A DNA stretch of 64,000 nucleotides from the IMG/VR virus record IMGVR_UViG_3300022851_000011, positions 1 to 64,000 of that record; one strand, given 5' to 3'. A model generated the notes under the pieces. It saw nothing but the letters and a program-made list of their open reading frames with translations. It was not told where the DNA came from and ran no database searches. Made by a program: the position numbers and the translations under genes. Position 1 is the first letter of the stretch, and each line of letters opens with the position of its first letter. The DNA comes from an uncultured virus (IMG/VR IMGVR_UViG_3300022851_000011) (lineage: Duplodnaviria; Heunggongvirae; Uroviricota; Caudoviricetes). This document shows positions 1 through 64,000 of this stretch, in pieces.

Positions 1-102
1 TTGGCGTTTAATGCGCCGCCCGGTTGTCCGGTTCTCGATGGTCTATAGGTGATACTATCAACCCGAGCATGGTATGTATAAGGGAGGGCAGTTAGGTCCA
101 TT

Positions 103-318
103 TTATTTGTTCCTGTGATGAATGGGGCGACGGAAAATCTTCGCACCCTTTTCCCATTGGTTGTCAATAATCAATCCACGATTATTACGACGATCCATAA
201 GACCCCAATAAGTTTTTTGATTATAGAGATCACCTTCTCGAAAGACGAATCCTTCTTCTCGGCAGAAATCACGGAATGTGTCGAGGTCGTTATAGATTTT
301 AGTTACTTCGTTTTTCAT
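103..318 (-). CDS. hypothetical phage protein
   Basis: 71-aa ORF with upstream AGGA RBS, co-directional with neighbours. Confidence 0.6.
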   Translation of the reverse strand: MKNEVTKIYNDLDTFRDFCREEGFVFREGDLYNQKTYWGLMDRRNNRGLIIDNQWEKGAKIFRRPIHHRNK

Positions 319-327
319 TTTTATATC

Positions 328-1056
328 CTATTGTTTAGCTGGTAAGATGTATTCATAAATAGCAAGGCCGCTATCAACAGTGATTTGTGCGGCACCATCA
401 TCGCTGAATTTCATGGTGATGTCGCCGTTTAGATTTAGGATAGCCAATGTTTGTGCCACTGGCCATTTCCAAGCACGTGCTAATTTGCCTTCAATGCTTG
501 GCTGGAATACAAAGTTACCGGCGTGTGTTGAGTGGTCGCCAAAATAGAAAACAAGATCGCCGTCTTCCGTTTTAGCGATAAAGCTTTCTTCGTCACTGTT
601 TGCTTGGATTTGGTATTTAAACCGCTGGATAGCGGCTGCGCTGGGTTTGAACTCTACGTTCCAGTTTGCGCCTCGGAACTTTACGCTCTTCAGCCTTTCG
701 TTAATAACGTCCATAGTCATAAAACGATAGTCGTTCTTGAAGTCACCAGTAGAGTTTTCGAAGTGAATACCAACTGGAACATTTTCGCCATTGCGATCCT
801 GCGTGGATAACTCAAGCTTTGCATCTTCGGCATATACCGGGATGTTTAGAAGTGTTTGAAGCTTTTTTAGGTTCGGCATCCCAAATGTGCCACTGAACTC
901 GGTCACTGGGGAATTGAACTTTGCTTCAACTACTACAGAACGGTCGTCTGCCATTCCATTTACTGCTGTTTGGTCTACGTCGCCAACAACTTTTACTAGG
1001 TCAATAAAACCCAATCCAGTTGTATGTTGGACGATATCAAGTAATGCGTCTTTCAT
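328..1056 (-). CDS. probable DNA polymerase sliding clamp (T4 gp45-like)
   Basis: 242 aa, beta-rich two-domain size, C-terminal YEYILPA; same region encodes PolB and a clamp loader. Confidence 0.6.
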   Translation of the reverse strand: MKDALLDIVQHTTGLGFIDLVKVVGDVDQTAVNGMADDRSVVVEAKFNSPVTEFSGTFGMPNLKKLQTLLNIPVYAEDAKLELSTQDRNGENVPVGIHFENSTGDFKNDYRFMTMDVINERLKSVKFRGANWNVEFKPSAAAIQRFKYQIQANSDEESFIAKTEDGDLVFYFGDHSTHAGNFVFQPSIEGKLARAWKWPVAQTLAILNLNGDITMKFSDDGAAQITVDSGLAIYEYILPAKQ

Positions 1057-1118
1057 TTAAACTCCATGTAATTTGTCATTTGTTTATAATATATTATATC
1101 AAACTGCGGATAGTAAAA

Positions 1119-2036
1119 TCAATATGTTTTTTTGATATTTCCAAGAGTTTGACCAGCACGTTGTGTGTAAAATTCTCCGGGCTGCGTGAATTCCAATATG
1201 GATATATTTGGTTCAATATCAGTTGTACTAATATTATCAAATCCTAGCCCATAAACCAAAGGCTCAATGTAATCACGTGTATTGAATAATCTATATTTTT
1301 TAAAGATAGTGTTATCAAGACTCGATTTCAGCAAACAATTATTATAGCTCATAATAACTCGTCCATCAGGTCGAAGAAGTTTTTTAAATTCGGTTAAGTA
1401 TATTTTAATAACATCAAGCGGCAATCTTTCGAAAAATCCAAAACTAAAAATAAGACCCATTTGCCCAACTGGCAATGATCTAAAGTCCACGTCGCCGTGG
1501 GCGTGATATGTGCGCAATCGTCGCTGATACGCATCGTTGAACTTGTTTTTCGTATTAATAAGAGACTCAGAATGCTTATCAACGATATACAAAGGATCAA
1601 GCCCCACCAATTTATCCGTAAAATGATTTATGCCGGGACTTAATTCCATACCGGGATACTGCCATTTGATAGCAAGATTTATTTTTCCTTCTATTATTTC
1701 TTTTGCAGCAACGGGTAAATGCAAATCTGTGTAATATTGGTTGATATGTGCATAGTCGTCAAACTTCATTTCGCTATCATAATAACGATAACTTTGCTGA
1801 ATAAACTCTATCTCATATTTTCGTATTTCTTCTTGAAATTTCTTATCTAATTTTTTTACTGTTCTGCGACCAATGATATGTTGCATTTCAAGTAAGTCTT
1901 TGGCTAAATCTTCACCATTTCGAATAGTGGATGCGATACTGGAATAACTACTCAACGTTTCCGATAACGGTGCATAGTCAATCCGTTTAAATTCATCGTA
2001 TTTCTTAACTAAATCCCAATATTTGTTAGCATCCAT
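1119..2036 (-). CDS. class I SAM-dependent methyltransferase-like protein
   Basis: C-terminal GMELSPG...LIFSFGFFE...LLRPDGRVIMSY pattern; ATAAATA late-promoter motif upstream. Confidence 0.5.
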   Translation of the reverse strand: MDANKYWDLVKKYDEFKRIDYAPLSETLSSYSSIASTIRNGEDLAKDLLEMQHIIGRRTVKKLDKKFQEEIRKYEIEFIQQSYRYYDSEMKFDDYAHINQYYTDLHLPVAAKEIIEGKINLAIKWQYPGMELSPGINHFTDKLVGLDPLYIVDKHSESLINTKNKFNDAYQRRLRTYHAHGDVDFRSLPVGQMGLIFSFGFFERLPLDVIKIYLTEFKKLLRPDGRVIMSYNNCLLKSSLDNTIFKKYRLFNTRDYIEPLVYGLGFDNISTTDIEPNISILEFTQPGEFYTQRAGQTLGNIKKTY

Positions 2037-2060
2037 ATACCTATTTATGTGTGTATATTA

Positions 2061-3050
2061 CTATACATCAAATAGTGTATTAAAAGTCGAAGTAACGTCT
2101 GTTTTAGTATCCAAATCCCACTTCATAACACCAAGCAAGTTTTTAATTTTTTGATCCACAATAGTTGCAAGCATTAACTCGTTATCAAACGGCAAATCCT
2201 TAAACCAGTCTGGAATATGTGGTTCATCAATCGGATACCCGATGCTCGTATATCCAAGCGGATTATTCTTTAACTTACACACAATAGTCTTTTGACCGTC
2301 TTGAATATCCATTGAATAGTTATCAGAATAGAACTTTTTTAACTTATTCCAATGAATAGCTGCCGATACGTGACCGGGAATCATTACGCCTTTCATGCCC
2401 TTATTTTCATACATCTTGGTGTACTTGGTAAGGTTGTTCACACGTTTTGGCGTACCTTTTTCCCAAGGCGGACGTTCTACAAACTCTTTTTTGAAGTCAA
2501 AAATCTTACCAATGATTTCATCTTCTTCTTTGTCTGTTAACACATCGATAAGGATTTCCATAAGAAATTCTTGCATATACCCCGGCGTATCCGAACGCTT
2601 CAAGTCCAAGCCCATAGCTTTGACTTTGCCCTCTTTGCCATCAACATCACGGCGTGTTCCTTCGTCGTCATAAATCATAAGACCATACCGCTTCTTCTTT
2701 ATGAACAATCCTTTTGTTGCGATAAGTTCTCGGCCACCTTCAATGATTTCGCCCATATGTTGCGGACAGTTAAATGCTTTCTTCATAAACGGAGGAAACG
2801 ATTCATTTACGGCTTCCGACACCTGATCGTATACTTCGGTGCAGATTTTTTTCGACCATTCCATTTCACCATTATTAACCGCATCTTCGATAACTGGCCA
2901 CATTGAAAAATACACGCTGTTATGAACGAGAATGTTGTTGCCGAAGAACCATGGATGCTCTTCATTCTTCATGCCTATGTCATAGACATATTCATCATCA
3001 AAGTTGTCTAACTGTTTGACAGATTTTACTTTAGCTTTTTTAACTTCCAT
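2061..3050 (-). CDS. family B DNA polymerase fragment C: C-intein (aa 1-44) followed by palm/thumb
   Basis: Begins with intein blocks F/G (YVYDIG...NILVHN/S), then SVYF, KKRYG and KAMGLDLKRSDTP PolB motifs. Confidence 0.93.
   Translation of the reverse strand: MEVKKAKVKSVKQLDNFDDEYVYDIGMKNEEHPWFFGNNILVHNSVYFSMWPVIEDAVNNGEMEWSKKICTEVYDQVSEAVNESFPPFMKKAFNCPQHMGEIIEGGRELIATKGLFIKKKRYGLMIYDDEGTRRDVDGKEGKVKAMGLDLKRSDTPGYMQEFLMEILIDVLTDKEEDEIIGKIFDFKKEFVERPPWEKGTPKRVNNLTKYTKMYENKGMKGVMIPGHVSAAIHWNKLKKFYSDNYSMDIQDGQKTIVCKLKNNPLGYTSIGYPIDEPHIPDWFKDLPFDNELMLATIVDQKIKNLLGVMKWDLDTKTDVTSTFNTLFDV
2919..3050 (-). mobile_element. C-terminal half of a naturally split intein (44 aa)
   Basis: Own ATG; ends His-Asn followed by Ser(+1). 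Confidence 0.9.
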
Positions 3051-3158
3051 TCCGCCATTCCTTTACTCGTTGTATAATAGTATATTGGTCGTGATACCAA
3101 TCATTTTCCCAGATAACAAATACCTCGTATCCATTATTGGTAGCATATGATGAAGACC
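3051..3158 (-). pseudogene. C-terminal remnant of a Vsr-like homing endonuclease between the split-intein halves
   Basis: Startless minus frame reads YATNNGYEVFVIWENDWYHDQYTIIQRVKEW, matching the G-Y/W-x-V-x-x-I-W-E-x-D tail of Vsr-like nucleases. Confidence 0.65.
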
Positions 3159-4112
3159 TTATTCAGTAGTAGTAATAAGTAAATCATCCTTCAATATATC
3201 TCGTGGTTTTATTTCCATCAATACGCCATCTCTCTCAACCATAACTGAGTGATCGCCAGTTACACGAATGGTATTACCATATTGATCCTCAATTTCCCAT
3301 TGTTCTTTAGATACCTTATGCCTGTAGATATAATTGATGTGCCCGTAATACGCTTTGCCTTCTTCCGGGTTATACGAAAGAACCTTCAAATCATCGTTAG
3401 CACTATATTCCTTTGTATCATCCTTGGCATCATTCCAATAACGCTGCCCTCGGTTGAACAATTCTTCTACGGTAAGCTCACCCCAATTGGTCTTGTGTAT
3501 GGTTTCGGCAAATTCTGAGTCTGTGTCGCCATACACAATACTTTTTCCAGTATGATCGTATTCACCCGCCAGTGATTGATTCACGTATGCTGACATATGC
3601 TTTGCAATACACCGACCAGTTAGTGTGGTTGACTGTCCGATATCAAAGACGTAGAAACGACAATGCTTATTCAATACAGCACCATACACATTTATATTCC
3701 ACATAAGTCGTTAGTTTATGTGCGTTCTCTCATGAACTGCTGTATGTCGCCATACAGATTAGACTATATCACCAACCTTGAAGGTTGCTCCCCGTTTCGT
3801 ATCACTTGATACTACTGCTTTCGCATAGTCGTTGAACCTTCCCTTACGGGCTTGGCTGCGGATTGTCTCGGTGAGAGTTCCCCGCAGTTAGAGGAGTTTT
3901 TCATTATATATTACTATATAAAGTCGCAATATTTACGAATTCAAGTTGATCTTTTTGACCAACTGCCGCTTATCCCGGAATGCTACTGCACCCCTATCTT
4001 TGTTTTCAATCTTGCCGTTTCTTACAACCAAATCGTTTTCTCTCATCACTTGTTCTAACTTTTCAGTTTCGTTATTGCTGATGAGGTCTTGGATTGTAGA
4101 GACTAAATCCAT
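3159..4112 (-). CDS. family B DNA polymerase fragment B (exons 4112-3935 and 3688-3159): motif B, YGDTD and N-intein
   Basis: ATG at 4112 with AGGAGA RBS; exon 1 ends DKRQLVKKINLNS; splicing restores NSLYGAVLN; continues to YGDTD and the N-intein. Confidence 0.9.
3162..3518 (-). mobile_element. N-terminal half of a naturally split intein (119 aa)
   Basis: Starts at Ser after YGDTD; block B TGDHS; ends at a stop codon. Confidence 0.9.
3689..3934 (-). ncRNA. group I self-splicing intron (246 nt, no internal ORF)
   Basis: 5' exon UCGU pairs with GCGA (U-G at the splice site); P/Q/R/S-like elements AACUGCGGGGAA, AAUCCGCAGCC, GUUCAACGACUA, GAUAUAGUC; terminal G at 3689; removal restores motif B in frame. 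Confidence 0.92.
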
Positions 4113-4430
4113 TCAATTCTCCTATCTCTGTGAGTTTATATTTGGCAACACCTAAATCTTTTAGGCATTTCCCGTGATATTCACCGAAAAAGTTTTTCCT
4201 ATCTTCACGCATATTGTGATGAGGTTTAGGAAAAGACATTTCTATATCATCCACGTATTTTCTTGGAATATCTATTTGATTCTCTTGTAATAATGATATC
4301 ATATTTTTGCCGCCAATAGCAATATAATCTTTATACTTATAGCACTTTATATTTTTAACAGAATGCCCGTCATAACGGTAATGGTGACTTTCAACTTCAT
4401 TCTCTTTTAGAAACTCATATTGTTTGGTTT
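4113..4430 (-). pseudogene. decayed AT-rich ORF between polymerase fragments A and B (possible endonuclease remnant)
   Basis: The frame of ORF 4072-4302 stays open upstream (YEFLKENEVESHHYRYDGH...) without an upstream start codon. Confidence 0.35.
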
Positions 4431-4450
4431 ATTTAGGACAAAAGACGAGA

Positions 4451-6094
4451 TTAGTCGTCTATCAAATCCTTTCCAAGTTTAGACATAATATCATTAGGTA
4501 CTTCTATGGTAGAATCATCAATAACCGCCGCTGCCTTCTTCTTGGCTTGTAGTTCTTGGCGTTCTGCGTACCATTTTTCAAGTATGCCGGGAATGATGCC
4601 TTGCTTATTATACTCAAATACTGTGCCGTTACCGCTTACTACCCATTTTTCACCACCATGGAAAATAATATCGTTAATTTCCTTGCCAGTATGTGTGGTT
4701 TGCTTGCCATCTGCCCATTGTACTTTGAGTGGTGTGGTATCATCTTTATCATCCATAAAGGAATATTCAAGTGTACCAAATAACCCTTCCCATGCTCCTG
4801 CAAACGACTTGCCTTCAGCCATTCGTTTTTCAATAAGCGGACGTGTATGTGTAGGCAATAACTGTGCTACAAATGTCTCGGGACTCATATTCAATGCACG
4901 AATAGCCGATGGATATAGTGAGTTAATATCGATAGCACCTACCCATTTATGTGTGCCTTTCTTCGGATGCGCCACATAAGCACCAGCCGCACGGTGATCT
5001 TCGTCGTCGCCATAATGAACCTTATTAGGCACAACCATATCAAGTGAATGCGCATAGTTGATAAGGGCTTGGTCAGTAACACCAACGGCACCCATAGCTG
5101 CCGCAATAAGCACTGTATTATCGTGTGCGATTTCATTGCATAGATCAATAAACTGTAGCTTATCATCAAGTTGCTTTAATAGCAAAGTATCCTGACGGTT
5201 GTATTCAATGAACTTATAAAAGTCGTCATTGTATAACTTATCTAGCGATCCTGCGTATTGGATTTTACGGGCACCTAGTTCATATTCAGAAATGGTATCC
5301 AACGAATACGAATGCATTTCGTGATAGGTATATTGCTGATACAATGATAGGCTATCCAAGTGAATACGTCCACGTAAATCATACGTCTTTTGCATCTTGC
5401 CATATTTTTCGTATTCACGTTCTTTTGGGAGTTGGTCAAGTAAACAGAAACGGCGTGTGTCATTCTTACTAAGAACCCGTGCCGTTCGGTTAACCATATA
5501 CGGAATATCGTAGCCTTCACTGTTCCAACCCGTAAGCACATCGGCTTCTTGGATTAAGTCAAGGAACGTTTCAATCATATCCCCTTCGTTACTGAATAGG
5601 TATGTGTTGGGGAAATCCATCATTGCCTCGGCTTCTTCAAGCGTCAGTGTATTTGGTGGAATAGCTAACGTAACCATTTCATCCATCCACGAACAATATA
5701 ATGAGATAGCCGTTACTTTATTGAACGGGTCATCGGGTGGCGCAAAACCAAGCGTAGGCGAAAAGTCAACCTCAATATCGAAGAAGCACACGTTTAGCTT
5801 GGGCGACATCTGCCCAATATAGTGACGTTCAAGTGTCTTATTAACAATATTTATATCACTTTCCCATACACGTGTCTGACTACGACTTTTCAACTCACGA
5901 TGAAATTCCTTTTTACTATCAGATTCGAATTTGGAAACAGGATTACGAAAAATAGTATTATACTTTCCAGCTGGATCGTCATAATAAAACGTCCATTTAC
6001 ACGGATGTTCGGTTACTATTCGTTTACCATTCAGTCTTTCAACTACCTTAACAACGTTATTTCGTTTATCGTAGATTGCGTCAACGTAACTCAA
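4451..6094 (-). CDS. family B DNA polymerase fragment A (3'-5' exonuclease, motif A, first fingers helix)
   Basis: FDIEVD, GWNSEGYDIPY, YNRQD, DINSLYPS, GIIPGILEKWYAERQ; ends at a stop codon. Confidence 0.95.
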   Translation of the reverse strand: MSYVDAIYDKRNNVVKVVERLNGKRIVTEHPCKWTFYYDDPAGKYNTIFRNPVSKFESDSKKEFHRELKSRSQTRVWESDINIVNKTLERHYIGQMSPKLNVCFFDIEVDFSPTLGFAPPDDPFNKVTAISLYCSWMDEMVTLAIPPNTLTLEEAEAMMDFPNTYLFSNEGDMIETFLDLIQEADVLTGWNSEGYDIPYMVNRTARVLSKNDTRRFCLLDQLPKEREYEKYGKMQKTYDLRGRIHLDSLSLYQQYTYHEMHSYSLDTISEYELGARKIQYAGSLDKLYNDDFYKFIEYNRQDTLLLKQLDDKLQFIDLCNEIAHDNTVLIAAAMGAVGVTDQALINYAHSLDMVVPNKVHYGDDEDHRAAGAYVAHPKKGTHKWVGAIDINSLYPSAIRALNMSPETFVAQLLPTHTRPLIEKRMAEGKSFAGAWEGLFGTLEYSFMDDKDDTTPLKVQWADGKQTTHTGKEINDIIFHGGEKWVVSGNGTVFEYNKQGIIPGILEKWYAERQELQAKKKAAAVIDDSTIEVPNDIMSKLGKDLIDD

Positions 6095-6103
6095 TATTCA
6101 CTC

Positions 6104-6382
6104 CTAAAATGCTGCATTCAATAAGCCCACGATGTTCATTAAGGAATACCATCCCATAAGAACAAACATCCACGAGCTTTTTCTCATATACATTGCTGCC
6201 ATTAATAGCACACTACCCACAAGATAGCAGATAAAGATGATTAGCAATGGTGGTGTTGGGGTTAGAAACGCCAGTAAGAAACTGGCAATAACGCTTACTA
6301 TTGTGGCAACGGCTTCACACCAAAACAATGGCTTATTGTCGTGCCACGTTTCTACCCAAAACGCCCATATATTTTTAATCAT
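6104..6382 (-). CDS. small membrane protein
   Basis: Three hydrophobic segments in 92 aa. Confidence 0.65.
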   Translation of the reverse strand: MIKNIWAFWVETWHDNKPLFWCEAVATIVSVIASFLLAFLTPTPPLLIIFICYLVGSVLLMAAMYMRKSSWMFVLMGWYSLMNIVGLLNAAF

Positions 6383-6645
6383 TAAATGCGTTTTACTGAA
6401 GCCAATATAGTTTCGAGCAAGTCGTGATCTTCCGATTTGTTTTGGAAATCATCTTTTTGTGCGGTTTTAATCGCTTTCTTTAAAACGGCTGGTTTGATTT
6501 GTAGTTCTTCAGCGATAGCCTTAACGGTATCGTTTAGACCTTCTGTTAAATCTTCTACTTCTTGCAGGGTTTGTACACCTTCACGCATAAGATGGTCTAG
6601 TTTAGTTGTTTCTTCCGACGAGAACACTCGGTTATTAGCAGTCAT
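6382..6645 (-). CDS. dsDNA-binding protein, T4 DsbA/GapR-like
   Basis: 87-aa helical protein with the pattern EVEDLTEGLNDTVKAIAEELQIKPAVLKKAIK; AGGAG RBS. Confidence 0.5.
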   Translation of the reverse strand: MTANNRVFSSEETTKLDHLMREGVQTLQEVEDLTEGLNDTVKAIAEELQIKPAVLKKAIKTAQKDDFQNKSEDHDLLETILASVKRI

Positions 6646-6721
6646 ATTATCTCCTTAAATGATTACCCATTATAGCAGCATATGCACCCCTGTATCAATA
6701 TATTTCTTTTAAAAAAAGATA

Positions 6722-6757
6722 TAGACAAATATATACTTATCACGTATAATGATAAAT
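6722..6757 (+). promoter_or_regulatory. sigma70-like promoter plus ATAAATA late-type motif upstream of the flagellin gene
   Basis: TAGACA-N17-TATAAT at 6722-6750, followed by GATAAATA. Confidence 0.6.
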
Positions 6758-6838
6758 ATAAATGAAGCAAGAATGTTTCATTACGCTCTCCAAGAATGGA
6801 AAGCGCCACATAGACATATATCCAGAAGGAGAATATAA

Positions 6839-7671
6839 ATGTCAAACGAAGTAACTCTATCTGCGAGTATTCGCAGTAACCTAAACTCACTACAAAATAC
6901 AACTAACCTCTTAGAAATGACACAAGGACGCCTTTCGTCAGGAAAGAAAGTCAACAATGTTATTGATAATCCATCATCATTCTTTATTGCACGTGGTTTA
7001 AGCAGTCGGCATCCGATCTATTGACGGTAAAAGAAAACCTAGCAAACAACATCGTTACTGTACAAACAGCTACTGATGCTCTAGAGTCCATTGAAGGTCT
7101 GCTAAAGCAAGCAAAAGCTGTTGCTGAATCTGCTAAAGCATCTTCAAGCGTGGCAGAACGTACTACATTCTCAGCACAATATGATGGTATTCTTGACCAG
7201 ATCAACAACACCAGTGCAGACGCTACATTCAATGGTGTTGGACTACTGAAAGCTACGCCAGATAGCTTGACCGTGAAGCTAAACGAAACCACAACAACAT
7301 TGACGGTTGCGGGTATTGCTTCTGATCAAGTTGGTCTTGCAGTAACCGACGCTGGTGATTGGGAAAACGCCACCATAGCAACTGGTACGACCGCCATTGA
7401 TGTTGATATCGCAAAGATTGATGCAGCATTGTCAACTGTTCGTACATCAGCTAAGACGCTTGGTACAAATGCAGCGTTGATTCAGTCACGTGAAGAGTTC
7501 ACAGCTAATATGATTAACAGCCTCAAAGAAGGCGCTGGTAACTTGGTCAACGCAGACCTAAACGAAGAATCAGCTAACTTGCTAGCTCTTCAGACACGCC
7601 AAGCACTAGCTAACAACTCGTTGAGTCTTGCTGTTCAATCTGAACAAGCAATCCTTAGTCTTTTTAGATAA
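6839..7671 (+). CDS. flagellin (about 277 aa, alphaproteobacterial type); one-base frameshift near 7008
   Basis: N-terminal VTLSASIRSNLNSLQNT...QGRLSSGKKVN; C-terminal LVNADLNEESANLLALQTRQALANNSLSLA...ILSLFR; adding one base to AGT CG GCA joins the ORFs as SRASDLLTVK. Confidence 0.9.
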
Positions 7672-7682
7672 GGGATAATGGG

Positions 7683-7710
7683 TGGGGGTGAAATTCCCCC
7701 ACTATTTTTT
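7683..7710 (+). terminator. intrinsic terminator after flagellin
   Basis: GTGGGGG-TGAAATT-CCCCCAC hairpin followed by a T-run. Confidence 0.75.
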
Positions 7711-7721
7711 AGGAGATAAAA

Positions 7722-8036
7722 ATGGATGATCTAACAATTACGGGGCGTCCTTTGTCCACGGACAACGGACAATTACCCAAAGTAACACAAGTTGTCGAGG
7801 AAGTTACGCAGACTGAAGAAGAAAAAGAACAAAAGTCTGAGTATGAAAAACAACAGGAACGCCGTGAAGCACGTGCGGAAGAACGCCGTGAAAAAGAGCT
7901 ATTCTATCAAAGCCTTCCGACAAAGCAGTTGATTGATATGCTTGAAGCAGCACAAGGTGAAATATTCCCTGCACCCACACGTATTCAAGCGTATGAGCGG
8001 GTACTAGCAATGGTAGAGAATATACCTAACAATTAA
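7722..8036 (+). CDS. hypothetical coiled-coil protein downstream of flagellin
   Basis: AGGAG RBS; E/K/R-rich 104 aa. Confidence 0.7.
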   Translation: MDDLTITGRPLSTDNGQLPKVTQVVEEVTQTEEEKEQKSEYEKQQERREARAEERREKELFYQSLPTKQLIDMLEAAQGEIFPAPTRIQAYERVLAMVENIPNN

Positions 8037-8239
8037 ACTAAGATATTAATTTTTAAACCACGAGTCACATTGATGGAACTTACGTCTGTTGGACCGTAGG
8101 TTTCATCATATGATTGGCGTTTTTCTATGCTTGCCAATTCATATTCACGTGCCATTGCACTACGACTACGATTTTCATAAGCCATCGCCGCACCACGGCT
8201 GTCAAGGTTAATGTTAACACTTGATGGTAATATTTTCAT
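8033..8239 (-). CDS. small hypothetical protein
   Basis: Overlaps the stop of the upstream gene; C-terminus RGLKINILV. Confidence 0.55.
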   Translation of the reverse strand: MKILPSSVNINLDSRGAAMAYENRSRSAMAREYELASIEKRQSYDETYGPTDVSSINVTRGLKINILV

Positions 8240-9291
8240 TTTACACCTTTTGCTGCTGCAATGTTGGAAATCCAGTTCTTACGTGGTTCCCTTGTGCTTT
8301 CAAAATGGAATTCCCGCCCACGGATACGTGAATATCCTTCTTCGGCAGTACCCATCGTGAACTTTCCAAGGTTGATGTTCTCGCCGCTATTCAATAACAA
8401 ATGAACTTCATTGCCACCAGCGGGTTTGAATAGAACACCATCTTGATCATACTGTACCATAAGTTTCTTAACAAGACCTTTAAGATTACCACTATCATTC
8501 TCGTTTCCGACGATGAATACGGTATCTTCTTCAACTTTTTGTTCTTCGGGTGTGCCTTGATTTTCAATCCAGCCGCCGTCGATAAACGTATATCCATACC
8601 CGGCTTTCTTTACTTGTCCAGCAAGTTGGCGGTTACGGCGTAGATTTTCGTGACGATTTTCCTGTCCGCCACGGAACGCAGTAATAAACGCTACGGGACG
8701 ATTTGGGTTATCAAGATGCTGGAAAATACGACCAAGTGACGATTCGCCAATCATGTCATGAACTGATTCAACCACACTTAACGTAATAAGTTCACCGCCA
8801 TCGTCTTCAATGATAAATGCTTCTTTTAGCTGACCATCTGCAATCTTGATAAGTTGACCGATATCTTTTGTTTCTGCTTCATCGCCCTTAGAAAGTTTAA
8901 CATCAGCGAAGTTACCAGCCTGTTTGCCGATATCGGTACGTTCGGTATGATACTTTGCCCATTTAATTATATTATCATACGTAACGTTAGTCATACGATT
9001 GATATTCATTGCCCAGAAATACTGTTTGCGATATAATCGAGTTCTAATCCACCCCCTTTTGACAAGTGCCAAAATGATTTGTTCACGTGCTTTGCCCTCA
9101 GTGCCCATAGGCTCATCAAAGTCGGCGTAAAGTTTATCAATATATTCCTTGGTTAGCCCGAACTTCTCAGGACGTTCAATAACTGTCTGAATATGCATTT
9201 GACCAGCAATATCCAATATCTCACCACGTGGTGAAATCCAGTATGCCATTCCCGGCGCTAAGTTTGGGTTTGCTATTTCATTTAATCTCAT
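8236..9291 (-). CDS. two-domain putative virion internal protein
   Basis: MRLNE leader; domain 1 YWISPRG...GWIR; domain 2 after IGESS (FITAFRG...GGWIEN). Confidence 0.6.
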   Translation of the reverse strand: MRLNEIANPNLAPGMAYWISPRGEILDIAGQMHIQTVIERPEKFGLTKEYIDKLYADFDEPMGTEGKAREQIILALVKRGWIRTRLYRKQYFWAMNINRMTNVTYDNIIKWAKYHTERTDIGKQAGNFADVKLSKGDEAETKDIGQLIKIADGQLKEAFIIEDDGGELITLSVVESVHDMIGESSLGRIFQHLDNPNRPVAFITAFRGGQENRHENLRRNRQLAGQVKKAGYGYTFIDGGWIENQGTPEEQKVEEDTVFIVGNENDSGNLKGLVKKLMVQYDQDGVLFKPAGGNEVHLLLNSGENINLGKFTMGTAEEGYSRIRGREFHFESTREPRKNWISNIAAAKGVK

Positions 9292-9299
9292 AATCTATC

Positions 9300-9329
9300 C
9301 ACTATATATTAAACGTAGGTTAAAGTCAA
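9300..9329 (-). promoter_or_regulatory. sigma70-like promoter
   Basis: TTGACT...TATAGT on the minus strand. Confidence 0.5.
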
Positions 9330-9330
9330 C

Positions 9331-11187
9331 TTATTTGTCGTCCTCGGAAGGATGCTCGGTTTTGTGTTCCATATGATGATATACTTTCGACAAGTAATCA
9401 TTTGCTGTTGTCAACTTGGATTGAACCCATGATTGTAGGTTATCATCGTCGTCTAGCTTCATAATGAGTTTTTCAAGTTCCTGTGCGTGTTCAATAATGG
9501 CGGATAGTTGCGAATGTGCCATTGATATTTCGTGATCATCGCTGTCCATTAATGCACCCATTTTTTCGTCTGGTTTCAGTTCACGGTGTTTTGCTTTTTG
9601 ACCACGGCGCTTCTTATATGCACTGTCAGTGTTTTTGCTATCCCGTGCTTCAGCATCAGTTTCATCCCACCCCATCATATCTTTGGCTTTATCCATAATA
9701 CCTTCGCCCATCGTATTCTTGGTAACATCGGTTGCCATAAATGGACCTCTTCTCATTAATTTGAAAGGAACTTTTATTTGTTCGCCGTGTAAATCATTTG
9801 ATGGATGTCCGTTGCGAGGAAGAACTTTGAGTGTAACCATTCCAGAATTGTTATCAATATTTTGAAGTTCAAAATCAACTTCATCATATTTCTCACCTTT
9901 TAGTGTAAGTCCGAATCCTGTTATATACTTTTGCACTTTTCCACCAGCAACTGCCTGTTTTGCTTCATCGATTCCCTCGCCTTCTTCCATCTTATCTAAA
10001 CGATCATAATAATCTGGTAGTTCAGCTAGGTGGTCACGGGCAATCTCGTCTGCTACTTTTGCATCATCTGTGTGTTCTTTTTCAATCTTACGACCTTTAA
10101 CCAACTGCTTAACGATTGAAGTAATATCAACGCCATGCTTTTCAGCAATCTCTTTTGCTGTTGGTGTTTTGCCACCCATTACATCTTGTGGGCTATCTAG
10201 TTGGGCATCAGCTTCTTCTTCGGACTCTGGAACACAGTTAGGAACTTTTTTGCCGTTCTTTTTCTTCATTCCTATTTGCTTATGTGAATCCCAGCATGGA
10301 TCATCATTTTCTGTGGTTTTTTCCCATTTTGATGTTTGGACACTATCGTATCTCTTCCATCCTTTATTAAGGTATTCGTCAACTTCTTCTGGCGAAACCC
10401 ATTTATCTTTCCCGATATACGCCCCGTTTTGGTCTGGCATTGTCATTTTAATGTGATTAGTTTTAGGTGACGGTCTATCATTGCCAAAATCTCTTGATTT
10501 TTTACGCATAGATGGGGATGGTCGCCCTTTAGATTCTGTTTTCTTTTTAGGCTCTTCTTTAGGCTTTTTAAATGCGTTCGGTGCATTCTTTTTCATTATT
10601 TTCATAAGGCGATCACGGTTTTGACTTGCGGATAAACCTTCATCAACATCATCAAATAGTGGTCCATCGGGATCGGTCACTTTCTTAGTGCCTTTCTTTT
10701 GAACATCACGTGATTGACCTTTGATACCACGATTGAATTGCTTTGGTTTGGCATCTTCGTCAGATTCTGCTGTCTTCATATAGTCGCCCATTTCACGTTT
10801 CATTTGTGTAACAATATCTTCTTCTAACTCGTCTTCTGCTACATACTGCGATAGGAATCCATAATCTTCTTCAACACTTTTCTTCAACACTTTGATATTA
10901 ACCCAACGTGTGTCGTTATCTCTCTTTGAATATATTTGTAGTCCTTTTTCGTCACCAAACATTTTTGGACCGCCAACAACTGTTACAAGTTCACCATCAA
11001 ACATAAACTCGTCATGCCCGCCAGCTTCAACTTCATCATTCCATCCTTCTCCGACCAAACGATCCTTGAAAGGATGTTCGCCGTTCTTTGACTTCTTAGC
11101 TTTTTCTTTACCCTTGACTTGATCGGCGGGTGCATTTTCATCTAATCGTTGAATATTTTCTACAAGACTTCTAAAACTATTATCCAT
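9331..11187 (-). CDS. modular putative head/internal protein with Glu-delimited motifs (includes a DUF5661-like EHT...DHL...YY module)
   Basis: Modules PCWDSHKQIGMKKKNGKKVPNCVP and EKEHTDDAKVADEIARDHLAELPDYY separated by xxE linkers. Confidence 0.6.
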   Translation of the reverse strand: MDNSFRSLVENIQRLDENAPADQVKGKEKAKKSKNGEHPFKDRLVGEGWNDEVEAGGHDEFMFDGELVTVVGGPKMFGDEKGLQIYSKRDNDTRWVNIKVLKKSVEEDYGFLSQYVAEDELEEDIVTQMKREMGDYMKTAESDEDAKPKQFNRGIKGQSRDVQKKGTKKVTDPDGPLFDDVDEGLSASQNRDRLMKIMKKNAPNAFKKPKEEPKKKTESKGRPSPSMRKKSRDFGNDRPSPKTNHIKMTMPDQNGAYIGKDKWVSPEEVDEYLNKGWKRYDSVQTSKWEKTTENDDPCWDSHKQIGMKKKNGKKVPNCVPESEEEADAQLDSPQDVMGGKTPTAKEIAEKHGVDITSIVKQLVKGRKIEKEHTDDAKVADEIARDHLAELPDYYDRLDKMEEGEGIDEAKQAVAGGKVQKYITGFGLTLKGEKYDEVDFELQNIDNNSGMVTLKVLPRNGHPSNDLHGEQIKVPFKLMRRGPFMATDVTKNTMGEGIMDKAKDMMGWDETDAEARDSKNTDSAYKKRRGQKAKHRELKPDEKMGALMDSDDHEISMAHSQLSAIIEHAQELEKLIMKLDDDDNLQSWVQSKLTTANDYLSKVYHHMEHKTEHPSEDDK

Positions 11188-11602
11188 TTTTCATTGCCTT
11201 TACAAGAATCTTTTCAACAACATGTTCCATTTCTTCCCATTCATACCAACCTTCGTAACGGGAGTTCATTTCAGCGTATACGTTATTATCAACGATATGT
11301 TCAACGGCTGCTTTAAACTCTTGTGCATTTCTTGGATCAAGCTCAGTTGAAAGGCGACCCATTTTCATAAACTCTCTAACACCTTGTTTTGCAAGATATA
11401 CTAGTTCGCTATGTACTTCATTTTTTTCACGTTCGCTTGGCTCGTTGTCGGATGGTATCCCACTAAAGTTATCAGGATATGCTTCGTCGGTTTTTTTGCG
11501 ATAAACGCCTTGGTCACCACGACGATTAGTTTTACCCAATGGCATTGCAACGGAAGCTACACTTCCACTACTTGTCATTTCCATAATATCCTTGATCTTC
11601 AT
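11180..11602 (-). CDS. hypothetical putative internal protein
   Basis: MKIKDIME leader then TSSGSVASV. Confidence 0.6.
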   Translation of the reverse strand: MKIKDIMEMTSSGSVASVAMPLGKTNRRGDQGVYRKKTDEAYPDNFSGIPSDNEPSEREKNEVHSELVYLAKQGVREFMKMGRLSTELDPRNAQEFKAAVEHIVDNNVYAEMNSRYEGWYEWEEMEHVVEKILVKAMKNG

Positions 11603-11874
11603 AGCTTAAACTCCCGTCCGTTGAATAAGGTAGTGGTTTTACCATCAACCCTTATCGTATTTATCTTTAGTGAACCATTCTTTGGATATAAATTCTCGAC
11701 GTTAATAGTATGCACACCTTCGCCAAGAAATAACGGCACCACTTCAGTTATATATTGTTCTTTATTATCCCACACATAGTCTCGTTCTGTCATTAGTTCG
11801 TCGTTAACATATATCCGATATGGAATACTATCACGTTGAATATCCGCATATAAATCAATCTCTAGTTTAATCAT
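11599..11874 (-). CDS. hypothetical beta-rich protein
   Basis: YRIYVNDELMTER motif; overlaps neighbours. Confidence 0.65.
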   Translation of the reverse strand: MIKLEIDLYADIQRDSIPYRIYVNDELMTERDYVWDNKEQYITEVVPLFLGEGVHTINVENLYPKNGSLKINTIRVDGKTTTLFNGREFKL

Positions 11875-14800
11875 TTAGCGGTCTTTGCTCTTTTGGCTTC
11901 AATACGTGCAGTAATCTGATTTTGTTTTTCCATAGGCAATTCGTCAAATCGTGGCAAATCTGCAACACCGGCAGCGGAGTTAATGGCTAAAACTTCTTCG
12001 TGGGATAAAACCTTGACAACTTTCATTTCACCACCGATTAGCCATTCCCCTGTCATATTGGCATTGGTTTTGTATCTGTAATGACCGCCCTGCGGAACCT
12101 GATCGGTGATGTGGGCAGTTCTTGGAACAATATCGCCCTTTTTATTACGATCTGCTCTTTTGTTAGCCTCATCCTGCCAATCTACATCATTCGCAAATAA
12201 TACTTCTGCCCATACTTGGTTTTCAAGACGATAATCTGGTTTTGTTTGCGAAGCGCCGCCACTCTTTCCGCCAATGTGTGTTGCTATAGGTAGATTACCA
12301 CCGTGCCAACCGGGGCGCATAGCCAATGGTCCAAGTGAAGATTTCACTTTACCGCCGGTAGGTGTCATTTCGCCGATTTTTGCTGGTAACCATTTACCTA
12401 CTGGAACAGGTGTTTTAGCATCGATATACAGTGGATAAATCTTTCCGCTGGCATCAGTTTTAAACAACTTATATAGAATAACAGTTTTGACTGGACTTTC
12501 AATTTCATTCAACTGTGTCTCGGGCATTAATTTCTTTACACGACCTTTGAATATTTGCTGGTCGCCTTTATCGGTTTTCGCTATCGGCTGCTGGTGTTTG
12601 TCTTTCTTAAAGCCTTTGACAGTAGCCTTGCGGTTCTTGAACTTCCCAACCATAAGTTCGTCGCCAACGTCGATGTCAGGTAGTTCCAAAGTTTCATCAT
12701 CTTTCAACTGACTTTCACGGAATGCTGCCATCTTGGACACTGGTTTTTTACCTGTTCTCTTGAATTCACGCATTGCAGCGTTTGTATCAAGGTTAACATT
12801 CTTCCCTGTTGCTTCATTTTCCATAGTAGCAACTTTGATATGAATGTTATTGTCAGTAATAAGTGCTAATGCTTTTGCTAGCTTCATATTATCGTCGCTA
12901 GTGAAGTATCCGTTACCACTTTCAGAACTGAAACGCACCCAACCATTTGCATACATAATCATAGCAACGGGAATATCATAATACTTACTGGTAGGCGTGT
13001 AATTATCGCCAAGCTCTTTAAAGCTCACACCATATTTTTGTGGTTTTAATAAAGCATCCTGTGTATGATGTTCACCTTCGCTGGCTAGCTCAATAATCTT
13101 CTTGCTGGCTGGATGAATCCAATACTTAGACACTGGGCTTTCGTTTATCTTGGTTTCATCATTCAGGAAATCGTATCCTTCTGCAATACCAAGGTTGTAT
13201 GCTGCTTCGGTGTTCTCTTTTGACGATAACTTGCGACGACGATTCCCACCACTTAACAATGGCGGGTAGCCATCACTGTCAACGTCAAATCCGAACTTTT
13301 TTCCCTGCACTCGTGTCTCATCCTTACCAACATCGTCGGTAGTGTTGTAATCAGTAATACGTCCTACGCCTTCTTCAAGTTCTTTGTAGAATGTCTTCGG
13401 AAACTTGCGTAGATAGCCCATCAATTCTTCGATGTCGATGCTTGTCTGTGTGATGTTAATAGGTTGACCGACGTTGTATGCTGCTAACCAACGATGATGT
13501 CCGTCAGCAATATAGTTGTCAGCACTTACCAATAATGGCTTTGTTGAAATACCACGCTTAATACTTTTTTCAATCTTTTCGTCATCAAACTCACCTTGTG
13601 TGGGTTTCAATGATTTGGTATCGACGCTTTTGTTACGGAATGAAACGCCACGATCTTCGAGCCATTTAACTAGCTCTGGCATATCATCGCTGCTTACTTG
13701 TGGCATTTTGTTACGTGGAATATCCCAACGGGTATCTGTCGGTTTAATGATTTTTAATTCTTTTAAAGCAATCGCTTTCTTTAAACTAAATGATTCGTTT
13801 GTTTTTTTATCACCCCACATAGCATAGATAAGCAAATCACCCGAAAGTGCCTCGCCTTCAATATCATCTGCATACTCTGTGCCAAGTTTTGCCATCGCTT
13901 TGTGATACCGGTCATCGGATAACTTACCGTCCGTCCAAGCCTTTCTTAACTTTTCGGATTGGTCTTCCTTTTCTTTGCTGAATGAATCATTGTAGTGTGG
14001 TTGGTGTGTGTCCAATGGTCCTTCAATCTCATCGTCTTCTGCGTCATAATGCAGTGGCATTGGTCCGTCACTGTAGCCACTAATCTCACCCCACGCAACC
14101 ACGTTAGGATGTGCAACAATCTTTTTCCATAGTTTGATGGCACCTTCAGATTGCGTTTCATCGGATATAATCGTCCAACCAAGGCTTTTCATCAACCACG
14201 TATACAAACGGAAACCAACGTTGTATCCTTGGATACTCTCGTGGATTGACATATCCGCCATAGTATAACCTGCGTCTGTCTTCCAATAACTAAGCATACC
14301 TTTTTGTGTGCGACTGTCATCGTCGCCACGTTGAAATATTTGGACTTCTTCAATTTCTTCACATAACCAAAACTCAATATTTAAGCTGGCTACCTTGCCG
14401 ATGAGTTCCATATTTTCTTCTTCAACACTCTCCGCAAATTCGGCGGCATTTAGTGTCAATACCAGTGAATCATTGAACTTACCTTTAGTAATGGTATTCA
14501 TTGCAACTTCGTGTACAAAACCATATCCTTCTGTCGTAATAGGTTGCTCTGTGTGTACGGTTTGTTCCAGCGATTCGAGTCTATCCAAAATATCTGTAAG
14601 AATACGTTGGTTTGACATAGTGATATCATCATTACTGCCTAAATCGGTTTCAATATCGCCCATCTCCTTGGCACCATCACCTACTTTTGAATCTAAGGCT
14701 TGAACAAGTTTAGCCAATGCCTCAATCTCATTATGTGCGGTAGGAAAGCGATATAATGCTTTTTTGATAAATGGATAGATGCTCGGGTCAAAGTTAGATA

Positions 14801-15266
14801 GGTTGATTTCGTCGTTACCGCCTTTTTTATCTTCTTTTTTCTTTTCAGATAGATTCTTATTTTCAACTTTGAACTGTTTTTTAATGATACCAGTTGGCTT
14901 GAATGCTTTCTTCTTCATCATCGTTTTGGTAACCAACTGAAAACGAGGTGCATCAGGGTTGCGGTCGTGTCGTGGATTGTCAAGGATAACGAAAGGAACA
15001 TTCAAATCATTTGATAGATCAGTCATAACTGCTTCCATATCAGTACCAAGATGCTTTATCTTGTTGCCGTGTTTGCTTTGAATTTTTACGAATAAATCAT
15101 ATACTTCTTTTTGTGTTACTGGCTTTGATTTATGTTCAGGACGGTTAAAACGGTCAGCGAAGTGTTTTGTGAATACTACATCGATGCCTAGTTTAGACCA
15201 AAGACGATCAAGTGCTTGATCCAATCCTTGTAAATCCGACATTGTTACTTCGGTTAGATAACTCAT
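11871..15266 (-). CDS. 1131-aa multidomain protein (RNase-like FTKHF domain, GNAT-like domain, ParB-like domain, others)
   Basis: FTKHFADRF; IQGYNVGFRLY...SDETQSEGAIKLW; LKPTQGEFD...DGHHRWLAA; RPGWH domain. Confidence 0.7.
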   Translation of the reverse strand: MSYLTEVTMSDLQGLDQALDRLWSKLGIDVVFTKHFADRFNRPEHKSKPVTQKEVYDLFVKIQSKHGNKIKHLGTDMEAVMTDLSNDLNVPFVILDNPRHDRNPDAPRFQLVTKTMMKKKAFKPTGIIKKQFKVENKNLSEKKKEDKKGGNDEINLSNFDPSIYPFIKKALYRFPTAHNEIEALAKLVQALDSKVGDGAKEMGDIETDLGSNDDITMSNQRILTDILDRLESLEQTVHTEQPITTEGYGFVHEVAMNTITKGKFNDSLVLTLNAAEFAESVEEENMELIGKVASLNIEFWLCEEIEEVQIFQRGDDDSRTQKGMLSYWKTDAGYTMADMSIHESIQGYNVGFRLYTWLMKSLGWTIISDETQSEGAIKLWKKIVAHPNVVAWGEISGYSDGPMPLHYDAEDDEIEGPLDTHQPHYNDSFSKEKEDQSEKLRKAWTDGKLSDDRYHKAMAKLGTEYADDIEGEALSGDLLIYAMWGDKKTNESFSLKKAIALKELKIIKPTDTRWDIPRNKMPQVSSDDMPELVKWLEDRGVSFRNKSVDTKSLKPTQGEFDDEKIEKSIKRGISTKPLLVSADNYIADGHHRWLAAYNVGQPINITQTSIDIEELMGYLRKFPKTFYKELEEGVGRITDYNTTDDVGKDETRVQGKKFGFDVDSDGYPPLLSGGNRRRKLSSKENTEAAYNLGIAEGYDFLNDETKINESPVSKYWIHPASKKIIELASEGEHHTQDALLKPQKYGVSFKELGDNYTPTSKYYDIPVAMIMYANGWVRFSSESGNGYFTSDDNMKLAKALALITDNNIHIKVATMENEATGKNVNLDTNAAMREFKRTGKKPVSKMAAFRESQLKDDETLELPDIDVGDELMVGKFKNRKATVKGFKKDKHQQPIAKTDKGDQQIFKGRVKKLMPETQLNEIESPVKTVILYKLFKTDASGKIYPLYIDAKTPVPVGKWLPAKIGEMTPTGGKVKSSLGPLAMRPGWHGGNLPIATHIGGKSGGASQTKPDYRLENQVWAEVLFANDVDWQDEANKRADRNKKGDIVPRTAHITDQVPQGGHYRYKTNANMTGEWLIGGEMKVVKVLSHEEVLAINSAAGVADLPRFDELPMEKQNQITARIEAKRAKTAK

Positions 15267-15613
15267 TATGCTTGTGCCTTATATGTTGCTAGTTTGTCAC
15301 GAATAGCACGTAACTGTGTGATAACCTTGTCATACACTTCTGCTTCGAAATGCCCTTGCTTGATAGAAGGATTGTTCATTTTATCAAGGATTTCGCTGGC
15401 ACGTTGGATATATTCGCTAGCACTTTGCACGATTCCAGTTTTGCCGGGATAGATAGCTCTGCCGCGGCGTGAAAATCTCATTTCATCTGGTGGTGACGAT
15501 GAACGTGGCTGATCCTTAATGTCGGGACCGCCTAGTTTAATGCCTTCGAGTAGTTCGTTGCATTCTTTAATTAGTGTTTCGTGTTCGGGTGCGCTAATAT
15601 CTGTTAAAAACAT
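15266..15613 (-). CDS. hypothetical protein
   Basis: Likely start MFLTDIS at 15613, just downstream of an ATAAATA motif. Confidence 0.55.
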   Translation of the reverse strand: MFLTDISAPEHETLIKECNELLEGIKLGGPDIKDQPRSSSPPDEMRFSRRGRAIYPGKTGIVQSASEYIQRASEILDKMNNPSIKQGHFEAEVYDKVITQLRAIRDKLATYKAQA

Positions 15614-15653
15614 AATGAAAATCCTATTTAATGTATTTATCACTATTAGCGTA

Positions 15654-16085
15654 TTACATATTTTCTAGCAAAAATATATAAAATGGTGTATTAAACTCGA
15701 TAAACCATACGCCATTCCATCCAAGGTCCATATGATTGCGTAATACGGGTGTATCGGGATGATTTTCAGCATACCATCTATCTGACGGAATATATTTGGA
15801 TTTAAACCGACAAAGATTGGTGATATCAATCTCATCTATTTCTATTTTTTTAATATGCAATAGTTGATCTTTGATTACATTACCCTCGTCATCAAGAACA
15901 ACATCGGATTCTTTCTTATTACCCAACTCAATATTTAATTTGTTTTCTTCGCCGCATTCTACTTCAAATGTGATAATCTTCTCTTCGTGGATAATCGAAT
16001 CATCTATCAATCTATCGTTAATGTGTACTAGTGCATACGGCGTACCAGTGGACGCCAGCGTAATCGCAAAACTTAGTTTTTCCAT
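15654..16085 (-). CDS. hypothetical protein
   Basis: 143 aa, C-terminal LGWNGVWFIEFNTPFYIFLLENM. Confidence 0.65.
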   Translation of the reverse strand: MEKLSFAITLASTGTPYALVHINDRLIDDSIIHEEKIITFEVECGEENKLNIELGNKKESDVVLDDEGNVIKDQLLHIKKIEIDEIDITNLCRFKSKYIPSDRWYAENHPDTPVLRNHMDLGWNGVWFIEFNTPFYIFLLENM

Positions 16086-16089
16086 AAAT

Positions 16090-17307
16090 TTATACCTGTA
16101 ATTCTTTAACTAAGGTATTTATACGCCCCAATTTCGATGCAAGAAAAACTCGTTGATTGTATTCAAGTAACGGCTTCAATTCACGCATAACCTTACGATG
16201 TGCATTATCATCATATGTAGCCAGTTTATAACACTCGGTAAAACAACTATGCATCCGCTTTTCACCATTTTCTACACTATCATAATCTTCGAATATATAG
16301 TCGTCGAATGTCTTGTATCCTAAATCATGTAAAACCATTAAACTGCCGGGATTACCAATAATCACAAACGGCTGTAGGTTTAATATACATTTAAATGTCT
16401 TTTCTGTCAGAAAAATAGTATCGTCGGTATAGTGTGTCTCGGTAACAAAATTCCAATATGCGTCATCGAAGAAAGGTTTATGAATGATGCTATGATTGTT
16501 GTGTTCATCATCGGTCATATCATCGCACGATAACGGCGTGTATAAATCAAACTGTGCAACCAGTCTGTCCACGTCATTCCAGTAATCACACCATTCCATA
16601 GGATCATCGTCACGAATATCAAAAGGATCGTGGCTGGTTGTATATTGTTTATCTTGGTAACTAAAATAACTGTCATTTTGCAGACCGTGTTGCCATAATG
16701 ATGCAGCAAACGCTTTGCGCCACGGTTTGTCTATTCTATTCAAGAATGTAAACTTCTTACTGCGTGGCTGCATATTGACTTCGGTTACATAATCTTTTTT
16801 ATGTATATGTAGATAACGATAATATAACTCGTCGTCGGGAAAGTACACAAATGAGTTCCCATATGTCGGTGCTAATGCGTTGGCACAAACAAATTTTACA
16901 TACTCACGGCTTATATTATGCCTAATACAAAGATCATTTATATGGTCGGCAATGCCGTCATCAAGCCAATCGCCTTCACTATAATAGAATACAAATACGA
17001 GGCGTTTGTTGCGTAACATCTTCCTTGATCTTTTTTCCATCAATTCAAAGTAGTCTATGTCGATATCGAAGAAATTTAGATTTACCATATAATGCCCGAT
17101 TTGGTCTAATGGCAATTCGGTCGATAGCATTTCACGATGCGGAGCATTATCCAATCGCATATATTTTACTAGACGGTTTTCTTGTGAGAATGGGGTTTTT
17201 AGTGCTAGATCATACCACTCGGTTGATTTAGGTACAAGGGTGGTATCTTTTACAAGATTTGGGAGATAGGTTTGTTCGTTTTTAAAGTCATAAACGAAAT
17301 TTATCAT
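16090..17307 (-). CDS. glycosyltransferase-like protein
   Basis: FLNR...R and VTET...FLTEKTFKCI...PF...G.PG motifs. Confidence 0.45.
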   Translation of the reverse strand: MINFVYDFKNEQTYLPNLVKDTTLVPKSTEWYDLALKTPFSQENRLVKYMRLDNAPHREMLSTELPLDQIGHYMVNLNFFDIDIDYFELMEKRSRKMLRNKRLVFVFYYSEGDWLDDGIADHINDLCIRHNISREYVKFVCANALAPTYGNSFVYFPDDELYYRYLHIHKKDYVTEVNMQPRSKKFTFLNRIDKPWRKAFAASLWQHGLQNDSYFSYQDKQYTTSHDPFDIRDDDPMEWCDYWNDVDRLVAQFDLYTPLSCDDMTDDEHNNHSIIHKPFFDDAYWNFVTETHYTDDTIFLTEKTFKCILNLQPFVIIGNPGSLMVLHDLGYKTFDDYIFEDYDSVENGEKRMHSCFTECYKLATYDDNAHRKVMRELKPLLEYNQRVFLASKLGRINTLVKELQV

Positions 17308-17678
17308 TAATAGTTCAGTTGTACTTTCGTTATACTTCCTTCAGAAAATCCAGAAACAGCCGCTCTAAGATAAACAAAGTTTCCAGTGAAGTTGTATGTA
17401 ACGGCGACTGAACCAGCAACCGCATTGGTCATTGTTGTGCCATCTATATCAAACCAATCAGTCGATGTTGGCGTTGTTGCCAATGAACCTTGCATTTTAA
17501 TAGTGCCAATAAATAGGTTCGGAAAGTAAGCCACGGTATGGATTCCATCATACCCATAATATCCATCGCCTTTAACCTTATCGGTTTGGAACGACGCACT
17601 TGAACCATCATAGTTCAAGTTTTCATTTGGTGTTCCCTGTGAAATTGACGGGATTAGGGTTAGTGATGTTGCGGGCAT
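17307..17678 (-). CDS. putative virion structural protein
   Basis: G/T/S-rich beta protein; GDGYYG, FTGNFVYLRA. Confidence 0.5.
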   Translation of the reverse strand: MPATSLTLIPSISQGTPNENLNYDGSSASFQTDKVKGDGYYGYDGIHTVAYFPNLFIGTIKMQGSLATTPTSTDWFDIDGTTMTNAVAGSVAVTYNFTGNFVYLRAAVSGFSEGSITKVQLNY

Positions 17679-17845
17679 TAAACTTCCTTAATGATTTCTA
17701 CTAGTTTGCCTTCGCCTACTAGTTCTTGAACTACAGCTTCTACGCCTTCTAGCATATCGTCTGTCAGAATTGCTGATGCGTTAGCATCGTCTTTAATTAG
17801 TTCTGATACTTTAATCACAACCATTTCTTCATTCATTTTAGCCAT
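17678..17845 (-). CDS. small hypothetical protein
   Basis: Likely start MAKMNEE after AGGAGAG and an ATAAATA motif. Confidence 0.6.
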   Translation of the reverse strand: MAKMNEEMVVIKVSELIKDDANASAILTDDMLEGVEAVVQELVGEGKLVEIIKEV

Positions 17846-18052
17846 CTGATAACTCTCCTTAATATAGTATTTATCATTTGCTGGCAAAGAATGTTAAATA
17901 AAAATCTTCGAATTCCTCTTCGGACAGATACTCAAGTGCCCATTCATGCAACGAAGCAGGGGGCATACCCGCCACACCTATGACTAATAGCTTACGCAAT
18001 AAATCTACTTCGCATTCCATCAATGCTGTTGTAAATTGTTTGTTATTATAGT

Positions 18053-18436
18053 TCATTGTATATCACTTATTTCATAATCATTTATATATTCGCTTATCCA
18101 TAATTTAGAATAAGGTATATGATGTGAATCCCATTGAAATGTCAATACGTATCCTTGTGCCTCAAAATCTCTATAGCACGTAACATTTTTCATTCCATAA
18201 TAATCAACCAGATTTTTTTCTAGTGTTGTGCGTGTGTGTGGATTTTCCAGTACATTCGGATATCTCTGTATAATCACCCATATTTCTTTTATTATTTTAT
18301 GGCGCTTAAACTGTCCAATATCGGTGGATAACACTCCTATGAAATCTTCTTTACTAATATCGTCGTTCATACCAATATCCATTGTAATTGATTCTGATAA
18401 GTTTTTTATCCCGCTCTGGTTCATACGTTTCTTCAA
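18053..18436 (-). CDS. hypothetical protein
   Basis: ORF in the co-directional cluster. Confidence 0.5.
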   Translation of the reverse strand: MKKRMNQSGIKNLSESITMDIGMNDDISKEDFIGVLSTDIGQFKRHKIIKEIWVIIQRYPNVLENPHTRTTLEKNLVDYYGMKNVTCYRDFEAQGYVLTFQWDSHHIPYSKLWISEYINDYEISDIQ

Positions 18437-18617
18437 TCGTCACCGTGATATTGTGTTTATTCCTGATATAATCTACCATTGAATTACACATATCCATATG
18501 ATAATGGGGATTGATATTCTTATCACATATCAGTTGGTCAAGTTCCAGAAATACATCGGATATCGGTTGCGGTTCACTTAATGCGTTCCAAAAATCTTGT
18601 TTTTCTTTGGTGGTCAC
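18354..18617 (-). CDS. hypothetical protein
   Basis: Overlaps the thyA stop. Confidence 0.5.
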
Positions 18618-20266
18618 ACTGCCATCTTTGCTTTTATAGTGTCCTGTGGATTGTAGTTCTCAAGCTTGATATCATCCATTGTGAAACTATCAATATCTTT
18701 AATATCAGGGTTCAACCATAGCGTTGGTAAATCCTGTGGTTCTCGTGATAGCTGTTCATTGACTTGATCGAAGTGATTGCTATAAATGTGAGCATCGCCT
18801 AATGTCAGGATTAGTTCACCTACATCAAGCCCGCATACTTGAGCAATCATATGTGTAAGTAAAGCATAACTGGCGATATTGAATGGAACGCCTAAAAAAA
18901 GGTCACAAGAACGCTGGTTCATATGGCATGATAGTTTGCCATTAGCCACATAGAATTGAAAGATCATATGACACGGTGGTAGAGCCATATCTTGAAGTTC
19001 TCCCGGATTATACGCTGTAACGATATGTCTACGGCTGTCAGGGTCATTCTTAATGCTTTCAATGACATCAGCGATTTGATCTACAAAAAATTGCTGTCTC
19101 CATTTATATCCGATTGGCGGTGATTTTTTGCTAAATGACCAATTTATAGAATTGCCGTTTTGTTCACGGAATGCTCTATTTACCATATCAGTATCTTTAA
19201 TATCTTTTTGTTTATAGAACAAGGATGGTGTTGTGAATTTGAATTCTTCATTAGATTTCTTATTGGTCGCAATAATCAAATCATTATTATGTTTAGGTAA
19301 AATATATTGATTATACCACATAGGTAGAAATATAGTTGATTCTATTCCATAAAATTTATTACCAAAATAATCTTTATCTAATTCATATTTTGAATGGTTA
19401 ATAACCCATTTGTCAAATCCAACCAAACCATGAATATCTCTGTAAAAATTACTAAAACATCTCCACTTAGAATCCACATAAATACCTTGTTGTTTATAAA
19501 ATAGTGTCTTCTCAGTATTTTCACCATGACACCGCTCCATCATATTGAGCCACATATTATATGCTGATGTTAAATATTTTGATCGTTTATCGACTACTCC
19601 ATAACACCCAGCACCTTCAGCCGCAGTCATGGCATATGGGTTCTTTACAGTTTTTGAACGAATGTTAGGACGAGAGCAGTCTATGATGGTGTTGATACCT
19701 TCTAAAAATTGAACTCGGTAATACGAATTGCCATTTCTCACATCAAGTTTTTTAAGAATTTTTATTTGCCCTGATTGATTTGTATCAAAAATCTTTCCTA
19801 CAAAATCATCACCACCTGTGTAATCTACTTGTTCTAAATCAAAATCCAAGGAAAATGGTTGATCGTCACCAATTTTAGTGCCCTGTTCTATTAGAGTTAC
19901 AGAATCTCGCCAAGAATCATATTTTGACCATTTTCGCCATTGGTAGCCATATACTTTTTGGAGGTCGCCTTCGAACTTTGCTTTGGGTTTCCAATAGTCA
20001 GCTTCAGCGTTAGCAGTCCAGATTGTGCGTTCAGTGCCATTGATTTCAGCTAATCGTCTTTCATCACCAGACCCTTCTAGGAACCATAGCAGTTCACTCT
20101 TTACAGCTTTGAACGCCAGCTTCTTGGTTGTAACGGCTGGAAAGCCTTCTGACAAATCAAATCGCATCTGGTGAGCGAATACAGAGCGTGTGCCTGTGCC
20201 CGTTCTATCGCCACGATCTACGCCGTTGTCCATGATGTGTTTAAGTGTTGTTAGGTAGTTCTGCAT
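18614..20266 (-). CDS. thyA: thymidylate synthase with an in-frame HNH-like endonuclease insertion
   Basis: [55 protein letters not shown]; about 280 extra aa between YQWRKW and VDQI. Confidence 0.93.
19085..19927 (-). mobile_element. in-frame inserted HNH-like homing endonuclease domain
   Basis: [11 protein letters not shown]...Y...[17 protein letters not shown]...ELDKD...Y...TIFLP; visibly more AT-rich than the thyA flanks. Confidence 0.75.
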
Positions 20267-20576
20267 CTGATGTTTCTTTCATTTTTGTACTAAGCCATAT
20301 TATTCTGAAGTTACCTTTTCTGGCGGCTCTTTCACACCAGCGAAGTTCGTTAGCGGTTGGAATACCACGCAAGGATACTGCGACTACATTGCGATCCTGT
20401 TGTAACTTAGGTGTCATCAACATTCGGTACATAGTATGAGCGATGTCCCAATTACGCACATCAAACACAAACGGCTCGTTGGGGAAATCTTCCCCTCTTG
20501 TCCATTGATCTGTTCTATAGCGTGGTAATATTTTCATGTCATCTTCTTCTCCGGTTTGAATCTTTGCTTCCGTCAT
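20241..20576 (-). CDS. hypothetical protein
   Basis: ORF overlapping neighbours in the operon. Confidence 0.5.
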
Positions 20577-20862
20577 AGTAGCTGGGGTCTTTCTTTTGGA
20601 CCCACTTCACGAAAGTCTGGATTTGCTCATGTTCCCTAAGTCTTTCCCAAGTATGATAATGTTTTAGTAACTCTCGTTCAGTAAAGGTTGCGTGTATCTT
20701 TCTGTGACATATTTTATGTAATGGTTCTTTTGCTTTACCCTTGAAAGTTTTAGGAATCAAGTGATGCTCGTCTATGTTCACTATTCCTAGTACACGCCAA
20801 CATAATGGACAGATTTCAAACAGTGACATTATGACCATCCGTACATATAAGTCTGTTTGCAT
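20539..20862 (-). CDS. small HNH endonuclease-family protein
   Basis: CPLC...DEHHLIP...CHRKIH. Confidence 0.75.
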   Translation of the reverse strand: MQTDLYVRMVIMSLFEICPLCWRVLGIVNIDEHHLIPKTFKGKAKEPLHKICHRKIHATFTERELLKHYHTWERLREHEQIQTFVKWVQKKDPSYYDGSKDSNRRRR

Positions 20863-20898
20863 TTGCTACATTTGAACACATATGGATACCAATCACAT

Positions 20899-21492
20899 TC
20901 ATATTCTTCCAGTTAATTCACGCATACGCCGGGTGCCGAATACCGCAGCAGTTTCGTTTATATATGAGCTTTCCGAAATAATAAATTGATATTTACGGAA
21001 ATCTGTATCCGCTTGATGATATTTTTTTAGATCATTTTTATTTAAAATCTTAAATGACCTACCCGGTTCGTTTTTATTATACACGGATATTGAATGTCCC
21101 TGATCTATCAATCTCTCCCAGATACTAAACCCCTCATTGGATAATTGAACATCACTCATAATTCTAATAGATTTGTGAGTATCTTTCAACACACGGTTGT
21201 ATAGGTCAGATGCATAGGGCATTGATCCCTTGTATTTTTTTCCTACCGAATTGACAACATATGATTGTGGCTTCACATCAAATTCTGCTGCTAATAATAT
21301 TTCACCATTTTTTTCATACCAATAGGATACCACTTCATTACCCATCTTGAACCAATTATCGCCCAATGATACTTTACTGGTATGTTTTAGGCGATCTTTG
21401 ATATGGTATTCCAACATATCAAACAGTTCAAAATCGCCTATATTCTCTGGCATTTCTGTTAGCCAAGTATCGTCAAAACTTTCTCTACTCAT
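20899..21492 (-). CDS. putative internal protein with GNAT-like fold
   Basis: Start MSRESFDDTWLTE; SDVQLSNEGFSIWERL resembles the GNAT-like segment of the 1131-aa protein; ends RMRELTGRI. Confidence 0.5.
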   Translation of the reverse strand: MSRESFDDTWLTEMPENIGDFELFDMLEYHIKDRLKHTSKVSLGDNWFKMGNEVVSYWYEKNGEILLAAEFDVKPQSYVVNSVGKKYKGSMPYASDLYNRVLKDTHKSIRIMSDVQLSNEGFSIWERLIDQGHSISVYNKNEPGRSFKILNKNDLKKYHQADTDFRKYQFIISESSYINETAAVFGTRRMRELTGRI

Positions 21493-22018
21493 AATCTGGT
21501 ATACGTTCCCACGCTTCCATTTTACATTCTGGATGTTCGATTCGCTGAATGCATTCAAAGTTACCAATATGAAGACCAAGATCATGGGTAATATATGTAT
21601 CGGCTTCAAATACACCTTTAAATGTCGTTAGGTATATTTTATCACATATATCAAACGTTTGTCTATATATTTCAGCCCCGCCTATGATAAACGTGTCACA
21701 TGTAACAGGCGGGATGGATAGTTGGTTGCGTAGATGTAGATTAATAACAAAATTTTTCCAATCATCCCCCAATACCATCGCATAGGCTTCATTGCGTCCA
21801 ATATCACGCTGTGTTAGAGTTTTAGAAACGATCAGACTTAAACGGTTCGGCAGGGGTTTGCTCGGCAAACTATCCCACGTCTTTCGCCCCATAACGACAT
21901 TGTTATTTTTAGTTAGGTTGCGAAACCATTTCATATCGTGATCACTACGGGGCCACGGTAACGCACCTTTGTTACCGATAGCCCCGTTTTCATCAATGGC
22001 TAAGATTGCTGAAATCAT
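21485..22018 (-). CDS. folA: dihydrofolate reductase
   Basis: IGNKGALPW...DMKWF...VMGRKTWDSLP.KPLPNR...IIGGAEIY. Confidence 0.95.
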   Translation of the reverse strand: MISAILAIDENGAIGNKGALPWPRSDHDMKWFRNLTKNNNVVMGRKTWDSLPSKPLPNRLSLIVSKTLTQRDIGRNEAYAMVLGDDWKNFVINLHLRNQLSIPPVTCDTFIIGGAEIYRQTFDICDKIYLTTFKGVFEADTYITHDLGLHIGNFECIQRIEHPECKMEAWERIPDYE

Positions 22019-22422
22019 TATGCGTACGGATCAGCCCAACCAACCAACTCGTCTTGGTTATCATAGTCTTTCCAAATAATCATATTCGGTAAACTAATGT
22101 CAAACTTTTGACGGGCACGTAGGTCTTCCAATGTACGGTCAAAGTCTTTGACCTCGTAAACCTTCATACCATTCATTTGGTGGTTATCGTTATCAAGGAT
22201 ACGTGATGAGCCATAATACCACGTGCCATCCTTTTCACGGAATACAAGCATAAAGTCTGGCTCATAATCCTTTAGTTCACCATCATTTCCTTCTTTAAGA
22301 ATATCAAGTTCTTTGTCTTTGATCTGCTCGATACGCCCCAACGTTTCAATACGCTTCTTTGTTTCTTCGAAGGTTTCCTTATTGCCAGCGGTTACACTGT
22401 CTTTTTTACTCTTTTTAACCAT
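22018..22422 (-). CDS. hypothetical protein
   Basis: Likely start MVKKSKK coupled to the clpP stop. Confidence 0.55.
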   Translation of the reverse strand: MVKKSKKDSVTAGNKETFEETKKRIETLGRIEQIKDKELDILKEGNDGELKDYEPDFMLVFREKDGTWYYGSSRILDNDNHQMNGMKVYEVKDFDRTLEDLRARQKFDISLPNMIIWKDYDNQDELVGWADPYA

Positions 22423-22976
22423 TAATATGTTTCCTTTATTTTGTCGCAAATACCAAGCGCCAATGCTTCTTCGGCATCAAGCCATACATCGGATTCTGGT
22501 AACAACTTCTTGCGAACTTTCTTTTCTGATAAACCAGTGCACTTAGTGTAATGATCTAATAATCGTCTGCTTGTAAGATTAAACTCTTTTGTTACTGAAA
22601 ATAGTTCGTGTTCCTTACCACGTGATCCCCCGCTATATTGATGTGACAAGATAGACGTATTCGGTGTAAGAGTACGGTGACCTTTTTCACCAGCCATGAA
22701 CATAAGTAAGCCACAACTTGCGATCATGCCAATGCCGACTGTGCGGACAGGGATAGAAGAACCCTTCATTGTATCAATCAATGCAAAACAAGCATTTACG
22801 TCGCCGCCGGGTGAATTGACAATAAGTGTGATATATTTCTTTTTCTTGGCTTGAAGATTTTCTTCAATAATCCATTCGATGACTGGTTTAAGTGACGCTT
22901 GTGTAACTTCGGTCATAAAAAGATACATACCGTTATCGTTTAGTGACTTCTTTTCATTTTTATTATCTTCAGACAT
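22422..22976 (-). CDS. clpP: ATP-dependent Clp protease proteolytic subunit
   Basis: NSPGG, GMIASCG (Ser), SHQ (His), DVWLDAEEALALGICD. Confidence 0.9.
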   Translation of the reverse strand: MSEDNKNEKKSLNDNGMYLFMTEVTQASLKPVIEWIIEENLQAKKKKYITLIVNSPGGDVNACFALIDTMKGSSIPVRTVGIGMIASCGLLMFMAGEKGHRTLTPNTSILSHQYSGGSRGKEHELFSVTKEFNLTSRRLLDHYTKCTGLSEKKVRKKLLPESDVWLDAEEALALGICDKIKETY

Positions 22977-23295
22977 CTGTTTTGGGTTTCCTTCCCGGTT
23001 TGAGTCCGACAGCACGTGGTGTGCCATCAATATTTAAATCATACGATTGTGCTAATCGTTCTATATTCATTCCGTCAATCCTGTGAATATCTCCATACGT
23101 AATAGTATAGGTAATATGTGGATCACGGGGGCTAATACCGGAACACCCGGCGTCTTCTACTCGTTGAAGGACTAGTTCTTTATTGATTCTAACCTTCTCG
23201 TATCCGATACCTTTGGCATTAACGGTGGCATGAACTTTTGTTTCGTATTGAATAATACCAAGCTCACGAAATTTATTAACTAATGTTGTCTTCAT
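22969..23295 (-). CDS. hypothetical protein
   Basis: IDGMNIERLAQSYDL motif; in operon. Confidence 0.6.
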   Translation of the reverse strand: MKTTLVNKFRELGIIQYETKVHATVNAKGIGYEKVRINKELVLQRVEDAGCSGISPRDPHITYTITYGDIHRIDGMNIERLAQSYDLNIDGTPRAVGLKPGRKPKTDV

Positions 23296-24004
23296 TTTCT
23301 AACCTATATTCCTCCACTTTTTTAATTACGTCACCCATTGCGAGTGACATTGCAAACATATCTTTTTTGGTTTTTGCCCACACGAATGGCTGTGAATTAT
23401 AAAAAAAATACCCTGATGAGGATGATAATCTATCCATGGTATAGTCGCTAGTTAAATACCCGTCCGTTTTAATAAGACGCACCAAATCGTCTGCTCGGTC
23501 CATTGCCCTGTCGGTAGAAAGATACATCTTATAGCGATAGCCACCATGTGGTAGTGTGTCTTTGCGAATAACCACACTTTGATGTTGATCTTCTACCATC
23601 GTATGAGAAATATCATTGATAGTAATCGGCTTGTATCCACGGTTTTTCTTTGCGTAGTTATCAGCCCATGTCTTGACCGTTTCCAGCAGTAACTCAAGTT
23701 TATCGTCGCCCTGTATTACAAATAGGCTGATACTGATATAATCATCTCGGAATCTACAACCATCTGTTGTGTAGATATCTCTAGCAATTGTTTTGACTTC
23801 ATGCACAAGATGGTCATATGTTCCGTATCTACGCCGCCCGTCGATAACATATTCTGAATCAATACGAAATGAAATACGGGTATTGAATTTACTAAACCAC
23901 ATTTTTCCGTGTTCTGACACACTATACTTGTGTGAATCTACGATTTTAACAGTATTGATATCGTCCAATGTTTTCTTAATCGATTTCGATAATACCTTGG
24001 TCAT
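23276..24004 (-). CDS. hypothetical protein
   Basis: 242-aa ORF between clpA and clpP. Confidence 0.6.
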   Translation of the reverse strand: MTKVLSKSIKKTLDDINTVKIVDSHKYSVSEHGKMWFSKFNTRISFRIDSEYVIDGRRRYGTYDHLVHEVKTIARDIYTTDGCRFRDDYISISLFVIQGDDKLELLLETVKTWADNYAKKNRGYKPITINDISHTMVEDQHQSVVIRKDTLPHGGYRYKMYLSTDRAMDRADDLVRLIKTDGYLTSDYTMDRLSSSSGYFFYNSQPFVWAKTKKDMFAMSLAMGDVIKKVEEYRLENEDNIS

Positions 24005-26276
24005 TAATGGCCTCTTTTTCTAAATTTTCAATTGGAAGGGGATTTGTGAAGTCAAATGTGACCTCTTTATCCTTATAGTTTACCACAATAATGCTACCTT
24101 TGTCAAGTTTTTCGAACAGCATCTTCTTGGCAAGCGGGACTTTGATTTCTTGATCGATGATACGTGCCAATGGACGTGCACCCGTCTTTGGATCAAAGCC
24201 ACTATCTACAAGGTATTCTACAAGTTCATCCGTGGTACGAATTTTCATATCACGTTCACTAAGAAGTTCATTAACATCATTCATGAACTTATTGACAATC
24301 TTTTTCATCGCCATTTTAGATAACTTGCCGAATTTACATACAGCATCGACACGGTTACGGAATTCTGGTGCAAAGTATGCTTCATACTCTTTATCTTCTT
24401 CACCTGATTTCTGCAACGCTGCACCGGATAATCCGAAGCCGATGTTGTTTTTCTCGTTTGCCGCAGCACCCAAGTTTGATGTCAAAATGATAACACAGTT
24501 ACGTGCATCTGCTCGTTGACCTTTGGCACTGGTGACATAACCTTCGTCCATCATTTGCAACAAGATGTTTAGAACATCAGGGTGCGCCTTTTCAACTTCG
24601 TCAAAAAGAATGATAGCGTTAGGATTTTCTTTGATGTCTTTAATCAAAAGACCCGGTGTATCGTCGTGACCTACGTAACCCGCAGGGGCACCAACGAAAC
24701 GTGCAATGGCGTGTTTCTCTTGATATTCACTCATATCATATCGCAACAGTTTCATTGCAAGTTCACGTGACAGCTGTTTCGCCAACTCGGTTTTACCCAC
24801 ACCCGTTGGACCCATAAACATAAAGGAACCAATCGGCTTGTCGTGTGATTTCAATCCAGCCTTTGCCACGAAGATTTTATCAAGAACTTTATCAACTGAA
24901 TCATCTTGACCGAACACATTGGTTTTGATATTGATTTCAATATTTTGCAAGTTCTCGGACTTTTCTTTATCGTCCATTGTATTCATTGGAACACCCGTTG
25001 CACGGGCTAACTCCGTCAATACATCAACTTTCTTGATTACGAAGTTCTTATTACCAAGCAACCGTTGCTTTGCACAAGCCGCATCAATCAAATCAATCGC
25101 TTTGTCGGGAAGTTTCTTATCGGCTTGATAACGAACGGAATAATCAACCGCCGCTTCGATGGCATCCTTTTTGATAGCCTTTGCGCCATGATGTTCACGA
25201 ATATATACCGAAATCGCCGCAACAATATCCTTGGCAACTTCTGGCGTTGGTTCATCAACGGTCAAACGATAGAAACGCCGCATCATAGCACGGTCTTTTT
25301 CGAATGATGTGGTATATTCATCCCATGTTGTTGATGCAATAACCTTGATTCCGCCACGACCAAGTGCTGGCTTCAGCATATTGGCGAAATCTGGACCGCC
25401 GCCAGTGCCAGCATTGCCAGCACCACGCATCGTGTGCGCTTCGTCGATAAACAAGATTGACTTGCCACGTGCTTCAAGTGCTTCAATGGTTTCTTTGATT
25501 TTCTCTTCAAACTCACCACGGAACTTACAACCTGCAAGCAATGACCCAACATCAAGGTTCCACACCGCCCATCCTACAAGATAGTCAGGCACTTTGCCTT
25601 CGTTGATTTTCAATGCCAATCCTTCTGCAATCGCAGTCTTACCAACGCCGGGATCACCGACCATTAGCACGTTTGACTTTGTGCGTCTTGCAAGAACTTG
25701 TGCAATATCATCAAGTTCGGCATCACGTCCAATAACGGGATCAATCTTTCCGTTATCTGCCATCTCGTTAAGATTGCTACAGTATTCTTCAAGCAACTCT
25801 TGCGCTTGGGTTTCGTTCATTTTTTTAGATTTATTTGTTGCGCCCTTTTTGTCCTTGGGCTGATACATTTCCATGATATCGTCTTTAGAAGGAAGATATT
25901 TAAGAAGATAATATGCGGCGTGTGAGTTGGTTTCGGCAAGGATGCTCAAATATAGGTCAATGCTATCCATACGGCTTCGACCACTGAACAACACTTGTGT
26001 ATAGGCACGGTTAAATACACGCTCAAGGGCATGTGTTCGCTTTGGTGTGCCTGTATGCCGACTGATAAGTTCTGGACGATCCCGCATATAAGTTACTAAC
26101 TCATCACGAAGTCCTTCAACGTCAACCTTGACTTCTGCAAGAATGGTTGAAAACTCTCGGTCTTTGATCAACCCGAACAAAAGGTGTTCAAGTGTAACAT
26201 ATTGATGCTTTAGTTTTGCTGCATAGTCTTGTGATGCATCAATGATCTTGTTGATATCTGGATTTTCTTCTAACAT
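23976..26276 (-). CDS. clpA: ClpA-type AAA+ chaperone/unfoldase
   Basis: Clp N-domain (LEHLL), GDPGVGKT, FIDEAH, GPTGVGKT, FDEVEKAHP, IGF loop, GARPL; no ClpB middle domain. Confidence 0.9.
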   Translation of the reverse strand: MLEENPDINKIIDASQDYAAKLKHQYVTLEHLLFGLIKDREFSTILAEVKVDVEGLRDELVTYMRDRPELISRHTGTPKRTHALERVFNRAYTQVLFSGRSRMDSIDLYLSILAETNSHAAYYLLKYLPSKDDIMEMYQPKDKKGATNKSKKMNETQAQELLEEYCSNLNEMADNGKIDPVIGRDAELDDIAQVLARRTKSNVLMVGDPGVGKTAIAEGLALKINEGKVPDYLVGWAVWNLDVGSLLAGCKFRGEFEEKIKETIEALEARGKSILFIDEAHTMRGAGNAGTGGGPDFANMLKPALGRGGIKVIASTTWDEYTTSFEKDRAMMRRFYRLTVDEPTPEVAKDIVAAISVYIREHHGAKAIKKDAIEAAVDYSVRYQADKKLPDKAIDLIDAACAKQRLLGNKNFVIKKVDVLTELARATGVPMNTMDDKEKSENLQNIEINIKTNVFGQDDSVDKVLDKIFVAKAGLKSHDKPIGSFMFMGPTGVGKTELAKQLSRELAMKLLRYDMSEYQEKHAIARFVGAPAGYVGHDDTPGLLIKDIKENPNAIILFDEVEKAHPDVLNILLQMMDEGYVTSAKGQRADARNCVIILTSNLGAAANEKNNIGFGLSGAALQKSGEEDKEYEAYFAPEFRNRVDAVCKFGKLSKMAMKKIVNKFMNDVNELLSERDMKIRTTDELVEYLVDSGFDPKTGARPLARIIDQEIKVPLAKKMLFEKLDKGSIIVVNYKDKEVTFDFTNPLPIENLEKEAINDQGIIEID

Positions 26277-26279
26277 TGT

Positions 26280-27122
26280 TTACTCCGATTTTGCTTTCTT
26301 GATAAAATCAAGTTGTTTAGGGGTTAGATTTTTTGGTGTCTTAACGCTCACTTGGATAAAGATACTTCCCTTCTTTTCTCGGAAACGAAGACCTTCATCT
26401 CTTAGATTCAGAACTTGTCCATTGTCTGTCCCTGCTGGGATTTTCACTTTCAAGTTCTTTCCTGATAATGTCTGTATTATTTCTTCACACCCAAGAATGG
26501 CGTCAAGACTATCGATAACCATAGTAGAAACCAAGTCCAACCCTTTCTTTTCAAAGGTTTTATGAGGACTAAGCATTATAGTAACATACAAGTCACCCCT
26601 TGTCAATGATGGATTGGCATTATCTCCAAGACCAGCGATATGAAGTGTTTCGCCATGTTGAATATAAGGCGGAATGTTGACTTTTACAAGTTCACGTTCA
26701 CCATTACTCATTCTGATGCTTAAATGCTTTTCAACAGATACATCGGTTTCATTCATTATAAGTTCGTCAAGTGTTACATTTAGTGTAATGTTCAGATTAT
26801 GGTTTTTTGTTTGACGTGGACGAAACCCGCCGCCTCTTGCTGCCATTTGTTCTTCCATTTGGCGTAGAATATCTTCCATTCCTCTACCACTTCTGAACTC
26901 TTCAAATCGGTTTTGTTGGCGTCCACCAAACTGTGAACGTGCATCATATGCCTGTCGTGTCTCAGGGTTCTTTAATGTGTCATACGCTTCGCTGATTTGT
27001 TTGAACTGATTTTCATCACCGCCCAAGTCTGGATGATGCTTTTTAGCCAGTGTCTTGTATGCTTGTTTGATTGTATTGTCCGAAGCGTTTTTTTCTACCC
27101 CGAGAACTTGATAATAGTCCAT
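26280..27122 (-). CDS. DnaJ/CbpA-type co-chaperone (no zinc finger)
   Basis: J-domain with HPD; C-terminal GDLYV...IPAGT. Confidence 0.9.
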   Translation of the reverse strand: MDYYQVLGVEKNASDNTIKQAYKTLAKKHHPDLGGDENQFKQISEAYDTLKNPETRQAYDARSQFGGRQQNRFEEFRSGRGMEDILRQMEEQMAARGGGFRPRQTKNHNLNITLNVTLDELIMNETDVSVEKHLSIRMSNGERELVKVNIPPYIQHGETLHIAGLGDNANPSLTRGDLYVTIMLSPHKTFEKKGLDLVSTMVIDSLDAILGCEEIIQTLSGKNLKVKIPAGTDNGQVLNLRDEGLRFREKKGSIFIQVSVKTPKNLTPKQLDFIKKAKSE

Positions 27123-27369
27123 ATTCTATTTACCCATCTGTTTCATTGTGCCATTTCCAGAATATACGATCATTCTCAAGACACTCATACCCGCATGGGT
27201 TACATCTGGGTGGTTGCAAGCTGCTGGGTAATAGGCATTATGCACACAAGTCATGCACCCACGCCTAACATCGTCGGGGGTTTCTTCACGTGCCATAGCT
27301 GGCCAAAATAGCTTTTTATTCATTGGAGTATTATACAATAAAAAAGGAGGCTTGTCCACCCCCTTTTAG

Positions 27370-27642
27370 TTATTTTTCTGATGGACAGTTCGCATCATAT
27401 TTTTTGTTATGTGCGTCTATCGCTTCAAGGTCTAACCTTATGTTGCGGTCGCCTTTACGAAGACCCGGTTCTAAGGCTGTAATAGTTGCTTCGGATAGGT
27501 TGATTGGGTCTGTCCACACGCAACCATTCGAAACAATTCCGTCAACCTTTACGGTTACGCAAGCTGTCAAGGAGATCATCATCAGACTGACGACGAACAT
27601 CGTCCTCAATATCGCCAGCTTCTTTAGCTCGTTCAACTTCAT
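27370..27642 (-). CDS. o-spanin (Rz1-like lipoprotein)
   Basis: Lipobox SLTAC; overlaps the upstream gene in another frame; end of the lysis cassette. Confidence 0.65.
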   Translation of the reverse strand: MKLNELKKLAILRTMFVVSLMMISLTACVTVKVDGIVSNGCVWTDPINLSEATITALEPGLRKGDRNIRLDLEAIDAHNKKYDANCPSEK

Positions 27643-27781
27643 CTTTAAGTTGCTCCTTTATTACTTTATCTGCGCCTTTTTCAATATTAGTAGCATCACG
27701 CTTGCTTGATTCCCAAGCTTTGATAACACCACCAACAAGGCTGTCAAATAGTTTTCCAGCAAGGCTCGCTAAAAAGTTCAT
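27542..27781 (-). CDS. putative i-spanin (Rz-like)
   Basis: Hydrophobic N-terminus then coiled coil; between the holin-like gene and the lipoprotein. Confidence 0.55.
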   Translation of the reverse strand: MNFLASLAGKLFDSLVGGVIKAWESSKRDATNIEKGADKVIKEQLKDEVERAKEAGDIEDDVRRQSDDDLLDSLRNRKG

Positions 27782-28152
27782 TACTTCTTAGCTGGCACGT
27801 CGAGTTTAGTAAGAACCAACTCTTTTACCTGATCTTCAGACAACTTGAACTTCTTAACAGCGTCAGGAACCTTAGTAAGAACGTATGATGCTGCGTGAGC
27901 GACCAATGCATTCTTTGTTTCAACTTTAGCCCAATCGGCATCTTTAAGTTCTTCTTCGGCTTTGTGCTTGCCGTAAGTAACGCCACGCTCAATAGCGCCC
28001 ATAACTACTTCACGAATTTTGTCTTCGTTTTCTAGTCCAAACTTCTGCTGAACTTTGTATAATGCCCAACTACCAACTGCTAGAACAACACCGCCGAGGC
28101 ATTGTAGTAGGATGGTTAGAACTGGACTTAGATCGATTACTGATGTTTCCAT
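27781..28152 (-). CDS. putative holin
   Basis: N-terminal TM helix; directly downstream of the lysozyme. Confidence 0.55.
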   Translation of the reverse strand: METSVIDLSPVLTILLQCLGGVVLAVGSWALYKVQQKFGLENEDKIREVVMGAIERGVTYGKHKAEEELKDADWAKVETKNALVAHAASYVLTKVPDAVKKFKLSEDQVKELVLTKLDVPAKK

Positions 28153-28171
28153 TTTGATAACTCCTAGTTAT

Positions 28172-28221
28172 ATATGTATATTATTTATCTTAGTTAATAT
28201 GTATATTATTTATCTTAGTTA
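28172..28221. repeat. 25-bp perfect tandem duplication containing a late-promoter motif
   Basis: ATATGTATATTATTTATCTTAGTTA x2 (ATAAATA on the minus strand). Confidence 0.9.
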
Positions 28222-28899
28222 AACGGTTCGCATACGTTTTACGAGTCGTTCTGCACGATTGGTTACTTGTCGATACCAACGTGAGTTAACCATTTCATCT
28301 GCTGCTTTAATCCATTTTGCGTTATCAATGAAAGCAATGGTTCGTTGGAACTTACCCAAACGATTTCTACCCATATTAAACGCCATATTTGCAGTGATAA
28401 GTCTAACTTCTTCGGGTAGGTTATCCCAATCTGCGAATAGTTGGCGACAATCATTGATGGATATTTGGATATCTTCTCTGAATGCGTCGTAGCAACGTTC
28501 TTTTGATACTGGTGTGCCAACTGGTTTTCCGTATTCTGGATCACTGGGTTTAACTAAGTGACCAATCCCGAACGTAGGATATCCAAGATGGTCAAGATAT
28601 ATTTCATATTTAATACCTTCGTCACGCTCTAAGTCGCTACGTAGTTTAACAATAAAGTCTTCTGTAGATATTGTTTGTTTGCGTTCTTTAGCGATATCGG
28701 CAGATGCTTTCGTTGCGTCTACGGTTGCCTGTTTCTCTGCTTTTTCATCGGCTTCTTGTTGGGTTATTGCTTTTTGGCGTTGTTTTTCACGAACGGCGAC
28801 TGCCTTTTCTTTTTTCTTTTGTGCCTTACTGCGGTTAACTTCAAGTTCGCTTTTCTGCTCGGTCTTAAATATATTTTTTAACCAACTGAAAAAACTCAT
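28219..28899 (-). CDS. T4-type lysozyme (endolysin) with charged N-terminal extension
   Basis: DEGIKYEIYLDHLGYPTFGIGHL...NMAFNMG...SRWYRQVTNRAERL. Confidence 0.9.
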   Translation of the reverse strand: MSFFSWLKNIFKTEQKSELEVNRSKAQKKKEKAVAVREKQRQKAITQQEADEKAEKQATVDATKASADIAKERKQTISTEDFIVKLRSDLERDEGIKYEIYLDHLGYPTFGIGHLVKPSDPEYGKPVGTPVSKERCYDAFREDIQISINDCRQLFADWDNLPEEVRLITANMAFNMGRNRLGKFQRTIAFIDNAKWIKAADEMVNSRWYRQVTNRAERLVKRMRTV

Positions 28900-29513
28900 C
28901 GTCTACCCCTATCTAAAATCTTAAATCCATTTACAGCAAGCCCTGCGGACATACGCATTTCGTATTGTTCTTTCGTCAAATCCTTATACGGTGTTCGCTT
29001 AATATTACTGTTTGTTAACATACTTTCTAACGCAAGTGTTTCTTCTTCTTCTTGTGTGTGTATTTCACGATATTTTTGTGGACTCATCGGAACAATGCGT
29101 TTCAAGTTATTAACTGTTAACTCCCATTCTGGAACATTACGCTTACGTGATGCGCCATAACGAAATTTCCATTTATCCACGTTACTGATATTTTTTAATT
29201 CTTTAAGGATAAGCATAAGTTGCTCTGGGAATGTAAGTCTGCGTTCAAACTCTACAAATACCAAATACCAACCATCTTGGAACTCGGCTTTACCAGCTTC
29301 TGCATCCAATACGATGTCATATCCTTTTTCAAGAAAGCTTTCTAGATCAGCTGCTGCTGCTCGATATTTTACCTTGAAGCTAACTACAATAATCTGATCA
29401 TCATCGCCCATTTTGGCTTGAAACTCATCAATGTGAATTTCATCATGGATAAGATCACGTAGCTCCTGTTCTTTTAACCCTTCGTTAAGTGGTTTATTGA
29501 TAAAACTATACAT
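28896..29513 (-). CDS. hypothetical phage protein
   Basis: 205 aa, PLNEG near the N-terminus; coupled to neighbours. Confidence 0.6.
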   Translation of the reverse strand: MYSFINKPLNEGLKEQELRDLIHDEIHIDEFQAKMGDDDQIIVVSFKVKYRAAAADLESFLEKGYDIVLDAEAGKAEFQDGWYLVFVEFERRLTFPEQLMLILKELKNISNVDKWKFRYGASRKRNVPEWELTVNNLKRIVPMSPQKYREIHTQEEEETLALESMLTNSNIKRTPYKDLTKEQYEMRMSAGLAVNGFKILDRGRR

Positions 29514-30052
29514 TAAAACTCTAATCCTAATTCTTCGTCGGCTGCATCTTCGATACCGCCTTCTGCTGCACCTTCTTCGTCCAAATCTTCTTCCATAGCC
29601 TGATCGATATCTTCCATATTAATATTCTGACCTTCAATCTCAATAAATCCTTGACGAATATCGCCAATCAAGTCTTTAGGCATACGAATAGTTACCAACC
29701 ATATAGGCACACTGCGTTGTTTTGGTAGTTGTGTACCGGGTTTAAAGTCGTCGGGTGTTTCTACCTTAACTGGTGTTTGTAGCTCTGTTTTTTGGAAATG
29801 CACTTTGCAGTTATAATCAAGCAAACGTCTTGAAGCGGCTGGATCGGGCATTAGTTTGTATGGATACATAAACTGACAAGTAACCCAATACTTCTCAACT
29901 TCTGGTCCAGCTACTAGCTCGCCCTTAATCCAATGCTTGAATGCATATATATCCACACTATCTAGAACACGTTCGAAATCAAGTAATGATGACAGTATAC
30001 TATCTGTCATATAAAGATTTCGGGTATTGTCAACTACATTTTTTAAATCCAT
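29513..30052 (-). CDS. hypothetical phage protein
   Basis: LLDFERVLD...W..GELV.GP; acidic tail; ATAAATA upstream. Confidence 0.65.
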   Translation of the reverse strand: MDLKNVVDNTRNLYMTDSILSSLLDFERVLDSVDIYAFKHWIKGELVAGPEVEKYWVTCQFMYPYKLMPDPAASRRLLDYNCKVHFQKTELQTPVKVETPDDFKPGTQLPKQRSVPIWLVTIRMPKDLIGDIRQGFIEIEGQNINMEDIDQAMEEDLDEEGAAEGGIEDAADEELGLEF

Positions 30053-30217
30053 TTGGTGATCACCCTCGTTTTAAGTATTTATGCTTTTCAATACTTTCTT
30101 TCGGGAAAATAATCTTCCATTTCACCTTCACGATAAAGATCAAGTGTGATACAATGAAGTCCACCATCCCAAAAATATCGGTGTCTAATCCCCCAATCGG
30201 TGAGCTAACGTGTATCA

Positions 30218-31258
30218 TTAATCAACAAGTTCTTTCTTATACACACTACTTAAACCAAGCACTTCACTATTAAATCTAACCAATGCCCGCAACGATGATT
30301 CTGTTACAAAGCTCATAATACGGTCACGATGTGCATTTCCCACTTCGCCAATCTTCCATTCGTATACACCAACTTTAGATTGGATAATCTTTACTGATTC
30401 TGGATCATTAGCCATTTCTGTCAATGCCTGACGCAATCTTTCAGTATTAGGATTGCCCTTACGCACCCACAATGCCTTCTGTAAACCATCACGGAAGCTT
30501 GTAACTAGATTATATGCTGCATAAAAATCACTTGATTGTGTATCTAACGATAATGCAGTTATTTTGGTATTGCCAGTGTTTGGATCGGTAGTGTGTTTAC
30601 CCGATTCAGTATCTAATACACCGTGGTCAAACCAATATGATGCTTCACCCGATTCAATCATCGGATTAACGTGCTTCTTGAATGCTGCTGGATTTTCACG
30701 AGTTGCGGTTAGTTCGCCTCTGCGGAATGCTAGTCTGCGTTCGCCGCCACTCATTCCTTTAACCCATACCACATTGTCACTGAAACACTTAGCATAATAT
30801 GCATATGTTTGTGCTTTGCCATCATCGCATAACAAAATAGACATAGCCAATGCTTCTGGAACCATACCAGAACCTGCGGCGAATCTAATCTTGCCAGATG
30901 CATCCGCTCTCTTGGCTACTAAAATATTCAAGTTCATTGAACCAATGCTATCATAATCAGCATAGTTATAATCTACTTCTTCTTGTAGAAAACTAACAGC
31001 ATTACCGCCGTGTGAAATCATCACCATATTATCATCGTGCTGCAACTCATTATGAAACTTATTAAAGCCGGGAATGTCTCTTGCACCGGGAATGTGGCGA
31101 ATAACAATCTTTTCGCCAAGTTTCTTTTCAAGTTCAGTAGCAACAATCTGTGCCCAAACACTTGTTCCGCCACCGGGTTTCTGTGGCACAACGAATGTGA
31201 TATCGGCGGATACTGGTGTAGCCAACACCAAAAATAAGGCTACTAAAAATTTACGCAT
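30218..31258 (-). CDS. tctC: tripartite tricarboxylate transporter substrate-binding protein (TctC/Bug-like)
   Basis: Signal peptide then ITFVVPQKPGGGTSVWAQ...IPGA. Confidence 0.75.
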   Translation of the reverse strand: MRKFLVALFLVLATPVSADITFVVPQKPGGGTSVWAQIVATELEKKLGEKIVIRHIPGARDIPGFNKFHNELQHDDNMVMISHGGNAVSFLQEEVDYNYADYDSIGSMNLNILVAKRADASGKIRFAAGSGMVPEALAMSILLCDDGKAQTYAYYAKCFSDNVVWVKGMSGGERRLAFRRGELTATRENPAAFKKHVNPMIESGEASYWFDHGVLDTESGKHTTDPNTGNTKITALSLDTQSSDFYAAYNLVTSFRDGLQKALWVRKGNPNTERLRQALTEMANDPESVKIIQSKVGVYEWKIGEVGNAHRDRIMSFVTESSLRALVRFNSEVLGLSSVYKKELVD

Positions 31259-32675
31259 ATTTGATTTTTCCTTTCTTGAAACTAAATGCGAACACCGCAA
31301 TGATTATAACCATTAAAATCAAGAACAGCGGTCTTTCTATGAGGGTAGTGAAATCGTATAGGGTTGTAAGTTGTATCGATAATGCTTCTACTTTGCTTGC
31401 TAGAATAAATGCAACCAACAACGCCGGTCGTGAATATTTATATCTTTTCATACCCACTCCAAAAAAACTAAAGAATGCCAACACCGCAAAATCTTCCCAT
31501 CCACCCGTGTATTGCATACACGCCCATACTATCATTACCAATAACAACGGAAAATAGTATATGTATGGAATACTCGTGATTTTGCATACGGTATTAACGA
31601 ATATTAATGAAATGATACCAACGATTAGGGTGGCGGCAAGAAAACCGATACTCATACTTTGAAAAAACTGTGTGTCATTCATAAGGTCAGGTGAACCCAA
31701 CTCTATGCCAAGATACGCAAACAATCCCATTAGAACCGCTGCGAATGGTGCACCGGGAATACCGAACAATACAGTCGGAATCATACTGGTAGCTTTTTGT
31801 GCATTATTAGAGCCTTCAGGTCCAATCACGCCTTTGATGTTGCCGTTACCAAACTCTTCATTTGGGTTACTTGCAACAGCCTGTGAATACGATAACCAAT
31901 CACTGACCGATCCGCCAAGACCCGGCAATAATCCAACAAGCGCACCTATAAATCCACCACGCATCGATAACCATTTGTTATCCCATACTGCCTTCATTCC
32001 TTCAATAGTTTCACGTTTTGCAACCGTTGTGGTGGCACGGCGTTTCTTAAAACCTTCAAGCAACTCGGGAACCGCAAATAATCCTGCCACCACTGGAATC
32101 AACTGGATACCATCTTGTAAATAGAACCATCCCATTGTGAAACGGGGGTCATTGGTAGCTGGGTCAACCCCTACTAATCCAAGGAAGATACCAGCACCAA
32201 TGGCGATTATACTCAATAGTGGCTTGTCTGTTGAAAGAAACCCCACTGTCGCCAATGCCAATACAGTGAACGCCCATAGTTCTGGTATACCAAAGATTAA
32301 TATGACTTGACTGTATATAGGAAGTAACAGGAACACGATAGAACCCCAAAATAATCCGTTGACCGTAGATGTGGTGACGGCGGCAGAAATGGCATAACTT
32401 GCCCGACCCTGTTGTGCTAATGGAAATCCGTCAACCATCGTGGCTGCTGAACTATTGGCACCGGGAATACCCAATAAGATACTGGTGAAACTATCGGCGG
32501 TTGTTGAGGCCGCTACCACCGCCATTAAGAATACCACGCCCGCATATGGGTCAGCCAATAAGAACGGCATTACTGCATACAATGCAACCAATCCTGTGGT
32601 CGCACCCGCTGCTGGAACGATACCAACTATAAATCCATAAAGAATACCCGCTATTAATGCTGCTGCTATAATCAC
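31251..32675 (-). CDS. tctA: tripartite tricarboxylate transporter large membrane subunit
   Basis: LLGIPG...AATMVDGFPLAQQG; GLLPGLGG; PEGSNNA; LFGIPG; many TM helices. Confidence 0.9.
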   Translation of the reverse strand: MIIAAALIAGILYGFIVGIVPAAGATTGLVALYAVMPFLLADPYAGVVFLMAVVAASTTADSFTSILLGIPGANSSAATMVDGFPLAQQGRASYAISAAVTTSTVNGLFWGSIVFLLLPIYSQVILIFGIPELWAFTVLALATVGFLSTDKPLLSIIAIGAGIFLGLVGVDPATNDPRFTMGWFYLQDGIQLIPVVAGLFAVPELLEGFKKRRATTTVAKRETIEGMKAVWDNKWLSMRGGFIGALVGLLPGLGGSVSDWLSYSQAVASNPNEEFGNGNIKGVIGPEGSNNAQKATSMIPTVLFGIPGAPFAAVLMGLFAYLGIELGSPDLMNDTQFFQSMSIGFLAATLIVGIISLIFVNTVCKITSIPYIYYFPLLLVMIVWACMQYTGGWEDFAVLAFFSFFGVGMKRYKYSRPALLVAFILASKVEALSIQLTTLYDFTTLIERPLFLILMVIIIAVFAFSFKKGKIKYA

Positions 32676-33229
32676 GGCTTATACACTGCCACCCATACAT
32701 CATCGGTTTTTGGAGATTGTTGATGCCACGCTAGATTATGTAATGCCGCAAAATCCAGCATAAGTTGATTCTGTTCTTCGATACGTGCATACATAAGTTT
32801 GTCGTTAACGTACCAATCGTAGTTCGGATATGTAATATTCCATCCACCCGCTTGTTTCCACCAATCAAAACATTGTTCTGAATCTCGCCACACAAAGACA
32901 ATCCAATCATCGGGGAATACTCGCTGAATCTCTGGTAGTTTATATACCCATTCGTGTGACTTCAATAATGGAATACCTTCGTCCGAATACGGCTTCTTTA
33001 AAATCCAATCATCTACAAGGGCTGGAAACTCCATACCTGTGCCGAAATATGCACCTATATGACCACTGAACTTGCCGTGGCTGTATTGCCTATATGGCGT
33101 TCTGTCCGATGTATCAAATCCGTGATTCTGCTCGAACTTCTGGGCAACACCGCTCCACTTGCTTCCCGGCGCACCTGTATAGAAGATTTTTTCTGGTAAT
33201 AATGAAATCATATAAATATTTATATGCAT
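32672..33229 (-). CDS. P-loop/sulfotransferase-like protein
   Basis: FYTGAPGSKWS...LKSH...FVWRD; the true start may be 33211. Confidence 0.5.
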   Translation of the reverse strand: MHINIYMISLLPEKIFYTGAPGSKWSGVAQKFEQNHGFDTSDRTPYRQYSHGKFSGHIGAYFGTGMEFPALVDDWILKKPYSDEGIPLLKSHEWVYKLPEIQRVFPDDWIVFVWRDSEQCFDWWKQAGGWNITYPNYDWYVNDKLMYARIEEQNQLMLDFAALHNLAWHQQSPKTDDVWVAVYKP

Positions 33230-33739
33230 ACATTACTTAAAAAATATTTTTCAACAACGTGGTTACAGCGTGATAGGACATTGGATCAATATGAGCATTC
33301 AGGTTGGGCATTGCTTGACAAGATTGGACACGAACGTGTATTGGATGTTGGCTGCGGCACCAACCCATTTAAAGGAAAACTAGATGTGTATGGCATAGAT
33401 ATCACGGATGTGGGTGCTGATGAAGTGGTGGCTATTGAAGATTTCAAGCCAAAAGAATATTTCGATGTGGCTTTTTGTCTCGGCAGCATAAACTTCGGTA
33501 CATATTCCGATATTCGAAATCAGATAAAATGTGTAGACGACGCATTATGTAGTACCTCCGCCCGAATCTTCTGGCGTTGCAATCCCGGACAACACGATCA
33601 CGGAAACGATGATTTCAAAGGCATACAAGTGTTTGAATGGAGTGAAGATTTATTGCGTCATTTTGCGGCATTATTTGGGTATGACGTTGTTGATTTTCAG
33701 CAAGACGGAAAAAGATTGTATTGTGAATGGAAAAGATAG
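33224..33739 (+). CDS. SAM-dependent methyltransferase
   Basis: VLDVGCG motif I; FDVAFCLGSINF. Confidence 0.8.
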   Translation: MHTLLKKYFSTTWLQRDRTLDQYEHSGWALLDKIGHERVLDVGCGTNPFKGKLDVYGIDITDVGADEVVAIEDFKPKEYFDVAFCLGSINFGTYSDIRNQIKCVDDALCSTSARIFWRCNPGQHDHGNDDFKGIQVFEWSEDLLRHFAALFGYDVVDFQQDGKRLYCEWKR

Positions 33740-33893
33740 CCCTTTTATCTTTTATATAAATTTATAATATACCTACTTCTAAAACATTTTTTTAAAGTAA
33801 ATAATATTGTGAGCCAAGGTAAACGAGGTTTCGCAATAAAAGCACATAGTGTTTACCTTCTGGGTCACCATATAACAATGGAGAAGAAAACAT

Positions 33894-34610
33894 ATGTCAA
33901 GAAGAAAACGCGCACAAAAAGCACCAAAAGACAACACCATTCAATTCAATGAATTCGTTCAAAAGAAACAATCCGTTCAAATGATTCCACGTTCACTGAA
34001 TCAAGAAGAATACATTGACAATCTTCTAAATGAAGATAAATTGATTGTGTTCGCTACTGGACCAGCTGGAACAGGTAAAACCCTGTTGGCTGTGATGGCG
34101 GCGATTAAAGCGTTCAAAGAAGGAAAAGTAGAAAAGATCGTTGTGACACGACCAGCAGTTGGCGTTGACGACGAAAAACATGGCTTCTTGCCGGGTGACC
34201 TAAATGCAAAGATGGCACCTTGGACACGACCTATTTTTGATGTATTGGAAGAATATTACTCTGCCAAAAGCATTGAAACATACGTTAATGAAAATGTCAT
34301 TGAGATTTCACCATTGGCTATGATGCGAGGACGAACATTTCGAAATTCATACATCATCGCTGACGAAGTTCAAAATACCACTGAAAACCAGATGAAAATG
34401 CTACTAACACGCATTGGAGAAAACAGTAAACTTGTCCTAACGGGCGACTTGGCACAAACCGATATTATTAGAAAAAACGGCTTGGTTGAGTTTATTGGAC
34501 TTATGCAACAGCGTTCGTCTGATGTTATTTCACATTCATCGTTTGATAAAACAGACGTACAACGAAGTGAAGCAGTACGAGAAGTATTGCGGATTTATAA
34601 CGACGATTGA
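33894..34610 (+). CDS. phoH: PhoH-family ATPase
   Basis: GPAGTGKT, TRPAV, GFLPG, MRGRTF, DEVQN, GDLAQTD. Confidence 0.95.
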   Translation: MSRRKRAQKAPKDNTIQFNEFVQKKQSVQMIPRSLNQEEYIDNLLNEDKLIVFATGPAGTGKTLLAVMAAIKAFKEGKVEKIVVTRPAVGVDDEKHGFLPGDLNAKMAPWTRPIFDVLEEYYSAKSIETYVNENVIEISPLAMMRGRTFRNSYIIADEVQNTTENQMKMLLTRIGENSKLVLTGDLAQTDIIRKNGLVEFIGLMQQRSSDVISHSSFDKTDVQRSEAVREVLRIYNDD

Positions 34611-34620
34611 TTCCGATAGC

Positions 34621-34652
34621 AAAAACCCCGGTCATAACAAACCGGGGTTTTT
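34621..34652. terminator. bidirectional intrinsic terminator
   Basis: AAAAACCCCGGT-N8-ACCGGGGTTTTT between convergent genes. Confidence 0.85.
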
Positions 34653-34779
34653 CACGATTGATAACTTTCCCACCATACAAACAACGCCCGACCTTACTTG
34701 TGGATTTTGACCTATAGCAAGTTATCTTTTATGTGACTTCGTGTAAACCATTTTCTAAAAGGGTAAGGTTCGGGTATTC

Positions 34780-35109
34780 TTAATCTAGTCGTGAATCAGC
34801 ATAAACATCAAGTCCCGTTAGTTCGCCAAACTTAGCAGCGTATGCTTTTGCGCCAACTTCTTTGATGTCAACATTTTGGACATTAAGTCCGCCGGGATTC
34901 CATAGATCATACCGCTTGGGATACACGCTTTTGCGAAAACCCATCTTAACCAGTGCTGCGGCAGTCTTACGGTTGCGACCATCAAGTTTGACTGATACCC
35001 AAGCAAAACCACAATAAAAGGCATCGCCCGTTTTGTCATAAACTTCTTTGGACGCTTTGGCGGCTTCGAACTTGGCTGCGTAATGTGCATCAACGAGTGC
35101 TTTAGTCAT
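34780..35109 (-). CDS. hypothetical phage protein
   Basis: CGFAWV...SRLD; GGAG RBS before MTKAL. Confidence 0.65.
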   Translation of the reverse strand: MTKALVDAHYAAKFEAAKASKEVYDKTGDAFYCGFAWVSVKLDGRNRKTAAALVKMGFRKSVYPKRYDLWNPGGLNVQNVDIKEVGAKAYAAKFGELTGLDVYADSRLD

Positions 35110-35131
35110 TTTAATATCTCCGTTTATTGGG

Positions 35132-35551
35132 TTAAGCAATCAAGCCGTTCACGACTTGATCAACAGTAAACTTGTAACGACCGCCTTGTTGACCGACGCC
35201 TGAGAATGGATACTTGTAGCGGGATTTCTTAACACCGACTAGTGTAAAGATACGACCACCGATTTCAAACTGTCGGCCACGAAGCGATGCTGGCAGAACG
35301 TTCGTAAAAGCAGTTTCACGAATCAGTTCGGCTTCATCGGCGTTTTGGGACATTGCTTCCCAAAACTGTTCTTTTTCGTCGGGAACTGCGGTTACACTAG
35401 CGTTCATTGTGACACGGAATGCTTTATCTTCAAAGCGAATGTTGCCAAGGTCAAATGCTACGCCGTGCTTTTCGCCAACTTCAGCAAGTGCTGCCATAAC
35501 GTCACTGCGAACTGCGTTTAGGTTACCACGATTAAATGTCTTGATGGTCAT
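35132..35551 (-). CDS. hypothetical phage protein
   Basis: GGAG RBS; promoter TTGACA-N16-TATACT upstream. Confidence 0.7.
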   Translation of the reverse strand: MTIKTFNRGNLNAVRSDVMAALAEVGEKHGVAFDLGNIRFEDKAFRVTMNASVTAVPDEKEQFWEAMSQNADEAELIRETAFTNVLPASLRGRQFEIGGRIFTLVGVKKSRYKYPFSGVGQQGGRYKFTVDQVVNGLIA

Positions 35552-35752
35552 TTTTCAATCTCTCCGTTTGAATCAACTTACTTTTGGAGTATAGCAGGAT
35601 TGTCGGCGTTGTCAATCATTATTTTGATGTTCGGTGTTATCAAACGGTTCGGGCATAAATCCTGCATAGTTACCATTCCTATCAAAGCACGGGGTTCCGC
35701 CATACTCTTCTTGATATTCACGGAAGGTTTCTTTGCTTACGTGTGATGTTCC

Positions 35753-36334
35753 TTACTCTGAAATGATTTCGTAGATTTCTGCCCACGTTTCGATTGGGTG
35801 AATGTCGTCGTGTGTGAAGTTTACACTGTGTCCGTGCTTAACCAAGATAGTTTCTAGACCCAACTCGTGACCGTCTTTTGCATTGCCGATTGAATCTTCA
35901 ATCCAGAAACGTCCAGTGTCACGGTATTTGGTCAAGTGATGAATCTTGTTTGGTATATCACCAACCAATGTCAGCTTACTAATCGCTGAACCATACAGGT
36001 CAGTCAGATTCTTCAACCGACGCTCGTAAATCTCAGGAGTATCTTCAATGGCGGTGATTACGTGGAACACAAAGCCTTCGCTATGCAACTTCGCAACATA
36101 CTCTTGTGCGTCACGAAATGGTGCTAGGCGACCAATGTAATCAGAACGATTGAACTCTTCAACGAATGCAGCGCCTTCAACGCTTGTCACGCCGGGAATA
36201 CGGTATTCAACTTTATAAACACCTTCTGACTCTGGCTCAAGTTCACGATCATGAGTTTCTTTCAGCCACTCTTCAAAGCCGCCAACCCAGTCTGCGACAA
36301 CTCCATCACAGTCGCACAAAATCGTTTTGTTCAT
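35753..36334 (-). CDS. HAD-family 5'(3')-deoxyribonucleotidase
   Basis: DCDGVVADW, VIT, WIEDS motifs. Confidence 0.8.
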   Translation of the reverse strand: MNKTILCDCDGVVADWVGGFEEWLKETHDRELEPESEGVYKVEYRIPGVTSVEGAAFVEEFNRSDYIGRLAPFRDAQEYVAKLHSEGFVFHVITAIEDTPEIYERRLKNLTDLYGSAISKLTLVGDIPNKIHHLTKYRDTGRFWIEDSIGNAKDGHELGLETILVKHGHSVNFTHDDIHPIETWAEIYEIISE

Positions 36335-36407
36335 ATTGTTTTTTTCCTTGTTTCTCATTACTATGTACTACCAAATGCAGCGGTGTTTGTCAAGCTAAAA
36401 TGACCTA

Positions 36408-37175
36408 CTATACCACCTTGACGTAGTTTAGTTCTGTTTCTTTGGCACGGGTGTAATCGCTAACCTTAGTGCGCTTTACTTTACCCTTAATACGACATGT
36501 TTCGCCGAACACTTCGGGTGCCTTCTGCGACCAGAAAGTAACAGCATTCTCGCCCGTCGAAGCATTATAAACATAGCAACCAAACTTCTCAATGAACTTG
36601 CTGGTGATGATTTTAATATCAACCTCAATCTTGTCACCGACCACGCCGATATATTCACTTGTATGTGCAAGTTCGTCGATTTCTTCTTGGTGCTTCTTAT
36701 TGACAGCATCACGTTCAAATGAACTAGGCATTGATGCGACGATACCCATATTTCGTGGCGTAACTTCGCCAGAATCAATGATATCATAAATCAACTGCGT
36801 GTAATCATTTAACTGACCACCGAGTGCACTGAACATCAGTTTCTGAAAGTGCTTGATAATCTCGTCAGCCTTGGCATACGTTTCTTCGGTTACATTAAGT
36901 TTTGGAATATGATGCTTTTCGCTATTCCAGTACGTAACTGATTTGTGTCCGAAAAACTCTTTCACGATGTCTTTATTTGCGAATACATATGGTTCGCCAT
37001 CATACACCCCGTCATATCCTTCGGGCACTGCTACTGTTTGAACTGTGCCATCAAAAATACGGCGGTTTACTGGATACGCTGCTTTAACGTATCCCAACTT
37101 TTCAAAAGAGTTAACATCGCTTGCTGCGACAGCTACTGCTAAAACTTCACGAAGTGGTAAAGGCTGCTTTTTCAT
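36408..37175 (-). CDS. hypothetical protein with C-terminal OB-fold-like region
   Basis: SEYIGVVGDKI...IKGKVK...ETELNYVK. Confidence 0.55.
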   Translation of the reverse strand: MKKQPLPLREVLAVAVAASDVNSFEKLGYVKAAYPVNRRIFDGTVQTVAVPEGYDGVYDGEPYVFANKDIVKEFFGHKSVTYWNSEKHHIPKLNVTEETYAKADEIIKHFQKLMFSALGGQLNDYTQLIYDIIDSGEVTPRNMGIVASMPSSFERDAVNKKHQEEIDELAHTSEYIGVVGDKIEVDIKIITSKFIEKFGCYVYNASTGENAVTFWSQKAPEVFGETCRIKGKVKRTKVSDYTRAKETELNYVKVV

Positions 37176-37216
37176 TGTATTGCTCCGTTATGATTTAACT
37201 GTAGTATAACGCAAGG

Positions 37217-37540
37217 TTATGTCAAGCGTTGTTTATCAGATAACCGCAAATAATCATTGATATAGTGTTCGTAGTTTTGAGCATAGTAGTCGTATAACTT
37301 GTCGTAATCATTTTCACCGTCATTAGCTTTCCAGTTTTTAACGATCCGTTTTTCGTCAACATCGAGAATAACCTGTGCTTCCAGTTCGTCACGTTTACGT
37401 AAACCGTCAGTCATTTTCATTGTTTCGTCCCACTGAATATTACGATCATCATTCATCCAACCTTTGATGTGGGTTGGAACGCCTTTGCGTGGTTTTAATG
37501 CGTAATATGCAACGATGTGTCTGTTTTTTACTCTAGCCAT
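37217..37540 (-). CDS. hypothetical protein
   Basis: 107-aa ORF with RBS. Confidence 0.6.
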   Translation of the reverse strand: MARVKNRHIVAYYALKPRKGVPTHIKGWMNDDRNIQWDETMKMTDGLRKRDELEAQVILDVDEKRIVKNWKANDGENDYDKLYDYYAQNYEHYINDYLRLSDKQRLT

Positions 37541-37550
37541 TTTATTTCCT

Positions 37551-38465
37551 TTATTTGATTCCTAATAAGTCACCAGCCGTAGCGGTAACGTGAATGTCTG
37601 GGTGTGCGATACTCGGAATAGCCACGATAGCATCACGAATAATCTTGTTTGCACGAAAGTATTGTTCATCGGTTTCAGCAAACAGGTTAACGTTGTTATA
37701 AAACCATACGAACATATCTTCAATCTCGTCTTGGCGAATGTTATCCGACAATAGCTTAACTGCCTCACGATAACGTGAATCCTTAACCAACTCAACAAAC
37801 GCCAACTTGATGTCTACCGTTGTTTCGCTAACTGTCGGAATCTTCAACTTGCCATCAATCGTATTTTGTTGGACCAAGTTCAATGCTTTACGCAAACTTG
37901 GATACGTTGCCTTTACGTAGTTGTCAAGTAAGTCAATGTCAAAGTCTACTTCTTCATTGATTAACACTTCGGCAACACGTGCGGTAAACTCGGTATGATC
38001 TTGTTTTTCAATCTTAAAAACCTGACAACGATCTTGAATCGCTGGCATAATCTTGTGCACGTAGTTACACGTCAGAATGAAACGACAACTTGTATTTTCA
38101 ACCATCGGGGTTCGTAGGGATGGTTGGACTGAATGTAGGTTTAGGTAATCAGCCTCATCAATCAATACAATCTTGAAGTTACCGAATGGCATCGTTTGTG
38201 TAAAGCCATCAAGTTTGGCATTGAACTCATCGATTTTACGACCTTCTTTTGAACCATTGAGCATCATTACGTCATACTCATCAATATCTAGTTCGTTGAT
38301 AAGAACTTTTGCCAATGTGGTTTTGCCAGTACCCGGTGGACCGTGGAATAGGATATGTGGAATATCCCCTTTCTTAATCCATTCGTTTACTTGTGCTTTT
38401 TGTTCGTCACCGTGAAACACATAGTCGTCTACGGTTTTCGGTCTGTATTTTTCCGTCCAGAGCAT
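37551..38465 (-). CDS. clamp loader ATPase subunit (T4 gp44/RFC-like)
   Basis: LWTEKYRP, GPPGTGKT, DEAD, FILTCN, DRC. Confidence 0.92.
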   Translation of the reverse strand: MLWTEKYRPKTVDDYVFHGDEQKAQVNEWIKKGDIPHILFHGPPGTGKTTLAKVLINELDIDEYDVMMLNGSKEGRKIDEFNAKLDGFTQTMPFGNFKIVLIDEADYLNLHSVQPSLRTPMVENTSCRFILTCNYVHKIMPAIQDRCQVFKIEKQDHTEFTARVAEVLINEEVDFDIDLLDNYVKATYPSLRKALNLVQQNTIDGKLKIPTVSETTVDIKLAFVELVKDSRYREAVKLLSDNIRQDEIEDMFVWFYNNVNLFAETDEQYFRANKIIRDAIVAIPSIAHPDIHVTATAGDLLGIK

Positions 38466-38492
38466 TTATTACCTCTATTAAGTGTGTACATT

Positions 38493-38521
38493 ATTATACG
38501 ATATATTAAAACTATTGTCAA
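38493..38521 (-). promoter_or_regulatory. consensus sigma70 promoter for the clamp loader
   Basis: TTGACA-N17-TATAAT on the minus strand. Confidence 0.75.
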
Positions 38522-38584
38522 TAAGATAAATACCATAACAGGAGATTTATCTTATATAAGATAAATACCATAACAGGAGATTTA
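38521..38584 (+). repeat. 29-bp direct repeat of late promoter plus RBS
   Basis: ATAAGATAAATACCATAACAGGAGATTTA at 38521 and 38556, 6-bp spacer. Confidence 0.9.
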
Positions 38585-38588
38585 CCAA

Positions 38589-39272
38589 ATGAGAGTTAAC
38601 GACTTTAGAACACTGCTTGAAGGCTTCAATGATATCGAAGAAGCGGGCACCCGTGACCCCAGTATAGATTATAAAGAAGAGGGTAAATCAAAAGCAGATA
38701 AAGTCATTGGTGATATCACCAAAGTTACTGCAATGGTAAAAGGCACAACTTCTGAAAAGCTAACTAAACTATCGAAGCGTTATCTTGTTCTGGATCGTGC
38801 CACCAAAGAGTTCACCAAACGCCGTGAACTTGTTAAAGAAGAAGAAATGCGTCCTATCTTTGACTTATTATTTGCCGCCGAAGATGCTGCTTTGACCCGT
38901 GTTATTGAAACAGTATCCCTTACTGTTCAAATGGGCAAGGATGTAGAAGCATCGACGACCGAAGAAGAAGTGTTAGATACCGAGAAGTTTATGGGTGAAC
39001 TTATTCAACTTCTTGACAAAGACCTTATTCCAGTAGTTTTGAAACTAAAAGAAAAACATACTAAGCTTGAAAAGAAAGTCAAAAAGGGAAAGATCGGTGC
39101 TATTACACAGCCCAAAATGAAGAAAGAAAGTATCGTTCACGAAGGTGTTGCCGATACACTTAAAAAGTATATGTCACAACTATTAAAGTGGACCCAAACT
39201 GAACTTATGGACTTCGATGAAGACTTCGCACAAATCCAACAAAACTATAACGGTCGCCGCCCTAAGTTTTAA
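38589..39272 (+). CDS. putative late/internal protein
   Basis: MRVNDFRTLLEG leader; late promoter motif and RBS. Confidence 0.65.
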   Translation: MRVNDFRTLLEGFNDIEEAGTRDPSIDYKEEGKSKADKVIGDITKVTAMVKGTTSEKLTKLSKRYLVLDRATKEFTKRRELVKEEEMRPIFDLLFAAEDAALTRVIETVSLTVQMGKDVEASTTEEEVLDTEKFMGELIQLLDKDLIPVVLKLKEKHTKLEKKVKKGKIGAITQPKMKKESIVHEGVADTLKKYMSQLLKWTQTELMDFDEDFAQIQQNYNGRRPKF

Positions 39273-39637
39273 TACGCAGTAGCCGTATCGGTGCTTGCAA
39301 CGTAAGCATCATCGGGCACATCGTCTTGCACACCAAGAATATCATCTGGGTCTGCCATACGAACTTCTTGCATATTGCCATCAACTTCATACTGAATACC
39401 ACGTGACCATCGCCCGTGCGCTACTAATACCCATTGTCCCGGCTCAACAGAATCTTGTTCTGGACCAACGGCTAAAACCTTGCCCCAACGTGGACGAATA
39501 CCACGCTGCTTACCATCATCGCCCATCAAAATAAGACCAGCTTTAGTAGTGCGTTCGCCAAAGTTCATATCATAGATTAGGATATTCTTTTTAATCGGGG
39601 TGATTGTTCCACGTACAATAGTGTTATTCACTGGCAT
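39269..39637 (-). CDS. groES: GroES-like co-chaperonin
   Basis: ERTTKAGLIL...GKVLAVGP...GQWVL...DILGV. Confidence 0.8.
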   Translation of the reverse strand: MPVNNTIVRGTITPIKKNILIYDMNFGERTTKAGLILMGDDGKQRGIRPRWGKVLAVGPEQDSVEPGQWVLVAHGRWSRGIQYEVDGNMQEVRMADPDDILGVQDDVPDDAYVASTDTATAY

Positions 39638-39899
39638 TTGGCGTTTCCTTTACTTCTTCTGCTGGCGCAGCAACATCTTCATCAGGTGTCAACTGATTTG
39701 GTGTCTGCGATTTATCGGTATTCTTGTAATGTTGTTTCATAATCTCATCACGAGTGCGAGTAATATTACCCGACGAATCGATTTCATCGCCCCGTGCATT
39801 CACACTGACATTACCAACTGCTCGGACTTTCTCGTTTTTTAATACAAAGCTTTGCATATCTAATGCCTTGCCTTGTGCTGTTCTATACTCTTTTCCCAT
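39624..39899 (-). CDS. hypothetical phage protein
   Basis: RAVGNVSVNARGDEID motif. Confidence 0.6.
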   Translation of the reverse strand: MGKEYRTAQGKALDMQSFVLKNEKVRAVGNVSVNARGDEIDSSGNITRTRDEIMKQHYKNTDKSQTPNQLTPDEDVAAPAEEVKETPNASE

Positions 39900-40408
39900 T
39901 ATCTTAAAAACTCCTTAATATCTAGTTCGTAAAAGAGGCTGTCGATTTTGTGGGTTCCGATTAAGTATAACACGTAACTGGCTACACTTGACCCACGACC
40001 AACCCCCCATACTATTTTATTTTTTCGCATCGTATCTACGAAATATTTTAGGTATTGTAATAACCCAAACATATCACGTTCTTGAAATAGTAATAGTTCT
40101 TCTGCACATCGTTGCAGTTCGGCATCGGTTTTACATTGACCCAATACCCATTCGGCGATATCCATATCTTTATATTCTTCTGGCATTCGCCAACGACGAT
40201 TTATATCATCGTGACTTTCGGTGCCTTCTAACGATCCAAGCTGCAATAACGGCTCTTCAAAATGTGCCTCTGCTGCCGTACGGTATGAATGATACATAAC
40301 CGTATCAACCGTTTGAAACAATGATAAGTCTAAGTCTGGATTCTTGTATAGCTCGTTTAGTAAATCTTCTTCGTCAAAATATACAAAACCGTTACAATCT
40401 GTCAACAT
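39899..40408 (-). CDS. stand-alone fragment resembling the DnaE (Pol III alpha) GRGS region
   Basis: VWGVGRGSSVASYVLYLIGTHKIDSL..L...EFL. Confidence 0.7.
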   Translation of the reverse strand: MLTDCNGFVYFDEEDLLNELYKNPDLDLSLFQTVDTVMYHSYRTAAEAHFEEPLLQLGSLEGTESHDDINRRWRMPEEYKDMDIAEWVLGQCKTDAELQRCAEELLLFQERDMFGLLQYLKYFVDTMRKNKIVWGVGRGSSVASYVLYLIGTHKIDSLFYELDIKEFLR

Positions 40409-40572
40409 TATGTTCTACTAACTCTTTTTCTAGTTCTCTTCTAAGTATAGCATATTTGGCTTCTTGCTGTCTATAAAATAAGGTAGCATTAATACAACTA
40501 TTGCGGACGTGTTTATCGTAGTCTTTTTCATCTACCCAAAAAACACTATTAATACCCATACCGTTATGCATT

Positions 40573-41214
40573 TTAATCATCGGTATCATTTGGTTTTCCT
40601 TCTACAATCTTTGGTCTAAACTTCTTTACGTCGATAATCTTGCCTTCTTTTTCTTTATCACCGTCCCACGTCAATCCAATATGTTCCCAGTTAAACTCTT
40701 GGTCATGGATTGATAGTTCATCGTCTTTTTCAATGATTATATCCATCGTGGATATGTCGGGTCTACCCCACCAAGCACACTTGCCCGGTAAAATATCTTC
40801 AGTAAGAATATCAGGATATTCGAATGTTTCTGAATCGAATACGTATTCAAGGTTTCCCATAGTGCTGGACAGTGACATATTCGTAATAAAGCATCGTTGT
40901 TCAAGAATAGCCGATAGTTTACTATGAAGTATGATCGTAAACAACTGATCGTATGGATCATCTGGTAGAAACATCACGTTTGTTACGTAGGTTTCCATCA
41001 GCTTTTCTAAGTTTTTGTTTTCAAAACTACTAAGAATACTCCCGCTTACAATAGTTTCGCAAAATACACGTAATCGTTCTAATGCGATAGCCTGTTCCTC
41101 AACGTGTTTTGTGTTGGGAATAAGTTCAATCTTTAAAGAGTATCCATTAGGTATGAGTTCATCTTCTAACGCCAATGTTGTTAGAAAATCAGTCTTCCAT
41201 ATGATGTTGGTCAT
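40573..41214 (-). CDS. hypothetical protein
   Basis: 213-aa ORF in operon. Confidence 0.6.
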   Translation of the reverse strand: MTNIIWKTDFLTTLALEDELIPNGYSLKIELIPNTKHVEEQAIALERLRVFCETIVSGSILSSFENKNLEKLMETYVTNVMFLPDDPYDQLFTIILHSKLSAILEQRCFITNMSLSSTMGNLEYVFDSETFEYPDILTEDILPGKCAWWGRPDISTMDIIIEKDDELSIHDQEFNWEHIGLTWDGDKEKEGKIIDVKKFRPKIVEGKPNDTDD

Positions 41215-41453
41215 TTAATGTTAACATTATCCGAAAAGAAATCAGTGCCCAATGCTTCTTCGATTTCTTTATCGTGTTCGGCTTGACGCTGCAACATTTC
41301 TGCATTGTAGTCGTCAATAAGGGCATAGATTTGTGATGCTAAATAGGGATTTGCACGTGAAGCATACGCATATTTGCTATGTAACTCACCAAGCTTCATA
41401 GTAAGTTCTTCGTCGCTCAAATCGGTTAGTTTGTTTACTAGTGGATGTGACAT
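41211..41453 (-). CDS. hypothetical protein
   Basis: Likely start MSHPL after an ATAAATA motif. Confidence 0.55.
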   Translation of the reverse strand: MSHPLVNKLTDLSDEELTMKLGELHSKYAYASRANPYLASQIYALIDDYNAEMLQRQAEHDKEIEEALGTDFFSDNVNIK

Positions 41454-41466
41454 ACTGTATTTATGC

Positions 41467-41874
41467 CTATATATCACCCTCTTTGCGATTTTCACTGTAA
41501 TATGGGTTAAACTCGCCGCCGGGATACCGTGCTTGAAGTTTTTCTACATTCATATTAATGATGTCGTTAGGGTCTTCGCCCAATGCGATACACGCTTGCA
41601 TCCAATACCAAATGACATCACCTAGCTCTCGCTTCATGTGATATATGGTATCTTCATCCATAGGTTTGCCTTGGAAGATACATTTCTTGATGATTTCGTT
41701 GAACTCACCTCCTTCGCTTGACATACCAATACCAGCCGTAAGAAGGTTTGACATTTTTACACCAGATTCTGCTTGTAGGCGGAGAATGGTGTTAATCATT
41801 TTGGCAGCATCGCTGCTTTCGTCGCTAGTGACTTCATCTACGAAGTCTTTGTATTTGTTTAAATCAATGTTCAT
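41467..41874 (-). CDS. MazG-like nucleotide pyrophosphohydrolase
   Basis: GMSSEGGEFNEIIKK...RELGDVIWY...NVEKLQARYP. Confidence 0.88.
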   Translation of the reverse strand: MNIDLNKYKDFVDEVTSDESSDAAKMINTILRLQAESGVKMSNLLTAGIGMSSEGGEFNEIIKKCIFQGKPMDEDTIYHMKRELGDVIWYWMQACIALGEDPNDIINMNVEKLQARYPGGEFNPYYSENRKEGDI

Positions 41875-42169
41875 TTATTTTCCTTAGATTTTCATTTACT
41901 TCTTTGGCATATACGTGGATAGTATAGCCTTCTAGTGGTTCATACTTGACGTATTCCAATAGATCATCAAAATAATATGCGTCATTACAGATGACCTGAT
42001 ACACAGGCTCCTTAGAGTCATGTTTTTTGGCAAGTGCATTCATTGCGATGTAGCCGCCAAACTCAACGGGATGGTCACTTAGCCAGTTCATAACATAGTG
42101 TTTGAACATAGGGGTATGATTTACACACACGCCGGGGTTTGGCTCAAAGTATAATATAACTTGTTCCAT
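41864..42169 (-). CDS. hypothetical protein
   Basis: ORF in operon. Confidence 0.55.
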   Translation of the reverse strand: MEQVILYFEPNPGVCVNHTPMFKHYVMNWLSDHPVEFGGYIAMNALAKKHDSKEPVYQVICNDAYYFDDLLEYVKYEPLEGYTIHVYAKEVNENLRKINEH

Positions 42170-42353
42170 TTTGTTCTTTCGTTAGTTGTTCAATACGTTC
42201 TTTGGCGTGAAGTTTAAGTTTTTTCTCATCAACCAATCGTTTCTTGGCGGATGAACTACGGTCGGTTTCACGCAGTTTTTCAAGACGGCGCACCCTTTCG
42301 GAATGCATTGCGAATTTGGTAGTATAATGGTCGAGTTCTTTTTGTTTGTCCAT
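42144..42353 (-). CDS. small coiled-coil protein
   Basis: GGGAG RBS; TTGACT-N17-TATACT promoter upstream. Confidence 0.55.
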   Translation of the reverse strand: MDKQKELDHYTTKFAMHSERVRRLEKLRETDRSSSAKKRLVDEKKLKLHAKERIEQLTKEQNGTSYIIL

Positions 42354-42415
42354 ATTAACTCCCAAATTCCACGCTTTGAATACCCAGTATACTACACTGG
42401 CGGAGTCAAGTCAAC

Positions 42416-44122
42416 TTAAATCTTGGATAAACGTGTGATGTCTTGAAGGAGTTTGTCCGTTTTTTTGGATTCGGTCATTTTAAACTCACGCTCAAAATAA
42501 TCAAGGGCTTTTGCCATATCAACACTTGCTTGATTAGTTAATGTTTCAAGATATTTATCCTGCCCATCTTCATCATTGATAAGTTGCTCACTGGAATATG
42601 AACCAAACATTTCTCTATAATCGTAACCTTCTTCTTGATATCCCCAACCCAACATAATGATGTCGTAAATCCTTCCTTCAAACTCATCATCGTAATCAGA
42701 CCCACTTGCTTCAAGTGCATCCAATAACGTGTCAACGGATACAATAAGTTGGATTTCACTGTCATAGTTAACAATCCTCACTTGAAGTGAGGATGGATTA
42801 AAAGCAGTATATTGTATATATTTAACAGCACGTTCTTTTAGATTTTTAATAATCTCATCTTGGCTTCCCTCGCCGATTTTGAATGCTTTTTCAAAAGAAT
42901 CAATCATAAGATTATAGTATCGATGTCCTTCTCTTTCAAGTCTCCAAAATGCACGTTGTGGGTCGTCTGTATTACCCGCCGCCTGAAAGATTTTGTCCTG
43001 ATAATATGGTTCCAATAATTCAATCATTTTGGCATAATAATCATCGGGAATATCGGTTGGTTCAAAATCAGTTAGTTCACCCAGCATATCTGGGTCTTCG
43101 ATAATATTGATCAATGTGTGAACCGGGTGATCGCTATTAAGTTTATCATTTGCAAAATCAGCAACATCACTGAAATCTTCAATCATAATATCTTGACGAG
43201 TATCAGTGCTTGATTTATCCATCTGTTGAAAATTATGCGGTGCGACACCTTCATCACGTAGCGCATCGTAAAGAACATTAAGGTTGTCTTTCGTAACACC
43301 GCCCTCTTTACGTATATCTCGAATAATAGTAAAACTTGGTGGCAATAGATCACGTTCTTGAAATACATCAAAGATTGTTGGATGTTCTTCGAAGAAGGTT
43401 CCCAACTGAATTTGATGATCCTGTTCATCCATATATTGCTTTGATTCAAAATGGAATTGCCATCTTGAATTCGTTGGTTTATGTAAAATGATATACATTG
43501 GTCCCTGTGCGCTATACTGGTTGTGATAACTATCATTGTCAGCCGCAGTCGTGCACCATTTTGTATTTTTACCGAAATAGCAACTTGCCTTATGCGAATG
43601 TGGAATAATTATCTTATATTCTTTGTCGTTGAATACAAGTTCAGCATCACCGCTGGCATACATTTCCTGTTCAATACTAACCTTCTTTTCCTTCTTACTG
43701 GAAAGAACGTCCGACGCTACTGTTTCGGTATAGGAAGCAACTGCGTCAACGAATTGATCTAAGTTTTTAAATCGATTGATATCACGGTGTTCTGGATTTA
43801 GCTTTTTCTTTACAGCTAGTTTAGCATAGATTGTTAATGCTGGTGTGATTTTTGATGGGATATCTTCGAGGCGTTGAATACCACCTTTAAGGTATCTGGT
43901 AATCATCCAGTTTACGTATTTTTTATTCTGCGTTGGGTCTTGTTCAGCAAGCCAATCGGTCCAGTTTTCACCTTCTTCGCCAATCTTATCTTTATACATA
44001 CCGAATGAGTTATCTCGGTTCATTCGTTTCATCAATACTTCATTATTGTAGTCGTAGTATTCAATAAGAATATTTTCAAGTAGTTTTATTTTATTCAATA
44101 TATCACGCATTTTTTGCTCCAA
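42416..44122 (-). CDS. large hypothetical protein (putative internal protein)
   Basis: ASCYFGKNTKWCT motif; leader MRDILNKIKLLE; C-terminal ITRLSKI. Confidence 0.6.
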   Translation of the reverse strand: MEQKMRDILNKIKLLENILIEYYDYNNEVLMKRMNRDNSFGMYKDKIGEEGENWTDWLAEQDPTQNKKYVNWMITRYLKGGIQRLEDIPSKITPALTIYAKLAVKKKLNPEHRDINRFKNLDQFVDAVASYTETVASDVLSSKKEKKVSIEQEMYASGDAELVFNDKEYKIIIPHSHKASCYFGKNTKWCTTAADNDSYHNQYSAQGPMYIILHKPTNSRWQFHFESKQYMDEQDHQIQLGTFFEEHPTIFDVFQERDLLPPSFTIIRDIRKEGGVTKDNLNVLYDALRDEGVAPHNFQQMDKSSTDTRQDIMIEDFSDVADFANDKLNSDHPVHTLINIIEDPDMLGELTDFEPTDIPDDYYAKMIELLEPYYQDKIFQAAGNTDDPQRAFWRLEREGHRYYNLMIDSFEKAFKIGEGSQDEIIKNLKERAVKYIQYTAFNPSSLQVRIVNYDSEIQLIVSVDTLLDALEASGSDYDDEFEGRIYDIIMLGWGYQEEGYDYREMFGSYSSEQLINDEDGQDKYLETLTNQASVDMAKALDYFEREFKMTESKKTDKLLQDITRLSKI

Positions 44123-45337
44123 GGGTCAAAAGACCTTCCATCCATTCTTTTGGTTTACCATCCAATGAGTTATTTACATAGAATGAAAATATTTCACAGA
44201 ACCATTCTTCGTGATCTTTCTGAGAATAACTAGTCGGAAACCAATCTGATTTATTGATGTAGTCAGTGGTTTTCGGTGGACTCATATCAACACCTTCTAT
44301 TTTCCATTTTCCACCAAGAATAAACGCTGGTGTTCCCGTTAATGTGCCGCCGTGTAAAGCATTAAGAACTAGCTGTTCAGAAGATACGGCTGTAATAGTA
44401 AACGGGGAGTTGCTCTTATATGTTCGTTTCCTGCCAAGATAATGCACTTCTTGACCTACTTTAAGTTGTGGAATAATACCTGCCATATACTCATCACGTG
44501 TGCTTTGGTGAATATTGCTATATTTTTCAACGCCTTTAATCTTTTCAAACATATTTTTGATATGGGTATGATGTTTATCGGTCATATACTCATACCAGAA
44601 TTTATGCCCATATTCGTGAATGATTGTATAGATTACTTCCTGTGTTTTCTTAGCAGAATATTGGATGATAATATTACGGGAAGACTTATTATATGTCCCG
44701 ATTGTTTTGCCGGGAAGTTTGCTAAAACGAATGTCACTATCATCAATAAGAAAGTTTAGTTTTTTTGCATCTAATAGGTTTTCAAAGACATCAAGCAATG
44801 ATAACATATTTTTCTTTACGGATTCTCTGATATTATCAGGAAAGAATACTCTGGCATCGTGATATGCAACGTAGTCATTGTCATCAAAGTCAGTCGGTGC
44901 ATCACCCAGATAACGCTCAAAAGTCTCGGATGGCATACTAAGGTCAACAGTGAGATACTTAAAAAGTTCTACACGACTTGTTAACTCTTTTGTTTTGTAG
45001 AAACCCGTTTCATCAATCGAATGCAATGCATACGGATCGTCTTCAAGCTTAATCACGTTAATGAGGGTTGACCTATCATAATCGTTACCACGGCGCTGAT
45101 ATACCTTTAAAAGTTCAAGGGTTTTCTTTGGTTTGAAAATAAAAGTTCAAGGGTTTTCTTTGGTTTGAAAATAACAGCGGTAAATGTGCCCGATTCTACG
45201 GTGCTGGAATTGTACCAGTCATCGTTGAAAACTATAAGATACGGAACTTGTGCCTTACTACTTCCATAGAATGCAATACCACGTTCAGTCTCTCGTAGAT
45301 AACTATAGGTGTATGCTTCTTCTAGAACCTTGGACAT
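44103..45337 (-). pseudogene. zincin metallopeptidase-like gene frameshifted by a 32-bp duplication
   Basis: HEYGH and EWFCE motifs; removing one repeat copy joins ORFs 45107-45337 and 44103-45056 in frame (ELLKVYQRRGNDYDRSTLINVIKLEDDPY). Confidence 0.75.
45108..45171. repeat. 32-bp perfect tandem duplication
   Basis: TAAAAGTTCAAGGGTTTTCTTTGGTTTGAAAA x2. Confidence 0.92.
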
Positions 45338-45347
45338 TTTTCAGTCC

Positions 45348-46076
45348 TTAGTATGCACTAATCGCAGCACGTTTCCAAATAACTGTCGAACCATCATATG
45401 TTCCAGTGCATACATATACGTATGATGCATCTGCGGCAATCTTGCCTGCAACGTCGCCTGCTACACCAACGTTTACTGGTGTGCGTTGAGCAACCTGATC
45501 ACCCGAAGATCGGGTTAAGTCTTGGATAGCAATGACTGCTCCACTGTCATGGGTTGTAAATTCTAGAATATATGTTCCAGTTGCATCAAACGTAATAATA
45601 TTCGATGCATATCCCTGAATGTATGCGGTGCCTACAGTAACAGTAGCCGGTAATGTAACCGTATGGGCAATGCTAGAGATAGAAACTTCAACACGCATAC
45701 GTCCAAGTTTACCAGATGCAGGAAAGTTTGAAAATGCAAATGATAATGAACCACTCGATGATACCGTTTGATATCCACCCTCAGTGTAGTTGAATGTAAC
45801 CGTTCCGCTTGTTGAACCTTTAGCAAGACGTGTCTCCGAGAAGTCACGGATTTCAAAGTCTTTAAGAAGCGCACCGCCACCAGCGTTATCAATCGTTGTG
45901 CCATCCAATGCCGATTTTAGCATTACCTTACTTTGAAGGTCTTCAATCTCAGTTTTTGCTTCAGTAAAGTTGTTCTTAGTATTGGTTGCGTTATCTCTAA
46001 ACCCCTGTGATGAATTATCTTGTCCGGCAACTGGGAAAGTTCCGTCTATATTGTTCGGATTTATGTTACTTGCCAT
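45348..46076 (-). CDS. virion structural protein (baseplate/fibre-associated)
   Basis: FPVAGQDNSSQGFRDN; C-terminal YVYVCTGTYDGSTVIWKR closely matches the end of 49636-50163. Confidence 0.7.
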   Translation of the reverse strand: MASNINPNNIDGTFPVAGQDNSSQGFRDNATNTKNNFTEAKTEIEDLQSKVMLKSALDGTTIDNAGGGALLKDFEIRDFSETRLAKGSTSGTVTFNYTEGGYQTVSSSGSLSFAFSNFPASGKLGRMRVEVSISSIAHTVTLPATVTVGTAYIQGYASNIITFDATGTYILEFTTHDSGAVIAIQDLTRSSGDQVAQRTPVNVGVAGDVAGKIAADASYVYVCTGTYDGSTVIWKRAAISAY

Positions 46077-46114
46077 TTTTTATATATCTCCATTTGTAGT
46101 ATTTATACATGTAT

Positions 46115-46405
46115 TTAGCAATTTATTGCCTTTGGCAATATTATCATTTGTAAATTCCACGGCACATGCAATCCACAAACTGTTTCGCCCTGTAATGGGA
46201 TTATATGATCAACATGGTGTTTTTGTTCTAAAATCTTTTCTCTATTATTTTCTCGGTATTGCTTACCTCGTATTGCTATTTCCTCTTTATTGTTTTCATA
46301 GCGTATCTTATCCTGCGCCGCCAGTTTTTCTTTATTGGCTTTACGATATTCTCGCTTATACGCAGCAAGTTTTTCTTTTTTCTTTTCTTCTTCGGGTAAA
46401 TACAT
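46115..46405 (-). pseudogene. degenerate HNH homing endonuclease
   Basis: [21 protein letters not shown]; the expected terminal N-x-x-K-G-N (NDNIAKGNK) is in another frame; basic repeats join directly to the HNH core. Confidence 0.7.
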
Positions 46406-46473
46406 TTGCTGATACTCCTTTTCAGTATTAGAGTAAGCGGATGTTGTCGCATCGTGGCTTACATTCTATTTAT
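46406..46473 (-). promoter_or_regulatory. late promoter and structured leader sequestering the HNH gene RBS
   Basis: ATAAATA, then GUAAGC/GCUUAC enclosing GAUG/CAUC, then AUACU-GAAAAGG-AGUAU overlapping AAGGAG. Confidence 0.6.
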
Positions 46474-46504
46474 GTTGATAAATACTTCAAATAAGGAAAC
46501 ACTT

Positions 46505-47179
46505 ATGCGAATTAATCAAATCATTGAAACTATTATAACCGAAGGACCACACGATCCGAGCATCTTCAAGGCTATATTCCTTGCTGGCGGTGGTGGTTCA
46601 GGAAAAGGTATGATTGCCCGCCAAACCACACAGGGAATGGGATTTAAAACAGTTAATAGCGATGATGTATTTGAATATCTTATGCGTAAGAACAATCTAA
46701 GTTTACGTATGCCTCCTGAAGAAACAGAAAAACGGGATGCTGTTCGTAAGCAAGCACAAGACATCACTGCAAATCGCCTTGGTAACTACATTGAAGGTCG
46801 CCTTGGGTTGATTATTGATAGCACAGCTGCCGATATCACTAAATCGACGCAGATTAAAGATCGTCTAGAAGCGTTGGGCTATGAAACAAAGATGATTTTT
46901 GTTAATACTGACCTTCAGGTAGCATTGGATCGAAATGACCAGCGCAATCGTCGTGTTCCGGTAGATATTGTAACTGATGCGTGGACTAGCACCCAGAAAA
47001 ACAAAGCAACCTTCCAGACGTTGTTCGGCAATGAGGATTTTTACAGTGTTAATAATTCATCGTTGATGACACCAGAACGTAGTCAAGAGCTTACCGATAC
47101 TATGTGGAAGCCTATCAAACAATGGACTGAAACGCCAGTGCATAATCCTGTCGCTACGAAATGGTTAGCATCCATTTAA
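46505..47179 (+). CDS. P-loop kinase (zeta-toxin/AAA_33-like)
   Basis: AIFLAGGGGSGKG, VNSDD, LIIDST, RNDQRNR; leader MRINQIIETIITEG; ATAAATA upstream. Confidence 0.75.
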   Translation: MRINQIIETIITEGPHDPSIFKAIFLAGGGGSGKGMIARQTTQGMGFKTVNSDDVFEYLMRKNNLSLRMPPEETEKRDAVRKQAQDITANRLGNYIEGRLGLIIDSTAADITKSTQIKDRLEALGYETKMIFVNTDLQVALDRNDQRNRRVPVDIVTDAWTSTQKNKATFQTLFGNEDFYSVNNSSLMTPERSQELTDTMWKPIKQWTETPVHNPVATKWLASI

Positions 47180-49602
47180 CCTAGTATTTTACTATCAATA
47201 TTTGTCAATGGGAATTTCAAGAAAGAATCGCCATCATCACGACTGGATTTATACAAGAATGAATCGGTTATAAATCGTGTAGACCCGCCATCGAAGAAGG
47301 TTTCATCCGCAGCATTGACACTTAGATCAAACGTAGTCTCTGTTTCTGTTCCCCACTCATCATTAGCGATATCAAAGTTCACAGTCATATCATTATCCCA
47401 GATATATCTGTCAATAATAAATTCAATATCTTTCAAGTCAATATCGGTGCGACGTTTAATATTGAAAATGATTTCATCTGCCGAACCCGGTGTAACGTAT
47501 GCAATAACAACGGCAGGAGTGAATCCAAGTATGCTTCCATTTTCTTGTTTAGAACGCATCCATAGTGGAAGACTAGTCAGTGCAAGTTGCCCTACGTTAT
47601 CCAATAGTTGTTGGTTCATATTCTCAAAGGAGTTTGGATAGAATACGTGTTGATCACTATCACCAGCGTCAATGCCATCGTAGTCTCCTGTAAGGTTTGT
47701 GTCAGATACTAACGCAGGATTACTCCATATATCGTTATGGTTTTCATAAAAATCAATACTCAATCCTGTTGATTGTTTTAATGAGTTTGCTTCGGTATCC
47801 AATACATCAAGATATACAACTTCATACTGAACCACGCCGTCACGAACTGCTCGTGCCTTTTTAATTTCTCCAAATGCAACACGTTTATTGTAATGGTTTT
47901 TAGCGATTGCCGATATCATTTCAGCAGGAAGACTAGGGTTTAATCCCGTACTAAGAATGATTCTTATATCCTGCTGTTTTCCATAATAATAATCATTCTG
48001 GCGATAGATCAAATCTGGTGGAAAGTCATCGGGTGAGTTAATAAGAGAAGACCATATGTCACGTTGCTCTACCTTTGGATATGCTTTTGCCCACAGATTT
48101 TCATACGGAATAAAATCGCCGGGATCAATAACTATGGTAAACGTTTTAAAAGCAGATACATCGCCATCGGAATCAAAAGCTTCTACTGTAAATGTATATG
48201 TGCGTTCAAACGTGGTTTCATTAATAACGAAGCTCTCGGAATCAAATGATGTTGTTCCGCCATCTATCATAAACGTTTTAAATGCTGGTCGTCCGACAAT
48301 AAGTCCATCCAAGTTAAGGTTTAATCCTTGTGGCAACTTACTATTTGATCTTGATTTCAAGCGATACTGTAAATTTTTATTTAAGGTATTGGTAGCTTCT
48401 ATAGAAATAGTGCTGATTTCACCCACGGCAATGGTGCCTATATCTTCGGGCGTAATCCAGTTAACTATCGAACGAATATCGCCAACAATTGTCATCGTGA
48501 AGAATTTAAAATCGCTTTTATATGTTGAATCATTTGCTTTAAGAACACGCACGGTGAATGTATATTCGGTTTGCGTTGCTGCTAGATTTGGTATATAGCC
48601 ATATAACCAACCTGTTGTTGAATCCAAAACAAGACCCGGCGGCAGTTCAAGATCGCCAACATCAAATCCGTTTATTTCGCCGTCGAATCCTAAATCGTTA
48701 TCGTAACCTTCGCCACCACCTACACCTAGACTATATTCGATTGGATCGCCATCGAAATCCATTCCAGTGAATTGGTATGCGAAATAGTTGTCGTGTGTGA
48801 CTATTCCAATATCTGCTTCAGCCGTTAATAATACTGGTGGACGAAGCGAATTTTGGTCAGTAGTAAACGGAAATCCTGCCATATCTGCGGTAAGATCAGC
48901 GTTGTCGGCGGTAAATGTATTGCCAGCATACACGTATATTGTATAATTTCCAGCAACTGTTGATTTACCATCTGTCACTGCAACTGTGAATTGAAAGTTT
49001 TTATTTTGCGCAATCGTGCGGAAATCAAAGCTATTCACATCAAATGCGTTGGCATCAAACCCCGGTGTTCCCGTAAGCAATGGCGTAGGTTCGATGTATC
49101 CAGTAATATAACCATCATTACTAATCGTTACGCCCGGTGGTAATTCACCATCTAAAATTCTAAAAGTAAGTGTATCGTCGGGATCAGCATCGGTGGCAAC
49201 AATCTGTTCATTTACATATTGCCCATCACGGTATATACCAAGTTCTCCGTCAGCTGTAAGAATAAGGGGGTCATCTTGTCCCACAACAGTCAATTCAAAT
49301 GTGCGGTCACTCACGATACCATCATAACTTGTCGCACGTAGGACAAATCTAGATGTTACATTTTGACCAACGTTTGTAGGAACACCTGCAATAAAGATTT
49401 CACAACTTGGACGCCCTTCCATCAGACCTTCTCGTGTAATACGTAGACCAGTTGGCATTGTTCCTGATTGTAAGTTAAATCTTGGTTGCAATTCGTCGCT
49501 AGGGGCTTCAGGGTCTTCTACAATAACCTGAAAGTCATAAAACTCAGCTTCCTGAATTTTTCCTAAATCACCTGCTGGTGTTACCCATACTGGAATTCCC
49601 AT
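47176..49602 (-). CDS. baseplate/virion protein with Ig-like repeats
   Basis: Repeated LPPG...G.I.G segments; TFD.G.T.F motifs. Confidence 0.7.
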   Translation of the reverse strand: MGIPVWVTPAGDLGKIQEAEFYDFQVIVEDPEAPSDELQPRFNLQSGTMPTGLRITREGLMEGRPSCEIFIAGVPTNVGQNVTSRFVLRATSYDGIVSDRTFELTVVGQDDPLILTADGELGIYRDGQYVNEQIVATDADPDDTLTFRILDGELPPGVTISNDGYITGYIEPTPLLTGTPGFDANAFDVNSFDFRTIAQNKNFQFTVAVTDGKSTVAGNYTIYVYAGNTFTADNADLTADMAGFPFTTDQNSLRPPVLLTAEADIGIVTHDNYFAYQFTGMDFDGDPIEYSLGVGGGEGYDNDLGFDGEINGFDVGDLELPPGLVLDSTTGWLYGYIPNLAATQTEYTFTVRVLKANDSTYKSDFKFFTMTIVGDIRSIVNWITPEDIGTIAVGEISTISIEATNTLNKNLQYRLKSRSNSKLPQGLNLNLDGLIVGRPAFKTFMIDGGTTSFDSESFVINETTFERTYTFTVEAFDSDGDVSAFKTFTIVIDPGDFIPYENLWAKAYPKVEQRDIWSSLINSPDDFPPDLIYRQNDYYYGKQQDIRIILSTGLNPSLPAEMISAIAKNHYNKRVAFGEIKKARAVRDGVVQYEVVYLDVLDTEANSLKQSTGLSIDFYENHNDIWSNPALVSDTNLTGDYDGIDAGDSDQHVFYPNSFENMNQQLLDNVGQLALTSLPLWMRSKQENGSILGFTPAVVIAYVTPGSADEIIFNIKRRTDIDLKDIEFIIDRYIWDNDMTVNFDIANDEWGTETETTFDLSVNAADETFFDGGSTRFITDSFLYKSSRDDGDSFLKFPLTNIDSKILG

Positions 49603-49635
49603 TTATATCCCCTTTAGGGTATTTATCAGTTTTAC

Positions 49636-50163
49636 TTAGAAAGCGGACAGCGTAGAACGAACCCAAATCACGGTCGAACCATCATATACACCCGTGCAAT
49701 AATAGAAGAAACTATTGTCTACTGCAACGTCGCCTGTTGTGTCGCCGGGACTTCCCACTGATGATGCTGGGGTGTATGTGGTTGAAATATTATATCTGTC
49801 TGCGCCGATATTAAGTGAGGATAATGTTCCCACGGATGTGATTGTTGGTTGAGCGGCAGTTGTTACTGTTGCCGCTGTTGTTGCCGTATCCGCATTACCA
49901 GTTAGGGCACCAGTCACATTACCAACCAAACTACCGCTGGCAATAGTCACATTGCCCGTTCCGTTTGGATCAAGAATAATAGCTCCATTTGAATCTTCTG
50001 AAGAAATAGTATTACCTATAAAGTTGAGGTTACTAAGCGTTGTGCCGCCTAACTCGGTATAGATTTCCGAAAAGTTGTCGTTTACTTTATCAAACGCAAC
50101 ACGAAGATCATCGCCCGTTCCGTCATTTGCTGCTGCGCCGATACCAATAGTTTGTTTAGCCAT
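49636..50163 (-). CDS. baseplate wedge/fibre connector (T4 gp9/gp10-like N-terminus)
   Basis: MAKQTIGIGAAANDGTGDDLRVAFDKVNDNFSEIY. Confidence 0.8.
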   Translation of the reverse strand: MAKQTIGIGAAANDGTGDDLRVAFDKVNDNFSEIYTELGGTTLSNLNFIGNTISSEDSNGAIILDPNGTGNVTIASGSLVGNVTGALTGNADTATTAATVTTAAQPTITSVGTLSSLNIGADRYNISTTYTPASSVGSPGDTTGDVAVDNSFFYYCTGVYDGSTVIWVRSTLSAF

Positions 50164-50211
50164 GTGAGACTCCTGTTTCTAGTATTTATCTTTTTCCGTG
50201 ATAAATATAAT

Positions 50212-51210
50212 ATGCGTATATTAATCATAATGGCAATTTTATTGCTACCATTCCAGTCATTTGCACATAGCAACGAGGAATTTTTGGATACGGTTGAAAA
50301 TGTAAGAAGTTCAATCGTCTTGGTTGAATCCAAGAGAGAAGGCGTAATACCCGGTTCAGCGTTGGACAAATACCTAAATAAAAACAAACCAAACCGAGAA
50401 CCGGTCAGTGTAGGCACAGGATTCGTCATTGACGGGCAATATATCATCACAAATAACCACGTGATTGATAAAGCTAAAGTCATTACAATAAGTTTTGAAA
50501 ATTCCACAAAACGACATATAGCAAAATTGATTGGCACTGATGCACTATCTGATATTGCAGTATTGCGTGTTGAAAAGGGTATGCCAAAAACCATACCAAT
50601 GAAATGGGGCGATAGTGATAAACTACGTGCTGGACAAGAAGTATGGGCGATGGGTCATCCACGTGGATTAATGTATACAGTGTCAAAAGGCGTAGTTAGT
50701 CATATTCATCGTCGTATATCAAGCGGTTGGCAGACAGTAGTTCAAAGCGACGTGTCTATTAACCAAGGAAATAGCGGTGGACCATTAATGGATATGGCAG
50801 GTAATGTTATCGCTATCAATACATTAATCCTATCGAAAGACGGCGGTAGCGACGGGTTGAGCATGAGTGTGGATAGCAAGTTGGCGCTGTATGTCATTAA
50901 GAAGTTGATTGAGAATGGACGTATCGATAGACCAAGGATAGGCACAGGACTTGACTATAATCCTGCGCTGGGTAGGGTGTTTGTCAATATGGTTGAACCT
51001 AGTTCAGCTGCTGAAACGGCTGGCGTTAAAATAGGCGATGTTATTATTGAAGCCGATGGTGCAAATATCGAAAGCGTAGATGACTTGTTCGACGTATTGC
51101 AATACAAGTTACCATACGAAGATTTCAAGCTAATGATTATGCGAGATGAAGTTGTAATGCATATCGATATGCAGCTAGGATTAATGGAACCAGCGTCAGA
51201 TACTAAATGA
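50212..51210 (+). CDS. HtrA/DegP-family serine protease with one PDZ domain
   Basis: Signal peptide; GTGF, TNNHV, SDIAVL, NQGNSGGPL; C-terminal PDZ. Confidence 0.92.
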   Translation: MRILIIMAILLLPFQSFAHSNEEFLDTVENVRSSIVLVESKREGVIPGSALDKYLNKNKPNREPVSVGTGFVIDGQYIITNNHVIDKAKVITISFENSTKRHIAKLIGTDALSDIAVLRVEKGMPKTIPMKWGDSDKLRAGQEVWAMGHPRGLMYTVSKGVVSHIHRRISSGWQTVVQSDVSINQGNSGGPLMDMAGNVIAINTLILSKDGGSDGLSMSVDSKLALYVIKKLIENGRIDRPRIGTGLDYNPALGRVFVNMVEPSSAAETAGVKIGDVIIEADGANIESVDDLFDVLQYKLPYEDFKLMIMRDEVVMHIDMQLGLMEPASDTK

Positions 51211-51519
51211 CGTTGCACATCCACAAGATGATGTTGCGATAGGATTTGAAAACGCAAAGCGTGAACCCATCACATCAATCTTATAGTCAATCTCTGTACC
51301 AGCGACAGCGAATACGCTAGCCTTATCAAGAACGATTTTAACACCATCGAAGTCGATTACTTCATCACCTTCATTGGCATCGTCTAACTTAGTTTCTTTT
51401 AAAAGATAGTTAAAACCAGCACATCCACCACCAGATGCACCGAAAATGAATGCTTCAAATCCATTGTCTTCCATCATTGTCGTAAACTGCTTTTTAGCAT
51501 TTTCGGTTATTGTAATCAT
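51196..51519 (-). CDS. A-type Fe-S cluster carrier (IscA/ErpA family)
   Basis: GGGCAGF...FSNP...SCGC.TSF. Confidence 0.9.
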   Translation of the reverse strand: MITITENAKKQFTTMMEDNGFEAFIFGASGGGCAGFNYLLKETKLDDANEGDEVIDFDGVKIVLDKASVFAVAGTEIDYKIDVMGSRFAFSNPIATSSCGCATSFSI

Positions 51520-51752
51520 TTGTAAATACTTCCTTTTTGTCCCGGTTCATTACTGTTAGTACATGCACGTGCATGATGCGTGTGATGCGGGCACCGTTTA
51601 TTGCCGCAGATTTCACATGCATACAGAAAGTTGGGCGACATCATCATACCTGCACTTGGACGGGCGCAACTAACACACCCGCAGTTTTCTGGTGCAAACG
51701 GTGCTTTTAAATCGTCCCAAAACTGTTCTTTATCTTTGTCTTTGTCCATCAT
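51516..51752 (-). CDS. small Cys/His-rich protein
   Basis: CGCVSC...[11 protein letters not shown]...CTNSNEPGQ. Confidence 0.6.
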
Positions 51753-51970
51753 TTATGCCTATAAGTTACTCGACCTTTTGAAACGTCATATGGTGACACT
51801 TCGATTTTAACCTTATCGCCCAATACCAACTTGATTTTGAACTTGCGCATCTTTCCGCTAAGATATGCCAGAACTATGTGTTCCGAATTATCCACTTTGA
51901 TTTTAAACATACTTTGTGGTAAAACGTCAATGATTTCACCCTCTAATTCTAGCAATTCTTCTTTAGCCAA
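51749..51970 (-). CDS. infA: translation initiation factor IF-1
   Basis: [17 protein letters not shown]...[24 protein letters not shown]...GRVTYR; TTG start. Confidence 0.93.
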
Positions 51971-52230
51971 TGTTAAGTTTTATCCTTTAATTCTTGATAA
52001 CGATGTGCCAAAAACTGTTTGACAATCTCTAAGTTTTTGTCGGCATCTGCTGCCCACGGTGTGTTAACGCTTGTTGCTGATACACGATGTAAAATACGCT
52101 CACAGCCTGTCATTTCGATATATTCTAAACTATCCATTTTTCATCTCCGCACAAAAAAAGAGGTCAACAGCATCTTTGAATGGGCTGTTGTACCTCGCAA
52201 ATAGTAGTATTCTAGTCGATCATATTGTAT

Positions 52231-52440
52231 TTATCTTGCCTCGATTTTTTCTTTATTTTCACGGATTCCATTTGGTAACTGCAAGCGGCAGTCAAAATAA
52301 CTGACGGATATATCACGTTTCGCATTCATTTTCTGCATCATACGGTCACAATGCCCATATACAGAAAACTTACCAAGTGGTTTCAAGTCTACGACAGGAT
52401 TACCGGTTAAAACAGATATTAGCACAAGTGACCAAATCAT
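52231..52440 (-). CDS. small hypothetical protein with hydrophobic N-terminus
   Basis: Signal-like N-terminus and a Cys pair. Confidence 0.45.
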   Translation of the reverse strand: MIWSLVLISVLTGNPVVDLKPLGKFSVYGHCDRMMQKMNAKRDISVSYFDCRLQLPNGIRENKEKIEAR

Positions 52441-52783
52441 TTATTAGCTTCTGCTGCCTGACCGTTCATTTCAATAATACGGGCGGCTTCTTCACGCTTG
52501 GGGTTTTGGTTGACCAAAATAGAGTTGATTTCGGACATAAATGCTGCCATTTCGCTGGCGCTAATGTTGTCGCTGGTGTCCATATAAATCTGCATTTTCT
52601 CTTCCTTTTCATTATGATGTAACTATACCCACAAATCAGTAGATTGTCAACCCATAAATATGTATTATATCAAATACTCGTAATAATAGTCAATATGTTT
52701 ATATAATCTTTTATATTGAAATCACCACCTGTGCGCATGGTATAATAGTTTATAAATTCAATCACACAGAAAGAGACATTTTA

Positions 52784-53365
52784 ATGACTAAACAATTAAT
52801 AACAAAGAATTTTCTACCGCAATCCTTAATTTACAATGTGTTGGATAAAAAAGGTCCATGCGATCATCCATATTTTAATCAAGATGATTATAACAGTTGT
52901 ATAACAGAACACTATGGGGTATCTCATAGTAGATTCGAAAAAACGTATCATGTACCGTGTGTTTATATCGGTGGTTCTGGACACCTAATATATGGATTAT
53001 CTGAATCGAGTGGCGGTTTCCCAATTATAGATATACAAAATCCAATTAAATTCTCGTTCGAAGGAACCGCAAGTAAAGTTGGACAATCCAATGATATGGG
53101 TGCGATATATAGAGGAAGAAATCAATCAGGATCGTCTTGGGGCTTTGGCGCATTATTACACACACAAGACAGTCGAATGCTAGAAAAACTTGTGTCTATA
53201 GCAGCGAAAAATTATCACATCGGAAAAGACCTTGTTTCTGATAACCAACAAGAACTATATGCATTCACTGGCGCTCGGGCACCAATAGATTTTTTGGCGG
53301 TCGTGTTAGCAGACCCCGATGTGGCTAATTTAGTTACAGATGTTACGAAGTTCTATAAAAAATAA
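52784..53365 (+). CDS. hypothetical protein
   Basis: 193-aa ORF on the opposite strand to flanking genes; TATAAT upstream. Confidence 0.6.
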   Translation: MTKQLITKNFLPQSLIYNVLDKKGPCDHPYFNQDDYNSCITEHYGVSHSRFEKTYHVPCVYIGGSGHLIYGLSESSGGFPIIDIQNPIKFSFEGTASKVGQSNDMGAIYRGRNQSGSSWGFGALLHTQDSRMLEKLVSIAAKNYHIGKDLVSDNQQELYAFTGARAPIDFLAVVLADPDVANLVTDVTKFYKK

Positions 53366-53502
53366 GATTTAGCCATTTCAAAGGCTGTCTCTGGGTCATA
53401 TCCATATTCAATAAATACAGAGATAATTAAATCTTCCATATCGCCGCCATCTTGTAGAAACTTTTCTACTTCTTTAAGATCAAGATCGATATCTTCTAAC
53501 AT
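53353..53502 (-). CDS. small acidic hypothetical protein (49 aa)
   Basis: MLEDIDLDLKEVEKFLQDGG...; below the ORF-track cutoff; downstream of a duplicated promoter. Confidence 0.45.
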   Translation of the reverse strand: MLEDIDLDLKEVEKFLQDGGDMEDLIISVFIEYGYDPETAFEMAKSYFL

Positions 53503-53524
53503 TTACGAGGTTCCTATGTGCCTA

Positions 53525-53610
53525 ATTGTTAAATGAAGTGTAATCTATTAAATCAATGATGTCAATCATTGTTAAATGAAGTGTAATCTATTAAATCAAT
53601 AATGTCAATC
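53525..53610. repeat. 43-bp tandem duplication (1 mismatch) containing a minus-strand TTGACA-N17-TACACT promoter
   Basis: ATTGTTAAATGAAGTGTAATCTATTAAATCAAT(G/A)ATGTCAATC x2. Confidence 0.9.
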
Positions 53611-53631
53611 ATTTTTGGAAAGGATAAATAA

Positions 53632-54180
53632 ATGACAAAAGTATTAAGCACTTACAATAAGGACTTCCGTGGCGGTATTCAAGCGGGAACTACAGCATAC
53701 GACACGGATTCTAAAAGACTGGACGAAATGTTAAAGAATACAAAGTCCATGACCATTGAAGGATATACATGCAAATCTTCAATCACTGGCAATGGCATCT
53801 TTGGCAAAGATGGATGCGTTGGTATGTCACCCGATGGCGGGATGTGGTTCGATAAGGATGACCAACTAGTATTGGTTGCCGAAGCAAAGAAACAAGGTCC
53901 AGTAGGAAATGCATGTGAGCGTTGGTTTAAAAATCGGGCGGTTGCACAGCATATAAATCCAGACGTTATGTATGTTACTTTTTGTAGCGGCACAGGTACT
54001 CTACCAAAGTCAACCATGTATCGCACATTCAACGTAGCGTTGGCTATTGACGAAGCTGTGTTTAAAGACACCCGTGTGTGGAATGAACTGTATACAAAAG
54101 GCAGTTCTTTCTTCGGTCACGAAGAAGGGTTCACACAAGAATACGTTAATAGTATTATCGAAAAGGCATTAAAACAGTGA
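53632..54180 (+). CDS. EcoRI-like type II restriction endonuclease
   Basis: SPDGG...AEAKKQG...GNACERWFKN, compared with EcoRI PDGG/EAKHQG/GNAIERSHKN. Confidence 0.7.
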   Translation: MTKVLSTYNKDFRGGIQAGTTAYDTDSKRLDEMLKNTKSMTIEGYTCKSSITGNGIFGKDGCVGMSPDGGMWFDKDDQLVLVAEAKKQGPVGNACERWFKNRAVAQHINPDVMYVTFCSGTGTLPKSTMYRTFNVALAIDEAVFKDTRVWNELYTKGSSFFGHEEGFTQEYVNSIIEKALKQ

Positions 54181-55037
54181 AACCATTATACATATGGGCT
54201 GGCGGCAAGAACAAAATGCTCAAGCATTACCAGCCATTCTTTCCGAATGGTGTAAAAACATACTCCGAACCCTTCTTTGGTGGCGGAGCTATGTTTTTAC
54301 ACGTCATTAAACGCTATGATCCAAAAACTTGTTATATCAATGACATTAACCAATCATTGATAAACATTTACATTGCGATTAAGAATAACTACGGCGAGTT
54401 TACGAATACCATTAACGCATACGAAGCGAAATACCTTCCGTTATCCAAAGAAGATCGTAAAAAATACTACTATGATATTCGACAGGAACACGCATATGAT
54501 TATCAGAAGTGGTCAATGCCAGAAGAAGCGGCAACTTTGTATTTTCTTATGAAGACCGGGTTTAATGGTATATGGCAAATTAACAAAAACACCAATAATC
54601 GCTATGGCACACCGAGTGGGTTACTAACCCAAACAACTGCGGTATATGATAGAGAAGTTATGGAATGTTGGCACACACTATTATCTAATAAGAATATCGT
54701 GATCACGTGTGGGGATTGGTCTAATGTTCCAATATCTGATTTTACATTCTATGATCCACCATATCGTAATTCGTTCGCCGATTATAATGCGGCATTCGCC
54801 GATAGTGAAACCGAAAAACTCATTGGCGTTGTAGAGAATAATTATAACGTATGGTTGTGTAATCGGGATTCTGGCGACGGGTTCTTTGATAATAGGGCAG
54901 CTAGAGTTCATAGGTTCCCAGTCACATATACTGCCGGTCGTCGCAAGGTGGTCGAAGGCGGTCACGAAGCAAAGAAAGCTACTGAGATTCTTATGTACAA
55001 CTCAAAAGATGACAGGTTTTCATCATTGTTTGAATAA
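54177..55037 (+). CDS. Dam-family (alpha class) DNA adenine methyltransferase
   Basis: WAGGK, EPFFGGGA, INDIN, FNG, DPPY. Confidence 0.9.
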   Translation: MKPLYIWAGGKNKMLKHYQPFFPNGVKTYSEPFFGGGAMFLHVIKRYDPKTCYINDINQSLINIYIAIKNNYGEFTNTINAYEAKYLPLSKEDRKKYYYDIRQEHAYDYQKWSMPEEAATLYFLMKTGFNGIWQINKNTNNRYGTPSGLLTQTTAVYDREVMECWHTLLSNKNIVITCGDWSNVPISDFTFYDPPYRNSFADYNAAFADSETEKLIGVVENNYNVWLCNRDSGDGFFDNRAARVHRFPVTYTAGRRKVVEGGHEAKKATEILMYNSKDDRFSSLFE

Positions 55038-55095
55038 TAGCTTGACATATATACTAGGTATGGTAATATACTAACTTAAACACAAAGGAGTTATT

Positions 55096-55299
55096 ATGTA
55101 TCACACAGAAGCAGAACTTGAGCCATATGCCATTGAAGCAATCAAAGCTAACAATGGGTACATCACTACTGACCGTTTGAAAGAATATATCAAATCGAAA
55201 GTTGATCTTCTTCCCGGCGATAATGAAACTATCGCTTCTCGTTCCAAAGCTACTAACGAGACAGAACTAAAATCAGAAGCAGAAGCAATGATGATTTAA
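55096..55299 (+). pseudogene. short ORF resembling a truncated winged-helix N-terminus of a restriction/HNH nuclease
   Basis: E.EL...AI..I....GYITT..L...D....SR then ends; own TTGACA promoter and AAGGAG RBS. Confidence 0.3.
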
Positions 55300-55336
55300 T
55301 ATAGTTTAAAGGATTAGATTAACGAAAACCCAGCTT

Positions 55337-56527
55337 TTATGCTGGGTTTTTTTGTTGGATTAACTGATCTTTACTCAACGTAAAGTCACTGTCTTCCCAA
55401 CGCTTACGCATTGCTGCCAACGCCGCACCCATTTCTTTGCCGGATGTCATACCAGTTGCCAACAGGTCTTTTCCAGTGACGGGAAATTCTGGTGCTTTCC
55501 AACGCTTCAATGAATTCGCCAATTTACTTTTGCCTTGGTAGTGCAATACTGCACGAATCTTGCTTGGTTGTGCCTTTGGTTTAGACATCAAACGCTTTGC
55601 ATTTTCTACTGTGATATTGATGTCACGGTTAGCAACAATGAATTCAATCATATCATTTTCGTTATTGCTAAACTTCCAACGCTTTCGTAGTGTCTTCAAT
55701 TGATTCATATCGTCAACCAACGATGCTGCCAGTAGGTTGTAATTGTTAGTGATTTGCTTTACACGAGTAAATTCATTCAAGTTATTCATCGGCAATCCGA
55801 TAGCATCTGCCACACCAGTATTATCCATCATCTTCAAGATTTCTTCGGCGTGATTACCTGACAGGATTTTAGTCAATTCCATCCATACACGCTCACCGGA
55901 GATACCAGTCAATCCTTCTGCCTTTTCGGCGACTTTGGACAATGTTTCTTTATCCCATTGCGGGGTAGGCATACGGCCTTGAAAACGGAAGAAGCGCAGG
56001 ATACGCAGGAAGTCTTCTTCCATACGCTGACCAGCATCGCCAACAAACTTAGCCTTACCAGCCTTCAAGTCTTCAACACCACCGAAGTAGTCAAACAGGT
56101 TACCATCCAAGTCCATTGACATAGCGTTGAACGTCAAGTCACGGCGTTCAGCATCAACTTTCCAATCTGTGGTAAACTCTACATCAGCGTGGCGACCATC
56201 AGTTTCTGAATCGATACGCAAGGTTGTGATTTCAATAGGCTCACCGTCCAATACAACGGTCAACGTGCCGTGTTCTAAGCCTGTAGGCACCCACGAGATA
56301 CCCGCACGGTCAAACACTTCAATCATTTGATCAGGGGTGGCGTCTGTCGCCATATCAATGTCTTTGGGGTCTTTACCTAATACCAAGTCACGGACTGCAC
56401 CGCCGACAATACGGATTTCAAAACCGCCTTTACGCATAACATCGTCAAGATGCGTTACTGCTGGTGTCAATAGATGCTGAAACTTTGACTGGCTCATTTT
56501 CGCCTCGGTGAATTCGTTTGCTCTCAT
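55337..56527 (-). CDS. cca: CCA-adding tRNA nucleotidyltransferase
   Basis: VGGAVRD, DIDMAT, EITTLR, RRDLTFNAM, EDFLRILRFFRF, ISGERVWMEL; probable start MRANEFTE at 56527. Confidence 0.9.
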   Translation of the reverse strand: MRANEFTEAKMSQSKFQHLLTPAVTHLDDVMRKGGFEIRIVGGAVRDLVLGKDPKDIDMATDATPDQMIEVFDRAGISWVPTGLEHGTLTVVLDGEPIEITTLRIDSETDGRHADVEFTTDWKVDAERRDLTFNAMSMDLDGNLFDYFGGVEDLKAGKAKFVGDAGQRMEEDFLRILRFFRFQGRMPTPQWDKETLSKVAEKAEGLTGISGERVWMELTKILSGNHAEEILKMMDNTGVADAIGLPMNNLNEFTRVKQITNNYNLLAASLVDDMNQLKTLRKRWKFSNNENDMIEFIVANRDINITVENAKRLMSKPKAQPSKIRAVLHYQGKSKLANSLKRWKAPEFPVTGKDLLATGMTSGKEMGAALAAMRKRWEDSDFTLSKDQLIQQKNPA

Positions 56528-56550
56528 AATGTGTTTGCTCTCATAATGTG
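56517..56550. repeat. 17-bp tandem duplication spanning the cca start codon
   Basis: TTTGCTCTCATAATGTG x2; places an upstream small ORF in frame with cca. Confidence 0.85.
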
Positions 56551-56688
56551 ATACTACCATACTGATCTTAACTGTCAAGGTATTTATATAAGTTTCGGGC
56601 AAACCATTATCAATAGCGAGTGATAGTTGGTCAAGTAAACGTTCGCATTCCTGTACAGGTTTCATAAGAATATTTATAAAAACGGCGG

Positions 56689-57045
56689 TTAAAGTTTTTC
56701 TATAGACTTACGTAGATTCTCACCATCATCGGTGGTGCCACTCCACACAACATTGTCGGATGTGCTGCCATTAAGTGCCTTGACCATTTGTGATCCAATG
56801 CTCTTGCGACGGAACTCTGGCAATACCTCAATCATTTGAATCTGGGTTTCGCCCTGATAACTTACCCATTCGATGTAACCATAGATGCCCGGTCCTTCGA
56901 CTTGTTTTGCATCGAAGCCTCGTTGGTATTTTGTCGGGTCATATGCCCACAACACACCGTTTGTCTGTCCAGAGTGTGAATCTGTGACGCCACTATAGAA
57001 CTTCAAGGATGGAATCTCTTTTTGGTCAAACTCGAATATACGCAT
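56689..57045 (-). CDS. GNAT-family acetyltransferase
   Basis: IEVLPEFRRKSIGSQMV motif A; MRIFE leader. Confidence 0.7.
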   Translation of the reverse strand: MRIFEFDQKEIPSLKFYSGVTDSHSGQTNGVLWAYDPTKYQRGFDAKQVEGPGIYGYIEWVSYQGETQIQMIEVLPEFRRKSIGSQMVKALNGSTSDNVVWSGTTDDGENLRKSIEKL

Positions 57046-57950
57046 TACATCACAAATATGCGGCCAATAGATTGGCTAAACATATTTTCTACATAATATT
57101 CAAGGTCACGTGATAATGTTTGAATCATTTGATTTGACATATCTTCATCATTGCGAAGATAAATCCCATCTGCGTCATTACCCCAAGCCTTCGTTAAAAT
57201 GATTTTCTGCGGAATCGGATTAAATGTTATTTTTCCAGTGATAATGTATTGTGCAATGACTTCATTCAAAAACTCGAAATCAGCACGAAGTTTTTTATTT
57301 CTTGCCGAACGAAAGGTGCCAATCTCTTCAAAAAACTTTTTACGTATCTTTTCATATCTTACCGTCGATGTTCTGTCATTTCCATATTTATCAGTAGATG
57401 GCGGCGTATACCCATAACTTGTCTTTAAAATATCGGCAACGGTATCGTTAATGGAACGCTCGGCTTCACTATATTCATTGATGTCCCTACCACCTTGCCA
57501 TTTGCCACGTGCCATTGCGTGTGCAAGACGATGTGCCATAATCCAAGGCGTCATAGGAACCTTCTCGGCACCCTTGTTGTTTGTGTATAAAATAGTAATA
57601 CCGTCTTCGTGTTGTGGAATGTGTGGGGCAATGGCTGGCATTTGTGTCTCAAGCCATTCACGAGTTACTACGCCGACCTCTGTGTGATCCCTTGCTTCTT
57701 TGCTATTAACCACATAAACATATACATCTTCGCCAATCTTTTCCCACTTTTTCTTTAACTGCTGAACTGCTTTTGGATTCGTTGTAAGAACACGATCACG
57801 TTTATCAGTGAAACTTGATGACCGCTTTGCAAATGCTTCTGGGTCTTTACTGATAGCCGTTGGGTCACCCCGCTGACTGGATGGTTCATCGCTTATTGTC
57901 TGATAGTCACTAATAGGTGCTTCGCCGACAGCTATTTCTGATATGCGCAT
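57045..57950 (-). CDS. putative internal protein with HxxxH (HRLAH) motif
   Basis: MRISEIAVGE leader; ATAAATA upstream. Confidence 0.6.
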   Translation of the reverse strand: MRISEIAVGEAPISDYQTISDEPSSQRGDPTAISKDPEAFAKRSSSFTDKRDRVLTTNPKAVQQLKKKWEKIGEDVYVYVVNSKEARDHTEVGVVTREWLETQMPAIAPHIPQHEDGITILYTNNKGAEKVPMTPWIMAHRLAHAMARGKWQGGRDINEYSEAERSINDTVADILKTSYGYTPPSTDKYGNDRTSTVRYEKIRKKFFEEIGTFRSARNKKLRADFEFLNEVIAQYIITGKITFNPIPQKIILTKAWGNDADGIYLRNDEDMSNQMIQTLSRDLEYYVENMFSQSIGRIFVM

Positions 57951-58031
57951 TCTAAATCCTCACTGATATGTTATTTATACAAAAAGGACGGCACCCGTAG
58001 GAACCGCCCTTTTCTAATATATCAATGTTCG

Positions 58032-58628
58032 TTATTGTGCTACTTGTTTTTCAAGCTCTTTATACAAAGAAGCTTTACGCTTATCACGTTCAGCAAGCTG
58101 TTGCTGTTGAATAACACGTTTCAATACTTTATTGATTTCTTCGTCACCGTATTCCAATAGGATATATGTTTGATACACCCCACCCGATTTAGCTACGATT
58201 TCTTTGTTGGCAATACGATAACCGTATACCGCAGTGTTACGAACAACGTTTTTGGTCGCCCGTTCCATTTCTTCAAAGACCGTTGGATCATCGCTGGACC
58301 CAATCTCGGTGGCAAACTCACGAATAACTTCGCTCAACTCACCAGCCATGCGGTCTGCAAGCTGACGTTTTGCCGATAGGGTTGCTTTGGTAAGGGACAT
58401 ATCCAGACTTTTGGATGCACCCGAACCCACTGTATATACAGCGATATTGCTCTGTGGTGGATCAATAAACCAGTCTGGAATATTGTCTACCTGTTCTTGA
58501 ATGGCTTCTTGTTTCGCTTCTTGTGCGTCAAGATAGGCTTGATAACGGGCTTCTGGCGAACCGGGGTCTGCCGCACATCCAGCCAAGAACATTACACCGG
58601 CAACTGCCGATAGAAGTTTAGTATTCAT
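58032..58628 (-). CDS. lipoprotein (LPP20-like)
   Basis: Lipobox LAGC; IPDWF..P; TTGACA-N18-TATAAT promoter. Confidence 0.7.
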   Translation of the reverse strand: MNTKLLSAVAGVMFLAGCAADPGSPEARYQAYLDAQEAKQEAIQEQVDNIPDWFIDPPQSNIAVYTVGSGASKSLDMSLTKATLSAKRQLADRMAGELSEVIREFATEIGSSDDPTVFEEMERATKNVVRNTAVYGYRIANKEIVAKSGGVYQTYILLEYGDEEINKVLKRVIQQQQLAERDKRKASLYKELEKQVAQ

Positions 58629-58701
58629 AGTGATATCCTCTTTATTGTTAAAGTTTAACTGTAATCATTATACACACATTGGTATCGTTATGTCAAGTCT
58701 T

Positions 58702-59016
58702 TTATTCACTTAGTTCATAAATAAATTTTAACTTGTCATATGCATTTTTGTATTTCGGATCGTCTTTTAGATAAAAATACAGTTTCAATAACATATCAAG
58801 TTCAGCAGGATCACAAGTTTCTGATGGTAATACACCGCATTCGCCAGTATATCGATTCTTCTCAATACATACCCGTCGCCCTTCCCAAGCATCATCACCA
58901 AAGCCATGCCGTATAGAAATAATAACGTCAGAATGCATCATTGTATCTATAACTGATTTACCTTTGCCAGTGCCGCCAGAAATGACGTTCATTGCACCTG
59001 ATTTGATTCCGTTCAT
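58702..59016 (-). CDS. small protein with helicase-like motif fragments
   Basis: SGGTGKGKS and IEKNRYTGECG; paralog of the upstream gene. Confidence 0.5.
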   Translation of the reverse strand: MNGIKSGAMNVISGGTGKGKSVIDTMMHSDVIISIRHGFGDDAWEGRRVCIEKNRYTGECGVLPSETCDPAELDMLLKLYFYLKDDPKYKNAYDKLKFIYELSE

Positions 59017-59248
59017 TCACTTAACTCATACATGAACTTTAACTATCATATGCATCTTTGTATTTTGGATCATTCTTTAATCCGATAAACATCTTCCAAA
59101 GCATTTTCAACTCGTCGGGTGGATATGCAACTGGATCAAGATTACCTGTCCTGCCTTGTCTATTCTTGTCAACGGATACCCTAGATACCCCGTCTTCTTC
59201 ATAAATGGATACAATGAATTTAGCACGATATGCTGATGATAGTGACAT
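59013..59248 (-). CDS. paralog of 58702-59016; one-base deletion near 59044
   Basis: VDKNRQGRTG...DPKYKDAYD; adding one A gives KLKFMYELSE*, matching the paralog's KLKFIYELSE*. Confidence 0.55.
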
Positions 59249-59249
59249 T

Positions 59250-59798
59250 TTAGTAACGATCCATTTCAACCCAACGGTTTGGGCGTAGTTGACACATAAT
59301 GACAGTCCATTGATATAGGTCACGACCTTCTACTACGGTTTCAAAATAGCGGTCGCACGTTTTTCCTTGGTATACAAATCTATTGCCACTGATTTTAGAT
59401 AAGCCTTCTAAACCAGTTAAATCCTTTTCTTTATTTGAATCATCACAAACAAGTTCAGCCTTGCTACGGATTTGTTGTGGATATAACTCTTCAAGCATTA
59501 ACTTTTTACCAGTTTCATATGCCACTGCACACGCTTTGCCTTCATCTTTATGGAATACATAAGACCCAAGACCCTGATGCCAGTTGCCATCGACTTGTGC
59601 CTCGAATGAAACCATACACTTCTGCTTGTTTTCACGCCACGGAACAACGTTCTTTGTAATGTTACGAACGCTTTCAATAGTGCCTAGTTGCTTTGCATTA
59701 GTGGTTTCTTTTAAGACGCACTCGGCAGCTACAGGTGTAGCAAACAAGACACTTGCAAGAATACTATACTTTAAGATTTTCGCCATTGGGAATATCAT
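59250..59798 (-). CDS. exported Cys-rich hypothetical protein
   Basis: Signal peptide ending PVAA; multiple Cys. Confidence 0.6.
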   Translation of the reverse strand: MIFPMAKILKYSILASVLFATPVAAECVLKETTNAKQLGTIESVRNITKNVVPWRENKQKCMVSFEAQVDGNWHQGLGSYVFHKDEGKACAVAYETGKKLMLEELYPQQIRSKAELVCDDSNKEKDLTGLEGLSKISGNRFVYQGKTCDRYFETVVEGRDLYQWTVIMCQLRPNRWVEMDRY

Positions 59799-59844
59799 CC
59801 GTAAAATTGGTCCAAATTTGTGACTTCAACTCGCCTCTTTGATG

Positions 59845-60129
59845 TCATAGTTCAGTCTCTTTAAATAACTGATTGGTTAGGCGTCCGCTTTCACGTTCAA
59901 CAAAATGTTCAAACTTAGCGATAGCAATAGTCGCCGCAATCTTTAACTGATCGTCGGTTGCTTGAAACGTATCATCATCCATGCCCAAATCATCGGCAGG
60001 AATAGCGAATGAAACCGTGCTGTCGCCTACTGGAAATTGAAAAGTGAATTCAAACTTCGGCATAGGGTGATACGCATAATTAATTAGCGGTAATAGTTCA
60101 CTAAGGTAGTCTACATTTTTATCACTCAT
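59845..60129 (-). CDS. hypothetical protein
   Basis: AAGGA RBS. Confidence 0.6.
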   Translation of the reverse strand: MSDKNVDYLSELLPLINYAYHPMPKFEFTFQFPVGDSTVSFAIPADDLGMDDDTFQATDDQLKIAATIAIAKFEHFVERESGRLTNQLFKETEL

Positions 60130-60148
60130 GGTGTGTTTCCTTTAAAAG

Positions 60149-60460
60149 TTACGGGCATTGGGTTCTTAAATCCCAAATCAAATTTTTAGCAATCTTATCA
60201 TATTCACGATCAGCGAGTGCCTTCTGTTGTGTATAGGTGCCGTTGATAGCCCCCATCAATCCACTAAGCATTCCACGTGTATGGTAGGTTGCAGATAAAC
60301 GATCCCATTCGGTTGACATTTGCGTTTCAAGAAACTTGATTTGCGCTTCTTTATTTGCACAATCAATCTTCATATAACGAAGGTCATAAATATCCATACG
60401 ATGGGTAGAAGAACATCCCGCAAGGGTTGCTACTACTAGCAATGCTGCTGCGATCTTCAT
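60149..60460 (-). CDS. lipoprotein
   Basis: MKIAAALLVVATLAGC lipobox. Confidence 0.7.
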   Translation of the reverse strand: MKIAAALLVVATLAGCSSTHRMDIYDLRYMKIDCANKEAQIKFLETQMSTEWDRLSATYHTRGMLSGLMGAINGTYTQQKALADREYDKIAKNLIWDLRTQCP

Positions 60461-60577
60461 GATAGCAACATAAATACAAGTGGCACGACAATCAGTAAAA
60501 TGCCGCAAATGTTTTCGATGCGTTCGTCTTTTTTCATTTCTTCCTCGTCAGATTCTGGTTCAGTTACATTATCATCA

Positions 60578-60814
60578 TTATACATTATCGTCGTCTGTTG
60601 TCAATCGTTTTCTTTCTAGAATATCCGCAAATATTTTTTTTGGGTCTGTTTTTTCTTCTTTTTCTTTTTGCTTACGCTCTTTATATTTAATAGCCGACAC
60701 TTCTCGCATACAGGACTTACACCAAGATTGGTAATATCCAGTGGCTTTAATAAAGAAGAATTCGGTGGCTATTTCCTGTTCGATTTCACATCTAGGGCAT
60801 TTTTTTTGATCCAT
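60578..60814 (-). CDS. small zinc-finger protein
   Basis: CPRC...CKSC. Confidence 0.6.
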   Translation of the reverse strand: MDQKKCPRCEIEQEIATEFFFIKATGYYQSWCKSCMREVSAIKYKERKQKEKEEKTDPKKIFADILERKRLTTDDDNV

Positions 60815-61392
60815 TAGAACTCTATTTCAATTTCACTAATAGCTGCATAGTTTGCTTTCTTCTTTTTTGATATACTATTAAGTAATGTCCAACTTGATGC
60901 TATACCATCTGACCGCAACTTATCACTTTTCTGTGTGAACTGTGAGTTTGATGGATCAAGAAAAGCCAAAATATCTGCTTCAGTATTATCGGGATATGAA
61001 TCAATCCATTTTTTGCAGTTGAATGCAAACTCACGCTTGGTTTGCGACCACCAACTATGATAAACACTTTCACAAGATTCAGTATACTTACTGCCGACCA
61101 AATGATTGTTGGCAGCGTCATCAAACAATGCTTCCTTCATCAATGGTGTAGGACGGATAAACCAACGGTAATCAGATACCAATGCCACAAATGTGCGATG
61201 CGTGAACATACGTGTTTTTGTTAATACATAAAGATGTTCTACACCTTTGACATCCAAGGTGACCATAGTAGGTTGCTCGGATAGTGATGCCCACATCGAT
61301 TCCTTTTTCCACATTGAATCGATTGGCACAAAGCTACTCGAATCGTTATCTGAATCTGAATCTGGTAGTGATACATTAATATTAAATGCCAT
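60814..61392 (-). CDS. hypothetical protein
   Basis: 192-aa ORF in operon. Confidence 0.55.
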   Translation of the reverse strand: MAFNINVSLPDSDSDNDSSSFVPIDSMWKKESMWASLSEQPTMVTLDVKGVEHLYVLTKTRMFTHRTFVALVSDYRWFIRPTPLMKEALFDDAANNHLVGSKYTESCESVYHSWWSQTKREFAFNCKKWIDSYPDNTEADILAFLDPSNSQFTQKSDKLRSDGIASSWTLLNSISKKKKANYAAISEIEIEF

Positions 61393-61394
61393 AA

Positions 61395-61946
61395 TTAATA
61401 CCCCGGATCATTGCGAAAATCATATTGTAAATCAGAATCTGCGGAAAGCTTTGTAAGTGTTTCCTGTTTAATCTTGTAGCCGTATGCATAATATTTCACA
61501 AGGCGTTTCAGAATCGATTTCGGACGGTAGCTCACAATGTCAATGTCGTCTTCGTTCCAATCAGGATTGCCCCACGCCGAATAGCCATCTGAAATAAGTT
61601 GGGCTTGTGCGAAATCAAAGTCATTAACTACATCAAGTGGATTTTGAAACCACTGCTTCTTGATAAGTTGGACATCAATATCATCCGCACGGTATGTGAC
61701 TGCGTTCTCGGAATCAAAGGCTACGCTGAACCCAGCGTCGGTTAGTCGATCCGCAATGATTTTTGATTGCTCTTGACTAGAACAATATACATCAAAATCC
61801 GACTTAACTGTTCTGCATTGTAGTAGTTGCCTAATGGCACCGCCCGCTACCCACGGACCTTTTTCAAAGTCTGGTCTAACATAATAGAATACGTGGGCTT
61901 GTTGGGGGGATACAGTGATCCCCCCAAGATGTGTTAACTCTTTCAT
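61395..61946 (-). CDS. minimal nucleotidyltransferase (CCA/poly(A) polymerase head-like)
   Basis: WVAGGAIR...SDFDVY...VQLI...FDF...RLVKY...GY. Confidence 0.7.
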   Translation of the reverse strand: MKELTHLGGITVSPQQAHVFYYVRPDFEKGPWVAGGAIRQLLQCRTVKSDFDVYCSSQEQSKIIADRLTDAGFSVAFDSENAVTYRADDIDVQLIKKQWFQNPLDVVNDFDFAQAQLISDGYSAWGNPDWNEDDIDIVSYRPKSILKRLVKYYAYGYKIKQETLTKLSADSDLQYDFRNDPGY

Positions 61947-62186
61947 AGTGGTGATGTGCCAGTCAATAAACGGTTCACTGCGGCTTCTGCTTGATAGTCT
62001 TCGGTGTTGTCAACATTGTTTCTAACAAACCGAACAGCAGCATCGTGGTCTAGTTGAAGTCCGAAGATAGCCTCGTCGGCAGCGTCGTGTAGTTCTTTTT
62101 CAAAAGCATCCATACTATTTCTCCTATAAAGGTTGGTTTAACTCAATGAACTATTATACTACATTAGGAAGGGTTAGTCAACATTA

Positions 62187-62600
62187 TTATGATTGTCTTA
62201 GTGTAAGATTTACAGCAAAAAGGTCACGTTGTTTTTTCAATCGAATGATAAAACCTTGTCTGCCGCCATCAAGCATCGGATATTGCCATTTTCTAATACC
62301 AATCTTATTCTTCTTACATTTTTCAAGGAGTTCTATAAACTTGTCACCTTGTCTGCCGCCAATCCTCGCATATTGCCAGTTTTTAATACCAATCTTATTC
62401 TTCTTACAGTATTCAAGGATTTCTATAAACTCGTCATAATCTGCCGTTATGATGTTAGGCTCCCAGTCATTAACTATCGTTCGCTGATCCACCCCCAACC
62501 ACCAGCTGGGAACATCACGCTTGTTTTGTTTATCGGGATCATACGAAGATTCCCACGCTTTTGATTTTTTACTCACGGACACATTCCTCTGTTCCATTAA
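62187..62600 (-). CDS. hypothetical protein with internal repeat
   Basis: FIE(I/L)LE.CKKNKIGI..WQY....GGRQG occurs twice; start uncertain. Confidence 0.5.
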   Translation of the reverse strand, partial: LMEQRNVSVSKKSKAWESSYDPDKQNKRDVPSWWLGVDQRTIVNDWEPNIITADYDEFIEILEYCKKNKIGIKNWQYARIGGRQGDKFIELLEKCKKNKIGIRKWQYPMLDGGRQGFIIRLKKQRDLFAVNLTLRQS

Positions 62601-62940
62601 CCAAATCATAACAAATCTTTTCAGTGACACATACGCCACCATCACAAATGCTGTAGATGCGCTTGTTGCCTGTTCGTGCTGGTGGTGGCGGTGCCTCACG
62701 TACGCTGCGGTCACCATGAATATCAAGTTCAAGGCATTCATAACTGTATGCCGTTTCGCAACGTTTACGGAATTGCCACATCTGAAAGTCCCTACCCTTT
62801 TGACCAGTCTTGCCAGCCCACGATTTTGGTTGGTTTTCTTCCCACTGAAGTTGTCGCTCGTAACTTGATAACTCACGCACACAACCCGTTAAAACGATTG
62901 CAGCCATTGTAATGGTTACAACAATAGTTTTCATTTCCAA
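62569..62940 (-). CDS. Cys-rich lipoprotein
   Basis: Lipobox LTGC. Confidence 0.6.
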   Translation of the reverse strand: MEMKTIVVTITMAAIVLTGCVRELSSYERQLQWEENQPKSWAGKTGQKGRDFQMWQFRKRCETAYSYECLELDIHGDRSVREAPPPPARTGNKRIYSICDGGVCVTEKICYDLVNGTEECVRE

Positions 62941-63284
62941 TACTCCACTTTTTTATAGTCAGCCGATAGGTCAAAGAACATTCGGGATTTTTCGTCATCT
63001 ATTACGAAATCAATATCATCGATTTGAACATCAGCACATTCTGTTAGATATGCAACCAGTATTTTTTCAAACCCGTCCATATTAGAAATCGTTACACGAC
63101 GATTATATACTTCGGCTTTGTCAACCCCAAACATTTCTATGTCTGCGGTCGATGCGTAGCGAAAAATGAACTCCAAATCTTCACGAACGTGCTGTATTCT
63201 TTCTTCACGATCCGATGCGACATACTCATAGTAATCCAACCGGAATATATTTGAGTCTGATAAATATCGTAGTTCGCCGTTCAT
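62931..63284 (-). CDS. hypothetical protein
   Basis: Coupled to the upstream gene. Confidence 0.55.
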   Translation of the reverse strand: MNGELRYLSDSNIFRLDYYEYVASDREERIQHVREDLEFIFRYASTADIEMFGVDKAEVYNRRVTISNMDGFEKILVAYLTECADVQIDDIDFVIDDEKSRMFFDLSADYKKVEYWK

Positions 63285-63982
63285 ATCTCTACTGTCAAAT
63301 CCTCGTCAAAGTTAGGATTAAGTTCGCTCCCTTTGTAACCTCTCGGATTACATACCACACGTGTGTCGCCGACCATATAATCAAATGAATCGTGAACGTG
63401 ACCGTGGCAGAATAATGCCGGTTTCGTGTCCAATATAAGGTCAGACAAATCACTGGCATAACATCCAGACAACTTATCGCCTCGGAATCTTGCGTGAATA
63501 CTCTTATACGTTGGTGCGTGATGCGTTACAACCACGTCGCCTTCCTTAACGTTATCAGCAAGGAACATCTTTGACACGTTATGTCTGGTGTGAATACCCT
63601 GTGGTTTAATAATCGAATACTTCTCGTCACGGATTTGCCTGTAATCATTCATCGACGATTGTGCAGCGTGATACGTAAGTGGATCGCCTTTATTAAAATC
63701 AGACCACAATGTGCAGCCGTGGAAATTTACACCATCCAGCATCACTGAACTATCATCAAGGACATGCACATTACTTGGTAGACTTTCGACAGTATGACGT
63801 TTCACGCTATCAAAGTTACTCTTATAAAACTCATGATTGCCGTATACATAGACAACGTGCGGAAAATGTTTAGACATTTCCACAATCCATTGCACACGGC
63901 TTTTAGTAGTGATATCCCCCGCCAGAACAAGCACATCTGCCCCATTCCAGTTTGGGTTGTAAAGTGCGTCACAAAACTCCAT
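63281..63982 (-). CDS. calcineurin-like metallophosphoesterase (start may lie beyond the window)
   Basis: LAGDI, GNHEFY, THHAP, HGHVH, NPRGY. Confidence 0.88.
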   Translation of the reverse strand: MEFCDALYNPNWNGADVLVLAGDITTKSRVQWIVEMSKHFPHVVYVYGNHEFYKSNFDSVKRHTVESLPSNVHVLDDSSVMLDGVNFHGCTLWSDFNKGDPLTYHAAQSSMNDYRQIRDEKYSIIKPQGIHTRHNVSKMFLADNVKEGDVVVTHHAPTYKSIHARFRGDKLSGCYASDLSDLILDTKPALFCHGHVHDSFDYMVGDTRVVCNPRGYKGSELNPNFDEDLTVEI

Positions 63983-64000
63983 TGGAGTATTGTCAAATTC

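Follow-up and report, generated by a model that had tools for sequence, protein, structure and literature searches.

The family B DNA polymerase (PolB) gene studied here lies on the minus strand of the whole 64,000-nt stretch of DNA that was analysed (the window) and is distributed over three cistrons, A, B and C, with a group I intron inside B. It is interrupted by a gene split between A and B, by the intron, and by a split intein. The source phage is represented by contigs of up to 230 kb from salt-lake metagenomes, and it is very likely that the gene encodes the replicative gp43-type polymerase of this uncultured jumbo phage, colonised by three selfish elements and expressed in three steps. 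An earlier note on this DNA had described PolB as broken in three places, and our analysis recovered all four of the coding pieces that it had located. The features of the locus, all on the minus strand, are as follows.

6094-4451, minus strand: cistron A, 547 aa, TTG start behind AGGAG, stop codon at 4453-4451.
4460-4443, minus strand: terminator-like hairpin found by a consensus scan, with the stop codon of A in its loop.
4428-4072, minus strand: remnant of a GIY-YIG homing-endonuclease gene, 118 codons, 5'-truncated, identified by homology to protein P0008.
4112-3935, minus strand: exon 1 of B, 59 codons, ATG at 4112 behind AGGAGA.
3934-3689, minus strand: group I intron, 246 nt, ORF-less, Rfam RF00028.
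3688-3519, minus strand: extein part of B exon 2, from the remainder of motif B (LYGAVLN...) to YGDTD of motif C, Pfam PF00136.
3518-3159, minus strand: N-intein, 119 aa, Ser1, stop codon at 3161-3159, Pfam PF14890.
3144-3040, minus strand: the final ~34 codons of an otherwise lost Vsr-like homing-endonuclease gene, within the 108-nt spacer 3158-3051.
3050-2919, minus strand: C-intein, 44 aa, ATG at 3050 behind AAGGAA, ending in ...ILVHN.
2918-2061, minus strand: extein of C, 285 aa, Ser+1 (SVYF...), stop codon at 2063-2061.

Joining the pieces in silico gave a product of 948 aa (547 + 116 + 285) that was colinear, from end to end, with the intact PolBs of contigs L008, L009, L011 and L012 and of phage Phosso. 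At both junctions the residues (KKINLNSLYGA and YGDTDSVYF) were those of L008, the closest intact relative, which shares 66-73% identity with the PolB pieces. The product contains a 3'-5' exonuclease domain and, aligned with the five intact homologues, motif A (DINSLYPS), motif B (KKINLNS+LYG) and motif C (YGDTD+S), as expected of a family B polymerase of the gp43 type, and its exonuclease and polymerase domains were recognised in Pfam, PHROGs and PDB searches, with matches to RB69 and T4 PolB. Cistron A, colinear with the intact homologues, provides the N-terminal domain, the exonuclease, palm motif A and the first fingers helix; it matched PF03104 (E 1e-21), PF00136 (E 9e-11), PHROG 262 and PHROG 2062 (both named DNA polymerase), and RB69-type PolB structures (E 4e-34). 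Exon 1 of B encodes half of a tip module, the second of the fingers helices and motif B as far as its midpoint (KKINLNS), while the ORF covering exon 2 (3704-3159) contains PolB motifs up to YGDTD, followed by the N-terminal part of the intein (PF00136, E 1.7e-6; PF14890, E 4e-8). The C extein supplies the rest of the palm and the thumb (PHROG 1918, E 4e-50; RB69 PolB residues 699-862, E 9e-12). A Shine-Dalgarno-like sequence was present 5-7 nt ahead of the start codon in each of A, B and C, and none was seen at the internal ATG 3704 of the exon-2 ORF. The absence of the 59-codon exon from the ORF track, pointed out previously, fits the 60-aa default of the ORF lister, which a 59-aa ORF does not reach.

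The break between A and B lies at the tip of the fingers, between the two long fingers helices, as in split gp43A/gp43B polymerases. It separates ...WYAERQELQAKKK and a tail from the head that precedes ...RDKRQLVKKINLNS. The earlier description, in which A ends with ERQELQAKKK and B restarts at ATG 4112 with its own AGGAGA and with no intein motifs at either end, proved correct, with the addition of a 27-aa tail after ERQELQAKKK; no intein domain was found by Pfam in the tail of A or the head of B. The break falls inside a fingers-tip insertion that is absent altogether from the closest intact relatives, and a model of the fingers region of an unsplit homologue was of low confidence (mean pLDDT 63). 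Both this insertion and the endonuclease-gene 3' ends in the two spacers had been overlooked in the earlier reading.

The intron within motif B, also claimed earlier, was confirmed by a match to RF00028 (105.8 bits, where the gathering score is 50; E 1.7e-27; 3952-3740, minus strand) and by covariation. We found this site occupied by homologous introns, eight of them, in different contigs; each reads ...CGU^ across the 5' splice site and G^U(G/A) UAY GG across the 3' one (^, splice site). Their consensus contains 71 pairs, 37 of which show compensatory changes. The last base of exon 1 is U3935, and an in-frame UAA (3935-3933) spans the 5' splice site, where P1 contains a U.G wobble that is present in all eight homologues and is adjoined by one UA>GC swap; the register of P1 in Rfam's own alignment differs from that proposed here. 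The last intron base is G3689, and the 3' end forms a conserved hairpin with a UAACGAC loop. P10 is short, with four pairs identified by eye. The covariance score above threshold, the U.G pair in P1, the terminal G and the covarying helices are together those of a group I intron. Joining U3935 to U3688 gives NS-L-YG; no other junction has both a U before the 5' splice site and a terminal G in the intron while also giving a product as long as the intact homologues.

A split intein at YGDTD/S had likewise been proposed, and PF14890 matches on both halves, together with six of six class 1 intein blocks, corroborate it. The N-intein carries blocks A, N2, B (TGDHSVMV) and N4, and the C-intein carries blocks F and G (PF14890 positions 118-155, E 0.008); the corresponding sequences are SEFAETIHKTNW, TVEELFNR, NTIRVTGDHSVMV, LMEIKPRDILKDDLLI, VYDIGMKNEEHPWFF and GNNILVHN/S, and all six match the block list of the MIJ3 PolB intein (PMC6892783). 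Ser1, the TxxH of block B, the terminal His-Asn and Ser+1 are in place. The halves reside on separate polypeptides, divided by the stop codon at 3161-3159, by 108 nt of spacer in which every frame is closed by stops, and by the start codon at 3050, and both are cysteine-less. The N-intein matched the crystallised Aes PolB intein (PDB 9hth; phmmer, E 5e-12) and was 47% identical to PA5oct/MIJ3 over exon 2 plus N-intein, and near-identical blocks F and G occur in PA5oct and SCTP-2. The Aes PolB intein family is reported to trans-splice in vitro (PMC11923092), the member tested being Aes123 PolB1, with an efficiency of only ~30%; the intein described here is ~29% identical to that biochemically tested Aes intein.

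New here is the presence of a 5'-truncated homing-endonuclease remnant in both spacers, GIY-YIG between A and B and Vsr-like between the intein halves. The former corresponds to residues 199-315 of the intact 315-aa P0008 (88% identity over 99% of the ORF, E 4e-65). Intact P0008 contains a catalytic domain (PF01541, residues 4-91) and NUMOD3 (98-117), both of which are deleted in the remnant. Its 3' end overlaps the start of B by 41 nt. In the Vsr-like remnant, the stop codon (3042-3040) overlaps the C-intein start. By tblastn, run against the short spacer only, to which these E values apply, the remnant aligned with the extreme C-termini of intact intein-associated ORFs (L039, 53% identity, E 2e-11; L101, E 6e-8; L098, E 2e-6; Aes508_035, E 3e-4). 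BLASTP gave E 7e-5, and the Pfam family MTES_1575 was matched at positions 68-94 of 96 (E 0.014).

A comparison with contig L018, in which the A stop, the B start and the intron are all as in the source phage, revealed a block of ~0.9 kb (4564-3672) that is 99% identical between the two, with seven substitutions in 893 nt and one 79-nt indel. The block comprises the tail of A, the dead endonuclease gene, the head of B and the intron, and ends 18 nt into exon 2. In the flanks, A is 69.4% identical, the remainder of exon 2 70.3% and C 74.4%. Such near-identity between flanks of ~70% indicates that a gene-splitting cassette was transferred laterally between phages in the recent past, which is also new here. 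The GIY-YIG remnant of L018 is longer (residues 169-315). The left deletion junction is common to both phages, so the transfer would have followed the first truncation. We suggest, tentatively, that the polymerase split might be a transmissible trait, the block moving between ~70%-identical jumbo phages even after its own endonuclease was truncated. For this it would presumably rely on an intact sibling enzyme (P0008, 88% identical) that acts in trans in co-infected cells, cutting alleles that lack the cassette.

From homology to known systems, we infer the following route to an active enzyme. Cistron A (547 aa) would be translated separately. The B transcript would self-splice, releasing the 246-nt intron from between U3935 and U3688; this would create the Leu codon of NSLYG and remove the UAA that otherwise ends B after 59 codons, and would yield a 235-aa precursor made up of a 116-aa extein and the 119-aa N-intein. 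Cistron C would give the 44-aa C-intein and the 285-aa extein, and the two intein halves (Ser1, TxxH, His-Asn, Ser+1) would associate and trans-splice, joining YGDTD to SVYF and so making motif C whole in the resulting BC chain of 401 aa. This chain and A would then bind each other non-covalently by way of the two fingers helices, which are antiparallel, and of a small tip module, the halves of which flank the A/B break. In phage 25, the split 43A and 43B products are described as co-purifying and active (PMC2988022, citing Petrov 2010), and by analogy A and BC are predicted to form an active complex. The earlier proposal that RNA splicing, protein trans-splicing and non-covalent A+BC assembly are all needed is well supported by the comparative evidence. 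As to its history, the gene has very probably been colonised by three independent selfish elements whose homing endonucleases later decayed. A GIY-YIG endonuclease gene would formerly have occupied the A/B gap, with 118 of 315 codons left, and a Vsr-like gene the position between the intein halves, with ~34 codons left. Both appear to have been eroded from the 5' side, their retained 3' ends overlapping the ribosome-binding site and start of the next cistron, and the block from the tail of A to 18 nt into exon 2 would recently have moved between phage lineages as one cassette.

Could the breaks be sequencing or assembly artefacts? The contigs are metagenomic and of modest depth (~4-6x word depth), but three IMG/VR contigs agree (L006 and L007 are 99.97-99.985% identical over 6501 nt, the sole in-gene change being at 3054 in L006). 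Read errors at the stops at 4451 and 3159, a possibility raised in the earlier note, were checked against contigs from runs not flagged as the source. Those that span the stops (X5 record 10, 2480-3953; X6 record 22, 3085-4430; X5 record 13, 4401-5612; X6 record 23, 4438-5774) reproduce the same stops and spacers, with 0-3 other letters each and none at the stops. L018 has the same A stop, B start and intron, and every break coincides with a recognisable mobile element, making an artefact exceedingly improbable. If the phage were defective or a dead end and its polymerase gene a decaying pseudogene, with pieces never assembled into an enzyme, the clear decay of both associated endonuclease genes would be in keeping with that; against this, the exonuclease and polymerase motifs of PolB, the intein blocks and the intron core are all intact, a ribosome-binding site and start are kept in every cistron, and Aeromonas phages with this layout have been cultured and are viable. 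Runs listed as containing the sequence number 24, nine of which hold half or more of the sampled words, and no second PolB was noticed in the window, from a record that is only ~34% complete. We consider such decay of the polymerase gene itself very unlikely.

Equally unlikely is an intein that is retained without splicing, leaving a three-chain non-covalent enzyme in which B and C are held together by the intein halves. Some natural split inteins do splice poorly in vitro, according to PMC11923092, but Ser1, the Thr and His of block B, the penultimate His, the terminal Asn and Ser+1 are kept here as in the active Aes intein, and a 163-aa intein between the YGDTD aspartates and the next strand would be expected to occupy the active site. 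A and B might instead be joined in some other way, such as by translational bypassing or an unrecognised splicing element in the gap. Bypassing exists in phage T4 gene 60, and the hairpin at the end of A encloses its stop codon and is identical in L018, although this hairpin is only a lead, since the number of such sites in the region is not above chance. The gap, on the other hand, is 338 nt long with stops in all frames, B lies in another frame and has an AGGAGA and an ATG of its own, the Rfam search detected no RNA family in the gap, and the gap sequence is explained as an endonuclease-gene remnant. The gaps of L033 and L059 are 59 and 9 nt, with separate starts, and homologous split enzymes are described as working as two subunits. 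A direct A-B junction therefore seems very improbable, and we favour separate A and BC subunits.

The novelty implied earlier did not hold, since the triple layout is already known from Aeromonas phages: the same combination is annotated in Aes508 (JN377894; relatives Aes516, AS-gz and Aes123) and occurs in at least five other IMG/VR loci. In Aes508 the same three interruptions follow in the same order, annotated as gp43A, a GIY-YIG gene, gp43B-1 (group I intron and N-intein), a VSR-like ORF and gp43B-2 (C-intein). The split lies at the fingers tip, the intron within motif B, and the split intein, also cysteine-less, behind the YxDTD of motif C; the intron core and 3' hairpin with its UAACGAC loop are also common to both. 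Unlike the jumbo phage studied here, Aes508 is T4-like (~160 kb), identity between the PolB pieces is only ~27-29%, it retains both endonuclease genes intact, its tip insertion is unrelated in sequence, and its intron lies 9 nt further downstream, after NSLYGA and one base (as read from the sequence rather than the annotated join). In gene 43 of Aeromonas phages 25 and 44RR (Petrov, Ratnayaka and Karam 2010, as cited in PMC2988022 and PMC2677866), intercistronic sequence likewise divides 43A from 43B; a GIY-YIG gene of the seg type is free-standing, and the group I intron of 43B contains no ORF. No intein is reported there, and the endonuclease gene of phage 25 is intact.

The Pseudomonas jumbo phages MIJ3 and PA5oct (PMC6892783) share the intein family, its site (YGDTD/S ... 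HN/S) and the PolB clade, but have a 560-aa endonuclease ORF between the halves and neither the fingers split nor the intron. Fractured genes (Dassa et al. 2009, PMC2677866) similarly have adjacent split-intein halves and a free-standing Vsr-like endonuclease gene, the 3' end of which adjoins the C-terminal part of the gene, and the model predicts later loss of the endonuclease gene. Here no intact free-standing homing-endonuclease gene lies between the halves; ~34 codons are left and the halves are still adjacent, as predicted for the stage that follows the loss. The locus thus derives from a fractured gene by decay and is not a full member of that class. The PolB mini-intein of Salicola phage SCTP-2 is homologous (51% identical over exon 2 plus N-intein) but contiguous and cis-splicing, located two residues earlier (YGD/S ... 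KN/TDS) and with Lys for the penultimate His. The PolB of Nanoarchaeum equitans is also of family B and joined by a natural split intein, but is archaeal, with halves at distant loci and a single interruption (PMC2677866).

These results extend the triple interruption of Aeromonas phages to a distant jumbo-phage clade. Gene callers shred this essential PolB gene and miss the 59-codon exon, and recognition of the layout rescues its annotation here and in many related metagenomic contigs. The locus also provides another natural cysteine-less split intein, a class that interests protein engineers. It represents the late stage of the homing cycle, in which the endonuclease genes are eroded from their 5' sides while intron, intein and split persist, and it offers a clean natural case of a gene-splitting cassette swapped between diverged phages.

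The earlier note had described a family B DNA polymerase (PolB) gene broken by a gene split, a group I intron and a split intein into three polypeptides, here called A, B and C. The observation of a three-way broken PolB is confirmed, since the ORF listing, Pfam, PHROGs, PDB and Rfam all concur. The A and C ORFs matched RB69/T4-type PolB structures in PDB, with which PHROGs agreed, and the ORF listing gave the following features.

Open reading frames of the interrupted PolB gene, with Pfam assignments
6094–4451, minus strand: A ORF, 547 aa; PolB exonuclease domain and start of the polymerase domain
4112–3933, minus strand: exon 1 ORF of B, 59 aa
3704–3159, minus strand: exon 2 ORF of B, 181 aa; PolB and the N-part of an intein splicing domain
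3050–2061, minus strand: C ORF, 329 aa; C-part of the intein domain and PolB

Shine-Dalgarno-like sequences precede the TTG of A (AGGAG) and the ATG of C (AAGGAA), and B has its own start at ATG 4112 with AGGAGA five bases 5' of it; the ATG at 3704 lacks one. Promoter and terminator scans gave counts at the level of shuffled sequence (15 vs 16.0 and 2 vs 2.6), and a megablast of 2000–6200 against GenBank phages returned no match.

The alternative that the stops are sequencing errors was checked, and the same stops were found in contigs of other runs. The window DNA was present in many salt-lake metagenome runs, with no RNA run among those listed. Contigs from two runs not flagged as a possible source, X5 (2480–3953 and 4401–5612) and X6 (3085–4430 and 4438–5774), span the two stops and the two spacers and differ by 0–3 letters, none of them at the stops; some bins of runs X8 and X10 had no cover. 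The record from which the first 64 kb are studied here is 121,548 nt long and an estimated 34% complete. Two further IMG/VR contigs, L006 (230 kb) and L007 (142 kb), were 99.97–99.985% identical to the window over 6.5 kb, the sole difference within the gene region being at position 3054 in L006. Two apparent skips, joining 4606 to 4764 and 4930 to 5187, occurred in diverged contigs with short sides and were read as other organisms. In run X8 there was a diverged variant, heavily substituted in the C-intein region (2850–3010) and with small deletions round the N-intein stop (3150–3169), which suggests that the intein locus varies between strains.

The product was joined in silico with a script, in which exon 1 ended at U3935 and exon 2 began at U3688, and the N-extein, ending in YGDTD, was followed directly by the C-extein, beginning with SVYF. 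The resulting protein of 948 aa (547 + 116 + 285) aligned without loss of any part to the PolB of contigs L008, L009, L011 and L012 and of phage Phosso. The closest distinct relatives, L008 and L014 (66–73% amino-acid identity), carry a single uninterrupted PolB of 887 aa, and both junctions of the joined product, KKINLNSLYGA and YGDTDSVYF, read exactly as in L008.

Pfam detected no intein domain at the break between A and B, in agreement with the earlier note, which saw no intein motifs there. A extends 27 residues past ...LQAKKK and B starts 40 residues ahead of ...AFRDKRQ; these extra residues make up a fingers-tip insertion that is absent from L008, L009, L011 and L012, and is one continuous stretch in Phosso, PA5oct and several IMG/VR phages. 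The fingers region of an unsplit homologue, L043, was modelled with AlphaFold (213 aa, 14-row alignment; mean pLDDT 63, pTM 0.50). In this low-confidence model the break falls where a long loop of low confidence (residues ~70–100) ends, ahead of a better-modelled small helix-helix-hairpin module (residues 101–150, pLDDT 74–81). The last ~13 residues of A (DIMSKLGKDLIDD, 4454–4492, minus strand) resemble the first ~13 of B (DLVSTIQDLISN, 4074–4112, minus strand), and both segments align to one and the same helix of unsplit homologues; a like resemblance was seen in two other loci, L029 and L033 (EDIKKY... vs IDIKKL...). Judged from sequence, the splitting event may have left a short duplication here.

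The second interruption, placed by the earlier note inside motif B, matched an Rfam group I intron at 3952–3740, scoring 105.8 bits where the gathering score is 50. The window intron, which has no ORF, was compared with those at the same site in seven loci representing other phages. In all eight, the 5' site lies between CGU and A(A/G), and the intron ends in G followed by U(G/A) UAY GG; an in-frame UAA or UAG across the 5' splice site is conserved. Compensatory changes were seen at 37 of the 71 pairs in the RNAalifold consensus. In P1, the exon bases UCGU pair with GCGA, with the U.G wobble in 8/8, and locus L039 carries a compensatory change (GCGU/GCGC). Rfam's own P1 register, with the 5' splice site after U3943, was rejected because its sole in-frame product was two residues too long and disrupted the KxxxNSxYG spacing. 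The cut U3935/...G3689/U3688 was the only one that keeps length, follows a U and leaves a terminal intron G, without a stop. The core and a 3' hairpin with the loop UAACGAC are common to this intron and that of phage Aes508.

The split intein at YGDTD/S was likewise borne out, with N- and C-parts recognised (119 and 44 aa, zero cysteines) and Ser1, the block B Thr/His, the terminal His-Asn and Ser+1 kept. All six blocks described for the MIJ3 PolB intein in PMC6892783 were matched. The N-part also matched the crystallised Aes PolB intein (PDB 9hth, E 5e-12), whose family, according to PMC11923092, trans-splices in vitro, the wild type with only ~30% efficiency. The same intein occupies this site in PA5oct, where a 560-aa endonuclease ORF separates its halves; SCTP-2 has a contiguous version at a site shifted by two residues. 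This shifted site, YGD/S, was also seen in L039, L092 and L098. A metagenome PolB fragment of 307 aa (P0010) carries two inteins just two residues apart, a contiguous mini-intein at YGD/TD and then a split N-intein at TD/S. When IMG/VR was scanned with the window's N-intein as a single sequence, the only matches were to the same phage.

Both spacers of the gene hold remnants of endonuclease genes. In the 108-nt spacer between the intein halves, the coding sequence for the final ~34 residues of a Vsr-like endonuclease is left: its peptide is 53% identical to the C-terminus of a 290-aa ORF between the L039 intein halves, matches the inter-intein ORFs of L101, L098 and Aes508, in each case at the extreme C-terminus, and is hit by Pfam MTES_1575 at positions 68–94 of 96. 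The remnant spans ~62 residues in L029, and almost nothing is left in L033 and L059. A resemblance by eye of the 40-aa spacer ORF to a Hef-like ORF of PA5oct was dropped (E 5.2).

The 338-nt gap between A and B contains a 118-codon stop-to-stop frame, the 3' end of which overlaps the B start by 41 nt. It is 88% identical to residues 199–315 of a 315-aa protein, P0008, whose GIY-YIG catalytic domain and NUMOD3 are both lost from the remnant. Other searches with the frame gave little: tblastn against phages found chance-level matches only (E of at least 0.2), Pfam and PHROGs nothing usable, and ESM Atlas unnamed clusters only (about 0.90). BLASTP against the Seg-like protein of Aes508 gave no match (E 8.4); the shared catalytic domain is gone from the remnant, and intact P0008 matched that protein (E 2e-7). 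Since the remnants are C-terminal ends, the GIY-YIG and Vsr-like genes were both eroded from the 5' side, and in each the 3' end carrying the next cistron's start region is retained, which may reflect selection. A GIY-YIG catalytic domain was also seen at another place in the phage's full record (G000:C1:67903–68160), within an open frame of 158 aa. Two other triple-interrupted loci, L098 (4489–5484) and L101 (4506–5495), have a Vsr-like endonuclease ORF in the A/B gap, antisense to the polymerase gene.

A related phage, L018, has the split PolB and the intron and is without the intein. It is 69.4% identical to the window in A, 70.3% in what remains of exon 2 and 74.4% in C, whereas from 4564 to 3672 we counted only 7 substitutions in 893 nt and a 79-nt indel. 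This block takes in the ...QELQAKKK codons, the tail of A, the stop, the endonuclease remnant, the head of B, exon 1 and the intron, and ends 18 nt into exon 2. On sequence comparison, it has the signature of recent recombination, or of homing with short exon co-conversion. The L018 remnant is longer (residues 169–315) and has the same left junction, just after the A stop; relative to it, the window remnant has a further 79-nt deletion. The exchange probably took place after the endonuclease gene was already dead, because the truncation junction is common to both copies, and an intact relative may have mobilised the cassette in trans. The same runs also contain alleles, from other phages, that lack the intron (loose ends at 3940).

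A profile scan of IMG/VR gave 229 stretches. The best 80 were retained; two of these belong to the window's phage, leaving 78 others.

Interruptions of PolB in the 78 other loci (from the best 80 of 229 stretches)
Split intein: present 34; contiguous intein 7; mis-scored 5; unscored 32 (missing anchor or contig end)
Intron-sized insert (at least 200 nt): present 7; absent 62; unscored 9
Fingers break: present 10; absent 59; unscored 9

Rfam found introns in 9 of 13 loci submitted, four of them among the unscored ones. A short spacer without a homing-endonuclease gene, as in the window, was present in 6 of the 34 split-intein loci from the best 80. Triple interruption was verified in L029, L033, L059, L098 and L101 among these best 80, and L033 and L059 have lost both endonuclease genes, as has the window; the contigs L030–L032 end before C. 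The annotation of Aes508 showed exactly the same architecture with both endonuclease genes intact, and GenBank entries named 'intein-containing split DNA polymerase precursor' exist for other Aeromonas, Tenacibaculum and Campylobacter phages. Short B-like proteins from a protein search fell into 51 clusters. Among those fetched, some begin at the tip-module half and continue without a break as far as the N-intein; others begin just before YG, as expected 3' of an intron.

Further observations concern other genes of this phage. At ~75,300–77,800 of the full record (G000:C1), beyond the window, a UDP-glucose/GDP-mannose dehydrogenase gene (L107) is broken by another split intein, with a 271-aa nuclease-like ORF between the halves (weak Phage_endo_I match); the locus is an intact 'fractured gene'. 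At ~119,500–121,548, also beyond the window, a third split intein breaks the ribonucleotide reductase large subunit gene (L108), whose two cistrons overlap by 17 nt with no endonuclease gene between. Within the window, a 216-aa ORF (7021–7671, plus strand) resembles the C-terminal helical region of flagellin (PF00700, E 1.7e-7), which is unusual for a phage, and a 351-aa ORF (8236–9291, minus strand) with an S-adenosylmethionine lyase family domain (PF23780, E 1e-9) is a candidate for an anti-restriction function.

Split inteins flanking Vsr-like endonuclease genes have been described, and later loss of the endonuclease gene was predicted (Dassa et al., 2009, PMC2677866). In the passages of PMC2988022 and PMC2677866 that cite Petrov et al. 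(2010), phages 25 and 44RR have a split, a seg-type gene and an intron, and their two-subunit polymerase is active. Neither a jumbo-phage case of the triple arrangement nor the decayed state was described in the open-access literature searched. RNA splicing, protein trans-splicing and non-covalent assembly together, the mechanism put forward in the earlier note, are very probably the best explanation of this locus. The parts of it that deserve specialist attention are the cassette of 99% identity and the endonuclease genes in their decayed form.
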